Source: a virus | Lineage: Duplodnaviria > Heunggongvirae > Uroviricota > Caudoviricetes | Direction: 5' to 3' (one strand) | Length of the DNA: 7,370 nt | IMG/VR virus record: IMGVR_UViG_2703718811_000008 | Coordinates: 1-7,370 of that record | Part shown: positions 1 to 7,370 of the stretch, in pieces | How positions within the stretch are numbered: position 1 is the stretch's first letter | Layout of the letters: the number at the start of each line of letters is the position of its first letter | Translations under genes and position numbers: made by a program | The notes under the pieces: generated by a model | Databases searched by the model: none | What the model was told of the DNA's origin: nothing | The model's input: the letters and a program-made list of their open reading frames with translations, nothing else

Positions 1-104
1 GGACTGCCAAACGGCTGCCAGCCCTCCCTCAGTTTTTGTGTCAGTCGCTCCGCAAGGTCTGACGGAGACGCCGCCCTGACCACGTCATAGTGTTTAAATG
101 CCAT
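1..104 (-). CDS. Small phage protein, 5' part only (gene runs off the left edge); tentatively DUF1737-like, the type often found just upstream of lambdoid lysis genes
   Basis: ATG at 104..102 with GGAGG (RC of 109-113) 4 nt upstream; frame stays open to position 1; translation MAFKHYDVVRAASPSDLAERLTQKLREGWQPFGS...; absent from ORF track because under 60 aa inside the window. Family assignment is from memory of an EGW.P.G-type motif. Confidence 0.45.
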   Translation of the reverse strand, partial: MAFKHYDVVRAASPSDLAERLTQKLREGWQPFGS

Positions 105-283
105 TATTCCTCCCCTTTCCGGGATTTTCCTCAACAGTTGCGGGCCACGGTCCGGCTACACGGAGAATCAAAAGAGGAGAACCGCAGCCCGCAAAACGAA
201 AAAGGCCGCGCAGTTGCGCAGCCTTATAAACCCTGGTTAAAATCCACACGATAAAAATGACAATGCAAGTATCTCATGCTGTT

Positions 284-309
284 GCCCGAACCCACTCGGG
301 CTTTTTTTG
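284..309 (+). terminator. Rho-independent terminator (plus strand)
   Basis: Stem GCCCGA (284-289) / TCGGGC (296-301), loop ACCCAC, followed by T7 (302-308). Confidence 0.6.
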
Positions 310-310
310 C

Positions 311-340
311 ATAAAAAAATCCCCTCCGGAGAGGGGATTT
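311..340 (-). terminator. Rho-independent terminator (minus strand)
   Basis: Perfect 8-bp stem ATCCCCTC (319-326) / GAGGGGAT (331-338), loop CGGA; on the minus strand the hairpin is followed by T7 (RC of A-run 312-318). Confidence 0.6.
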
Positions 341-649
341 GCTTGTGTGAACATTTACATTGCATAACTGCATGGTGCCGGGTGCCTCCCGGTGAATTCA
401 GTATCAGCACCTGAATCCGCGATTATCACATATACCTACTTGCTGATTGCCCCTCCGCACAGGGGGATTCACCATGCGAGATTATTTTTAACAAAACGAC
501 GGGTTATTATCCAGTACCCAACATAATGAAATGTGATGCTTTTAACATTTTTCACAACCCGAGCTTAATGATAATCGCTTTATTAACACCCCAGTTTCAT
601 GGCGAGTTTAAATTTCTGCTTGTACCACTCTAGTTTAATATCAAAAATA

Positions 650-784
650 TCAGTTATCGATAAGAATATAGTAAACAAATAAACACATCCCGAGAAAACC
701 AATAACTATCATAGCTAATGCCAGCATAAATATTTGTTGTATACTTATTTTTACCGATGAAAGGTAACGCAGGAAAATGCTCAT
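650..784 (-). CDS. Candidate small single-TM membrane peptide (44 aa)
   Basis: ATG at 784..782 with GGGGA 7 nt upstream (RC of 785-800 = TTATGGGGACAGTATA); translation MSIFLRYLSSVKISIQQIFMLALAMIVIGFLGMCLFVYYILIDN, stop TGA at 650-652. This is the C-terminal part of track ORF 650..976, whose upstream part overlaps the tRNAs and is rejected. Very AT-rich, so could be a chance ORF. Confidence 0.3.
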   Translation of the reverse strand: MSIFLRYLSSVKISIQQIFMLALAMIVIGFLGMCLFVYYILIDN

Positions 785-807
785 TATACTGTCCCCATAA
801 TCCTCTA

Positions 808-882
<75 letters not shown>

Positions 883-883
883 A

Positions 884-960
884 TGGTGCGCCATACTGGA
901 TTCGAACCAGTGACCGATTGCTTAGAAGGCAATTGCTCTGTCCAACTGAGCTAACAGCGC
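884..960 (-). tRNA. tRNA-Arg (anticodon UCU, reads AGA), CCA encoded
   Basis: RC of 884-960 = GCGCTGTTAGCTCAGTTGGACAGAGCAATTGCCTTCTAAGCAATCGGTCACTGGTTCGAATCCAGTATGGCGCACCA. Canonical cloverleaf: D-arm GCTC/GAGC, anticodon stem ATTGC/GCAAT with loop CTTCTAA, T-arm ACTGG-TTCGAAT-CCAGT. Similar to but distinct from E. coli argU as recalled. Confidence 0.9.
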
Positions 961-964
961 TTCG

Positions 965-1038
965 TGCCCCTGCCATGTTTGAACCGGCGACCTGGCGGTT
1001 ATTAACCGCTCGCTCTGACCATTAGGGCTAAAGGGGCA
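965..1038 (-). tRNA. Degenerate tRNA-like element (possible pseudo-tRNA), no CCA encoded
   Basis: RC of 965-1038 = TGCCCCTTTAGCCCTAATGGTCAGAGCGAGCGGTTAATAACCGCCAGGTCGCCGGTTCAAACATGGCAGGGGCA. Perfect 7-bp acceptor-like stem TGCCCCT/AGGGGCA, T-loop-like GGTTCAAAC, anticodon-like loop TTAATAA (nominal AAU). But the D-stem has a mismatch, there are 3 nt between acceptor and D-stem, and the T-stem has a G-A pair. Sits 4 nt from tRNA-Arg. Confidence 0.35.
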
Positions 1039-1309
1039 ATAAGTTTCTTTAAAAACAGCATGCATATGCCTGCTATATAATCCATACTAACTTTTATTAA
1101 AAACAAATTCAACAAAATCAAGGTTAGCGATACTTCTTTATCTAATAGCAACATTAATTACTATTGTGTGATTTTGATGATACTCCCTATTAAAAAACTC
1201 TTCCATTAGCACAATGAGTGCTCAGCTATCTATTGAAATAAATGAGCACAAGAGGTATACATATCTCCACAGCAGACATTCTATCTAAAAGATCACAAAA
1301 ACAGACATC

Positions 1310-1657
1310 ATGATAAAAAATATTTTTATAATAATTTCAAGCATCCTCTGCATGGGGCTAATTGTGGAACATCCTCAAATCGACAGTGAAATATCGACAA
1401 ATGAAATAATCAATTGCCTTTCCAAGACAATTCAAGAAAGTGGTTATATAATGGATCTCAACGGCACCAAACCACCAATTAATGCAAAAGAATTCGCAAC
1501 ATATAGAATGTCAAAATACACCGGCTCATTCTGGATAGAGTATTCAACAGAAGGAAGACCAACAAGGAATGTTGGCATAATAAATGCAACAAATGATAAT
1601 TATAATACTTTGAATGATGCGTTACAATTTTGTATTAATAACATGACGAAATATTAA
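1310..1657 (+). CDS. Hypothetical small secreted or membrane-anchored protein (115 aa), AT-rich cargo gene
   Basis: ORF-track ORF; N-terminus MIKNIFIIISSILCMGLIV looks like a signal peptide or TM anchor; rest is hydrophilic and Asn/Thr-rich. Very AT-rich compared with the phage backbone. No strong SD before the ATG. No family recognised. Confidence 0.5.
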   Translation: MIKNIFIIISSILCMGLIVEHPQIDSEISTNEIINCLSKTIQESGYIMDLNGTKPPINAKEFATYRMSKYTGSFWIEYSTEGRPTRNVGIINATNDNYNTLNDALQFCINNMTKY

Positions 1658-1853
1658 CATCAACAATTAATATGTGTACATCCCCGTGAGCAAACCGTTC
1701 GTAATACCAGTGAGCAACAACAGCATGCGCTCCAACGTCTGAACGGCTTCGCCCATATGATATGGTTCAGCACATTAAAACGTTTACGCATCACGATTTC
1801 AATATCAGATGCCAGGCGATGTCCACAGAACAGGTAAAGACTTCCGGCTGGCT

Positions 1854-2013
1854 TTAACTACCCGACATAACGAGCTGGGTCAGTATTAACTGGCAGCGTT
1901 CGCGTGAAAGGTAAGTACTCTGCGCCATCTCCCCGACTGTCGCCGGGTCGTTAACACTTAATTCATTAAATAACACTCTGGCGGTTTCAGTCATATACGG
2001 CTGTTTCAGCATG
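1854..2013 (-). CDS. Small helix-turn-helix-like ORF (52 aa), possibly a truncated regulator remnant
   Basis: ATG at 2013..2011 with AGGGAAAAAG upstream; translation MLKQPYMTETARVLFNELSVNDPATVGEMAQSTYLSRERCQLILTQLVMSGS. The segment TVGEMAQSTYLSRERCQLILTQL has the pattern of an HTH recognition unit. The longer track ORF 1854..2195 is rejected because its extension contains a terminator hairpin. Confidence 0.35.
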
Positions 2014-2135
2014 TCTTTTTCCCTATTCCGGTTAACGTGACACACCAATAACTCTTGTCGAAAAAGCCAACAAGCTGAAAGACCGGTATTCACCACCACC
2101 AGCGCGTTTACTGAACTACTGAATGTTACAGACAT

Positions 2136-2165
2136 AAAAAAAGCCAGCCACAGGGGAAGGCTGGC
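2136..2165 (-). terminator. Rho-independent terminator (minus strand) downstream of the CPBP gene
   Basis: Stem GCCAGCC (2143-2149) / GGCTGGC (2159-2165), 9-nt loop; on the minus strand it is followed by T7 (RC of A-run 2136-2142). Confidence 0.55.
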
Positions 2166-2559
2166 AAACTCGTAGGGCAAAATGCTGTTACGCAAACTTC
2201 GTTACAGGGATATCCTGCAATACCTAAAATACACAACATTTAGACAACTACACAGTACCTCACTAAACTTTTAAGATTTTGTTATTAAATACAGTTATTC
2301 ACACTCTTACCTGATACGCAGTAATGCCCGTCTGGCCATGTAGAGTAACAACAGTCCGGGCAATGACAATCCATAGACACAAAAACCGCCCGCAGGTGGA
2401 TTTAGCAGTTTGGTACAGTAACCACTTTTAACATCATATTCTATAATTTACGTACGTAAATGCTTTACTACTCATTTTTAACCATTAATGGAGTGAATAT
2501 TATCCAGTGAGCCGTAAACCCCGTTCTTCAGGGCGTGGAGGATGTCAACAACAACATGT

Positions 2560-3378
2560 TCAATGATTTTTTAAGAATGGATAGGTAAAAAATAACAGGT
2601 GGCACAAATTCAACCCAAAATGAAAAAATGTAGCAACCCATAAGCGTCCACTAAACATCCATGCCATGCCATAAATCACTCCAGATAACATTGCAAACAG
2701 TACAAGTAACAAACCACCAGAATAATGATAAAGACCAAACAAAACTGAAGCGATAAACAATGCTACAAATGGATGTACAATCATAGAAAGACGCTGCTGA
2801 AGATATCCTCTGAAAAATGCTTCTTCAGCAAGAGAGACAAAAAACAAGTTGCTCAATATAAACTTTGGCAACCACTCCGGGAAATGAACCTCTGGTTTTA
2901 TTCCACCCAGTAAAACAGCTAAAACCAAAATAAATGGAACAGATAAAAAGAGCAAGGCCCACATTCCATAAGATACTTCGTACCTGAAATCGCTCTTAAA
3001 CAACCTGGGAAAAGATAACACCAATAAAAATGGCACCATGGCCTTATCAAAATTAAAATACATGGTGTATGGCGTACTAAACGGCCCGGTTATTACAGAA
3101 TTCAAAACCACAGGGTTATGAAAACCAGGCCAAAAGTGATATAGCAGCACAACAGATAATACAACTAAACAACTCTCCGTAACAATTCTACACCATGATT
3201 TCTGTGCCCACTTAACTTTTAACCAATACAATAGCCCAACGATTGTAAAGAGACCAAATGCCGGCCAATCTATAACTCCATTAGCGACACCCAAAACAAC
3301 AGATGCTATTAACAATAACAAAGAAAACAGTTTATATGCATTCAAACTTAGCAAGGATAAAGCCAGAACGCCCCACAT
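2560..3378 (-). CDS. CPBP-family (CAAX protease / Abi-type) intramembrane metalloprotease, 272 aa
   Basis: ATG at 3378..3376 with GGAGG about 6 nt upstream (RC of 3379-3395 = TTTTTGACGGAGGTTTT). Polytopic hydrophobic protein with the three CPBP motifs in order: EExxxR (AEEAFFRGY), FxxxH (FGLYHY), HxxxN (HFGLN). Gene is strongly AT-rich. Confidence 0.85.
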   Translation of the reverse strand: MWGVLALSLLSLNAYKLFSLLLLIASVVLGVANGVIDWPAFGLFTIVGLLYWLKVKWAQKSWCRIVTESCLVVLSVVLLYHFWPGFHNPVVLNSVITGPFSTPYTMYFNFDKAMVPFLLVLSFPRLFKSDFRYEVSYGMWALLFLSVPFILVLAVLLGGIKPEVHFPEWLPKFILSNLFFVSLAEEAFFRGYLQQRLSMIVHPFVALFIASVLFGLYHYSGGLLLVLFAMLSGVIYGMAWMFSGRLWVATFFHFGLNLCHLLFFTYPFLKNH

Positions 3379-3423
3379 AAAACCTCCGTCAAAAACAAAT
3401 CATCCCAAGATAACAATAACCAT

Positions 3424-3452
3424 TTATAATACAACTGTCATTTACAATGCAA
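3424..3452 (-). promoter_or_regulatory. Candidate sigma70 promoter for the CPBP gene (pR'-like late promoter or moron promoter)
   Basis: On the minus strand: -35 TTGCAT (3452..3447), 17-bp spacer, -10 TATAAA (3429..3424); about 45 nt upstream of the CPBP ATG, in the AT-rich Q-CPBP gap. Confidence 0.3.
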
Positions 3453-3495
3453 TGCTTACTACTCGTAAAAAATATAATAATAGTCAGAATCCTTC

Positions 3496-3519
3496 CTAGA
3501 TATTGCATGCAATATCTAG
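3496..3519. promoter_or_regulatory. Perfect 24-bp palindrome overlapping the Q stop codon; candidate protein-binding site
   Basis: CTAGATATTGCA|TGCAATATCTAG is exactly self-complementary; no U-tract on either strand, so not a classical terminator; overlaps the last Q codons and its TAG (3516-3518). Confidence 0.4.
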
Positions 3520-3884
3520 CATGCATCCATTTCCAGTGAAACATTAAGTGCCATTAACATCCCGTCAACAATACCCTCAGCCTTTTGAAGTTTTTTACCG
3601 ATATAACCATCCGAACAACCATGTTTTCTTGCCAAACTCATAAAAGTCATTCCAAATACGTAGTAATCAAGCAGCAATTCATGCAGTTCACTATTGTTCC
3701 GGTTCAGGCGCGCCATACACCCGCATATAATCATCGCGTCATCGTCACAACATTGCGGGCGGGATTTTATCTTTGCTGGAATAAGCCCCTTAAATCCGTT
3801 GGCAATAGACGACCATGTTACATCCTCATGGTTATTAGCTACCCATGCTCCCCAGTGTTCGAGAACCATCTGAATATCACGCAT
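3516..3884 (-). CDS. Late-gene antitermination protein Q (QuuD-like lambdoid Q family)
   Basis: ATG at 3884..3882 with GGAG 7 nt upstream; the track ORF starts 5 codons earlier at a TTG. Translation [34 protein letters not shown]...[16 protein letters not shown]... closely matches my recollection of E. coli DLP12 QuuD (YbcQ), including the Cys-rich zinc motif. Confidence 0.85.
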
Positions 3885-3901
3885 CAACTTTCTCCACAAA
3901 A

Positions 3902-4897
3902 TCAGGCCAGCACGCCAATTGCCAGCGCACGATCGATAAAACGAAATATCAGCTCCAGTTGGGAGCCATACTTTTCTTCAAATGCCACGGTATCCGCATG
4001 CAGCTCGTCGTGATGCTTTCTGCACAAAGGCAACACAAAAAGGTCATGCGCTTTTGTACCCATTCCACCCTGACCGTGGCCTATCAGGTGGTGGGGATCA
4101 TCAGCAGGCTTTCCACAACATGCACACGGCTGTGTCTTAACCCAGCGCGTGTACTTTTCATTAACCCAGCGGTGACGTTTTGGGCGTAACATAAAAGACT
4201 CCGGCGACTCCGGATCCACTTTCAGCGCCAGCACCTTTTTCGCTTTATCCTGGATGATGCTGGTGGCAGGAACCGAAGGAATAAGGTCACTTTCCCGGGT
4301 GACAGACGACACAACAGGCTTCGGTAATCTCAGTGCCTTACGGGCTGCACTTTCCGGTAAGGCATCCGCCAGGTCATTACGAACCAGCCACCAGCACAGT
4401 TCAGGCATTGTCACAACGTGACTATCATCAAAACCGAGATCCCGACGCACGACAGACAACACCCAGCGGGCACAGTTATCCGTTGCCATTGATTCCAGCC
4501 GTTCCGTGAACTGATCGCGCAGCTGGTTATCGCAGTGCCAGCACAGACGGATTGCGCCCGGCGCGTGTCGCATTGTGGTCATGTTCTCGCTGTGCCAGTC
4601 GGAATGAGGCCACTGGCAGCCTTTTTCACGAAGTAACCAGCTTTCAAGACATTCCACGCCACCAGCACGACGGATCACTGCCTCATTGCGGAACACGGCC
4701 CGAACGGCAGGATCATCCGCCAGCGGTTGTGATGCCGCCGGAACAGCACCACTGGCGAAAGATGAATAACGTTCCGGCTCAGGCTCCAGCAGGACACGCC
4801 CCTGCATAAACAGGGGCATCAGCTCTGAACCTGGCCTGAACAATACGATCCCCATACGCGGGGCAATTTCAGGGGTCAGTAGTGCTCTCACGGTCAC
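3902..4897 (-). CDS. DUF968-like prophage protein with C-terminal Cys/His (HNH-like zinc-binding) motif; YdfU-like position directly upstream of Q
   Basis: 331-aa ORF, stop TGA at 3902-3904. C-terminus [43 protein letters not shown] has C-x2-C...HH...PLC..HH...H spacing. Start uncertain: GTG at 4897, GTG at 4891 (better SD GAGG) or internal ATG. Confidence 0.75.
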
Positions 4898-4898
4898 C

Positions 4899-5708
4899 TC
4901 AATGAACGGTATCGAGCAGCTTTAACAGCTCAGGGAATCGGGATTCGAAGAAATGCGGCTGCGTCTCGCGCGGATTTGCGGGACTGGTGATGTTCTTGCC
5001 GAACATGCAGCCTTTCGCTGTCAGCGACCAGAATTTTTTGATGTTGTTAATCGCGGTACGGCTGTATCGTTCGCGCTGCTCGACGATCCCCAGCTTCACC
5101 ATCTGGTGATATGCCTGATTAGCCGTCAGGCGGATACCATACTGCTTCAGCAGTGCACTCAGTGACAGCGTAGGGCGACTTGAGCCATCGGGTGCATCGG
5201 CAGGAGCATCAATTGCATAGCGCGGAGCCAGATTCGGTAAGCCAACAGCCTCCTGGAGTTTCTGACAAGCCCCAAGCACAGATGAGTTAGACAGGTTTAA
5301 TTCCCGACGCATAAAGTCCAGCAGGATCACGCCAGCCTGCATCTTGTCAGCAGCCTGCCCGGATAATTTTTCCGGTGCGCTGGTTATCATATCGAAAGTA
5401 CGGATCACCTTCAGATGGAATGACGGGCTGATCCACATTGCATAGGCATACACCAGTTCTTTGCAGACATACGTCCCCTGGTTATTTCCGCCATTAATGA
5501 CGCTAACTGGTTGATTTTGTTCCAGAGGCGGAATTCCACCCTCGGTGAAAAGTTGTTCAATCAATTCACAGGTTTGCTTATTGGAGAGCCAGTATTTCGG
5601 GCGGTTTTTTTGTTCTCCCCCGGCTGCCCTGTGCAGATCGTTCAGGCTGTAACGCCCATAAGCATCACGACGAACTTCAATACCATCAATGACCATCAGA
5701 TTATTCAT
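4899..5708 (-). CDS. KilA-N domain protein (Roi / antirepressor-like), 269 aa
   Basis: ATG at 5708..5706 with AGGAG 9-10 nt upstream. N-terminus (VIDGIEVRRDAYGRYSLNDLHRA...GTYVCKELVYAYAMWISPSFHLKVI) matches the KilA-N/APSES pattern (GTWVHP..A..FA.WISPEF as recalled). Stop TGA at 4899-4901. Confidence 0.8.
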   Translation of the reverse strand: MNNLMVIDGIEVRRDAYGRYSLNDLHRAAGGEQKNRPKYWLSNKQTCELIEQLFTEGGIPPLEQNQPVSVINGGNNQGTYVCKELVYAYAMWISPSFHLKVIRTFDMITSAPEKLSGQAADKMQAGVILLDFMRRELNLSNSSVLGACQKLQEAVGLPNLAPRYAIDAPADAPDGSSRPTLSLSALLKQYGIRLTANQAYHQMVKLGIVEQRERYSRTAINNIKKFWSLTAKGCMFGKNITSPANPRETQPHFFESRFPELLKLLDTVH

Positions 5709-5727
5709 ACTTCGTTTCTCCTCTTAA

Positions 5728-5955
5728 TCAGGCGGCTGCACCCGCCGTTTTCTCGTACTTACTGATAGTGATCTCGACCTTCCCTCCCGGGATAACCGGT
5801 CCCCACTCCACCAGCATTCTTTTCACCTGACTGTCGTCTTCCCACACACCCGCGTGGGTCAGGGCGTCAAACAGCGCCTTGTTATAGTTGTCCAGATCGC
5901 GGATCCGGTTATCCCAGCATGGTTGCCACCTCCTGATTGGTTGGCGGAAAGCCAC
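5728..5955 (-). pseudogene. rusA: RusA Holliday-junction resolvase, C-terminal part only (5'-truncated)
   Basis: Frame translates to ...DNRIRDLDNYNKALFDALTHAGVWEDDSQVKRMLVEWGPVIPGGKVEITISKYE, matching the RusA C-terminal catalytic half (RRRDLDN...DALTKAGFWLDDAQV...GGRLELTITE as recalled). The frame is closed upstream, and the roughly 60 N-terminal residues expected for RusA are absent. The track's start is a GTG, and RusA-like sequence begins near 5915. Confidence 0.6.
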
Positions 5956-6019
5956 GCTCTTTCTGGTAAGAAATCAGCATATCCAGCACCTGCTGCTGGC
6001 ATTGAGTTAACGTCGTCAT
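5909..6019 (-). other. 36-codon ORF resembling the N-terminal start of a LexA-type DNA-binding domain; probable remnant at a mosaic junction
   Basis: ATG at 6019..6017 overlaps the TAA of the upstream gene (TAATG). Translation MTTLTQCQQQVLDMLISYQKERGFPPTNQEVATMLG aligns without gaps to LexA residues about 4-36 ([33 protein letters not shown], recalled), then hits TAA exactly where RusA similarity begins in the +1 frame. Confidence 0.3.
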
Positions 6020-6507
6020 TACGCCCCCACGTAATTCCCTGACAGATACCACTCATCACCCGATACAGCGCGCTTGCTGCTTTTCCGTAAACACTGCTCA
6101 CGACGCGCCAGAAAATTGTTTCGTTCTGGCTGGGAGTGGCTTTCACGGAATGCCGCCATCCACACGGTTGCAGCACGACGGTATAAGCCCCTGGACTCCA
6201 GTTCTTCAGCCTGGCGGGTCAGGCACAAAATCACCCGTGGATCGTTAGTGCCGACATAGAAATTGCGCACAGGTCTGGTTTCACGAACTGGTTGTGGTTC
6301 CGGCTCCTGCGCTCTCTCAGTCAGGCGCGGGAAATGTCTGCGTGTATCTCCTTCACAACGGTGAGCCACACGCCCACTCTGACGTAACTTGCTTGCTGAC
6401 TGCAGAACGCGCTGCCGTGAGTAACCTGCAAAAGCCTCCGCAATGTCTCCGGAAGTACACCCCGGATGGGCTTCAATGAATTTCTGAACGTCATTCAAAA
6501 GACTCAT
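6019..6507 (-). CDS. PerC-like transcriptional regulator with N-terminal winged-helix-like region (162 aa)
   Basis: ATG at 6507..6505 overlaps the TGA of the upstream replication gene (ATGA) and has GGGGGGG upstream. C-terminal LESRGLYRRAATVWMAAFRESHSQPERNNFLARREQCL matches the recalled PerC/Pch signature (LEARGLWRRAAARW...RRRKHCL). Confidence 0.65.
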   Translation of the reverse strand: MSLLNDVQKFIEAHPGCTSGDIAEAFAGYSRQRVLQSASKLRQSGRVAHRCEGDTRRHFPRLTERAQEPEPQPVRETRPVRNFYVGTNDPRVILCLTRQAEELESRGLYRRAATVWMAAFRESHSQPERNNFLARREQCLRKSSKRAVSGDEWYLSGNYVGA

Positions 6508-7370
6508 AATCCCCCCCTGAATCCTGCCGGGATCTGGCTGTAGTCCACGTTGTCGTAACTGGCTTTGAAGTACGGGTCTTCGCGTTTTTCGGTGTACGTG
6601 CTGACGGACGGCGATAAGCGCAGGGAAAGCTCATCCCATTTTTCCCGCAGCTTCGACGGGCTGAGCACGTTACGGCACCAGAACGGATCGCGACTGACGC
6701 GGCTGTACATCTCGCAGATTTGTTTATGAGTACGACCATCCTGCACACACATCAGGCGAATTTCGTTTGCCCAGGCTGTCCAGTTCGGTTCTTTGGGACG
6801 AACCACCTCGCCGTCACATTCGGCGGCATGCTCGTACAGGGCGATGATTTTTTTCCAGAGCCACTGTGCGCAGGTCAAATCATCCTGCGTCCCCCACTGG
6901 CGCTTTTTAGGACTGAATACAACCGCATCAGGATGGCGAGTTAAAAAATCCTGTTCAGCCGTCTGCGTGTCCGGTTGCGAAGCGTCCGGACGAGAAGTTT
7001 TTTTATCTGACGGATCATGTTTTGATTTTACTGACGGATCCCCACCAGATTCTGACGGGTGAAAACCCGCTTTTTTGCCAGATTTCGACGCATCAAATTT
7101 TGACGGGCCAGATTTTGATGCGTCAGATTTTGACGGGTCAGAATCTGACAGTTGAGAAAATGCCGCTGCCTGAAGCTTCGCAACGTTAAGCTGATAAACA
7201 TTCGACGCATTGCGGTTACCCTGGCGACGCGCCTTACGCGTTAACCAGCCTTCTGCTTCCAGCCGTGCGATAGCCGTTCTGACGGTACTCATCCCCGCGC
7301 CAATCTGGCGGGCAATGGTTTCAATTGATGGCCAGCACACACCTTTGAACCGCCCCGGAAATCCTGGAGA
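6504..7370 (-). CDS. Phage replication initiation protein (O-like; winged-helix N-terminal domain, repeat-encoded linker), 5' end beyond window
   Basis: Frame is open to the right edge (the track's start at 7340 is a GTG, not a true start). The N-terminal CWPSIETIARQIGAGMSTVRTAIARLEAEGWLTRKARRQGNRNASNVYQL fits the wHTH pattern of replication initiators. An internal Ser/Asp/Lys-rich low-complexity linker is encoded by the tandem DNA repeats. Position is upstream of a nin-like region and Q. Confidence 0.7.
   Translation of the reverse strand, partial: SPGFPGRFKGVCWPSIETIARQIGAGMSTVRTAIARLEAEGWLTRKARRQGNRNASNVYQLNVAKLQAAAFSQLSDSDPSKSDASKSGPSKFDASKSGKKAGFHPSESGGDPSVKSKHDPSDKKTSRPDASQPDTQTAEQDFLTRHPDAVVFSPKKRQWGTQDDLTCAQWLWKKIIALYEHAAECDGEVVRPKEPNWTAWANEIRLMCVQDGRTHKQICEMYSRVSRDPFWCRNVLSPSKLREKWDELSLRLSPSVSTYTEKREDPYFKASYDNVDYSQIPAGFRGGL
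7081..7155. repeat. Five direct 15-bp tandem repeats (iteron-like), with three looser copies at 7001-7060
   Basis: GATTTCGACGCATCA / AATTTTGACGGGCCA / GATTTTGATGCGTCA / GATTTTGACGGGTCA / GAATCTGACAGTTGA at exact 15-bp spacing. The core TGACGGGTCA is a TGAC/GTCA inverted repeat. Extra TGACGG copies at 7008, 7032 and 7053 flank an AT-rich patch (6996-7030). Confidence 0.8.

Follow-up and report, generated by a model that had tools for sequence, protein, structure and literature searches.

A reading frame of 44 codons placed just downstream of a tRNA cluster in a lambdoid prophage of Escherichia coli is probably a genuine protein-coding gene, though a dispensable one, which would specify an orphan small membrane protein and would be carried as AT-rich cargo by some of the lambdoid prophages of this species. 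The frame is kept open in most of the related E. coli prophages. It was picked out in a sequence-only reading of a 7,370-nt stretch of viral DNA (positions 1 to 7,370 of IMG/VR record IMGVR_UViG_2703718811_000008; hereafter the window), which offered a type I toxin, a holin or antiholin-like factor and a membrane regulator as possible functions, and of these suggestions we favour the membrane regulator.

Results

The reading frame and its predicted peptide

The sequence-only reading described a minus-strand peptide of 44 residues with one strongly hydrophobic helix, hidden inside a longer ORF and placed between the tRNA genes and the terminators, and on each of these points our analysis agrees with it (Table 1). 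The frame translates as MSIFLRYLSSVKISIQQIFMLALAMIVIGFLGMCLFVYYILIDN up to its stop codon and forms the 3' part of a mechanical ORF of 108 residues, the 5' extension of which is spurious because it crosses both tRNA genes and is interrupted by stop codons in two related loci (L012 and L013). The terminator-like hairpins downstream lie on the same strand as the frame.

Table 1. Features of the candidate gene and its surroundings, in window coordinates.
Feature	Position	Strand	Remarks
Second intrinsic-terminator-like hairpin	202..225	-	
Intrinsic-terminator-like hairpin with T run	317..340	-	3' end of STnc100; first terminator-like site downstream of the candidate ORF
STnc100 (PasD-related) sRNA element	308..507	-	Rfam score 136 bits, gathering score 47
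AT-rich non-coding 3' flank of the candidate ORF	508..649	-	co-occurs with the ORF, far less conserved
Candidate small ORF, 44 codons and stop	650..784	-	ATG 784-782, TGA 652-650
Mechanical 108-residue ORF containing the candidate as its 3' part	650..976	-	5' extension spurious
Codons 18-42, predicted transmembrane helix IFMLALAMIVIGFLGMCLFVYYILI	659..733	-	followed by a two-residue tail, DN
Codons 1-17, weakly amphipathic, net-positive N-terminal segment (R6, K12)	734..784	-	predicted cytoplasmic
Spacer of 23 nt, tRNA-Gly 3' end to start codon	785..807	-	contains GAGGA and GGGGA
tRNA-Gly (UCC)	808..882	-	directly upstream of the candidate ORF
tRNA-Arg (UCU)	884..960	-	

The predicted peptide consists of two segments, the first of which has a hydrophobic moment of 1.06 and a mean hydropathy of 0.51, while the second (residues 18–42) holds the best 19-residue Kyte-Doolittle mean (KD19), 2.75. 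AlphaFold2 predicts one helix over residues 2–43 with a pLDDT of 86, rising to about 95 within codons 18–42. The stretch has only 31% GC, with 41% T on the coding strand, and in so AT-rich a sequence an open frame of this length is by itself unremarkable: when the local 248 nt were shuffled, an ORF of at least 44 amino acids appeared in 16% of the shuffles. A KD19 of 2.5 was also reached in only 0.1% of them, and by none of the 45 other ORFs of 35–70 amino acids in the window, so that the hydrophobicity stands above compositional expectation with P of about 0.001 as estimated from the shuffles.

Two other products were considered. A 25-residue peptide started from the internal Met20 is not favoured, as no Shine-Dalgarno (SD) sequence lies ahead of it and as it would meet a stop after eight codons in locus L010, where the full-length frame is open. 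Nor does the 3' flank hold a second ORF or a continuation of the candidate by frameshift, since the frame in question (702..583) is broken by indels between alleles.

Prophage setting and neighbouring genes

The host element is a lambdoid E. coli prophage with its late genes on the minus strand. Gene order on that strand runs from an O-like replication gene through RusA, a KilA-N/Roi-like gene and DUF968 to the Q antiterminator (3899–3516), and after Q come a CPBP intramembrane protease gene (3378–2560), the remnant of a methyltransferase and, on the opposite strand, an AT-rich gene (1310–1657). There follow a decayed tRNA (1037–965), tRNA-Arg, tRNA-Gly, the candidate ORF and the STnc100 element. 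The next genes, as seen in the near-identical locus L001, are those for a nanS-p-type carbohydrate esterase of the SASA family, for a class II holin and for a lysozyme. The CPBP-family gene, which encodes a CAAX/Abi-like intramembrane glutamic endopeptidase and lies directly downstream of the Q antiterminator, has a GC content of 36–40% and looks like another cargo gene of the late transcript. The opposite-strand gene, situated between the methyltransferase remnant and the tRNA cluster, is an ORF of 115 amino acids with a hydrophobic, signal-like N-terminus; its RefSeq version is a shorter hypothetical protein, and it is present in only some of the related prophages.

tRNA-Gly adjoins the candidate ORF in all loci checked for tRNAs, except one that is disrupted by IS1. 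The third tRNA of the cluster is decayed in the window, where it scores 28.3 bits against an Rfam threshold of 29 and receives no call from ARAGORN; compared by eye with its intact counterpart in locus L022, its anticodon loop and T-arm appear changed and its CCA end is missing. That intact counterpart has the anticodon CAU and is a tRNA-Met according to ARAGORN, and it is possible that the CAU tRNA in the clusters of related prophages is an ileZ-type tRNA able to read ATA. The cluster of L015 includes a tRNA-Ile (UAU). Four of the 44 codons of the candidate are ATA, a count that is explained by AT-richness alone too.

The STnc100 element lies 143 nt beyond the ORF, has the first terminator at its end, and follows the ORF on the same strand in every locus examined for it (L002, L006, L007, L010, L015 and L022); two tandem copies are found in L010. 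PasD, a prophage sRNA related to STnc100, occurs near sialic acid esterase genes, and STnc100 is also present in the flanks of prophage sRNA genes chosen without regard to this ORF (bioRxiv 10.64898/2026.05.13.724894). On the plus strand, positions 249–308 match AgvB, the anti-GcvB sponge sRNA, at 56.6 bits against a threshold of 56. This AgvB-like element, which has its own terminator (284–301, plus strand), runs antisense to the late genes and borders directly on the 3' end of STnc100, and a weaker match to AsxR falls on the same spot.

Distribution of the candidate gene

Among 5,426 complete E. coli genomes the ORF region was found in 24, always on the chromosome, and it also occurs on seven contigs in IMG/VR and on four from metagenomes. 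Six protein clusters, all of them from E. coli, came out of a word-indexed search of 5.8 billion proteins, and in a few of these clusters GenBank submitters had named the product a putative membrane protein; PGAP annotated the ORF in none of the loci that were fetched from the complete genomes examined. A tblastn search of 50,697 phage records gave no match to the ORF, whereas its tRNA neighbours do match Stx-converting and other lambdoid phages in the same set. No relative was found in the GTDB species-representative genomes scanned, a profile search of 1.84 billion representative proteins returned nothing outside the ORF's own family, and Pfam, PHROGs, NCBIfam and PADLOC gave no match at E-values up to 10. 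Our literature search found the peptide sequence in no paper, and searches on small prophage proteins found nothing on this locus. The preprint on the Pas sRNAs covers only the neighbouring STnc100/PasD elements and not the ORF (bioRxiv 10.64898/2026.05.13.724894).

Viewed against the marks of a moron, the region shows a deviant composition, with a GC content of 0.31–0.33 over positions 501–800 against 0.46–0.57 in the adjacent windows, and a patchy presence, with the ORF in those 24 genomes, its tRNA neighbours distributed far more widely and other cargo occupying the slot elsewhere. A promoter and terminator of its own, with which a moron can be expressed while the prophage is repressed, were not found. 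In L007 the gene iraM lies further down in the cargo slot, and in L010 a 142-residue gene annotated as TolA begins right after the stop codon of the ORF, which points to a recombination junction at the ORF end.

Conservation of the frame

The sequence-only reading had named conservation of the frame and its stop in related prophages as the check to be made, and the outcome favours the frame. In twelve distinct alleles, collected from IMG/VR, metagenomes and E. coli genomes, the 135-nt frame is kept and no indel has entered it, although the most divergent of them share only 70% (L015/L016) and 75% (L022) amino acid identity. The position of the stop is constant, the sole change in the stop codon being TGA to TAA, and a start codon is always present, either as ATG or GTG, as an ATG one codon upstream or as a GTG four codons upstream. 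One metagenome contig (L020) was left out as unreliable on account of its many homopolymer indels. The aligned variants all agree at residues R6, Y7, S9, S10, V11, K12, I13 and Q16 and over the core FMLALAMIVIG, where the DNA varies only at the third position of codon A24; replacements among the alleles are mostly conservative, within the set I/V/L/F/M/T.

Substitutions were inferred by parsimony on a neighbour-joining tree for codons 2–44, which gave 50 changes, 20 of them synonymous and 30 non-synonymous with no stops, distributed over codon positions 1, 2 and 3 as 17, 10 and 23. When the same mutations were re-placed randomly on matching bases, so that the mutation spectrum was preserved, the expectation was 15.1 synonymous changes, 32.8 non-synonymous changes and 2.1 stops. 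The probability of no stop was 0.10, that of at least 20 synonymous changes 0.084, and the joint probability 0.012; with a chance of about 0.10 of arising under the permutation, intactness alone is not decisive, and the skew over codon positions is by itself not significant. Pairwise dN/dS was 0.3–0.4 for divergent pairs, with Fisher P = 0.04 for the window against L015. The frame of the ORF also has the lowest pN/pS, 0.43, but the other frames (0.47–0.58) come near to it and discrimination between frames by pN/pS is therefore weak alone. The coding signal is modest. With so small a family, known only from E. coli, tests of selection have little evolutionary depth to draw on.

The ORF also differs from what follows it. 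Over six loci the mean pairwise identity is 92% in the ORF, with no gap columns, and 94–96% in the tRNAs, against 79% with 11 gap columns in the 3' flank and 77% in STnc100, and in blastn alignments of the same genomes the flank reaches 74–78% where the ORF stretch reaches 84–92%, a contrast between ORF and flank that could partly stem from mosaic recombination, if the ORF and the tRNAs have gone through it together. Two lineages, L010 and L015, lose their homology to the window about 10 nt past the stop codon, where a break would be expected if a functional module ended with the ORF.

Not all copies are sound. The copy in L021 is damaged by two +1 frameshifts, that in L017 is interrupted by IS1 at about codon 12, and in L010 (strains M1 and M3; 1501–2110) compensated indels of −2 and +5 leave the frame open with 13 codons rewritten. 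In the light of these three copies the gene, if real, is dispensable. The inserted element in L017, an IS1-like sequence at 2270–3030, appears by eye to be flanked by a short target duplication, GTAAAAAT, and the 3' remnant of the ORF has there been called as a 56-residue "putative membrane domain protein" (P0009). A further E. coli allele (P0007; GenBank EEZ7091121.1) carries an in-frame tandem duplication of 21 nt, or seven codons, in the N-terminal segment (YLSSVKS/YLSSVKI).

Signals for expression and the possibility of an untranslated RNA

The reasonable SD sequence claimed in the sequence-only reading holds good only as far as the existence of SD-like motifs goes, for GAGGA and GGGGA are indeed there, but the description overstates signals that are weak, badly spaced and not conserved. 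GAGGA (805–801) lies 13–16 nt from the start, and 16 nt from the ATG in the window, which is too far, and GGGGA (796–792), at 7 nt, is a weak SD-like match; among all start-like triplets of the window, about 9% match the anti-SD as well or better. Both motifs are missing in L015/L016 and in L022. The spacer has been replaced in L015 and L022, and it also shows a 1-nt indel among the alleles. It contributes to a small hairpin, CCAUA-GAGGAU-UAUGG (795–810, minus strand), which is built on the CCA end of tRNA-Gly with the SD-like GAGGA in its loop and which is likewise kept in most alleles and replaced in L015 and L022. At 23 nt the spacer is too short for a promoter of the ORF's own, from which we infer that the ORF would be transcribed together with the tRNAs. 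A scan of the window predicted no terminator between the ORF and the end of STnc100 and found no promoter for STnc100, and inspection of positions 508–560 by eye revealed no convincing conserved hexamers.

Such an arrangement would also suit an RNA that is never translated. The conserved stretch might belong to the tRNA-cluster transcript as non-coding RNA, serving as its 3' trailer or as the precursor and leader of the downstream sRNA of the STnc100/PasD type; the open frame and the hydrophobicity would then be incidental effects of a sequence rich in T and of little time for divergence. We regard this as unlikely overall, though as the main rival to a translated frame and one that deserves real weight. 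The constant company of STnc100 on the same strand, with no terminator predicted between them and no promoter in the scan, accords with it, as do the weak and non-conserved SD, the lack of annotation by PGAP and the broken copies in L021, L017 and L010. The 41% T on the strand of the ORF favours hydrophobic codons, the chance of about 0.10 that no stop would arise is not small, and pN/pS is similar in the other frames.

Against it, the stretch shows no detectable RNA structure. It folds no better than shuffled controls on either strand (z-scores of −0.74 sense and −1.52 antisense), and the alignment fold has essentially no covariation, with compensatory change in 2 of 46 predicted pairs and a covariation term of −0.2 kcal/mol; no Rfam family was found on positions 650–784 at E-values up to 1. 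A T-rich composition almost never reproduced the hydrophobicity in matched shuffles. An untranslated RNA would moreover leave aside the excess of synonymous and third-position changes, the replacement of TGA by TAA at the stop codon, the retention of start codons by three different solutions and the breaks in homology just past the stop in two lineages (L010 and L015). These features favour a translated frame, the reading that we prefer.

Toxin and lysis functions

A translated frame of this kind invites comparison with the type I toxins, in which a pore-forming or membrane-depolarising peptide would have its translation curbed by a cis-antisense RNA or a nearby sRNA. The size of 44 amino acids and the single hydrophobic helix fit the class. 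The ORF is also AT-rich and prophage-borne and, to judge from its GTG or TTG starts in some alleles, may be weakly translated; sRNA genes lie nearby, with STnc100 on the same strand and the AgvB-like element on the opposite one, and the repeated inactivation by IS1 and frameshift might mean that the gene is toxic and costly to carry. The other features of a type I toxin that can be read from sequence are missing, and the suggestion in the sequence-only reading is unsupported. No toxin family was matched in Pfam, NCBIfam, PHROGs or PADLOC at E-values up to 10. The antisense RNA that the same reading had proposed to look for on the plus strand has, by computational prediction, only one promoter-like site (718–745, plus strand), a weak one that matches at 9 of 12 positions and whose −10 element is gone in other alleles; nor does the plus strand have a predicted terminator near the ORF to end such a transcript. 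Since the folds, the Rfam search, the promoter site and the search for a plus-strand terminator were all negative, neither an antisense antitoxin nor a structured RNA is supported. There is no promoter of the ORF's own and, with the start 23 nt past a tRNA, no room for a long structured 5' UTR, and STnc100 neither overlaps the ORF nor is restricted to its company, as it also flanks prophage sRNA genes unselected for this ORF. We consider a type I toxin improbable.

A role as holin, antiholin or other lysis-timing factor, acting with the lysis cassette downstream, is less probable still, to the point that we give it very little credence. The ORF does lie upstream of the lysis genes in the direction of the late transcript and has a single predicted transmembrane helix, but it stands outside the cassette: in L001 a class II holin and a lysozyme are encoded 3.3–4.9 kb downstream, past the SASA-family esterase gene, and the cassette thus has a holin of its own. 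The charged C-terminal tail of a holin is absent, with only D-N after the helix, and no holin family of Pfam or PHROGs was matched. The ORF was, besides, undetected in 5,402 of the 5,426 complete genomes and in all 50,697 phage records. The holin and antiholin suggestions of the sequence-only reading accordingly lack support.

Discussion

A tentative model of the gene and its product

If the ORF is translated, its product would be a tail-anchored inner-membrane peptide of 44–45 amino acids, with a positive N-terminal helix of about 17 residues in the cytoplasm, the helix of residues 18–42 in the membrane and two residues in the periplasm. The N-terminus is placed in the cytoplasm because R6 and K12 precede the transmembrane helix and only Asp-Asn comes after it, in keeping with the positive-inside rule. 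Transcription would occur with the tRNAs, from the promoter of the tRNA cluster and/or as part of the Q-antiterminated late transcript, possibly on a precursor shared with STnc100, and tRNA 3' processing would presumably free the message. Translation is likely to be inefficient because the SD is weak and some alleles start with GTG. As to the action of the peptide, we can only speculate that it binds a host or phage inner-membrane protein helix to helix. It is the invariance of the transmembrane core, FMLALAMIVIG...G..C, that leads us to propose specific helix-helix binding, and we hold pore formation to be less likely than such binding.

A more elaborate arrangement is conceivable, in which tRNA, peptide mRNA and a 3'-UTR-derived sRNA of the STnc100/PasD type would all come from one processed transcript, with the peptide binding a host inner-membrane protein. 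Processing of the tRNA 3' end would yield a message with a short leader, the 3' end of that message would yield an Hfq-binding sRNA, and the peptide might serve, for example, in phage exclusion or in the retuning of a transporter or sensor, all from the site that is the stx slot. We put this forward as a conjecture with a low chance of being right in full.

Should the simpler model of a translated membrane peptide hold, the ORF would add one more unannotated small membrane protein to those of lambdoid prophages, at the locus that holds the Shiga toxin genes in related phages. It would be a further example of a coding frame joined to phage tRNA genes, and its product would be a candidate for modulating some host membrane protein. 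In practical terms the gain would be modest, as the family is rare (24 of 5,426 genomes), narrow, dispensable and without a link to a phenotype.

Comparison with known systems

The place of the ORF between the tRNA cluster and the late genes was thought unusual in the sequence-only reading, but it is in fact the usual cargo slot of lambdoid prophages. The stxAB genes of Stx phages lie directly after phage tRNA genes, and in phage JLK-2012 (L023, 2803–3395) the same place after tRNA-Gly is taken by tciA and tciB, the latter encoding a hydrophobic protein of 54 amino acids. Like stxAB and tciA/tciB, the ORF follows the tRNA cluster and precedes an esterase of the SASA family (nanS-p/yjhS type) and the lysis genes, and it is AT-rich, with 31% GC against 47–56% around it, and variably present among prophages. 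TciB is, in addition, a small hydrophobic protein too, but its sequence is unrelated and reads as two hydrophobic stretches. The two loci also differ in their signals, for in JLK-2012 a terminator-like hairpin stands directly after tRNA-Gly, ahead of the cargo, whereas the ORF begins 23 nt past the tRNA and neither a promoter nor a terminator belonging to it was detected.

Protein frames directly downstream of tRNAs are known from the E. coli chromosome, where tpr is found in the tyrT-tyrV operon and tufB follows thrU-tyrU-glyT-thrT. These genes resemble the candidate in having a coding frame after tRNAs in one unit, and they show that co-transcripts of tRNA and mRNA are workable; they differ in being chromosomal genes with unrelated products, and for the ORF the co-transcription is inferred only.

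The type I toxins Hok/Gef, Ldr, Ibs, TisB, ShoB, ZorO and DinQ share with the predicted product a small hydrophobic peptide, a mobile element as carrier and poor translation signals. They are set apart from it by family membership, a conserved antisense RNA and its promoter, a promoter of their own and a structured leader, none of which was found for the ORF.

A nearer parallel in presumed function is offered by MgrB, AcrZ and MgtS, small single-pass regulators of the E. coli inner membrane that bind membrane proteins helix to helix. No sequence relationship to them was found, the 1.84 billion representative proteins searched having yielded no relative outside the ORF's own family, and the ORF differs in being prophage-borne and placed after tRNA genes. 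The likeness lies in predicted features: a length of at most 50 amino acids, one predicted transmembrane helix, very short parts outside the membrane and a history of being missed by annotation pipelines. Taken with its slot among the cargo genes, the candidate is probably an orphan member of a familiar class, the small hydrophobic proteins borne by prophages.

Follow-up and report, generated by a model that had tools for sequence, protein, structure and literature searches.

The locus studied here raises the question of what occupies the AT-rich stretch between the antiterminator gene Q and the tRNA genes of a lambdoid E. coli prophage (Caudoviricetes; IMG/VR record IMGVR_UViG_2703718811_000008), and whether it forms one unit. 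The window, that is the whole stretch analysed, comprises 7,370 nucleotides (positions 1 to 7,370 of the record). A first-pass annotation had described positions 1040-3520 as a single acquired island, strongly AT-rich and located in the slot where Stx phages carry stx. The compositional contrast is borne out, with 37.6% GC in 1040-3520 versus 53.6% in the early region (3900-7370) and 46.4% in 1-1039. The flanking elements are also as described, with Q upstream and the genes of tRNA-Arg and tRNA-Gly downstream. However, GC content is not uniform inside the block, being 31.1% in 1040-1660, 46.3% in 1660-2130 and 37.4% in 2131-3515. Overall, the AT-rich stretch is a composite of three unrelated pieces.

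A gene on the minus strand (2560-3378) encodes a CPBP (Rce1-like/Abi) intramembrane glutamic endopeptidase of 272 aa, hereafter named CPBP. It is preceded by a GGAGG Shine-Dalgarno sequence (3383-3387), 4 nt ahead of the ATG, in agreement with the strong RBS noted at first reading. The HMM search that had been proposed for the protein gave a match to Pfam PF02517 (Rce1-like) of 66.7 bits over residues 169-258 (cut-off 22.4); NCBIfam CPBP subfamily models gave weak matches, all under their cut-offs. The three catalytic motifs, EExxxR (E185, E186, R190), FxxxH (F214, H218) and HxxxN (H253, N257), are invariant in 14 aligned homologues and, together with the profile match, confirm the assignment made initially. 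In a predicted model, the protein adopts a multi-helix, all-alpha, multi-pass membrane fold matching SpdC and Rce1. The gene is under purifying selection (dN/dS 0.12-0.30), and its GC content is 37.2%, versus 53.6% for the early region and 43.2% for Q. Judged from its sequence and predicted fold, CPBP is a genuine, intact intramembrane protease gene, and its product is probably an active protease. Neither this class of gene nor the notion of a moron is new, and RefSeq already annotates the gene automatically as a CPBP family endopeptidase. In the literature, we found no paper describing this CPBP gene.

Q is a 127-aa ORF on the minus strand (3516-3899; the RefSeq start at 3884 gives 122 aa) belonging to the H-19B/933W/QuuD antiterminator family (PF06530, E 7e-52). 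Its aa identity is 79% to Q of the Stx1 phage AP005153 and 83-87% to QuuD-type Q proteins in IMG/VR. The late promoter PR' is located downstream of CPBP on the same strand (2433-2460), with a -35 box TTTACG (2460-2455), a 16-nt spacer, a -10 box TATGAT (2438-2433) and a predicted start at ~2426. The -35 box sits within the palindrome TTTACGTACGTAAA (2460-2447). The pattern TTTACGNNCGTAAA-16 nt-TATnnT has a single occurrence in the window, at 2460-2433, and the PR' box is found once downstream of Q in 91 of the 94 loci of this Q family. PR' is homologous to the 'putative late promoter' annotated in VT1-Sakai. In Sakai, 264 nt separate the end of the PR' -10 box from the end of the T-run of tR', a distance consistent with the 258-nt PR' transcript found by dRNA-seq/Term-seq (PMC7547250), which supports the PR' assignment.

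The 3' part of the PR' leader (2136-2221, minus strand), from an RNase E motif GU|AUU (2223-2219) through tR', resembles the small RNA StxS described in PMC7547250. This region agrees with the VT1-Sakai segment at 80 of its 86 nt and gave no Rfam match. The intrinsic terminator tR' (2136-2165, minus strand) is made of GCCAGCC (2165-2159), a 9-nt loop, GGCTGGC (2149-2143) and T7 (2142-2136), folds at -14.5 kcal/mol (z -3.0) and is annotated as the terminator of the PR' transcript in AP000400. A first leader terminator (2381-2399, minus strand) has decayed: alignment places CCACCTGCGGGCGG TTTTT where relatives have ACCCGCC..GGCGGG and a T-run, and no stable hairpin is found there in the window (z +0.31), as compared to -25.3 and -19.6 kcal/mol in loci L005 and L100, respectively. 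This GC-rich stem and T-run (~2399-2381) is a decayed copy of the PR' leader element rather than a terminator of the protease gene.

CPBP (3378-2560) is therefore upstream of both PR' (2460-2433) and tR' (2165-2136) and does not occupy the stx slot, contrary to the initial proposal. Genes for stx are located downstream of PR'-tR' and are Q-dependent; in Stx1d phages the order is Q-CPBP-PR'-tR'-stx1d. The true stx slot, downstream of tR', holds only 1040-2130 here. In all, 1056 nt separate the Q stop codon from the PR' -35 box in this prophage. Across the 91 loci (out of 94), this distance is -12 (2 loci), 29 (7), 487 (1), 780 (1), 1016-1056 (13), ~1520-1650 (66) or 2846 nt (1). In the nine cargo-free relatives, the Q stop and the -35 box touch or overlap (-12) or are 29 nt apart. 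All 13 loci with a gap of 1016-1056 nt carry CPBP, and the 66 loci with a gap of ~1520-1650 nt carry a porin gene on the opposite strand (PF00267, E 1e-156; DLP12 nmpC type). The Q-PR' gap is a cargo slot that is empty or contains a porin or the CPBP protease, and we hold with high confidence that CPBP lies between Q and PR' in the architecture described here. The expectation of variable cargo at a fixed position in homologous prophages is thus confirmed, with a gap ranging from -12 to 2846 nt and differing contents.

Of 5426 complete E. coli genomes, 574 (about a tenth), including O157:H7, carry the O157-type CPBP allele in the same layout, and every match that was sampled has the allele annotated as an intact CDS. 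Alleles are found at the same place in Stx1d phages. More generally, in prophages of E. coli, Shigella and E. albertii, among them those encoding Stx1d, CPBP homologues with 62-65% identity invariably occur behind this Q. Four lineages that differ down to 56-65% aa identity all retain the 272-codon frame intact, and the divergences of Q and CPBP are congruent; comparison of the alleles indicates that CPBP has co-diverged with Q under purifying selection. In Enterobacter, Hafnia and Dickeya, homologues of ~50% identity stand alone on the chromosome as conserved singletons in housekeeping neighbourhoods. These relationships indicate that the prophage gene derives from a stand-alone chromosomal gene family of other Enterobacterales.

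The Q-CPBP spacer is short (122-150 nt) and has no U-run terminator. In the window, a perfect 24-nt palindrome CTAGATATTGCATGCAATATCTAG overlaps the Q stop codon (3496-3519, minus strand). It folds at -11.3 kcal/mol (z -2.26) with no adjoining U-run, and is seen only in this allele among those compared. Scanning the sequence identified candidate sigma-70 promoters for the protease (3413-3452, minus strand), namely TTGCAT-18-TATAAA (3452-3423) and an overlapping ATGACA-17-TATTGT (3441-3413). Other CPBP lineages have equivalent boxes (TTGTCA/TTGCCA/TTGCCT-17-GATAAT; TTGACA-19-TATAAT); sigma-70-like boxes are found 28-46 nt before the CPBP ATG in every lineage. The promoter scan returned 11 promoter-like sites versus 10.1 expected by chance in this AT-rich DNA. 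The promoter attributed to CPBP is thus a consensus-level match at chance density; what speaks for it is that the -35, -10 and RBS are conserved blocks within otherwise diverged intergenic regions. The terminator also attributed to the gene has to be abandoned, nothing convincing being found between the CPBP stop (2560) and PR' (2460), where the folding scan detected no significant hairpin with a U-run; the first strong terminator is the phage tR'. Concerning the view of CPBP as an acquired moron, the gene is inserted between elements that are adjacent in relatives and its base composition is unlike that of the backbone. Horizontally mobile cargo at a fixed place beside Q is therefore retained from that view, but not a terminator of its own.

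We suggest that CPBP would be transcribed in the lysogen from its own sigma-70-like promoter. After induction, the N-antiterminated PR transcript that makes Q may also read through into CPBP, because the two genes are on the same strand with no terminator between them. CPBP transcripts would end at tR', 395-424 nt past the stop codon, via the StxS-like region. Since CPBP precedes PR' and tR', its expression, in contrast to that of stx, does not require antitermination by Q. Expression in lysogens is, in our estimation, slightly favoured.

Taken as a whole, we lean somewhat towards a Q-independent, lysogen-expressed, protective membrane protease in the Q-PR' gap. Its protective or immunity role, taken separately, is put forward tentatively and by analogy. 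CPBP may act at the inner membrane by cleaving a peptide or protein inserted there, thereby shielding the lysogen. The likeliest form would be immunity to a membrane-active peptide toxin, as provided by McsI against microcin S and by the Gram-positive Abi immunity proteins. The early analogy to bacteriocin immunity is reasonable in that McsI provides an E. coli precedent (PMC3316575). Neither the window nor any of the related loci has toxin or export genes near CPBP, and the chromosomal singletons in housekeeping neighbourhoods fit a general envelope function as well as immunity. It is rather doubtful that CPBP represents a new kind of Gram-negative lysogenic-conversion or defence determinant, an orphan Q-independent protease giving microcin or membrane-toxin immunity or blocking phage entry. 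If true, O157:H7 and other EHEC lineages would be among the roughly one in ten E. coli strains immune to a class II microcin or another membrane-active toxin; alternatively, genome entry by superinfecting phages would be blocked through cleavage of a membrane-inserted protein. In that reading, the CPBP mRNA, ending at tR', might in addition serve as a second, PR'-independent source of StxS-like regulatory RNA. Given how common the gene is and that its active site is intact, CPBP constitutes a well-defined lead rather than a surprise.

Rather than protecting the lysogen, CPBP could be the last gene of the delayed-early (PR) operon, made with Q after induction and acting in phage development, where its task could be to process a membrane protein of phage or host ahead of lysis, or to keep out other phages while the lytic cycle is under way. 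Its same-strand placement directly behind Q is compatible with such a function: the two genes share a strand in 13 of 13 CPBP loci, whereas porin cargo is antisense. The short spacer devoid of a U-run terminator, the strict linkage to Q and the co-divergence with it also point in this direction. However, most phages of this Q family lack CPBP, with only 2 carriers among the best 80 Q relatives in IMG/VR, and the gene originates from stand-alone chromosomal genes and has conserved promoter-like and RBS blocks just upstream. In addition, lysis cassettes vary among CPBP phages, which therefore offer no constant phage partner. We consider a lytic-cycle function unlikely.

Phage defence or superinfection exclusion, in which the protease would stop incoming phages by cutting, for example, a protein that they eject or a factor needed for entry at the inner membrane, appears more unlikely still. 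In its favour, CPBP is membrane-embedded, keeps its active site intact and is widespread among prophage-rich EHEC lineages, and DLP12/PA-2-type prophages carry a porin gene in the same slot, prophage porin genes being classic receptor-changing conversion cargo. However, at E <= 0.01 no PADLOC-DB 2.0 model matched CPBP, Q or the small ORFs, which goes against the defence module suggested previously, and we found no literature tying CPBP proteins to exclusion in Gram-negative bacteria. To our knowledge, the historic 'Abi' name of the family is not founded on an abortive-infection phenotype. Finally, that CPBP merely hitch-hikes with Q and is functionless in E. coli would fit its AT-richness, AT-rich genes being often silenced in E. 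coli, and the lack of a known phenotype, but is highly improbable in view of the frame kept intact in four diverged lineages, the invariant catalytic residues, the low dN/dS and the O157-type allele annotated as intact in every sampled match.

The remaining part of the stretch, 1040-2130, is a decayed small-ORF/DNA-methylase unit of Stx-type phages together with an unrelated small exported-protein gene. Downstream of tR', a 52-aa ORF (1854-2012, minus strand) is annotated as a RefSeq CDS in locus L001 and matches phrog_331 (E 5.6e-33); it gave no Pfam or NCBIfam match. Its region has 86-92% nt identity to Stx phages, and its homologues elsewhere carry the name TrmB-family regulator. This is the plausible ORF in place of the small HTH-like one reported earlier, whose 113-aa frame (1854-2195) is an over-extension beginning inside the StxS-like RNA and tR'. 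Next to it is an internal fragment of a DNA methyltransferase gene (1660-1794, minus strand), a pseudogene remnant with two-piece matches to intact genes, labelled 'incomplete; missing N-terminus and C-terminus' in RefSeq (L001, L002). The convergent small secreted protein of the initial description is confirmed as a conserved small protein. Encoded in the segment of lowest GC content and converging on the late operon, this 115-aa predicted exported protein (1310-1657, plus strand) belongs to an Escherichia-only family (61-99% identity) with a conserved hydrophobic signal-like N-terminus and two invariant Cys; no match was found in Pfam, PHROG or PADLOC. The tRNA cluster (808-1037, minus strand; ARAGORN) comprises a degenerate tRNA-like element (965-1037), tRNA-Arg(tct) (884-960) and tRNA-Gly(tcc) (808-882). 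Rfam tRNA scores are 68.7 and 62.7 bits, and 28.3 for the third element, just below the gathering score of 29.

That 1040-3520 is one defence or immunity island in the stx slot, with protease, HTH regulator and secreted protein cooperating, would agree with the low GC over the whole stretch and its location between Q and the tRNAs, but is scarcely credible: PR', the StxS-like leader and tR' divide the stretch, the 113-aa frame overlaps RNA elements, and the parts differ in GC and in distribution among genomes. Indeed, 1040-2141 is found again at 98.8% identity in a prophage with a different Q and without CPBP. Conversely, CPBP accompanies Q in phages without the left part of the block, and the CPBP-carrying prophages of O157, E. 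albertii, Shigella and the Stx1d group lack the secreted-protein ORF. Neither this ORF nor the HTH ORF shows linkage to CPBP, and just 2 of 5426 complete E. coli genomes have the block in full, whereas its individual parts are common.

Within this single Q family, the very short interval that separates Q from PR' thus acts as a cargo slot for genes free of Q control, which holds a porin in DLP12-type prophages and the CPBP protease in O157-type, Stx1d and other prophages. This bears on the Stx1d prophage of RM8082, for which it was reported that 'No putative PR' was identified' (PMC9729726). The PR' box is found 1 kb further on, behind the protease gene and directly before the stx1d leader, a placement relevant to predicting toxin regulation.

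Compared to Rce1 (PDB 4CAD) and S. aureus SpdC/LyrA (PDB 6U0O), CPBP has a Pfam match well over the cut-off and all three catalytic motifs. However, it is only 14-20% identical to these solved members, and a sequence search of the PDB gave no match. It also has its own conserved N-terminal membrane half of ~150 aa, with the motifs H81-x2-PGF-x-N and N109-x-DKA, which at the sequence level define an enterobacterial CPBP subfamily. While SpdC is thought to be non-catalytic, CPBP keeps the full active site.

McsI, a 216-aa CAAX/CPBP family member from E. coli G3/10, is a stand-alone membrane protein sufficient for microcin S immunity (PMC3316575). Together with the Gram-positive Abi immunity proteins, it belongs to the same superfamily as CPBP (272 aa), and it also comes from E. 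coli. In contrast, McsI, compared here by description, is encoded in a plasmid microcin operon, whereas CPBP is in a prophage without toxin or export neighbours; the adjoining toxin/export genes that go with the CPBP-type immunity proteins McsI, PlnI and SkkI are not seen beside it. A tblastn search with the whole protein and its catalytic half against 72,556 plasmids (pSYM1 and pMO17_54 not among them) gave no E. coli plasmid CPBP match, even at E <= 10.

The nmpC/lc porin genes of DLP12/PA-2-type prophages share with CPBP the gap between a QuuD-family Q and PR' (66 porin loci); both encode envelope proteins and both are Q-independent. However, the porin genes are on the opposite strand in ~1.6 kb and encode an outer-membrane protein, whereas CPBP is co-oriented with Q in ~1.05 kb and encodes an inner-membrane enzyme. 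As for stx and other late-leader cargo, they occur in the same phage group with the same Q family, and Stx1d loci hold both stx and CPBP. Nevertheless, stx follows PR'-tR' and is activated by Q, unlike CPBP, upstream of PR'. Finally, the PR'-StxS-tR' unit of the Sakai Stx1/Stx2a phages (Sy, Lan & Tree 2020) has its promoter box, RNase E motif and tR' hairpin here too, and sequence comparison shows the 3' 86 nt to be 93% identical; the O157-type CPBP prophage does not have the StxS part. The present locus differs from the Sakai unit by a decayed first leader hairpin, a leader of ~290 nt instead of 258 nt, and a PR'-StxS-tR' set placed 1056 nt from Q by the insertion of CPBP.

The genes of interest in the window all lie on the minus strand and are arranged as in a lambdoid prophage: an O-like replication protein (6504-7340), PerC (6019-6507), a truncated RusA, a KilA-N protein (4899-5708), a DUF968 protein (3902-4897), the antiterminator Q (3516-3899; PF06530, E 7e-52), a 272-aa ORF (2560-3378, hereafter CPBP), small ORFs and two tRNAs (884-960 and 808-882). 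E. coli OkiPb01678 carries a near-identical prophage (L001), in which genes for a SASA esterase, holin, lysozyme and terminase come after the tRNAs. Compared with L001 13877-15048, otherwise 97-98% identical, the window is without 416 nt plus 640 nt at 5910-6025; RusA and a LexA-like ORF are truncated, and a phage N6-adenine methyltransferase gene is absent. The KilA-N protein weakly matches the PADLOC candidate-system model PDC-S22 (E 1e-6, over 37 residues only). Within the O-like replication gene, repetitive sequence at 7022-7210 encodes repeated peptide motifs in several frames and probably represents origin iterons; a spurious Rfam mir-5880 match (7076-7150) falls within these repeats.

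The 272-aa ORF matches the Rce1-like family PF02517 with 66.7 bits and, across its full length, phrog_13291, a family of unknown function. Across 13 homologues aligned with it, the three motifs recognized in the first-pass annotation are invariant (E185-E186-x3-R190, F214-x3-H218 and H253-x3-N257), as are several subfamily-specific N-terminal positions. An AlphaFold model from the same alignment reached a pLDDT of 91.3. A sequence search of the PDB gave no match, and a fold search of BFVD retrieved nothing closer than remote CAAX proteases from giant viruses and uncultured phages. Profile, motifs and fold establish the ORF as a member of the CPBP family, catalysis itself being predicted.

At about 50% identity, the homologues are stand-alone genes on the chromosomes of Enterobacter, Hafnia and Dickeya, in unrelated housekeeping neighbourhoods that are uninformative on function. 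Those of 62-65% identity all lie within lambdoid prophages (Shigella, E. albertii and E. coli), where the gene always comes next after a Q of this family, 122-127 aa long, and shares its orientation. The Stx1d phage is one such lineage, with the order Q-CPBP-...-stx1d. The allele WP_000265265.1, in the layout DUF968-RusA-Q-CPBP-small ORF-HTH protein-tRNAs-SASA esterase-holin, occurs in 574 of 5426 complete E. coli genomes, including O157:H7, O55:H7, O26, O111, O145 and O103 strains. In a large contig collection, the exact protein of the window was found on 631 contigs and the O157 allele on at least 1000. Known copies of the gene are limited to prophages and IMG/VR contigs, and tblastn against the INPHARED phage genomes gave no match. 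A Salmonella homologue, P0007 (55% identity), has IS elements on its flanks in place of Q and is therefore uninformative on a Q-linked position. The divergences of Q and CPBP are congruent between lineages, the closest and the most distant pairs being the same for both genes, and dN/dS for CPBP is 0.12-0.30, with dS saturated for most pairs. This congruence, together with purifying selection and wide occurrence, indicates that the pair behaves as an old, selected module. Judged from these comparisons, the Q-CPBP association is neither a recent accident nor rare, and CPBP is a very common cargo gene under selection.

The position of this cargo is best described relative to the late promoter PR'. 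The Q protein of the window is 79% identical to that of an Stx1 phage (H-19B/933W type) and 83-87% identical to QuuD-type Q proteins. In the VT1-Sakai record, TTTACGATCGTAAAAATCTGCATATCAT, right up against the Q stop codon, is labelled a "putative late promoter", and a qut site and two terminators are annotated as well. Downstream of Q, 91 of 94 loci with this Q family contain a single copy of one combined element: the palindromic -35 box TTTACGNNCGTAAA, a 16-nt spacer, TATnnT and GTTAAGAGTGGTTAC. In VT1-Sakai, the U-run of the second terminator ends 264 nt after the -10, so that the transcript would measure about 257-258 nt; by dRNA-seq and Term-seq, the PR' transcript made constitutively by the Sakai Stx phages is 258 nt long (PMC7547250). 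Because it recurs after Q and fits the measured transcript length, we take the box to be PR', and GCCAGCC..GGCTGGC with its T-run to be the functional terminator tR'. In the window, PR' lies downstream of CPBP on the minus strand (-35 at 2460-2455; -10 TATGAT at 2438-2433; predicted start at about 2426). Another promoter, annotated in AP005153 (-35/-10 TTGCACA / AATATT; window about 2265-2234), was rejected as PR': this segment, which falls inside the PR' leader, is absent from the closest Q relatives, and VT1-Sakai annotates a different promoter beside Q, the only one of the two to fit the published 258-nt transcript.

Among the 94 loci, the gap (Q stop codon to PR' box) is empty at -12 nt (two loci, Stx1 phages) and at 29 nt (seven loci). 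At 1016-1056 nt (13 loci) it holds CPBP, on the same strand as Q, and at about 1520-1650 nt (66 loci, among the IMG/VR loci L033-L099) a porin on the opposite strand; one locus with a gap of 2846 nt carries the porin plus an IS element. Single loci hold a secreted-looking 137-aa His/Lys-rich protein with a signal-like N-terminus (L031, gap 487 nt, about 4430-4845) or a DnaD_N-like 197-aa protein (the Stx1a phage L019, gap 780 nt, 3254-3847). In a further locus, L032, the cargo is an ORF6N-domain protein and a lipoprotein-like ORF. The porin (PF00267, E 1e-156) is of the nmpC/lc type, in the quuD-nmpC arrangement of DLP12. In an unbiased IMG/VR sample of the 80 best Q relatives, CPBP is carried by two. 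Such varied contents at a fixed place make CPBP one of several cargos upstream of PR', and by sequence comparison the Q-to-promoter gap serves this Q family generally as a cargo slot. The earlier idea of variable cargo at a fixed position holds, the position being the Q-PR' gap; the equation with the stx slot does not hold, since the true stx slot is downstream of tR' and CPBP sits upstream of PR'.

This slot definition matters for reading the regulatory regions of Stx phages. In the RM8082 Stx1d prophage, a published analysis could identify no PR' (PMC9729726). The box is present there (L018 6342-6329), about 1 kb downstream of Q and behind CPBP, and also in L009-L011; its displacement by the protease gene accounts for the published failure.

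The AT-richness of 1040-3520 was confirmed (37.6% GC, versus 53.6% at 3900-7370 and 46.4% at 1-1039), but the stretch is neither a uniform block nor a single island. Its GC content is 31.1% at 1040-1660, 46.3% at 1660-2130 and 37.4% at 2131-3515. The whole stretch is found in just two of 5426 complete E. coli genomes, and 1040-2141 recurs in strain ST866 at 98.8% identity, directly after a different, 273-aa antiterminator and without the protease gene. From this genome distribution, its parts differ in history and the stretch is a composite. The ORF at 1310-1657 (plus strand), first read as a secreted protein of the same island, is unlinked to CPBP. It belongs to a small Escherichia-only family (61-99% identity) whose members share a signal-like N-terminus and an invariant pair of cysteines, and probably encodes a real exported protein. 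Beside it, 1660-1794 holds an inner piece of a DNA methyltransferase gene, and the credible small ORF at 1854-2012 encodes 52 aa (phrog_331, no Pfam match).

At 965-1037, outside the AT-rich stretch, tRNA-Arg is immediately preceded by a third, degenerate tRNA-like element (Rfam tRNA 28.3 bits, gathering score 29); ARAGORN called no tRNA there. O157-type prophages carry tRNA-Ile/Arg/Arg at the corresponding place. Downstream of the tRNAs, Rfam places the prophage sRNA STnc100 at 308-507 on the minus strand (136 bits, E 8e-31). The other strand, at 249-308, matches the EHEC anti-sRNA AgvB (56.6 bits, gathering score 56) and, more weakly, AsxR (46.8 bits, under its gathering score of 63).

Since CPBP is located upstream of PR' and tR', it does not depend on Q-modified PR' transcription. 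Fold scans gave no convincing terminator in the Q-CPBP interval, nor between CPBP and PR', where the first-pass annotation had assigned the gene its own. The Q stop codon is overlapped by a palindrome of 24 nt, CTAGATATTGCATGCAATATCTAG (3496-3519), which is perfect, is present in this allele only and has no U-run beside it; a binding site for a protein or a scar of recombination are possible explanations. A sigma-70-like candidate site is found 28-46 nt before the CPBP ATG in every lineage, and the E. albertii, Stx1d and O157 spacers are diverged except for the -35 (TTGTCA, TTGCCA or TTGCCT), -10 (GATAAT) and RBS blocks. In the window, the candidates are TTGCAT-18-TATAAA and ATGACA-17-TATTGT. 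Promoter-like matches occur in this DNA at no more than chance frequency, so the CPBP promoter stays a candidate. Its likeness to PR' (TTGCAx ... GGATGA in both), considered as the trace of a diverged duplicate, is absent in the other CPBP lineages and was put down to chance. In a lysogen, CPBP expression would require such a local promoter. Upon induction, the PR transcript encoding Q, antiterminated by N, would continue into CPBP.

What the protease does for its host is a matter of tentative argument. By analogy, CPBP might serve an envelope function protecting the lysogen, a possible role that we put forward with low confidence. It is argued from an intact active site under purifying selection, from a position independent of Q, in a slot that most often holds a porin (a classic gene of lysogenic conversion), and from family precedents of CPBP proteins giving immunity to membrane-active peptides. 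In E. coli, the protein McsI alone suffices for microcin S immunity (PMC3316575). By plasmid tblastn, no E. coli plasmid CPBP resembles the window protein and none is McsI-like, so that CPBP would at most function like McsI and is not its orthologue. A role in the lytic cycle and superinfection exclusion by CPBP are somewhat less likely alternatives. The defence-system check against PADLOC models returned no match. A literature search on CPBP/CAAX proteases in connection with prophages, Stx phages, antiterminators, superinfection exclusion and O157 found no study of this gene. The first-pass observation is partly borne out and its interpretation partly supported: CPBP is a real and selected gene of a known enzyme family, very common as cargo between Q and PR', upstream of a StxS-like leader.

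Downstream of PR', the window retains this Stx-phage-type leader whole. Its first hairpin is decayed in the window (z +0.31); those of relatives fold with -19.6 to -25.3 kcal/mol. An RNase E motif, GU|AUU, lies at 2223-2219, and over the next 86 nt the identity to the VT1-Sakai source segment of the small RNA StxS is 93% (PMC7547250). The terminator tR' (2165-2136) is strong (-14.5 kcal/mol, z -3.0). The start (2195) of a 113-aa ORF earlier described as HTH-like falls inside the StxS-like RNA; the credible ORF in its place is the 52-aa one. CPBP transcripts would end at tR' and hence carry StxS-like sequence at their 3' end. In L101, an O157:H7 prophage with the O157-type CPBP, 7900-7990 holds the PR' box and the first terminator. 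Missing from that prophage, the StxS-like segment is a feature that the window shares with the Stx1 and Stx1d phages.

Follow-up and report, generated by a model that had tools for sequence, protein, structure and literature searches.

A conserved gene for a predicted exported protein lies opposite to late transcription between Q and the lysis genes of an Escherichia coli lambdoid prophage

Introduction

In lambdoid prophages, the slot between the antiterminator gene Q and the lysis genes houses Shiga toxin and other lysogenic-conversion genes. Late transcription of this slot starts from pR', just downstream of Q, and the Q-modified polymerase reads through to the lysis genes. In the stretch of viral DNA analyzed here (7,370 nucleotides, positions 1 to 7,370 of IMG/VR record IMGVR_UViG_2703718811_000008, hereafter called the window), a short AT-rich open reading frame (ORF) runs through this slot on the strand opposite to late transcription. 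This arrangement raises the question of whether the ORF is a gene and, if so, where its product acts, whether it works with the CPBP protease encoded nearby and what it could bring to the cell that carries the prophage.

Results and discussion

Genomic context of the ORF

The window corresponds to the late-regulatory part of a lambdoid prophage from E. coli and shares 98.9% identity with a prophage carried by the bovine strain OkiPb01678. In the order of transcription, its – strand carries a replication-initiator-like gene, a PerC-family gene, RusA, KilA-N (4899–5708), DUF968 (3902–4897), the 127-aa Q antiterminator (3516–3899; PF06530, E = 7e-52), a CPBP/Rce1-like gene (2560–3378; PF02517), a phrog_331 ORF (1854–2195), the remnant of a DNA methyltransferase gene (1660–1794, a pseudogene according to PGAP), a tRNA-Arg(UCU) (884–960), a tRNA-Gly(UCC) (808–882) and the start of a nanS-p-like esterase gene. 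Both tRNA genes were recovered by ARAGORN and by the Rfam tRNA model, and they form a pair divergent from the ORF. All the other protein-coding genes in the RefSeq annotation of the matching genome record are on the – strand, except for a 99-nt partial pseudogene. The ORF at 1310–1657 (+) is the sole sizeable + strand gene of the window. The methyltransferase remnant begins 3 nt past its stop codon and forms the right edge of an AT-rich cassette, where the GC content steps from 0.34 to 0.48. This remnant accompanies every copy of the ORF that is at least 97% identical (five loci).

The position of this cassette is that of a toxin locus. Indeed, the region 550–2107, which includes the tRNAs, the ORF, the methyltransferase remnant and most of the phrog_331 ORF, occupies the stx1AB position of an O157 Stx1a prophage (L007, 3532–4997), the flanking genes of the two phages being about 93% identical. 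Beyond the tRNAs and just upstream of the esterase gene, two small-RNA matches to Rfam lie back to back, AgvB (anti-GcvB sRNA) at 249–308 (+), whose 56.6 bits are barely over the gathering score of 56, and STnc100 at 308–507 (–), with 136 bits. AgvB is known from EHEC prophages.

The ORF is a gene under purifying selection

The 115-codon ORF starts with ATG, its translation opens MIKNIFIIISSILCMGLIV, and the coding sequence of the predicted 115-aa exported-protein precursor spans 1310–1657 with the stop codon included. Its GC content is 31.9%, as compared to 35–39% for the CPBP gene and 50–57% for the phage backbone, in line with the sequence-only reading of this DNA, which had described a small-protein gene on the opposite strand with the AT-rich composition of a cargo island. 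An ORF of at least 115 codons appeared in only 7 of 2000 dinucleotide-preserving shuffles of positions 1000–1700 and is thus uncommon by chance. Against the 87%-identical copy of strain MFDS1022581, nucleotide differences are distributed as 8/10/28 over the three codon positions, with a dN/dS ratio of 0.19 for the whole gene and 0.14 for the mature part. In more distant pairs, the mature part gave 0.19–0.51. Across all ORF pairs, the range is 0.19–0.64 for the whole gene and 0.14–0.51 for the mature part. Homologues range from 99 to 25% identity, and those as low as 25–30% still retain the length, the hydrophobic N-terminus and two cysteines. Because purifying selection, a set of homologue clusters and a confident AlphaFold model converge, the ORF is almost certainly a real gene, and the coding assignment of the sequence-only reading is borne out by the dN/dS ratios, the homologues and the shuffles.

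The reading of 1310–1657 as a chance AT-rich ORF, or as DNA functioning on the strand of the late transcript, could draw on the absence of a Shine-Dalgarno sequence before any candidate start, on the absence of a family match and on annotated starts that disagree (97, 99, 101 or 115 aa), but its probability is negligible in view of the shuffles, the purifying selection with its third-position bias, the conservation down to 25% identity with Cys, Trp and Gly residues that do not vary, and a model of pLDDT 90 obtained from just 25 sequences. The conservation evidence already refutes it.

Choice of the start codon and annotation of the family

The start codon matters for the nature of the protein. 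The RefSeq/PGAP call (WP_024217725.1, 97 aa) begins at an internal GTG, position 1364, which removes the predicted signal peptide. The same pipeline gives 97 aa for WP_024166241.1 as well, and other depositors annotated 99, 101 or 115 aa. However, the 18 codons located 5' of this GTG are open in every copy that was read and are hydrophobic in every homologue. In this N-terminal segment dN is close to dS, i.e., its sequence changes fast while its hydrophobicity is kept. Since signal peptides evolve in this manner, the 115-aa form is preferred, and on the evidence of these alignments it appears to be a better reading than the 97-aa one.

Annotation problems extend to the Salmonella members of the family. 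The chromosomal homologue located between yedF and fliE is labeled '50S ribosomal protein L1' by some sources (L010–L014, 8001–8375; L030 and L033, about 3001–3387), which looks like a propagated annotation error, and 'Putative exported protein' is the name that one depositor chose independently for a Salmonella member. Automated pipelines therefore miss the export of this family, as the RefSeq start deletes the signal peptide and some Salmonella copies are mislabeled. A literature search with 'STM1967', 'putative 50S ribosomal protein' combined with Salmonella, and four RefSeq accessions found no paper on the protein.

A family from Escherichia and Salmonella without a described match

A first database search returned 10 clusters at 56–99% identity, of which every source-named one was from Escherichia. 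An exhaustive profile search, together with a second indexed search using a divergent alignment, extended the family to about 37 homologue clusters, and those with a named source came from Escherichia or Salmonella only, including S. bongori. The conservation in related sequences proposed as a check by the sequence-only reading is thus seen across these clusters. Among the 5426 complete E. coli genomes that match some part of the window, the ORF was found in 9 at a nucleotide identity of at least 87% and in 28 with a sensitive search. In species-representative genomes, a close-alignment search found it in Escherichia ruysiae only, and it was also present in 4 IMG/VR contigs. Among deposited phage genomes, blastn retrieved nothing and tblastn gave one match only, a weak one (E = 5e-5), to a Salmonella phage record of 1.5 kb.

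Searches against described families were negative. With Pfam, neither the single protein nor all 25 aligned members gave anything significant (best E 0.19), and no family match recurred across these 25 members. The best NCBIfam match had an E value of 0.024 and 13 bits versus a cutoff of 405, the best PHROGs match of the small protein an E value of 0.056 and the best hit of the PDB sequence-profile search an E value of 0.95. PADLOC returned zero matches for the small protein. The family is therefore one without a Pfam, NCBIfam or PHROG entry. The statement of the sequence-only reading that no family could be recognized holds after profile searches and after structure prediction followed by Foldseek against the PDB and viral models. 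In the profile searches, two very long proteins, P0013 (2624 aa) and P0016 (3294 aa), reached E values of 1e-26 and 2e-13, respectively, through 18–19 repeated stretches. P0013 was rejected as a low-complexity repeat whose score is an artefact of many weak matches, and P0016 shows the same pattern.

A conserved layout between Q and phage tRNAs

The arrangement seen in the window recurs across the family. A Q-type antiterminator gene is convergent to the family member in seven loci (L001, L003, L004, L005, L008, L031 and L032), and three types of antiterminator adjoin it, namely the 127-aa PF06530 protein of the window, a 273-aa PF03589 protein (L001 and L008) and a 250-aa 'antitermination protein' according to PGAP (L004 and L005). 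On the other side, phage tRNA genes lie divergently, 190–400 nt upstream, in all 16 prophage-type loci for which upstream DNA is available. They encode tRNA-Arg(UCU) with tRNA-Gly(UCC), tRNA-Gly(CCC), or a tRNA with a CAU anticodon (tRNA-Ile in RefSeq). The layout of Q, ORF and tRNA extends to Salmonella prophages, in which the protein is only about 30% identical. The ORF encodes its three Arg residues with AGA (twice) and AGG only, and ATA accounts for 9 of the 18 Ile codons. AGA is read by tRNA-Arg(UCU), and these rare Arg and Ile codons are the ones decoded by the neighboring phage tRNAs, in the window or in related phages. The phage tRNAs may in this way support the decoding of AT-rich cargo genes. 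A PmrD-like ORF (PF11183) was observed in a different E. coli prophage (L008, 6849–7172, +), beyond the tRNA cluster and on the same strand as the family member, and is possibly another regulatory cargo gene.

The gene is flanked by Q and the lysis module, most relatives of the phage lack it, and its GC content departs from that of the backbone (32% versus 50–57%). These are attributes of a moron, i.e., an autonomous accessory gene of the prophage. Being opposite to the late strand, the gene cannot belong to the late genes and requires a promoter of its own. At 1233–1261 (+), about 40 nt upstream of the ATG, lies a putative sigma-70 promoter, TTGAAA-17 nt-TATACA. It scores below the threshold of a consensus scanner, and its hexamers and their spacing are kept in four copies that are only about 70% identical. 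Downstream of the ORF, no intrinsic terminator was found on the + strand.

The N-terminus has the layout of a Sec signal peptide

Residues 1–16 (MIKNIFIIISSILCMG; 1310–1357, +) are predicted to form a Sec signal peptide. The protein has a lysine at position 3, followed by an uncharged run of 15 residues (5–19) whose maximum Kyte-Doolittle 10-residue mean is 3.0, as in Sec signals, in which a charged n-region precedes a hydrophobic h-region of about 7–15 residues. This layout is shared by the family. All 20 N-termini that were checked have one or two Lys/Arg within the first six residues and a site conforming to the (–3,–1) rule at residues 16–25, and the uncharged run is of 9–16 residues in 19 of them and of 23 in one. 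The relatives display sites such as T-G-A↓V, A-G-A↓V, L-A-A↓A, A-Y-A↓D and S-Y-S↓Q. Textbook examples, e.g., SAYA↓D and SLAA↓A, occur in Salmonella members. Divergent members possess unrelated yet signal-like N-termini, e.g., MRFIIFIVIILMGSQSAYA↓D (continuing DIR) and MKLFFHMLFFCLVIFNSPDSYS↓Q. In the window protein, the sole rule-conforming site is C-M-G↓L at residue 16, acceptable but atypical and the weakest of the set, and signal peptidase I would probably cleave there, after Gly16. Judging from these features, export of the product through Sec is very likely, and the N-terminal hydrophobic signal or anchor described in the sequence-only reading is recovered as a Sec-type layout in 20 of 20 members.

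Whether the signal is removed is less certain. The protein could instead be a bitopic inner-membrane protein, retained by an uncleaved signal anchor with its domain on the periplasmic face, a design found in T4 Sp and in the colicin M immunity protein Cmi. This possibility is suggested by the leucine that the window protein has where its relatives have the –1 Ala, and by the position of the C-M-G↓L site inside the hydrophobic run. Against it, the uncharged run, with 9–16 residues in 19 of 20 members, is shorter than usual for a membrane helix, canonical A-x-A-type sites follow it immediately in most relatives, and AlphaFold shows no confident helix in this segment (pLDDT about 41–43, in the earlier run with 8 sequences). 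An anchored form thus keeps a minority share of the probability, and a cleaved, soluble protein appears likely from the same signals. A lipoprotein of the Bor/Iss/Cor type was also considered and rejected. Cys14 is preceded by S-I-L, so that L occupies –1, which does not fit the lipobox [LVI][ASTVI][GAS]C, and this cysteine is not conserved, homologues having T, S, I, V or G in its place.

A compact domain with two conserved cysteines

The mature domain (1358–1654, +; about 99 aa, pI about 5) contains 12% Asn and 10% Thr, as expected from the Asn/Thr-rich body noted from the sequence, and also 12% Ile. With 8 close sequences, AlphaFold gave a model of mediocre quality (pLDDT 68). It was superseded by an AlphaFold2 run with 25 sequences, which reached a pLDDT of 89.7 and a pTM of 0.82. 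The fold of the mature domain is confidently predicted by this model, in the order beta1-alpha1-beta2-beta3-beta4-beta5-alpha2, i.e., a two-layer beta-alpha-beta4-alpha domain. In a 13-sequence alignment, the residues invariant in the mature part are Cys36, Tyr46, Glu61, Gly72, Trp75, Ile76, Leu105 and Cys108. Five of these 8 columns are strictly invariant across 25 sequences and the others are conserved in at least 90%. Cys36 (1415–1417) is placed in alpha1 and Cys108 (1631–1633) in alpha2 by the model, and family-wide Cys36 is invariant and Cys108 nearly so. Because the protein is predicted to be exported and these cysteines are conserved, they probably form a disulfide bond between the two helices.

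In the predicted model, both helices pack on one face of the antiparallel sheet with a beta-alpha-beta(n)-alpha order, as in the KA1/TBP-like/helix-grip class of two-layer alpha+beta domains. This closest fold class includes the METTL16 VCR, the RnlA N-terminal domain, kinase KA1 domains, Francisella Flpp3 and the BamC N-terminal domain. However, a Foldseek search of the model against the PDB and viral models returned nothing below E = 0.001.

Candidate roles of the predicted exported protein

By analogy with Bor, Cor, Sp and Cmi, the most plausible classes of role would be superinfection exclusion and immunity or inhibition, and any specific role is improbable when taken individually. In particular, the protein could be an orphan periplasmic immunity protein or inhibitor, directed against a type VI or contact-dependent effector, a colicin-like toxin or a lysozyme. 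No neighboring effector gene, motif or fold match favors one role over another, and this particular assignment is unlikely.

Prophage accessory genes for small exported proteins are well known and their products common, and there is no sign of an unusual mechanism. Nevertheless, a protein with a predicted export signal that recurs in the Q-lysis slot of E. coli and Salmonella prophages, and in addition on the Salmonella chromosome beside fliE, is a reasonable candidate for an envelope fitness, exclusion or immunity factor.

Copies outside the Q-to-lysis slot

Family members also occur in other settings. Two prophage remnants carry one, the first beside tRNA-Ser and yccA and the second beside an ompT-like gene. 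On the 87-kb plasmid p2 of E. coli strain cM8a, an unannotated full-length member (L006, 7924–8265; 44% identical) lies beside phage-type tRNAs among IS elements, and the Salmonella plasmid copies have a chaperone-usher fimbrial operon on one side and a relaxase gene on the other. The Salmonella chromosomal copy forms an islet, flanked by yedF and fliE, whose conservation extends from S. bongori to S. enterica and whose GC content is 45% versus 55% in the flanks. At the same site, E. coli K-12 carries a prophage integrase remnant, intG.

The location of this chromosomal copy, directly beside fliE and fliF, suggests that the protein might be a flagellum-related periplasmic factor, and the conservation of this position in S. 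bongori and in the S. enterica subspecies speaks for it. However, the gene is convergent with fliE instead of being in its operon, its GC content sets it apart from the flanks, and the intG remnant of K-12 marks the site as an integration hot spot. Furthermore, the copies in E. coli, on plasmids and in Salmonella prophages have no flagellar neighbors. Membership of the flagellar regulon was considered from a sigma-28-like –10 element, GCCGAAAA, present upstream of the gene in subspecies houtenae, and was rejected since this element is conserved neither in S. bongori nor in subspecies enterica. As the element is not conserved and the site is an integration hot spot, a flagellar role is set aside as very unlikely. 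The retention of the yedF/fliE copy is at least as compatible with a housekeeping role in the envelope as with phage exclusion.

The gene is independent of the CPBP protease gene

The sequence-only reading had proposed that the small protein could be a substrate or partner of the CPBP protease. Such a link, or a role as an immunity-type companion of this Rce1/Abi-like intramembrane protease, could be supposed from the proximity of the two genes (about 900 nt), from their shared AT-richness and from the envelope location predicted for both products. Moreover, both E. coli genomes with the CPBP gene also have the ORF. These are, however, 2 genomes out of 5426, both bovine and from Okinawa, with copies 99.9% identical, and they may therefore count as one observation. 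In the other direction, of the 9 genomes with a close copy of the ORF, 2 have the CPBP gene and 7 are devoid of it, and of the 28 genomes with any copy, 2 have it. At the level of the family, it is found in 2 of 27 loci, both of which carry the window's own phage, and is missing from the other 25. Besides, the two genes are on opposite strands with two other gene remnants in between, and the CPBP protein belongs to a PHROG family of its own (phrog_13291, full-length match, E = 4e-107), whereas the small protein has none. A C-terminal CAAX-type motif is absent from the small protein, which ends ...QFCINNMTKY, the Cys being 8 residues from the end and inside the predicted alpha2.

Co-occurrence with the protease had been proposed as a check, with its absence as an outcome that would count against the proposal. 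Examined in both directions, consistent co-occurrence was absent, and the linkage is rejected on this basis and largely refuted, an association with the protease being very improbable. With high confidence, the ORF is independent of the CPBP gene. The alternative offered by the same reading, an independent periplasmic protein, fits both the export signal and the 25 of 27 loci devoid of CPBP. The CPBP gene is itself very rare, and constitutes an extra insertion between Q and the DNA that directly follows Q in the Stx1a phage.

A proposed mechanism for the prophage gene

From these observations, we infer that the ORF is an autonomous accessory gene of lambdoid prophages, inserted in a variable slot between Q and the tRNA and lysis genes. 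In the prophage state, it would probably be transcribed from its own sigma-70-type promoter at about 1233–1261. After induction, late transcription would run antisense through the ORF, as follows from the known lambdoid pR'/Q mechanism, and this head-on, Q-antiterminated transcription could silence the gene. The 115-aa precursor would be exported through Sec by means of its short signal peptide, with cleavage probably after Gly16, and would then fold in the periplasm as a compact, acidic 11-kDa two-layer alpha+beta domain, with a probable Cys36-Cys108 disulfide. Since no catalytic signature is apparent, the mature protein would most likely bind an envelope component or an incoming factor. The lysogen could benefit through superinfection exclusion, or through immunity to, or inhibition of, an external enzyme or toxin. 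Taken as a whole and with its target left unnamed, this proposal of a lysogen-expressed moron for a Sec-exported, probably disulfide-bonded periplasmic binding protein is somewhat likely.

A more ambitious version is improbable as a complete statement. The window gene would be the founding prophage member of an undescribed periplasmic family of Escherichia and Salmonella, residing in a conserved module made of Q, an antisense gene for an exported protein and rare-codon tRNAs. It would be expressed in the lysogen only and switched off at induction, and would protect the envelope, for instance against a superinfecting phage or an external toxin or enzyme. The Salmonella copy beside fliE would have been fixed before the split between S. 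bongori and S. enterica.

Comparison with known systems

In its position, the window gene resembles stx1AB and stx2AB, which are also located between Q and the nanS-p-like esterase and lysis genes, often beside phage tRNAs. However, the stx genes are on the late strand and need pR' and Q, whereas the window gene is antisense to that transcript, and its product is unrelated to Stx.

Like the window gene, the prophage accessory gene bor of lambda and the related iss are carried on the strand opposite to late transcription. In both cases, a stand-alone gene of the late region, running against late transcription, encodes a precursor of about 100 aa with an export signal. Like Bor and Iss, the window protein is proposed to be expressed in the lysogen and to act in the envelope. 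On the other hand, Bor is a lipoprotein with a lipobox cysteine, whereas the window protein has S-I-L-C and no lipobox. The two proteins share no sequence similarity, as illustrated by the lack of a Pfam hit, and bor is located after the lysis genes while the window gene follows Q.

As for the architecture of the protein, the nearest counterparts are T4 Sp, Cor and Cmi, which are of about 100–120 aa and combine an N-terminal hydrophobic signal or anchor with a small periplasmic domain, as predicted for the window protein. Cmi has 117 aa and one disulfide. All three are carried by mobile elements and protect the cell that carries them.

Follow-up and report, generated by a model that had tools for sequence, protein, structure and literature searches.

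The 7.37-kb stretch of DNA analysed here (hereafter the window) is part of a lambdoid prophage whose phage map runs along the minus strand. In that direction it carries a replication gene, a PerC-like gene, a RusA fragment, KilA-N and DUF968 genes and the gene for the antiterminator Q (3884–3516), followed by a gene for a CPBP-family protease (3378–2560), a non-coding leader, a small ORF and genes for tRNA-Arg and tRNA-Gly. Positions 4000–2000 are 100% identical to a prophage located at the tRNA-Thr/proA site of two bovine Escherichia coli isolates (OkiPb01678 and OkiPb01712). Beyond the window, the source genome continues with nanS-p and lysis genes, and the backbone is that of Stx1a prophages. 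The Q protein (3516–3884, minus strand) is the short, 122-aa form of the Q21 structural family; it matches Pfam PF06530 (E = 7e-52) as well as the Q21 structure (PDB ID: 6p18; E = 5e-8) and is entered in RefSeq as a 122-aa 'antiterminator Q family protein'.

The first-pass annotation of this DNA had described the gene that follows Q as one for a CPBP intramembrane protease, preceded by a canonical Shine-Dalgarno sequence, and was correct on both counts. The ORF starts with ATG, occupies positions 3378 to 2560 of the minus strand (stop codon included) and encodes 272 aa. Its product matches the Rce1-like CPBP family (Pfam PF02517) over residues 169–258 with 66.7 bits against a cut-off of 22.4 (E = 2.2e-18). 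The Shine-Dalgarno sequence is GGAGG at 3387–3383 (minus strand), 4 nt before the ATG; sister alleles carry AAGGA or AAGGAGG ahead of their Met-Trp start. In an alignment of 37 homologues the residues of the EExxxR (E185, E186, R190), FxxxH (F214, H218) and HxxxN (H253, N257) motifs are invariant, as are the N-terminal Met-Trp and a PGFHN...NFDKA loop. The three motifs fall on consecutive predicted helices (170–198, 203–217 and 246–263). AlphaFold2 yielded a confident all-helical membrane model (mean pLDDT 95.5), the polytopic α-helical fold of which resembles that of the solved CPBP members, and dN/dS between alleles is 0.12–0.30, with synonymous sites nearly saturated. Taking into account the Pfam match, the invariant motifs, the confident helical model and the low dN/dS, the gene is predicted to be a functional one, encoding a catalytically competent CPBP (Rce1-like) intramembrane glutamic endopeptidase.

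The window protein has its polytopic fold and all three motifs in common with Rce1 (PDB ID: 4CAD), SpdC/LyrA (PDB ID: 6U0O) and the Abi proteins, while identity to the solved CPBP members is 13–20%. Like many Abi genes, the window gene stands alone on a mobile element; unlike the genes for Rce1 and the Abi proteins, it has neither a prenyl-CAAX context nor an adjacent bacteriocin gene, and its product differs from SpdC in retaining all catalytic residues. Among prophage alleles the catalytic core (residues 170–272) is 74–81% identical, against 38–49% for the first four helices (residues 1–79), a pattern compatible with conserved chemistry and a shifting specificity.

Protein searches retrieved sister alleles with 62–65% identity from Shigella, E. 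albertii and E. coli, and a scan of IMG/VR added 40 viral contigs to the set of related loci. In the window, as in each of the 48 related loci, the CPBP gene is preceded at about 120–160 nt by a Q of this type (122–124 aa) and followed, 75–100 nt past its stop codon, by exactly one TTTACRNNCGTAAA element, that of the late promoter PR′; these 49 loci are not independent and reduce to 19 different upstream sequences, which belong to three or four deep lineages. The order Q–CPBP–PR′ is thus kept in every related prophage found. The Q of the window is 80–85% identical to those upstream of every sister allele, and the deep lineages differ from each other by 35–38% in the CPBP protein and carry different lysis cassettes and cargo. 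Three of the 40 IMG/VR copies of the gene are frameshifted and the gene is therefore dispensable.

The commonest allele is ECs1085 of prophage Sp4 in E. coli O157:H7 Sakai, annotated as 'phage CAAX amino terminal protease family protein' (WP_000265265 in other EHEC). Like the window gene, it lies directly after Q (ECs1084, 123 aa) and before a PR′ element with TTTACGTACGTAAA, encodes 272 aa with the same motifs, is AT-rich and has a candidate σ70-like promoter at a matching distance from the ATG. The two differ in that the proteins are 62% identical (38% in the first 79 residues), the upstream gaps are largely unalignable, and Sp4 carries TrmB-like and AraC-like genes and ileZ-argN-argO after PR′. 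Of 5426 complete E. coli genomes, 572, or about one in ten, carry ECs1085, mostly EHEC of serogroups O157, O145, O111, O103 and O121; the window allele occurs in two of the 5426. When 50,697 GenBank phage records were searched with tblastn and megablast, no copy of either allele was retrieved. The window carries a new and rare allele of a prophage cargo gene that is annotated yet unstudied.

Alignment with Stx1a prophages delimits an AT-rich cargo cassette of about 1.05–1.06 kb (2466–3515, minus strand), composed of the promoter region, the CPBP gene and its 3′ flank. The whole stretch forms one gap in the alignment: its left edge is the 3′ end of Q, and homology restarts at the TTTACG element that is the −35 of PR′. 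In the Stx1a prophages the cassette is absent and Q abuts PR′, so the cassette is a presence/absence polymorphism, as morons are. Its base composition also deviates from that of the flanking phage genes (GC 0.34–0.39 in cassette windows against 0.44–0.60 over the early genes Q and DUF968; 0.373 for the CPBP gene and 29% for the 137-nt gap between Q and CPBP). In these respects it resembles bor and lom, the morons of phage λ, which are likewise composition-deviant inserts between genes that are adjacent in related phages. However, bor and lom are situated inside the late region, whereas the CPBP gene lies between Q and PR′, and the cassette falls outside the full definition of a moron because a dedicated terminator is lacking: 2560–2460 holds just a weak hairpin with no run of U, and the sister lineages are alike in this.

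The junction between the Q end and the −35 of PR′ can be regarded, on comparative grounds, as a cargo slot, since it is filled in several deep lineages and is filled otherwise, by an unrelated gene on the opposite strand, in strain A39. No description of it was found in the literature searched. This slot is distinct from the well-known one after tR′ that is used by stx. In the L010–L012 lineage, a Stx1-type toxin prophage, the order is Q–CPBP–PR′–tR′–stx, so that in some toxin prophages of this type a sister-type CPBP gene lies directly upstream of PR′ and stx.

The late promoter PR′ of the window (2433–2460, minus strand) was recognized by homology to the element located right after Q in Stx1a prophages. 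It consists of a −35 TTTACG (2460–2455) inside the palindrome TTTACGTACGTAAA (2460–2447), a 16-bp spacer and a −10 TATGAT (2438–2433), and lies 100 nt after the CPBP stop codon, with a predicted start near 2426; a consensus scan for promoters also picked up these hexamers. In the Stx1a prophages with the DUF968–Q backbone, Q is directly followed by TTTACG-16-TATCAT, the conserved GTGGTTAC and a hairpin; further 3′ lie an sRNA-like stretch and the terminator GCCAGCC...GGCTGGC-U. For the Stx1 and Stx2a phages of strain Sakai, the PR′ starts have been mapped directly after Q and the 3′ end of tR′ 258 nt downstream, using dRNA-seq and Term-seq of the PR′–tR′ RNA (Sy, Lan & Tree 2020, PMC7547250). 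In lysogens PR′ is constitutively active, and the short RNA is processed to a 74-nt sRNA, StxS (PMC7547250). In the Stx1a locus 264 nt separate the end of TATCAT from the last position of the U run, consistent with a 258-nt RNA starting 6–7 nt after the −10, and TTTACG-16-TATCAT is therefore PR′.

The initial transcribed region of PR′ (2381–2425, minus strand), delimited by alignment with the Stx1a prophages, is conserved and holds GTGGTTAC (2425–2418) and a −10-like TACTGT (2420–2415), a candidate σ-dependent pause element by analogy with Q21. The first hairpin after PR′, which is strong in the Stx1a prophage (−19 kcal/mol), is lost in the window, where a degenerate version is found (CCACC at 2399–2395 and GGCGG at 2390–2386, followed by T5). 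The 3′ part of the short PR′ RNA is, judging from homology and folding, StxS-like (2136–2245, minus strand) and ends in tR′, a 7-bp GC-rich stem (2165–2159 / 2149–2143) with a run of seven U (2142–2136). Over the last 110 alignment columns, which include the stem and the U run, the window is 91% identical to the Stx1a PR′–tR′ segment, whose 3′ end is known from Term-seq of strain Sakai (Sy et al. 2020, PMC7547250). An Rfam search over the PR′–tR′ stretch matched no family.

These assignments bear on the structure at 2136–2165, which had previously been interpreted as the rho-independent terminator of an autonomous promoter–gene–terminator unit. A strong intrinsic terminator is indeed present there, the only strong one downstream of the CPBP gene, but it is situated about 400 nt past the stop codon and beyond PR′ and, being the homologue of tR′, it belongs to the PR′–tR′ (StxS-like) unit and not to the protease gene. 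RNA folding of 3515–3379 and 2560–2460 detected no convincing hairpin with a U tract, and a terminator insulating the CPBP gene from Q or from PR′ was rejected on these folds. More generally, the terminator that follows cargo of this kind should be annotated as part of the late-leader unit, not of the cargo gene.

The position of PR′ also determines how Q can act. The element bound by Q21 is situated in PR′ itself, between its −35 and −10 hexamers (Shi et al. 2019, PMC6606751). As a Q21-type element would thus reside within PR′, Q loads downstream of the CPBP gene, and the transcripts of this gene, which precedes both PR′ and the Q-binding region, are out of reach of Q. Q-dependent late genes are found downstream of the Q-loading site, and the CPBP gene is on the other side of it. 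No second PR′ element is present between Q and CPBP in the window or in any of the 48 related loci. An arrangement with PR′ in that gap and CPBP as the first late gene was considered and rejected, both because the PR′ mapped in Stx1a and Stx2a phages aligns with sequence beyond the 3′ end of the gene and because the element is single in each locus. The Stx1a prophages share with the window the backbone (DUF968–Q ... nanS-p–lysis) and conserve PR′, the StxS-like 3′ region and tR′; stx1, however, follows PR′ and tR′ and so depends on Q besides being served by a promoter of its own, whereas the CPBP gene is upstream of PR′ and Q-independent. Therefore, the choice posed by the first-pass annotation, between expression from an own promoter and Q-dependent late read-through, is not the one that applies to this gene. 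What realistically competes with an own promoter is transcription entering from the early operon by way of Q: with no intervening terminator, early rightward transcription that reaches Q should carry on through the CPBP gene.

As to a promoter of its own, the hexamers proposed earlier, TTGCAT (3452–3447) and TATAAA (3428–3423), do exist in the gap (3423–3452, minus strand), but they are separated by 18 bp rather than the 17 claimed, the conserved T at −7 is missing from the −10, and the four best matches in a position weight matrix (PWM) scan of the gap do not include the pair. They are probably not the promoter. The highest PWM score in the gap belongs to ATGACA (3441–3436) and TATTGT (3418–3413), with a 17-bp spacer (3413–3441, minus strand), 9 of 12 consensus matches and a predicted start near 3406. 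This score is equalled by 27% of dinucleotide shuffles of the 29%-GC gap and is not, taken alone, above chance; over the whole window 13 promoter-like sites were found against 12.3 ± 3.5 expected, with no excess. From the window allele considered by itself, an own promoter is plausible. The case for it is comparative, as the sites of the sister lineages are both better-scoring and conserved in position. TTGYCA-17-GATAAT is maintained in these lineages, its −10 ending 31 nt ahead of the ATG (34 nt for the window site), and 0.5–10% of shuffles score equally; in Sakai the GATAAT ends at 1,177,206 (plus strand) and the ATG of ECs1085 is at 1,177,238; the site of locus L005, TTGACA-19-TATAAT, is equalled by 2.6%. 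MAFFT aligns the ATGACA-17-TATTGT of the window with the TTGYCA-17-GATAAT of the sister lineages, albeit the sequences differ. Of the three regulatory elements cited in the first-pass annotation, the promoter hexamers and the terminator were thus mis-assigned, and the Shine-Dalgarno sequence was borne out.

Expression data are available for the sister allele. In uninduced Sakai, ECs1085 belongs to the O157-specific genes with a significant change over growth (Bergholz et al. 2007, PMC2241611, Additional file 2); its log2 index is +0.73 to +0.94 during exponential growth and −0.24 to −0.90 from transition onward (FDR p 0.004). It is placed in QT cluster 1 with ECs1625, a homologue of Bor, whereas most prophage genes in the part of the table considered are in cluster 2 and rise in stationary phase (PMC2241611). 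ECs1086, located just past PR′, has a profile unlike that of ECs1085, and ECs1084 (Q) is absent from those tables of significantly changing genes that were considered (PMC2241611). As far as these tables go, the ECs1085 profile fits expression in the lysogen decoupled from the lytic genes, for an allele that is 62% identical and resides in another prophage, on a 2007 oligonucleotide array where cross-hybridisation or low signal is possible. Together, the AT-rich insert, the sister promoters and this profile support what had been proposed, namely expression apart from the Q-dependent late transcript. Expression is probably independent of the late operon, although for a reason other than the one first given, and the gene is likely a cargo gene (moron) transcribed apart from that operon.

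The reading that we favour, with some confidence, is that of a CPBP cargo gene placed between Q and PR′ that is served by a weak promoter of its own as well as by early read-through, its transcripts ending at tR′. In the lysogen, transcription would proceed from the weak σ70 promoter ATGACA-17-TATTGT, starting near 3406; upon induction, read-through from the early rightward operon via Q would be added. Both kinds of transcript would cross PR′ and stop at tR′ (2136) unless the RNA polymerase is antiterminated, and the resulting mRNA of ∼1.27 kb would hold the StxS-like RNA in its 3′ end. A point against this reading is that H-NS frequently silences AT-rich cargo in E. coli. In an alternative, the gene is a passenger, acquired horizontally and without useful expression (for instance through H-NS silencing) or any role for phage or host. 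The AT-richness of the cassette, the rarity of the window allele (two of 5426 genomes), the frameshifted copies and the lack of a published phenotype among those we found could all be accounted for in this way. Purifying selection (dN/dS 0.12–0.30 despite near-saturated synonymous divergence), the invariance of all catalytic residues, the filling of the slot in several deep lineages, the presence of the sister allele in 572 of the 5426 genomes and its detectable regulation, in the tables considered, make a silent passenger the least probable of the readings weighed here.

A delayed-early lytic gene, devoid of a functional own promoter and transcribed together with Q upon induction as the last gene of the early rightward operon, would serve lytic growth, for instance by remodelling the envelope, timing lysis or excluding competitors during the burst. 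The gene shares the strand of Q and is separated from it by just 137 nt with no hairpin-plus-U-tract terminator, the promoter candidate of the window scores at chance level, and the invariant, tight linkage to Q in the window and all 48 loci fits a member of the operon. Such a gene would not be expected to show, in its sister alleles, a good σ70 match at a fixed distance from the ATG, nor to sit in an AT-rich, composition-deviant cassette typical of morons; moreover, in the array tables considered, ECs1085 peaks in exponential phase and drops as most prophage genes rise, and Q (ECs1084) is absent from among the significantly changing genes. We consider exclusive dependence on read-through unlikely, and this judgement concerns read-through as the sole source, own promoter and read-through not being mutually exclusive. 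The self-contained unit of the first-pass annotation, with a promoter at 3452–3423, a terminator at 2165–2136 and Q-dependent read-through as its sole alternative, has in its favour that the hexamers, the Shine-Dalgarno sequence and the terminator all exist at or near the positions given. It is nevertheless improbable, since the promoter has an 18-bp spacer and a −10 without T at −7 and ranks below the top matches, the terminator is sited on the far side of PR′ in a segment sharing 91% identity with the mapped tR′/StxS region of Stx1a prophages, and Q-dependent read-through cannot reach a gene that is upstream of PR′.

Genes in the Q–PR′ slot escape the control of Q, yet they are transcriptionally contiguous with Q and with the PR′/StxS-like unit. 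Transcription that crosses PR′ might affect the occupancy of the late promoter or the supply of StxS-like RNA, and, were the mRNA to end at tR′, the 3′ UTR of CPBP would constitute a second, PR′-independent source of this regulatory RNA. A protease made in lysogens would be a candidate lysogenic-conversion or immunity factor of EHEC.

What the protease might do was approached through database and neighbourhood searches. A defence role, as suggested in the first-pass annotation, received no direct support: with the CPBP protein as query, the defence models of PADLOC-DB v2 returned no family at E ≤ 0.01. No NCBIfam subfamily, including the myxosortases and MroQ, scored above its cut-off (matches of the myxosortase type were sub-threshold), and PHROGs matches were to families of unknown function only. 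Nothing on the function of this gene or of ECs1085 was found in the papers searched, and the gene is not listed in the supplements of the EHEC modulon paper. In Enterobacter, Hafnia, Dickeya, Salmonella and other genera, chromosomal homologues with ∼50% identity occur as stand-alone genes whose neighbourhoods are all different, indicating that the protein needs no dedicated partner. A conserved partner gene as a clue to the substrate was accordingly rejected, the chromosomal homologues being monocistronic in unrelated surroundings. No bacteriocin-like neighbour is present in the prophage loci or beside the chromosomal homologues of Enterobacter, Hafnia, Dickeya and Salmonella, which lowers the case for membership of the Abi/CPBP bacteriocin-immunity group while being compatible with an orphan immunity protein.

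In Gram-positive bacteria, Abi proteins reportedly confer immunity through their protease motifs. By analogy, the window protein could be a lysogenic-conversion factor that cleaves or sequesters a membrane-inserted peptide or protein, a suggestion that we put forward tentatively. It might act in immunity or exclusion, as the Gram-positive Abi/CPBP proteins do, or in the processing of a host envelope protein; the former is favoured because of the analogy with protease-dependent immunity. The conserved catalytic core would then supply the chemistry and the fast-diverging N-terminal helices the specificity. The main alternative to lysogenic conversion is a role in lytic growth. More speculative, and in our opinion doubtful, is the extended proposal that Q–CPBP–PR′ is a conserved module of lambdoid prophages of EHEC type, in which the protease made by the lysogen shields its host from superinfecting phage or from a peptide toxin that acts on membranes, while its rapidly diverging N-terminal helices follow the target. 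A protective role, if true, would be the first case of CPBP-based immunity or exclusion in Enterobacteria and on a lambdoid phage among the literature searched.

Two further features flank the CPBP gene. A perfect 24-bp palindrome, CTAGATATTGCATGCAATATCTAG (3496–3519), overlaps the stop codon of Q; it is AT-rich, absent from the sister lineages and would form an RNA hairpin of −11.6 kcal/mol (z-score −2.7) without a U tract. The possibility that it is an operator shared with the immunity region was rejected, there being no second copy in 26 kb of the prophage. On the other side, just 3′ of the CPBP stop codon, a 50-nt segment (2500–2548, plus strand) matches the stx1A leader of Stx1a prophages in inverted orientation (blastn, 90% identity over 50 nt to positions 3467–3516 of L002, E = 1e-10). 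On the CPBP strand it gives a weak hairpin of −8.1 kcal/mol with no U run (z-score of the region +0.8), and it is a remnant of a mosaic boundary.

In E. coli A39 (L004), the slot between the antiterminator gene Q and the late promoter PR', which in the window holds the gene for the CPBP intramembrane protease, is filled by an unrelated gene on the opposite strand (L004 positions 3067–3513), encoding a hypothetical protein of 148 aa for which no Pfam family was found, suggesting that the Q/PR' junction is a recurrent site of cargo insertion. Three other related loci (L010–L012), from E. coli GCA_012267765.1 and SRR6511465, belong to toxin prophages arranged as Q-CPBP-PR'-StxS-like-tR'-stx, in which the late promoter is flanked by the CPBP gene on one side and by the Shiga toxin genes on the other; the A subunit of the toxin is 315 aa long. 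Of 40 copies of the CPBP gene on viral contigs, three (IMG/VR loci L056, L058 and L059) have their coding sequence distributed over two or three frames; these are frameshifted pseudogenes, and some prophages can therefore do without the gene.

Directly 3' of the CPBP gene lies a 50-nt segment (2500–2548, plus strand) that is inverted relative to Q and shares 90% identity with the leader directly preceding stx1A in Stx1a prophages (L002, positions 3467–3516). This segment looks like a mosaic boundary sequence common to different cargo cassettes. The window also contains a complete PR'-to-tR' late-leader unit (2136–2460, minus strand), a homologue of the locus that encodes the small RNA StxS in the Sakai Stx phages. 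Its 3' 110 nt share 91% identity with the StxS-locus counterpart; the unit is longer (∼291 nt versus 258 nt in the Sakai Stx phages) and its first promoter-proximal hairpin is degenerate. No family match was reported by Rfam over 2136–2460.

At the other end of the slot, a perfect 24-bp palindrome, CTAGATATTGCATGCAATATCTAG (3496–3519), overlaps the Q stop codon. The corresponding RNA hairpin has a computed folding energy of -11.6 kcal/mol and is devoid of a U tract. The palindrome occurs only once within 26 kb of the prophage and is missing from sister lineages; it could be bound by a protein or be the scar of a recombination event.

The N6-adenine methyltransferase gene of the otherwise near-identical prophage in the bovine E. 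coli isolate OkiPb01678 is missing from the window, and so is the part that reaches from the LexA-like gene into RusA (affected region 5728–6025); what is left of RusA is a fragment of 75 aa (5955–5728). Between tR' and the tRNAs, an AT-rich ORF (∼37% GC; 1310–1657, plus strand) encoding a hydrophobic N-terminus, with no match in Pfam, PHROG or PADLOC, may be a further cargo gene.

Rfam matches include the sRNA STnc100 (308–507, minus strand; 136 bits) and, convergent with it, the prophage anti-sRNA AgvB (249–308, plus strand), the latter with a borderline score of 56.6 bits (threshold 56 bits), versus 46.8 bits for AsxR. Genes for tRNA-Arg(UCU) (960–884) and tRNA-Gly(UCC) (882–808) are located on the minus strand, as is a third tRNA-like stretch (1037–965; 28.3 bits, just below the 29-bit Rfam threshold), which may be a decayed leftover of the ileZ-argN-argO-type tRNA cluster known from related prophages.

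What the first reader, a model, noticed from the sequence alone, without database searches (positions are those of the whole stretch)
3902..5708. KilA-N/Roi-like and DUF968-like Cys/His gene pair immediately upstream of Q
Two tightly packed genes (stop and start 1-2 nt apart) fill the position just before Q: a KilA-N DNA-binding protein with an antirepressor-like C-terminus, and a 331-aa protein whose C-terminus carries an HNH-like zinc motif. The DUF968-like protein's function is unknown and its start codon is ambiguous. HNH-like proteins here may act in recombination or DNA processing.
Basis: partly seen in the sequence, partly recalled or inferred. Interest (0 to 1): 0.35.

Follow-up and report, generated by a model that had tools for sequence, protein, structure and literature searches.

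The report
Prophage KilA-N and DUF968 nuclease genes
These are two ordinary, already-annotated genes of E. coli/Shigella lambda-like prophages, a KilA-N DNA-binding protein and a DUF968 zinc-dependent HNH-type nuclease sitting just before the late-gene switch Q; their families are known but nobody has yet tested what they do.

Summary
The two minus-strand genes are real and the family calls are correct. Residues 7-110 of the 269-aa protein match KilA-N (E=3e-27). The second protein matches DUF968 (E=1e-81) and carries an intact HNH/His-Me finger motif (C258, C261, H269/H270, D285, C292, H295, H296, H300).

- **Prevalence:** near-identical proteins occur in thousands of E. coli, Shigella and Salmonella prophages, including SfV orf44/orf45. 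A 2017 survey already placed DUF968 with YbcO in the His-Me finger superfamily.
- **Start codon:** the DUF968 start is the second GTG (4891), giving 329 aa. The gaps to the neighbouring genes are 7 and 17 nt, not 1-2.
- **C-terminus of the KilA-N protein:** it is not detectably antirepressor (ANT) or Roi-like. It resembles Roi only by position.
- **N-terminal half of the DUF968 protein:** residues 1-161 match no Pfam family. They carry a second conserved zinc site (C94, H/C102, C119, C/H122) and are found almost only in Enterobacterales.
- **Synteny in 80 relatives:** the downstream gene is almost always a Q antiterminator, from any of three Pfam Q families. The upstream gene is usually (62%) a Roi-, KilA-N- or ORF6N-type protein. 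RusA lies nearby in 50 of 80. NinB and NinG were never found.

Most likely this is a nin-region recombination or DNA-processing nuclease with a DNA-binding neighbour. Interest is low.

The parts
4899..5708 (-). Gene for the 269-aa KilA-N domain protein (ATG 5708, stop TGA 4901-4899)
   Evidence: ORF. Pfam KilA-N E=2.9e-27 over residues 7-110. PHROG 129 E=3e-128. 3779 homologues found.
5379..5690 (-). KilA-N DNA-binding domain (residues 7-110)
   Evidence: Pfam PF04383, 95 bits against a cut-off of 23.8. AF2 pLDDT is 82-92 over most of this stretch.
4902..5186 (-). C-terminal domain of the KilA-N protein (residues 175-269). It is unclassified and predicted to be winged-helix-like, not ANT.
   Evidence: No Pfam hit at E<=10. 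hhalign against ANT gives probability 1-2%. The AF2 model shows helix-helix-beta-hairpin elements with pLDDT 80-92. The best Foldseek PDB matches are winged-helix DNA binders, but E>=0.13.
4894..4900 (-). Shine-Dalgarno-like GAGGTGA for the DUF968 gene, overlapping the KilA-N stop codon
   Evidence: Sequence read. Purine-rich runs sit at the same distance upstream of the conserved start in 80 relatives.
3902..4891 (-). DUF968 gene, corrected start GTG 4891-4889, 329 aa, stop TGA 3904-3902
   Evidence: All 49 aligned homologues start at MRALL. The same codon is GTG in 40, ATG in 27 and TTG in 5 of the 72 relatives scored by script. PGAP annotates 329 aa in the closest genome.
4328..4714 (-). 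N-terminal/central domain of the DUF968 protein (residues about 62-190 of the 331-aa ORF numbering). It lies largely outside any Pfam model and is predicted to be helical plus a beta-beta-alpha zinc knuckle.
   Evidence: No Pfam hit for residues 1-165 at E<=10. AF2 pLDDT is 74-92 here, with strands 106-111 and 114-119 followed by helix 120-126. Only 180 cluster representatives among 1.84 billion match residues 3-161 at E<=0.001.
4532..4618 (-). Predicted second zinc site: C94, H102, C119, C122
   Evidence: In 21 relatives at 26-51% identity: C94 in 21/21, position 102 is H in 14 and C in 5, C119 in 21/21, position 122 is H in 12 and C in 9. The position equivalent to a catalytic His (111) is not conserved.
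3914..4414 (-). Stretch matched by Pfam DUF968 (residues 162-328)
   Evidence: PF06147, E=1.4e-81, 273 bits.
3998..4126 (-). His-Me finger (HNH) core. Zinc ligands C258, C261, C292, H295. Predicted catalytic H270. D285, H296, H300.
   Evidence: Invariant in 50 close homologues and conserved in 17-21 of 21 divergent ones. HNHc_6 28.5 bits and RecA_dep_nuc 15.8 bits. YbcO (PDB 3g27) is the only PDB sequence hit with a related fold. hhalign to HK022 YbcO gives probability 59%, E=9e-5. Foldseek BFVD E=9e-6 to 1e-3 against short DUF968/HNH proteins.
3516..3884 (-). Q antiterminator gene (ATG 3884), 17 nt downstream of the DUF968 stop
   Evidence: Pfam Phage_antitermQ E=7e-52; the profile begins at residue 6 of the TTG-started ORF. 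PGAP annotates 122 aa in L001.
5728..5914 (-). Remnant of rusA (C-terminal part only), upstream neighbour of the pair
   Evidence: Pfam RusA matches profile positions 76-123 only. A 413-bp deletion relative to L001 is shown by blastn.

Best explanation
The pair is a standard module of the 'nin' (early-right) region of lambdoid prophages of E. coli, Shigella and Salmonella. The early-right transcript reads through both genes into Q (inferred from gene order, tight spacing and a promoter/terminator scan that found no more sites than shuffled sequence).

**Gene 1 (269 aa).** A DNA-binding protein with three parts: an N-terminal KilA-N domain, a helical middle section, and an unclassified C-terminal domain predicted to be winged-helix-like. 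It occupies the slot that Roi-type (Rha+ANT) or ORF6N-type proteins fill in related phages.

**Gene 2 (329 aa, DUF968).** A protein with two zinc sites.
- The N-terminal part carries a conserved, probably non-catalytic zinc knuckle (C94, H/C102, C119, C/H122). It most likely serves DNA binding or assembly.
- The C-terminal part is a His-Me finger (HNH) nuclease domain stabilised by zinc (C258, C261, C292, H295). H270 is predicted to be the general base. D285, H296 and H300 are predicted to hold the catalytic metal.

**Most likely role (inferred, not shown).** It nicks or cleaves DNA, acting on recombination or replication intermediates alongside RusA. In this it would parallel lambda Rap (NinG) and P1 Ref in their phages.

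Family identity is essentially certain. The nuclease chemistry is inferred from conserved residues. The substrate and biological role are inference from synteny and from distant relatives.
For: **Family identity:** Pfam and PHROG matches.

**Conserved active site:** the catalytic and zinc residues are invariant in 50 homologues. They are kept in 17-21 of 21 relatives at 26-51% identity.

**Fold:**
- Foldseek BFVD gives probability 1.0 against short viral DUF968/HNH proteins.
- YbcO (3g27) is the only related PDB sequence hit.
- hhalign to HK022 YbcO gives probability 59%, pairwise E=9e-5.

**Literature:**
- DUF968 and DUF1364 together form His-Me finger group 7, with RusA, Q and antirepressor genes as neighbours (PMC5714182).
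- YbcO is linked to P1 Ref and HNHc_6 (PMC4999995).

**Synteny in 80 Enterobacterales loci:**
- Among 73 downstream ORFs, 38, 19 and 13 match the three Pfam Q families and 12 match DUF1133.
- 48 of 78 upstream ORFs are Roi-, KilA-N- or ORF6N-type, and 43 of those lie within -10 to +28 nt of the DUF968 start.
- RusA lies within 4 kb in 50 of 80. NinG, NinB, NinH and NinI were found in 0 of 80. Conversely, 80 NinG loci contain no DUF968, YbcO or RusA.
- The same three-part KilA-N protein precedes DUF968 in 13 loci, out to Gilliamella at 37% identity.
- HK022 has Roi followed, with a 1-nt overlap, by a YbcO-type protein, then RusA, then Q.
Against: - No experiment exists for any DUF968 protein. 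Searches for DUF968 and ydfU found only bioinformatic mentions.
- The AF2 model is of moderate quality (pLDDT 70), and Foldseek against PDB found nothing significant (best hit Cap5, an HNH nuclease, E=0.9).
- The matches to characterised nucleases are weak. RecA_dep_nuc scores 15.8 bits, below its cut-off. NinG gives no match (hhalign probability 1.6%).
- The NinG comparison set is made of near-identical lambda-type genes, so the mutual exclusion may reflect module linkage rather than functional replacement.
- RusA is broken in this window while the pair is intact, so the pair does not need RusA for its own maintenance.
- Two divergent relatives (P0324, P0337) have lost the catalytic histidines but keep the N-terminal domain.
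Confidence: 0.6

Rival explanations
1. Two-component targeted nuclease. The variable upstream DNA-binding protein (KilA-N, Rha+ANT or ORF6N type) binds a specific site and recruits or licenses the DUF968 nuclease. The nick or cut could start rolling-circle or recombination-dependent replication at the early-to-late transition, or could damage host or competitor DNA.
For: - 62% of upstream neighbours belong to this protein class despite unrelated domains.
- Their stop codons mostly overlap or abut the DUF968 start, suggesting translational coupling.
- The same KilA-N family is co-inherited with DUF968 out to 37% identity.
- HK022 Roi overlaps a YbcO-type gene by 1 nt.
Against: - 38% of loci have a methyltransferase, RusA or another gene upstream instead.
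- In DLP12, by recall and not checked here, ybcO is preceded by ninE.
- Tight packing is general in the nin region.
- There is no evidence of physical interaction.
Confidence: 0.15
2. DUF968 is mainly a non-catalytic zinc-finger DNA-binding or regulatory protein, for instance one that modulates Q-dependent late transcription. On this view the HNH motif is structural.
For: - It is adjacent to Q whichever of three Pfam Q families is present.
- Two divergent members lack the catalytic His residues but keep the N-terminal domain.
- The N-terminal zinc domain has no catalytic-type conserved His.
- PMC5714182 lists one member of this group annotated as a transcriptional regulator.
Against: - H270, D285, H296 and H300 are invariant in 50 close homologues and kept in 17-20 of 21 distant ones. 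That degree of conservation is hard to explain for a purely structural role.
- The nearest families (HNHc_6, Ref, YbcO) are nucleases or predicted nucleases.
Confidence: 0.13
3. Phage-borne defence or superinfection-exclusion nuclease, or a toxin, carried as a moron.
For: - HNH domains are common effectors in defence systems. The best PDB fold match, though not significant, is CBASS Cap5.
- The KilA-N protein has a weak PADLOC hit to candidate PDC-S22 (E=1e-6, 37 residues).
Against: - No PADLOC hit for DUF968.
- GC content is typical of the phage backbone (49-58%), unlike the low-GC moron downstream of Q.
- It holds a fixed position inside the early operon in 80 loci.
Confidence: 0.05
4. Selfish homing HNH endonuclease, or a terminase-associated packaging HNH.
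For: Both are common roles for phage HNH proteins (PMC12315714 cites Kala et al. 2014).
Against: - It holds a fixed syntenic slot next to Q rather than a sporadic one.
- There is no intron or intein context.
- It is far from terminase. A relative (L003) carries a separate PF01844 HNH gene next to its terminase.
Confidence: 0.03

Closest known systems
DUF968 family (PF06147): E. coli Qin prophage YdfU and Shigella phage SfV orf45 / SfII homologues
   Same: Full-length homology. The PGAP-annotated protein in the closest E. coli genome found and the 9520-member cluster representative are 98% identical; SfV is 97% identical at the DNA level. The position directly upstream of Q is the same.
   Different: Nothing essential. 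The window copy differs by a few residues. Neighbouring rusA is truncated here.
YbcO / DUF1364 (PF07102; PDB 3g27), DLP12 and HK022
   Same: Same His-Me finger subgroup (group 7 of PMC5714182). The G-x-G-T-K...D-L...C-x-x-C/H-H-D-E motif aligns. Same nin-region setting near RusA and Q. In HK022 it is directly preceded by Roi.
   Different: YbcO is 96 aa and consists of the HNH core only. The window protein has about 230 extra N-terminal residues with a second zinc site. YbcO has Asp where this protein has H300.
Phage lambda Rap (NinG, PF05766)
   Same: An HNH-type, structure-specific endonuclease encoded in the nin region upstream of Q. NinG and DUF968 never co-occur in the 160 loci examined.
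   Different: No detectable sequence relationship (no Pfam hit; hhalign probability 1.6%). Rap travels with NinB/Orf, whereas DUF968 travels with RusA.
Phage P1 Ref (RecA_dep_nuc, PF16786) and Gram-positive phage Orf-HNH fusions (HNHc_6, PF16784)
   Same: These are the nearest Pfam families to the HNH core after DUF968 itself. Both are linked to recombination (PMC4118853, PMC4999995).
   Different: Ref scores below its cut-off (15.8 against 26.9 bits). HNHc_6 matches only the HNH part of its profile (positions 123-184 of 204), and no Orf-like N-terminal domain was detected.
HK022 Roi and other KilA-N / Bro-N / Rha / ORF6N modular 'antirepressor-type' proteins
   Same: A modular DNA-binding protein of similar size in the same slot before a group-7 HNH gene and Q.
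   Different: Roi is Rha-N plus ANT-C. The window protein is KilA-N plus an unclassified C-terminal domain. There is no sequence similarity and no ANT match.

Membership tests
Pfam DUF968 (PF06147) | HMM score above the curated gathering threshold | tested here: met
   273 bits against a cut-off of 27.8, E=1.4e-81, profile positions 2-171 of 171.
His-Me finger / HNH superfamily | Beta-beta-alpha metal fold | tested here: inconclusive
   The AF2 model (pLDDT 70) has strands followed by helix 293-301. Foldseek BFVD matches short DUF968/HNH proteins at E=9e-6 to 1e-3, probability 1.0. Foldseek against solved structures is not significant (Cap5 E=0.9). Model coordinates could not be inspected.
His-Me finger / HNH superfamily | Conserved catalytic His at the end of the first strand, plus a metal-binding residue on the helix | tested here: met
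   H270 aligns with the His of YbcO that PMC4999995 superimposes on the catalytic His. H270 is kept in 18/21, H300 in 17/21 and D285 in 20/21 divergent relatives. All are invariant in 50 close ones.
His-Me finger / HNH superfamily | Structural zinc site formed by two Cys/His pairs flanking the core | tested here: met
   C258 in 21/21, C261 in 19/21, C292 in 18/21 (plus one His), position 295 is C in 13 and H in 5. This is sequence evidence only; metal content was not measured.
His-Me finger / HNH superfamily | Metal-dependent nuclease activity | not testable with these tools
   Needs purified protein. No published assay was found.
Pfam KilA-N (PF04383) | HMM score above the gathering threshold | tested here: met
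   95.1 bits against a cut-off of 23.8, residues 7-110.
ANT / KilAC antirepressor C-terminal domain (PF03374) | HMM or profile match in the C-terminal half | tested here: not met
   No Pfam hit at E<=10 for residues 112-269. hhalign against an ANT alignment built from 29 Roi-type neighbours gives probability 1-2%. Both alignments were shallow, so a very remote relationship is not excluded.
Roi (HK022) orthologue | Sequence homology to HK022 Roi (Rha-N plus ANT-C) | tested here: not met
   BLASTP E=7.5. The domain composition differs.
NinG / Rap (PF05766) | HMM or profile match | tested here: not met
   Absent from hmmscan at E<=10. hhalign of A1 against lambda NinG gives probability 1.6%.
Orf-HNH fusion (HNHc_6, PF16784) | Orf-like N-terminal domain plus HNH, matched across the whole profile | tested here: not met
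   Only profile positions 123-184 of 204 match, at 26.8-28.5 bits against a cut-off of 26.6. Residues 1-165 have no Pfam hit. Lambda Orf (1PC6) is not among the Foldseek PDB hits.
YbcO / DUF1364 (PF07102) | HMM match to the family | tested here: inconclusive
   PF07102 is not reported by hmmscan. The YbcO chain 3g27 is among the top PDB sequence hits in all three searches and the sole hit in the third, but E=0.16-1.2. hhalign gives probability 59%, E=9e-5 over 37 columns. This is a sister family, not membership.

The most novel reading that the evidence does not exclude
The conserved, translationally coupled slot is: an interchangeable KilA-N, Rha+ANT or ORF6N DNA-binding protein, then the two-zinc-site DUF968 nuclease, then Q of any family. 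On the most novel reading this is a two-part, site-directed nicking system that acts at the early-to-late transition. The DNA-binding partner would choose the site and the HNH domain would make the nick. That nick could start rolling-circle or recombination-dependent replication of lambdoid phages that lack the NinB/NinG set.
Probability: 0.07. Interest if true: 0.7.

Novelty: already known. Interest (0 to 1): 0.2.

Why it matters
DUF968 is one of the commonest uncharacterised prophage genes in E. coli, Shigella and Salmonella. One 90%-identity cluster alone holds 9520 sequences, and 4696 of 5426 complete E. coli genomes match the 2.7-kb query spanning this pair and its neighbours.

It sits directly upstream of Q, the gene that controls late transcription, in relatives that include Stx-converting phages.

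Knowing whether it is a recombination nuclease, and whether it works with its DNA-binding neighbour, would fill a gap in the lambdoid 'nin' region. It could also bear on prophage induction and recombination between prophages.

As a sequence finding it is ordinary. Both families are named, the HNH nature is published, and nothing about this copy is unusual.

Tried and rejected
- **N-terminal zinc knuckle as a degenerate duplicate of the C-terminal HNH.** hhalign of the N part against the C part on both alignments gives probability 0.2-1.2%. There is no match to YbcO either. Rejected at the sequence level. Only the predicted beta-beta-alpha topology and the ligand spacing resemble an HNH.
- **Orf/NinB-like N-terminal domain, as in Gram-positive 'DUF968' proteins (PMC4118853).** No Pfam match, no PDB sequence match and no Foldseek hit to lambda Orf.
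- **Stand-alone N-terminal domain.** Ten 199-264-aa hits were scanned. In seven, the DUF968 match runs to or near their C-terminal end, so they are truncated fragments; three gave no Pfam hit.
- **P0304 (2334 aa, 21 matched stretches).** This is a repeat protein whose weak matches add up. Spurious.
- **The search for related loci with the divergent alignment A3.** It failed because no stretch was conserved enough. A1 was used instead.
- **Internal promoters or terminators in 2000-6200.** Counts are no higher than in shuffled sequence.
- **NCBIfam.** No model matches either protein.
- **Literature.** No experimental paper on DUF968/YdfU, and none on YbcO nuclease activity, was found in the searched library.
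Full report
**1. What is in the window**

All relevant genes lie on the minus strand. In order of transcription they are:
- a helix-turn-helix replication-type protein (6504-7340);
- a PerC-like protein (6019-6507);
- fragments of a LexA-like gene and of rusA (5728-6052);
- the 269-aa KilA-N protein (4899-5708);
- the DUF968 protein (3902-4897 as a maximal ORF);
- Q (PF06530, E=7e-52);
- then a low-GC stretch with a CPBP/Rce1-type protease and two tRNA genes.

The 2.7-kb stretch spanning the pair matches 4696 of 5426 complete E. coli genomes. It also matches 266 phage records, including Shigella phages SfV and SfII and many Stx-converting phages. In those records the two genes are annotated as 'KilA-N domain-containing protein' or 'transcriptional regulator', and as 'DUF968 domain-containing protein' or 'HNH endonuclease'.

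**2. Checking the observation**

Both ORFs are real genes.
- The first matches KilA-N at E=2.9e-27, residues 7-110.
- The second matches DUF968 at E=1.4e-81, residues 162-328, and just clears the HNHc_6 cut-off.
- PHROGs gives full-length matches.

- All 49 aligned homologues begin M-R-A-L-L, at residue 3 of the maximal ORF.
- In 80 relatives from the genome collection that codon is GTG, ATG or TTG. The sequence upstream is unrelated between loci but carries a purine-rich ribosome-binding run.
- The gene therefore starts at GTG 4891 and encodes 329 aa, as PGAP annotates it. GAGGTGA overlaps the upstream stop codon.
- Q starts at ATG 3884.
- The gaps are 7 and 17 nt, not 1-2 nt.

**3. The DUF968 protein: C-terminal part**

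The C-terminal part carries the motif C258-x2-C261 ... H269-H270 ... K282-x-H284-D285 ... C292-x2-H295-H296 ... H300.
- These residues are invariant in 50 homologues at 68-98% identity.
- They are kept in 17-21 of 21 relatives at 26-51% identity. Position 295 alternates between Cys and His, as a metal ligand would.
- After DUF968, the nearest Pfam families are HNHc_6 (28.5 bits, just above its cut-off) and RecA_dep_nuc, the family of P1 Ref (15.8 bits, below its cut-off).
- YbcO (3g27) is the only solved structure picked up by sequence with a related fold. It was found in three searches, at E=0.16-1.2.
- hhalign against the HK022 YbcO-type protein gives probability 59% and pairwise E=9e-5.
- The AlphaFold model is moderate (pLDDT 69.9).
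- Foldseek finds nothing significant among solved structures. The best match is the HNH nuclease Cap5, E=0.9.
- Foldseek does match short viral DUF968/HNH proteins at E=9e-6 to 1e-3 with probability 1.0.

This agrees with the literature. Jablonska et al. place DUF968 and DUF1364 (YbcO) together as His-Me finger group 7 and list RusA, Q and antirepressor genes as neighbours (PMC5714182). Kaur and Subramanian link YbcO to P1 Ref and HNHc_6 and predict that it is a nuclease (PMC4999995).

**4. The DUF968 protein: N-terminal part**

- Residues 1-161 match no Pfam family even at E<=10.
- A search of 1.84 billion cluster representatives finds only 180 relatives of this part. The full-length matches carry it at the N-terminus of proteins of about 320-370 aa.
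- Of ten shorter hits scanned, seven are truncated DUF968 proteins and three gave no Pfam hit. None shows a stand-alone version.
- In the divergent alignment C94 and C119 are invariant. Position 102 is His or Cys in 19 of 21. Position 122 is His or Cys in 21 of 21.
- The model places these around two strands (106-111, 114-119) and a helix (120-126), with pLDDT 74-92.

I read this as a second structural zinc site. The position that would hold a catalytic His (111) is not conserved, so it is probably not catalytic. It shows no sequence relationship to the C-terminal HNH, to YbcO or to lambda Orf. I found this domain neither in Pfam nor in the papers I read. It is a modest addition, not a new kind of system.

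**5. The KilA-N protein**

- Only the N-terminal domain is classifiable.
- The C-terminal half has no Pfam match and no profile similarity to the ANT domain.
- The model suggests a helical middle section and a winged-helix-like C-terminal domain. The Foldseek matches to winged-helix DNA binders are not significant (E>=0.13).
- HK022 Roi, read from the HK022 genome, is Rha-N plus ANT-C and is unrelated in sequence.
- 'Roi-like' and 'antirepressor-like C-terminus' therefore do not hold as homology. They hold only as position and general build.

**6. Neighbourhood**

I examined 80 loci from Enterobacterales, at 37-98% identity to the window protein, using mechanical ORF calls.
- Downstream, 73 ORFs were scanned. 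Hits were PF06530 in 38, PF03589 in 19, PF06323 in 13 and DUF1133 in 12.
- Upstream, 48 of 78 ORFs are Roi-type (29), this KilA-N family (13) or ORF6N-type (6). Of those, 43 lie within -10 to +28 nt of the DUF968 start, often with overlapping stop and start codons.
- The remaining upstream neighbours are mostly DNA methyltransferases or RusA.
- The complete three-part KilA-N protein accompanies DUF968 in 13 loci, out to Gilliamella.
- In HK022, Roi overlaps a YbcO-type gene by one base, followed by RusA and Q.
- RusA lies within 4 kb in 50 of the 80 loci. NinB, NinG, NinH and NinI were found in none. Conversely, 80 NinG loci hold no DUF968, YbcO or RusA.

One caveat applies. The NinG loci are all at least 98% identical to lambda NinG. 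The exclusion may therefore reflect linked mosaic modules rather than functional replacement.

**7. Interpretation**

The best-supported reading is an ordinary early-operon pair: a DNA-binding protein, and a zinc-stabilised His-Me finger nuclease that most likely processes recombination or replication intermediates.
- The family identities are shown.
- The nuclease chemistry is inferred from conserved residues.
- The substrate and role are inferred from synteny and from distant characterised relatives (Rap, Ref).

Rival readings:
- a partner-directed nuclease;
- a non-catalytic regulator, supported by the fixed adjacency to Q and by two relatives that lost the catalytic histidines;
- a defence function, with no PADLOC support for DUF968;
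- homing or packaging roles, which the fixed position and a separate terminase-linked HNH gene in a relative argue against.

**8. Novelty and score**

Both families are named, the HNH classification is published, and near-identical proteins are annotated in thousands of genomes. I found no experimental work on DUF968 or YdfU.

The contributions here are the resolved start codon, the second zinc site, the quantified synteny, and the correction of the 'antirepressor/Roi' label.

Verdict: already known, low interest (0.2). A low-probability but testable idea remains, that the pair forms a two-part directed nuclease acting at the early-to-late switch.

Noticed in passing
window 5728-6052 (junction 5906-5914): rusA and the adjacent LexA-like gene are both broken. 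Relative to E. coli OkiPb01678, 413 bp are missing. The deletion joins the C-terminal part of rusA to the first 47 codons of the LexA-like gene, in different reading frames, with 9 nt shared at the junction. The prophage therefore lacks a working RusA while the KilA-N, DUF968 and Q genes are intact.
   Followed up: partly
window 6016-6019: A second deletion of 646 bp, relative to the same E. coli genome and to SfV, removes the N6-adenine methyltransferase (dam) gene between the PerC-like and LexA-like genes.
   Followed up: partly
window 7046-7158: Six iteron-like direct repeats with a 15-nt period (CAGATTTTGACGGGT-like) lie inside the helix-turn-helix replication-protein gene. This looks like a lambda-style origin embedded in the initiator gene.
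   Followed up: partly
window 800-3400: A low-GC (33-38%) stretch lies downstream of Q. It holds a CPBP/Rce1-type intramembrane protease gene (2560-3378, minus strand), an orphan 115-aa ORF with a hydrophobic N-terminus (1310-1657, plus strand), tRNA-Arg(tct) at 884-960 and tRNA-Gly(tcc) at 808-882. It looks like acquired cargo between Q and the lysis genes. The closest genome also annotates methyltransferase pseudogene fragments here.
   Followed up: no
P0324 and P0337 (relatives found, aligned): Two divergent DUF968 relatives have lost the HH dyad, the glycine-rich loop and the last histidine of the HNH motif, yet keep the N-terminal zinc domain. This hints that the N-terminal part has a function of its own.
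   Followed up: no
L003 4737-5002 (Phytobacter relative): Where the upstream ORF6N gene lies about 260 nt away, the sequence reads TGA immediately before the GTG start of DUF968. This suggests that an uncalled short reading frame ends there and that translational coupling is kept. The frame itself was not checked.
   Followed up: no

Follow-up and report, generated by a model that had tools for sequence, protein, structure and literature searches.

The LexA-like and RusA-like gene fragments that abut in this E. coli prophage very probably (at about 0.93) mark a deletion scar, in which 421 bp between two copies of GGATA have been lost and two pseudogene fragments left behind. The scar lies within a 7,370-nucleotide stretch of DNA, analysed whole and called the window here. 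A sequence-only reading had described a 36-codon open reading frame (ORF), resembling the start of LexA, that abuts a 5'-truncated rusA, and had taken the pair for a mosaic junction. We propose instead that one illegitimate recombination event between the two GGATA copies, within a single prophage, removed the 421 bp, presumably by microhomology-primed template switching or end joining. After such an event the LexA-like frame would run into a TAA made by the junction, giving a 36-aa stub without a recognition helix, and the remaining 61 rusA codons would be left out of frame and without a start. Judged by what each retains, neither fragment is predicted to be functional.

The window is the early-right (nin-like) region of an SfII/e14/CPS-53-type lambdoid prophage (Table 1). 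Its closest match over the whole length, 98.9% identical, is found in prophages of two bovine E. coli strains, including OkiPb01678. The tRNA-Arg/tRNA-Gly pair also occurs in the closest relative, and its arrangement is that of Stx-type phages. The ancestral gene order would have been O-like, PerC (yfdN), an optional dam, a 108-aa LexA-domain gene, rusA, KilA-N, DUF968 and Q; the dam cassette, located between PerC and the LexA-like gene, is cleanly present in some relatives and absent from others. Downstream of Q, positions 1000-3500 form a block of low GC content (0.33-0.42, against ~0.52-0.58 elsewhere) that looks like a moron region and contains the CPBP/Rce1-like protease gene together with an unassigned plus-strand 115-aa ORF (1310-1657) with a hydrophobic N-terminus. 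On the minus strand (1723-1857) the same prophage bears a second scar of decay, the remnant of a DNA methyltransferase gene that the annotation of the closest relative marks as incomplete on either side.

Table 1. Features of the window around the deletion junction and downstream of it
Feature	Window positions	Strand	Remarks and evidence
O-like replication gene	7340-6504	minus	cut by window end
PerC/yfdN gene, 162 aa, intact	6507-6019	minus	ORF list; Pfam PerC E=1e-9; yfdN/PerC in relatives
LexA-domain remnant	6019-5909	minus	codons 1-36 plus junction-made TAA; Pfam LexA_DNA_bind
Deletion junction, lone surviving GGATA	5914-5910	minus-strand reading	alignment with L001
rusA remnant	5913-5728	minus	codons 69-129 plus stop; translation; Pfam RusA
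KilA-N domain gene, 269 aa, intact	5708-4899	minus	Pfam KilA-N E=2.9e-27; gene order identical in relatives
DUF968/HNH gene	4897-3902	minus	
Antiterminator Q	3899-3516	minus	
CPBP/Rce1-like membrane protease gene	3378-2560	minus	
tRNA-Arg(TCT) and tRNA-Gly(TCC), adjacent	960-808	minus	downstream of Q

The LexA-like ORF begins at ATG 6019-6017, which overlaps the PerC stop codon (TAA, 6021-6019) to form the TAATG coupling that the sequence-only reading had reported. That reading had all the elements in place, but its end coordinate of 6021 takes in the PerC stop codon; the ORF as such occupies 5909-6019. Its product, 36 aa long (MTTLTQCQQQVLDMLISYQKERGFPPTNQEVATMLG), ends at TAA 5911-5909 and passes the Pfam LexA_DNA_bind profile (PF01726) with 31.1 bits against a cutoff of 23.7, covering profile positions 1-36 of 65 only. 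The gapless match that had been claimed to the start of the LexA DNA-binding domain is borne out, with the first 36 residues corresponding to LexA residues 2-37 (helices 1 and 2). The intact phage homologue is a 108-aa protein (327-bp gene) that aligns to residues 2-70 of the LexA DNA-binding domain structure 1lea. Compared with that winged-helix domain, the remnant shares helices 1 and 2, after which it ends, and has lost recognition helix 3 and the beta-wing, so that a complete winged helix is not present. Part of the LexA-like gene has indeed been lost, as had been proposed, but the missing part is 72 codons of a 108-aa gene that encodes a DNA-binding domain and no peptidase domain. The S24 self-cleaving peptidase domain is absent even from the intact 108-aa relatives, in which PF01726 stands alone, and the intact protein therefore has a LexA domain without being a LexA repressor in the SOS sense. 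The 108-aa 'LexA family' proteins of SfII, Stx2 and e14-like phages are likewise DNA-binding domains without a peptidase, unlike LexA.

The rusA remnant opens at GAT 5913-5911 in the +1 frame (DNRIRDLDNYNKALFDALTHAGVWEDDSQV...), reads DNRIRDLDNYNK...EDD... and stops at 5730-5728, so the LexA-like ORF ends where RusA homology begins one frame over, just as had been noted from the letters alone. It passes the Pfam RusA profile (PF05866) with 46.3 bits against a cutoff of 22.8, covering profile positions 76-123 of 124 only. The DLDN...DD motif said to be kept is visible in the translation, and RDLDNYNK...EDD of the remnant aligns with RDLDNLQK...LDD of the E. coli RusA structure 1q8r. Work by Bolt and colleagues in 1999 reportedly identified D70, D72 and D91 as catalytic residues of E. 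coli RusA; K76 is listed with the catalytic acidic residues of that enzyme. Intact RusA has 129 aa in relatives of the window (390-bp gene) and 120 aa in 1q8r, to which the intact phage protein aligns end to end (residues 3-120). These lengths exclude the idea, which the sequence-only reading had offered as a way to overturn it, that full-length RusA is naturally only about 75 aa. Measured against the full polypeptide of ~120-130 aa, the remnant holds 61 of 129 residues, with residues 1-68 gone. The native start of rusA is deleted, and the sole in-frame start upstream is GTG 5955, inside the LexA-like remnant; a 75-codon ORF from this GTG does span the rusA remnant in the ORF list, and our look-up returned no record of its 75-aa product as a called protein. 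Set beside the RusA resolvase (E. coli DLP12 rusA/ybcP; PF05866; 1q8r, 2h8c), the remnant shares the C-terminal half and the acidic motifs but is out of frame and lacks residues 1-68, which makes it a pseudogene fragment and not a member enzyme. A perfect Chi octamer, GCTGGTGG, is present within the remnant (5808-5815, minus strand); further Chi sites lie at 2096, 4388 and 4659 in the same orientation and at 4259 in the opposite one.

Alignment with intact relatives, the check that had been suggested for locating the break point, places it between two GGATA copies. In a global alignment with L001 (NZ_AP022120, a locus without dam), the window lacks 421 bp in one gap and otherwise differs by 4 mismatches over 501 bp (~99% identity). 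The gap takes out LexA-like codons 37-108 and RusA codons 1-68, in agreement with the earlier proposal that recombination had removed the RusA N-terminus. GGATA occurs at both native end points, and the window keeps one copy (5914-5910), the pattern of a microhomology deletion. On the left the native context is ...ATGCTG-GGATA-CCGTT (...CTGGGATA/CCGTT, a slash marking the break here and below), with GGATA at codons 36-37 of the LexA-like gene; on the right it is ...TTCCTCC-GGATA-ACCGG (...CCTCCGGATA/ACCGG), with GGATA at rusA codons 68-70. In another locus, L166, a one-base insertion at rusA nt ~197 (TTTCCT/TCCGG) adjoins this partner site.

In intact loci the LexA-like gene and rusA are separate and overlap by ATGA, an arrangement annotated in E. 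coli WP5-W18-ESBL-11, phage SfII, Stx2a phages and OkiPb01678. The 501-bp region has matches in 2,672 of 5,426 complete E. coli genomes, 2,125 of the 5,426 with at least 80% query coverage at one place, and among the matches listed it always appears as 2-3 joined pieces that span 922 bp (no dam) or 1,572 bp (dam). Since the flanks are ~99% identical to loci in which both genes are intact, the resemblance of the fragments to LexA and RusA is not due to chance.

The same comparison bears on whether the junction could be a module boundary, acquired by mosaic exchange with a phage whose own LexA-like ORF and rusA are naturally short. Lambdoid phages are mosaic, and the clean presence or absence of the dam cassette speaks for such exchange. 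One intact locus, however, matches both sides of the junction at ~99% identity and has the missing piece as precisely the stretch between them, and the break points fall inside conserved domains and not at gene boundaries. We consider exchange highly improbable; of the mosaic junction first proposed, the scar stands and the exchange between phages gives way to one deletion inside a single prophage.

The deletion also explains the reading frames. Because 421 = 3 x 140 + 1, the LexA-like frame meets the junction as GGA-TAA, and what is left of rusA is shifted by +1. That the two frames abut exactly at TAA, +1 apart, could suggest a programmed +1 frameshift yielding a LexA(1-36)-RusA(69-129) fusion protein, which the sequence-only reading had rightly held to be the less likely alternative and to which we assign a negligible chance. 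The 3n+1 deletion wholly accounts for the offset and the exact abutment, so that no frameshifting mechanism is needed, and ~2,000 related genomes carry two separate, complete genes. As we read the sequence, GGA-TAA-C gives no cognate re-pairing for a +1 shift, and the fusion product would have neither the LexA recognition helix nor RusA residues 1-68.

The deletion allele of the window is rare. Its junction is absent from K-12, no single-piece junction occurs among the top matches listed from complete E. coli genomes, and searches for the exact junction as a 25-30-mer found nothing in genome, viral or metagenome contig collections. These results would fit an assembly or sequencing artefact, in which the source is really intact and 421 bp were lost in assembly. 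Against this, a look-up of the 36-aa product recovered the same deletion in an independent Logan contig, L004, seen in 3 samples; the exact-junction searches came back empty owing to a one-SNP difference from L004. This contig carries the dam cassette upstream and differs from the window by SNPs 48 and 39 nt to the left and 2 nt to the right of the junction; the rusA alleles AACCGG and AACAGG both occur in intact genes. The same junction on another SNP background means that the deletion exists outside this assembly, and it probably arose at least twice, to judge from these linked differences. L004 moreover comes from an unrelated run and was assembled on a de Bruijn graph, a procedure by which junction k-mers cannot be invented; the 5-nt repeat is much too short for assembly collapse, and colinearity and orientation are kept across the flanks. 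An artefact is thus very unlikely, and we retain the deletion as the reading of the junction.

As such the scar is ordinary prophage decay, a further instance of an already known process. The cryptic prophages of E. coli K-12 offer examples of this erosion in the yfdM-yfdL pseudogenes of CPS-53/KpLE1 and in those of e14. Like the microhomology deletions that erode cryptic prophages, the one in the window is colinear, lies between short direct repeats and truncates two adjacent genes, and here too a further mark of decay, the methyltransferase remnant, is nearby. It differs from other cryptic-prophage deletions in that its left end point is apparently common to many independent deletions.

This left break point, GGGATA/CC, falls after nt 110 of the LexA-like gene (window 5910-5915, minus strand; L001 3236-3243). 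No fewer than 12 further deletions, whose partners differ, use it (L005-L011, L036, L040, L044, L050 and L171), with 0-5 nt of microhomology. The look-up of the 36-aa product accounts for part of this picture: besides the window-type junction, it found the identical stub joined to seven other downstream sequences (two KilA-N sites, a Q-like gene, an HNH gene, Nu1/terminase, the baseplate region and a tail gene), all by colinear deletion. This look-up detects only junctions that read GGA-TA-R, and the collection is very large, so that alone it is no proof of a hot spot. Break points at many other positions are likewise seen in LexA-like proteins that are chimeric or truncated; in a large protein collection we found proteins truncated at other codons, many of which are contig-end partials at SNP positions.

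All of IMG/VR was scanned, at each of five successive positions, for loci that first depart from the intact sequence there; this returned no junction for GGGA/, one for GGGAT/ (L050), three for GGGATA/ (L040, L036 and L044), none for GGGATAC/ and one for GGGATACC/ (L171). A scan with variable left partner added one right-anchored deletion, which comes from PerC and ends exactly at /CCGTTCAG (L167). The background rate comes from 119 loci, an unbiased sample retrieved through a gene-start anchor; over 416 kb of alignment it shows four other unique homology breaks, or ~1e-5 per nucleotide per locus. With IMG/VR estimated to hold ~1,300 loci (35 TAT-allele loci in total, 3 of them in the sample), this rate predicts ~0.07 junctions at the five scanned positions, and at most ~0.8, where 5 were observed. 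The native partners share GGATA, GATA (twice), ATA, ACC, TA (four times), A, T or nothing with the site. All left-anchored events fit a break at T/A, most microhomologies end at the A of GGATA, and A(1-3)CC directly follows the junction in 8 of 13 partners, echoing the ACC of the site.

Complete genomes gave another picture. A 220-nt query centred on the site matched 2,242 records in complete RefSeq E. coli, 11 of them only partially; none of the 11 is truncated at nt 110-126, and the one inspected breaks at nt 71. A 56-nt query centred on the site gave no partial-only record in the same set. The L011 junction was not found in complete genomes, and a metagenome scan returned five intact TAT alleles and no junction. 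The IMG/VR and complete RefSeq results disagree at roughly p = 0.02.

The repeated left break point may accordingly reflect nothing more than huge databases and a search limited to GGA-TA-R, a reading to which we give a little less than an even chance. It draws on the built-in bias of the 36-aa look-up, on the scatter of break points among LexA-like chimeras, and on the complete RefSeq and metagenome results. It has to contend with the IMG/VR scans, whose five left-anchored junctions have different partners, with the right-anchored junction at the same bond, and with an expectation that stays below one event even in the worst case. That GGGATA/CC is a true hot spot is plausible, with at best an even chance; that it is a site-specific fragile point of this prophage family, where recurrent one-sided deletions are a preferred route of decay, we put forward more tentatively, as a minority view. 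The starting event at such a point would be a nick, a break or a stalled polymerase that recurs and leaves a 3' end near ...GGGATACC. Downstream, often at A(1-3)CC, this end would prime synthesis anew with the help of 0-5 nt of microhomology, and the outcome would be numerous independent, one-sided deletions ranging from 0.4 to >20 kb. The A(1-3)CC pattern suggests that the 3' end near ...GGGATACC pairs with a bulge.

The cause could be a sequence-specific nuclease, or a protein at the CTG-N10-CAG motif on which the break is centred. This motif, CTGGGATA/CCGTTCAG, resembles the core of an SOS box, with symmetry limited to 3-nt arms, and has four sites in 6.9 kb against ~2 expected; we regard it as a weak lead. 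Searches of the literature returned no description of a GGGATA/CC site.

A number of other causes were considered and set aside. Insertion and later excision of an IS element does not fit, as no IS ends occur in any event locus; the IS629/IS1203 copies of relatives are sited in the O-like or PerC genes and not at the break point. DNA folding at the break is unremarkable (z = -0.01), which removes a hairpin or cruciform, and there are no long repeats at the site. Of the alleles, only the rare TAT one has an EcoRV site, and such sites are missing at the partners. Quasi-sites of a DNA invertase were rejected because the junction sequences misfit a crossover after ACC, and Chi because the perfect octamer in rusA is 520 bp off and none is close to the break. 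Type I-E CRISPR targeting would require loss in the other direction, and the positions of the gyrase consensus, of EcoP15I/EcoP1I sites and of phosphorothioate GTTC sites do not match. Rpn nucleases were discounted, being reported as non-specific (PMC5350276).

Several further rearrangements were seen in related loci. In L167 (1458-1599) the junction with PerC reads ...CACGCCTG/CCGTTCAG. This locus and the protein P0114 derive from different deletions that both exit PerC after ...RHFPRL, the former joining the GGGATA/CC site and the latter LexA-like codon 13, and this point in PerC may be a second reused break point. A 395-bp deletion joining the O-like gene to the C-terminus of PerC occurs in four IMG/VR loci, L040 (2938-3891), L117, L121 and L156; in L040 it is combined with the deletion from GGGATA/CC into a tail-fibre gene. 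In L007 (3654-5101), an e14-like prophage in which a serine invertase adjoins the tail-fibre genes, the O-like gene and PerC form an inverted segment with respect to dam and the LexA-like stub. The 26-mer GGTGGCAACCATGCTGGGATATACGG occurs in both L176 (1208-1229) and L177 (1667-1688), metagenome contigs with no relation to the prophage. Over its first 22 bases it agrees with the LexA-like gene in its TAT allele, which is probably a coincidence or the mark of a distant homologue.

The scar means that both ORFs are to be annotated as pseudogene fragments, and that this prophage has lost a resolvase and a small DNA-binding protein. In itself it matters little, and wider interest is confined to the possibly recurrent break point. 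If the hot spot is true, E. coli prophages would have in GGGATA/CC a natural site at which illegitimate recombination strikes with nucleotide precision, and from it one could learn how cryptic prophages are eroded and what produces defined DNA ends in vivo.

Follow-up and report, generated by a model that had tools for sequence, protein, structure and literature searches.

yfdN, a two-domain PerC-family gene coupled to an O-like initiator gene in the replication operon of a lambdoid prophage

The window is the whole stretch of 7,370 nucleotides that was analysed (positions 1 to 7,370 of IMG/VR virus record IMGVR_UViG_2703718811_000008, Caudoviricetes), presented as one strand. At 6019-6507 it contains an ORF of 162 codons plus stop, for which the original prediction had proposed a PerC-like regulator translationally coupled to a replication gene. 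The ORF is real and is encoded on the minus strand, which had been left unstated. It is an allele of yfdN, a gene that is already known and annotated. Its coding status is not a matter of chance, given matches to PF06069 (E = 1e-9) and to PHROG 1324 (E = 7e-78), exact copies of the protein in NCBI and recognisable distant relatives, and the gene in the window is intact. It lies directly downstream of an O-like gene with an HTH_36 domain, an arrangement with exceptions among the distant relatives. The features at the locus, in window coordinates, are as follows.

7046 to 7158, no strand assigned: array of about six iteron-like 15-bp direct repeats (CAGATTTTGACGGGT) within the O-like gene
6504 to 7370, minus strand: lambda-O-like replication initiator gene with its 5' end outside the window (Pfam HTH_36 at the N-terminus; PHROG 391)
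6511 to 6517, minus strand: G-run GGGGGGG, 3 nt 5' of the yfdN ATG, a putative Shine-Dalgarno-like sequence
6504 to 6507, minus strand: ATGA start/stop overlap of yfdN and the upstream replication gene, read from the sequence
6019 to 6507, minus strand: yfdN-type CDS (PerC family transcriptional regulator), 162 aa plus stop, supported by PF06069, PHROG 1324 and the PGAP name of the orthologue
6322 to 6507, minus strand: predicted N-terminal winged helix-turn-helix domain (aa 1-62)
6241 to 6321, minus strand: variable linker predicted to be disordered (aa 63-89; pLDDT 43-61)
6061 to 6240, minus strand: predicted PerC/ANR-type three-helix, TPR-like domain (aa 90-149)
6022 to 6060, minus strand: conserved C-terminal tail, predicted to be unstructured, with the residues W-Y-L-S-G-N-Y-V-G (aa 150-162; pLDDT below 60)
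5909 to 6019, minus strand: truncated LexA-DNA-binding-like gene (Pfam LexA_DNA_bind, E = 2e-7), the start of which overlaps the yfdN stop

YfdN is coupled translationally both to the lambda-O-like initiator upstream and to the gene downstream. The ATG of yfdN (6507-6505) and the TGA of the replication gene (6506-6504) form the ATGA that had been noted earlier and that can be read directly in the window, and the TAA of yfdN (6021-6019) overlaps the ATG (6019-6017) of the LexA-DNA-binding-like remnant as TAATG. The exact ATGA overlap is specific to the allele in the window. At 6504-6520 the window reads GGGGGGGATTATG where nearly all relatives have GGGGGTGAGCATG, and the closest relatives carry CAGGGGGTGAGCATGAGT at the junction, which leaves a 2-nt spacer or, in the PGAP annotation, a GTGA overlap that yields a protein of 164 aa. 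Through a T-to-G change, both the usual TGA stop and the GTG start are lost, so that the replication gene gains two codons and ends in the ATGA overlap. The place of the G-run upstream of the yfdN ATG is taken by GGGGG or GGAG in relatives. Among the 43 related loci with a yfdN-like gene in which the junction was checked, a long upstream ORF ends at -4, -1, +2, +3 or +5 nt from the yfdN-like start in 40. Between the O-like gene, yfdN and the next gene, the coding strand showed neither a sigma-70-like promoter nor an intrinsic-terminator-like site, which fits co-transcription as part of an early operon, as had been proposed for this gene.

The partner in this coupling is a genuine homologue of lambda O, as the claimed link to a replication gene implied. 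It matches PHROG 391 ("replication initiation O-like") with E = 6e-118, and its identity to lambda O is 31% overall (E = 8e-27) and 40% for the C-terminal domain; full-length relatives have 313 aa. Lambda ori lies inside O, and the repeat array at 7046-7158 within the O-like gene is, by analogy, probably an origin.

The C-terminal ends of O-type proteins fall into two forms. O-like initiators of modules lacking P end in DYSxIPxGFR[GS] (window 6507-6545; loci L039, L041, L047, L049 and L051), and in lambda and SEN34, in which P follows O, the O proteins have TDWIYGV[DE]L at this end. A host replication protein may dock on the DYSxIPxGFR[GS] tail. A strict association of the GFRG tail with yfdN was considered and rejected, since Kp4873-4, ST405-OXA48phi1.2 and locus L043 break the pairing.

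The surroundings are those of a lambdoid prophage. Intact relatives have their genes in the order cI, cro, ymfL, (antirepressor), DUF4222, O-like, yfdN, (dam), lexA-like, rusA, kilA-N, DUF968 and Q, and the part from the O-like gene to Q holds down to 24-34% identity, with junctions of -4, -1 or +2. Compared with E. coli ET490 and OkiPb01678, the window lacks 413 bp, and the junction of this deletion, at 5906-5914, shows a 9-bp overlap. The deletion leaves only the first 36 codons of the lexA-like gene and the last 62 or so codons of rusA in different frames (5728-6019), which means that the prophage is damaged just downstream of yfdN. The allele in the window thus differs from other yfdN loci in that the next two genes downstream are truncated by this deletion, and it further differs in its length of 162 aa, its altered junction and the absence of dam downstream, the last shared with ET490.

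Structure predictions were made with AlphaFold2 in two runs, using alignments of 14 and 27 rows, and gave the same layout in both. In these models YfdN consists of a winged helix, a flexible linker, a three-helix TPR-like domain of the PerC/ANR type and a conserved disordered tail. The winged-helix-like N-terminus of the original prediction is recovered as three helices and a beta hairpin at residues 3-60 (pLDDT 90-98). The helices of the C-terminal domain span residues 90-105, 109-122 and 126-143/149 (pLDDT 92-98), and both the linker (63-89) and the tail (about 150-162) have low pLDDT. The models did not fix how the domains are arranged relative to each other (pTM 0.40-0.48). The linker is also the stretch that varies most in sequence and in length in the alignments of close and of wider relatives (A1, A2). 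The tail behaves differently: W153, Y154, L155, G157, N158, Y159, V160 and G161 are invariant in close relatives, and the motif [LM][AS]G[RNH][FY]xG is kept in most distant ones. It is absent from canonical PerC and from the other short PerC-family proteins, which end in ...MG[IL]...FR. Comparison of the family profile with PDB sequences gave no match at E values up to 10, and a Foldseek search of viral models (BFVD) returned generic winged-helix matches only, among which the two-domain layout was not found. PADLOC gave no meaningful defence-system match for YfdN (GajB, E = 0.009, no qualifying stretch).

Membership of the PerC family, which the original prediction had derived from the letters, is borne out by the profile search. 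PF06069 (PerC) is the sole Pfam match of YfdN, and its 39 bits exceed the gathering threshold of 22.6. The match joins aa 98-151 to model positions 5-58 of 90, so that only the first 54 of the 90 positions are covered and the C-terminal ...MG[IL]...FR part is left unmatched. The signature had been placed at the end of the protein; the quoted residues ...EELESRGLYRRAATVWMAAFRESHSQPERNNFLARREQCLRKS... are indeed present at aa 101-143, but about 20 more residues follow, including WYLSGNYVG. In an alignment of YfdN with EPEC PerC and other PerC-family proteins (A3), the core A..LE..G..RRA...W...R...R..C is invariant and two types of tail are seen, ...MG[IL]...FR in PerC and the other short members and W[YC]L[AS]G.[FY].G in YfdN. 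Residues L103, R111, A112 and R136 of YfdN are invariant in alignment A2. PHROG 1324, named "transcriptional activator", matches the whole of YfdN (aa 1-161).

The same domain resembles the ANR family. Residues 96-142 of YfdN align with positions 5-51 of 54 of the ANR model NF033650 (E = 7e-5), although the score of 22.5 bits is below the curated NCBIfam cut-off of 32. EPEC PerC (pMAR7, positions 1995-2264 of locus L045) likewise gives a sub-threshold match over almost the whole ANR model (E = 0.0017), which supports one three-helix fold for the PerC and ANR families, and several short PerC-like proteins also have sub-threshold, full-length matches to it. The resemblance of PerC and ANR proteins has been remarked on before (PMC11773190). 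PerC is encoded beside the AraC-type regulator PerA, as ANRs are beside theirs.

A profile search of 1.84 billion representative proteins, with E values up to 0.001, recovered only 158 clusters. About 30 of these are full-length two-domain proteins of some 130-165 aa, down to about 24% identity and all with the same layout; the remainder, 55-104 aa long, are short proteins with a match to the C-terminal domain only. PF06069 was matched by 25 of 27 diverse two-domain relatives (E below 0.01). A scan of genome contigs for related loci gave only five, and three distant relatives used as single queries (P0164, P0130 and P0183) gave no loci in viral contigs. Clusters that contain the N-terminal domain only were considered as cases of natural domain shuffling, but this was rejected, as they come from copies of E. 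coli yfdN that are truncated or fused by deletion to neighbouring genes. In other genomes the N-terminus of yfdN is found fused to rusA, a methylase or other neighbours (clusters P0128-P0150 and P0138), a pattern of recurrent deletions. Members of the PerC family are also encoded by 258 plasmids and by N4-like lytic phages, which points to a general rather than an LEE-specific function.

yfdN is the two-domain branch of the PerC family, which lambdoid prophages of the SfV/mEp460/ST64B-like kind carry in their early-right (replication) operon. YfdN of the K-12 prophage CPS-53 (KpLE1), gp44 of mEp460 and orf40 of SfV are the same gene, with the same architecture and the same place after an O-like gene; the window protein has 95-99% identity to E. 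coli YfdN. In many genomes PGAP gives the orthologue the name "yfdN: PerC family transcriptional regulator", and the exact 162-aa protein is held by NCBI as a PerC family transcriptional regulator on 93 contigs. A 1.7-kb segment that includes yfdN matches 3400 of 5426 complete E. coli genomes, with at least 80% of the segment present in 1539 of the 3400. Orthologues were found in 56 phage records; identity is mostly 94-99% in phages of E. coli and Shigella (mEp460, SfV orf40, SfII, SfIV and Stx2c phages) and about 68% to the homologue in Salmonella ST64B.

Experimental information on the gene is sparse. yfdN has been called "the K12 unique PerC homologue" and was deleted as a precaution from a K-12 ler-lacZ reporter strain, with no effect of yfdN reported (PMC5931665). 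Overexpression of K-12 yfdN altered glycogen accumulation in a screen (PMC2853380), which implies that the protein is active in some way. A 2.5-kb fragment of UTI89 containing yfdN2 and neighbouring genes caused filamentation when expressed, a phenotype that belongs to the fragment and is not tied to one gene. Beyond the glycogen phenotype and this fragment, no functional study of YfdN was found in the literature, nor was a published test of LEE1 activation.

Taken with the features of the characterised relatives, we give a probability of about one half to the reading that YfdN, expressed with the early operon, is directed to DNA and modulates nucleoid silencing or another regulator. YfdN would be made from the early rightward transcript upon derepression of the prophage, and the winged helix would target it to DNA. 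At that site the PerC/ANR-type domain would alter a nucleoid-protein or regulator complex rather than act by classical activation, and the conserved tail probably serves as a short motif on which a partner docks. The targets are more likely to be phage genes or general ones than LEE-specific ones. The proposed remodelling of a complex is modelled on Pch and Aar. Pch activates LEE1 by disrupting silencing by H-NS, StpA and Hha (PMC4764244). ANR proteins have three helices and make protein-protein contacts with AraC-type regulators and with H-NS (PMC4983702), and Aar binds H-NS and AraC-type activators. H-NS was not co-precipitated by PchA (Fukui et al., unpublished data), so that any molecular contact ascribed to the PerC fold is provisional, even in Pch.

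The original prediction had gone further and suggested that the gene could let the prophage cross-regulate host genes, by analogy with PerC homologues that activate the LEE. The analysis gives no support to this, as LEE activation has been shown for PerC and PchABC only, and a role for YfdN as an activator of the Pch kind, by which the prophage would turn on ler/LEE1 or other virulence genes of its host, appears highly improbable. YfdN and PerC/Pch share the helical core A..LE..G.[YW]RRA...W...R...RR..C, YfdN passes the Pfam threshold, both reside on elements that move by horizontal transfer, and Uhlich et al. took the possibility seriously enough that they removed yfdN from the K-12 strain carrying their ler-lacZ reporter. 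LEE1 activation is established for PerC and the group-1 proteins PchA, PchB and PchC. YfdN, however, is only 32% identical to PerC over 56 aa (pairwise E = 2e-7) and lacks the C-terminal half of the family model. PerC (89 aa) and a Pch-like representative (103 aa) are single-domain proteins with a ...K....MG[IL]....FR C-terminus that YfdN does not have, and at 162 aa YfdN falls outside the single-domain size of the LEE1/ler activators (about 90-104 aa), to which it adds a DNA-binding-type winged helix and a different tail. PerC is encoded in the plasmid operon perABC (EPEC pEAF/pMAR7) and YfdN in a replication operon. PchD and PchE have little or no effect on the LEE, LEE1 fusions did not respond to the PerC-like genes of the islands EcCIEDL933 and EcCICFT073, and EcCIMP1_025 is a repressor of LEE1 (PMC11773190). 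YfdN is more divergent than any of these homologues, and since family members activate, do nothing or repress in assays, function cannot be transferred to it with confidence. The gene also bears a name given in the K-12 prophage CPS-53, and its segment matches more than half of the complete E. coli genomes in the search. The LEE is missing from most E. coli, K-12 among them. A location in a lytic early operon would further mean little expression in a repressed lysogen. It is this divergence, the match to most of the searched E. coli genomes and the lytic operon that lead us to rate LEE activation low. Repression of LEE1 by EcCIMP1_025 was suspected by its authors to be ANR-type action (PMC11773190), and it bears on another unlikely reading, namely that the C-terminal domain of YfdN is an ANR-like anti-activator that binds and inhibits an AraC/XylS-type or phage regulator, making YfdN mainly a repressor or anti-activator and not an anti-silencer. 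The nearly full-length, if sub-threshold, ANR match and a predicted three-helix domain of the kind predicted for ANRs speak for it. The ANR family, for example Aar of EAEC, does share a small three-helix module with YfdN, but ANRs are stand-alone proteins of less than 10 kDa that have no DNA-binding domain and accompany AraC-type regulators, whereas no AraC-family gene was found in the window or in the related loci examined, and the score of YfdN falls short of the family cut-off. EcCIMP1_025 was itself considered as a two-domain protein of the YfdN type, which was rejected because it is a single-domain protein of 93 aa.

The position of yfdN raises the question of a part in replication. It occupies the slot of P in lambda and SEN34, directly after and coupled to an O gene with a C-terminal domain 40% identical to that of lambda O, and the modules of mEp460, ET490 and distant relatives contain no recognisable gene for a helicase or loader, whether P, DnaC-like or DnaB-like. 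The O-like proteins of yfdN modules have the distinctive DYSxIPxGFRG tail in place of the TDWIYGV[DE]L of the P-using lambda and SEN34 proteins, the end of YfdN itself is a disordered glycine/aromatic motif loosely similar to that tail, and the UTI89 fragment, though not resolved to one gene, caused filamentation. YfdN could on these grounds be a replication accessory in the slot of lambda P, for example an adaptor that brings host DnaB or DnaB-DnaC to the origin, but we consider this quite unlikely. The likeness of lambda P and YfdN is one of position only, both being translationally coupled directly after an O-type initiator; there is no similarity in sequence or predicted fold, and searches of Pfam, NCBIfam, PHROGs and PDB sequences linked YfdN neither to P or DnaC nor to any other replication family. 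Related O-like genes also occur in phage records in which yfdN is absent or deleted, which weakens a role like that of lambda P. Klebsiella phage Kp4873-4 has an O-like C-terminal domain of 67% identity followed directly by dam, without yfdN, and the record of phage cdtI (positions 2871-2960 of locus L051) has an internal deletion that joins 26 N-terminal codons of yfdN to the YVG tail; the cdtI prophage has been described as inducible. In ST405-OXA48phi1.2 the GFRG tail is present but a different gene lies downstream. At locus L043 a yfdN-like gene follows a replication protein lacking the GFRG tail, at locus L041 two small ORFs separate the replication gene from the yfdN-like gene, and a two-domain relative in an integrase/AlpA island has no adjacent replication gene. 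With these exceptions and no similarity to a loader, an essential role for YfdN in replication is unlikely. A combination of the two ideas can be put forward only as a long shot. The YfdN branch would then be a lytic-cycle factor of P-less lambdoid replication modules and not a virulence regulator: its winged helix and [LM][AS]G[RN][FY]xG tail would dock at the origin or on the O-like initiator, whose DYSxIPxGFRG tail would replace the P-binding end of the lambda type, and the PerC/ANR domain would clear H-NS-type proteins so that replication or early transcription can start. If this were true, the PerC fold would have an ancestral function in phages, and the virulence regulators Pch and PerC would be later derivatives of it.

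For the window itself little changes, as yfdN is a common prophage gene that was already annotated. The name "PerC family transcriptional regulator" is a homology label and not a function, tested members of the family activating, ignoring or repressing LEE1. Establishing the role of YfdN would clarify what the PerC/ANR fold does for phages, be it anti-silencing, anti-activation or help in replication. One would also learn whether induction of the prophage rewires transcription in the host by way of yfdN, a gene that is carried in Stx2c phage records as well.

Some further genes of the window were recorded on the way. The KilA-N protein (4899-5708) has a weak PADLOC match to the candidate defence protein PDC-S22 (E = 1e-6), confined to aa 73-109. 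Downstream of the Q antiterminator gene (3516-3899) lie a gene for a 272-aa CPBP/Rce1-like membrane protease (2560-3378) and genes for tRNA-Gly(TCC) and tRNA-Arg(TCT) at 808-960. The region downstream of Q is where related Stx phages carry tRNAs and toxin genes.

Follow-up and report, generated by a model that had tools for sequence, protein, structure and literature searches.

What could be the function of an array of short DNA repeats that lies inside the coding sequence of a phage replication gene, and does selection act there on the DNA or on the encoded peptide? The question arises in a window of 7370 bp (the whole stretch of DNA analysed here), the minus-strand content of which is the early-right and nin region of a lambdoid prophage. 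We propose that an SfIV-type lambdoid prophage very probably has its replication origin at positions 6969-7157, with an array of initiator-binding sites placed inside the linker of an O-like gene. Searches for a published description of an SfIV-type origin (covering the origins of SfIV, SfII and SfV, lambdoid iterons, and the motif as text) found none, nor did they turn up a published assay of binding or of origin activity; in GenBank, the entries for SfIV, Kati and PhiR29_1 have no rep_origin at this place.

Across the window the top Escherichia coli matches are 98.9% identical. In transcription order the O-like replication initiator gene comes first (6504-7345) and a PerC/YfdN-type gene second (6019-6507). 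Further along the minus strand lie a LexA-like fragment comprising the LexA DNA-binding domain in a 47-aa ORF (5909-6052), a C-terminal fragment of RusA of 75 aa (5728-5955), a KilA-N gene (4899-5708), a DUF968/HNH gene (3902-4897), the antiterminator Q (3516-3899) and a gene for a CPBP-family protease (2560-3378). Two adjacent tRNA genes, tRNA-Gly(tcc) and tRNA-Arg(tct), are also found downstream of Q on the same strand (808-960), and the pair adjoins the CPBP-family protease gene. The LexA-like and RusA fragments (5728-6052, minus strand) indicate deletions in the nin region of the prophage.

The initiator gene, which here lacks its first 33 codons, is the counterpart of gp41 of phage SfIV (313 aa). 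It is 98.6-98.9% identical to genes that bear the annotation replication protein O or primosomal protein in SfIV and SfII (Shigella phages) and in several phages of E. coli; the gene of PhiR29_1 is one of these matches. Over its full length the SfIV protein fits the profile phrog_391, 'replication initiation O-like', with an E-value of 1.6e-135 (residues 1-313 aligned to positions 1-298 of the 298 in the profile). At the N-terminal end of the gene is the remnant of a winged-helix DNA-binding domain (codons 34-95, 7161-7345, minus strand), cut by an insertion sequence. In the full SfIV protein Pfam HTH_36 covers residues 23-70 (E 4e-11), there is no match to Phage_rep_O (PF04492) in the N-domain even at E-values up to 10, and solved structures give weak matches only, to MarR winged helices. 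The C-terminal domain (6504-6950, minus strand) is homologous to that of lambda O by both tblastn and BLASTP: it is 35% identical to the O proteins of lambda and phage 21 (tblastn, E 4e-18), and residues 183-277 align with residues 187-270 of the lambda-type O of phage 21 (BLASTP, E 1e-25). This lambda-O-like domain spans residues ~166-277, and the BLASTP alignment extends back through the linker, which aligns with the stretch of O that carries the annotated lambda iterons (nt 349-434 of the phage 21 gene). Judged by its N-domain, the SfIV-type initiator is thus placed outside the Phage_rep_O family, with a C-domain homologous to that of lambda O. No P-like or DnaC-like loader gene was found after the initiator gene; the overlapping downstream gene is the one of PerC/YfdN type (6019-6507; 2516-3010 in L001), which was considered as an analogue of P and rejected, having no similarity to lambda-type P.

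Between the two domains lies the linker (codons 96-165, 6951-7160, minus strand), and it is here that the repeats are found. The original prediction had placed five 15-bp direct repeats and three looser copies inside the low-complexity linker-coding part of the gene, and both statements hold. Translation of codons ~96-165 gives the low-complexity sequence SDSDPSKSDASKSGPSKFDASKSGKKAGFHPSESGGDPSVKSKHDPSDKK, with the repeats occupying codons ~96-150. Tandem Repeats Finder reports a 15-bp period at 7079-7142 (4.3 copies, 77% matches) and, over the same stretch, a 30-bp period (2.2 copies, 86% matches); a repeat search finds five copies at exact 15-bp steps, starting at 7079, 7094, 7109, 7124 and 7139, a sixth starting at 7046, and two TGACGGATC copies starting at 7008 and 7031. 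The unit is best described as a degenerate, palindrome-like 14-bp motif, TCTGAC-NN-GTCAGA, with eight copies within 7006-7157. Searched as TCTGACGGGTCAGA with no more than three mismatches, it matches nine times in the 7370-bp window, and eight of these matches (six sites, two of them scored on both strands) fall within 7006-7157; chance would give 0.39 matches per window according to 200 shuffles, none of which reached nine. Over the whole 39.8-kb genome of SfIV, five of six motif matches likewise lie within 107 bp of gene 41, which occupies 30443-31384 of NC_022749. The inverted TGACGG(G)TCA-type cores of the earlier description survive as dyad symmetry and not as an exact pattern, the cores being imperfect and fitting TGAYSSRTCA exactly in only three of the eight copies.

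Both repeat searches and the motif search agree on the tandem array of five 15-bp units at 7084-7157, with 14-bp sites at 7144-7157, 7129-7142, 7114-7127, 7099-7112 and 7084-7097. Beyond it stand an isolated copy, TCTGACGGGTGAAA (7051-7064), and two distal iteron-like copies, ACTGACGGATCCCC (7030-7043) and TCTGACGGATCATG (7006-7019), so that the spacings between the eight copies are 15, 15, 15, 15, 33, 21 and 24 bp; all eight share one reading frame in the window. The isolated iteron is the solitary copy nearest to the AT-rich tract and the best conserved one across homologues: the block TTTT(C/G)ACCCGTCAGAATCTGG is near-invariant in an alignment of eight sequences (A1). Each distal copy contains a GATC (at 7037-7040 and 7013-7016, respectively), and GATCC is invariant across the eight divergent homologues of the same alignment; a link between these two sites and Dam methylation is possible. 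An adenine methyltransferase gene is often located near the O-like gene in relatives (733R5, YeP1, PhiR29_1). Two ORFs that run over the repeats, one antisense (7022-7189, plus strand) and one in another frame of the minus strand (7028-7210), were taken as by-products of the repeats.

The repeats adjoin an AT-rich stretch at 6992-7032 (29% GC), a candidate DNA-unwinding element. No 40-mer of the gene is less stable, and it ranks in the top 0.1% among positions 3500-7345. It sits on the promoter-distal side of the repeats, towards low coordinates, where it overlaps the last two loose copies. The earlier picture of an AT-rich patch flanked by two groups of repeats has therefore to be abandoned: the gap between the groups (7062-7078) has an ordinary GC content, ~40-55% in overlapping 40-bp windows. 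A terminator-like hairpin with a T-run at 7056-7069 (plus strand, antisense to the replication gene), located between the tandem array and the isolated iteron, was discarded as no conserved feature, the stem not being kept in the Klebsiella phage Kp4873-4. Just beyond the AT-rich stretch is an inverted repeat, GTCCGG-N11-CCGGAC (6969-6991), which is kept in Kp4873-4 and 733R5 and absent in YeP1 and phiP27, whose C-terminal modules differ. It possibly marks the outer edge of the origin.

How might such an origin work? The N-terminal winged-helix domain would bind the eight 14-bp iterons, probably as dimers, with TCTGACCCGTCAGA as its predicted target: five in tandem, 15 bp apart, and three nearer the AT-rich end. 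The resulting O-some-like nucleoprotein complex would open the adjoining AT-rich stretch at 6992-7032, and the lambda-O-like C-terminal domain would then recruit the helicase. Several observations count against this reading. At a centre-to-centre distance of 15 bp, tighter than the 20-24 bp of lambda and P22, adjacent dimers would sit on different sides of the helix; the AT-rich stretch, at ~40 bp, is short and less extreme than that of lambda; and no P-like or DnaC-like loader follows to account for the step of helicase recruitment.

The distribution of the motif among relatives bears on the first step of this scheme. Homologues with an N-domain identity of at least ~60% keep the iteron motif even where the C-domain has been swapped. 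The motif is found at the same position in the Yersinia phage YeP1 (N-domain 68% identical) and in L17 of phiP27 (44%), the C-terminal modules of which differ: the C-terminus of YeP1 is Phg_2220_C, and that of phiP27 is unrelated and followed by DnaC-like and DnaB genes. In both phages the module breakpoint falls directly after the last repeat. More distant relatives with HTH_36, at ~32-38% identity, have other repeats in the same place: L157 carries TCTGCAC.TGCAAAA with a period of 15 bp, L161 a 19-mer at spacings of 35 and 33 bp, and L163 a 22-mer at spacings of 23 and 22 bp. The L157 array (1475-1548; ~31% identity to the phiP27 N-domain query) is TCTGCA-NN-TGCAGA-like, and its motif differs from that of SfIV mainly at the two inner positions of each arm. 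This array hints that the 15-bp period may be a trait of the family. Such co-inheritance of repeat and N-domain, as seen in the compared sequences, is what recognition of the repeats by the N-domain would lead one to expect.

Another possibility is that the repeats form a constrained DNA or RNA element other than an origin, such as operators by which the initiator or some other regulator governs early-right transcription, a site for packaging or for partition (centromere-like), or a structure in the mRNA. Dyad-symmetric repeat arrays are also typical of operators and of parS/parC, and the comparative data speak to a constraint on the DNA and to its co-inheritance with the N-domain, not to what follows binding. 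We nevertheless consider this explanation unlikely, since the layout is that of lambda ori in a homologous gene, with iterons followed by an AT-rich tract between the sequences coding for the N- and C-domains, and since the SfIV genome has no other motif cluster that could serve as the origin of this initiator. No promoter-like site was found inside the repeat region. For a structure in RNA the geometry is unsuitable, because the 6-bp arms are only 2 nt apart and no hairpin loop could form.

If the repeats are an origin, the DNA should matter more than the peptide. The opposite explanation would be a slippage-prone, low-complexity coding repeat (an SKSDP-type linker) with no role at the level of DNA, the similarity of its units arising from recent 15-bp duplications. 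The common reading frame of all eight copies in the window agrees with it, as does the variable number of units among relatives, which slippage would give: 733R5 has two tandem units more than Kp4873-4, and extra units also occur in L098, L113 and L139. The comparison of synonymous substitutions proposed with the original prediction, however, favours constraint on the DNA. Among codons that specify the same amino acid in SfIV and Kp4873-4, synonymous differences affect 5 of 52 (10%) in the linker, as opposed to 44 of 77 (57%) in the N-domain and 47 of 92 (51%) in the C-domain. The contrast between linker and domains (5/52 vs 91/169; Fisher p = 3e-9, an inexact value because the counts use related sequences and duplicated units, so that independence is overstated) amounts to synonymous sites conserved five times more strongly than in the folded domains, whereas the amino-acid identity of the linker (74%) is no higher than theirs. 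In five more divergent homologues the synonymous difference has the same direction.

Serine codons tell the same story. The first serine codon of the unit is TCT in 50 of 53 units and the second is TCA in 52 of 53, counts to which the reservation about related sequences and repeated units, and hence about overstated independence in p-values, applies as well. In other parts of these genes every one of the six serine codons occurs. The choice stays fixed by position in homologues down to ~60% N-domain identity. Evidence independent of codon counts comes from a copy that has changed its frame. In the phiP27 clade, represented by phiP27 and about 45 distinct metagenomic sequences, TTT(C/G)ACCC(G/T)TCAGAATCTGG is kept in frame 2, where it reads VFTRQNL or VLTLQNL; the same DNA in SfIV, in Klebsiella and Yersinia phages and in L153 and L155 stands in frame 0 and reads FHPSESG or FDPSDSG. 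The shift results from the loss of one base ahead of the best-conserved copy and the gain of one base behind it. Homologues that keep the peptide and lose the DNA repeats were looked for, and the opposite was found: the phiP27 clade keeps the DNA motif and loses the peptide.

Comparison of the homologues thus shows a constraint that acts on the DNA and not on the peptide. The frame-shift, serine-codon and synonymous data largely refute the coding repeat as an explanation, the dyad symmetry of each unit is unneeded by a peptide repeat, and we regard this alternative as very improbable. The suggestion that the low complexity of the linker reflects constraint for DNA binding is borne out by the same three comparisons. 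With the repeats read as an origin, the linker peptide is tolerant and of low complexity because the same DNA is both origin and coding sequence; its coding role also restricts changes in the tandem units to steps of 15 bp (5 codons). That the origin lies elsewhere, the repeats being a relic without function in every member of the family, is hardly credible in view of the purifying selection on synonymous sites visible across E. coli, Klebsiella, Yersinia and metagenomic homologues, and of the wide occurrence of the origin segment (6985-7165), which is found, 95-99% identical, in 1977 of the 5426 complete E. coli genomes (36%), in up to four copies per genome.

The copy in the window, on the other hand, sits in a damaged gene. 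The claim that the repeats lie in a replication gene stands as regards the presence of that gene and needs amendment as regards its completeness: from 7346 onwards the window contains the left terminal 25 nt (7346-7370, plus strand) of an IS3-family element, IS1203/IS629, which interrupts the initiator gene and the rest of which lies outside the window. These 25 nt are identical (25/25) to the end that, in E. coli O157:H7 PA20, stands ~30 nt upstream of a transposase gene annotated as IS3-like IS1203, and all phage and E. coli matches to the initiator gene end at 7345. The insertion falls after codon 33, within the HTH_36 domain, and so inactivates the initiator; the origin could therefore not fire unless a related phage gave the initiator in trans. 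Between 6985 and 7165 a single difference separates this copy from the best E. coli copies, C7108 in place of T, which turns the GTCA arm of the third tandem iteron into GCCA and replaces Asp by Gly in the protein. Such a change would fit a dead prophage in which constraint has relaxed. Neither the junction of gene and insertion sequence nor the iteron variant private to the window has an exact match in the representative-genome collection. To judge from these sequence features, the prophage is decaying and its putative origin orphaned, and this copy should be marked as replication-defective.

The consequences of such an orphaned array are a matter for speculation. It might act as a decoy that titrates the initiator of an SfIV-type phage, whether newly arriving or resident in the same cell, and lowers the replication of that phage, or the origin might be fired in trans and amplify the neighbouring chromosome in situ; separately, the lambda-O-like C-domain might work without a phage-encoded P or DnaC loader. 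We hold these ideas to be improbable. If true, the last of them would mean an undescribed route of host helicase recruitment.

What does the assignment offer? It supplies a probable origin, an iteron consensus (TCTGAC-NN-GTCAGA with a 15-bp period) and a candidate unwinding element for one of the most widespread replication modules of E. coli and Shigella prophages. Its value is one of annotation, as roughly one in three complete E. coli genomes carries the module, the gene of which RefSeq names only 'helix-turn-helix domain-containing protein'. The locus also provides an example of dual coding, in which the DNA of the putative origin constrains synonymous sites, the encoded linker drifts and one copy outlives a frameshift. 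Analyses of synonymous rates and selection would be misleading in the linker stretch of the gene.

Among known systems, the iteron plasmid origins share with the present locus the proposed scheme of winged helix, iterons and AT-rich element. Plasmid iterons lie outside the rep gene, measure 17-22 bp, stand about two helical turns apart and take part in copy-number control by handcuffing. The origins of pPS10, F, R6K and P1 (RepA-type) combine a winged-helix initiator with direct repeats beside an AT-rich unwinding element (PMC4980987). Closer to hand are L17 of phiP27 and the 'replication protein O' of YeP1, which share the N-domain and the iteron motif at the same position; phiP27 differs from the SfIV type in having one iteron in another reading frame.

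Salmonella phage P22 resembles the present case in that its initiator gene contains its own iterons, and its record annotates a rep_origin inside gene 18. Its gp18, however, belongs to Phage_rep_O (PF04492), which also matches the O protein of phage 21, and the P22 origin has four 20-bp repeats spaced 20, 24 and 23 bp in a gene followed by that of a DnaB-type helicase. As a close relative of the SfIV-type protein gp18 was rejected, the match not being significant (E 0.54). According to the literature every distantly related initiator has an iteron type of its own: lambda, P22 and L all carry iterons inside the coding region of O or gene 18, and these differ from one phage to the next (PMC8022706; PMC7466680).

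The architecture of lambda ori inside gene O, with which the locus had been compared at the outset, is supported here by the homologous C-domain, the aligned iteron stretch and the promoter-distal AT-rich tract. Lambda ori, and those of 21, 434 and the Stx phages 933W and P27, share with the proposed origin a mid-gene position in the initiator sequence, between the N- and C-domains, as well as several direct repeats with internal dyad symmetry and a promoter-distal AT-rich tract. In phage 21 the iterons are followed by an A-rich tract on the promoter-distal side, the same order of elements as here. Given this lambda-type order and the partial homology to O, we describe the layout as that of lambda. 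The number of iterons varies among lambda-type origins, from four in lambda to six in Stx phages (PMC7466680). Other features set the two apart: the N-domain of lambda O is Phage_rep_O and that of the SfIV type HTH_36; the 18-19-bp iterons of lambda are spaced 20, 24 and 23 bp, in contrast to the unrelated 14-15-bp units, in 15-bp tandem, found here; and lambda has a longer AT-rich tract and a P gene downstream, whereas here the tract is shorter and the P gene is absent. The main structural difference is the 15-bp spacing with its 30-bp super-period, as against the 20-24 bp of lambda. This is otherwise an ordinary case of a textbook layout, one that leaves the understanding of such origins unchanged and would not surprise a specialist. 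What is new is the assignment of this particular origin; that an initiator gene carries its own iterons was already the rule in lambda, P22 and L.
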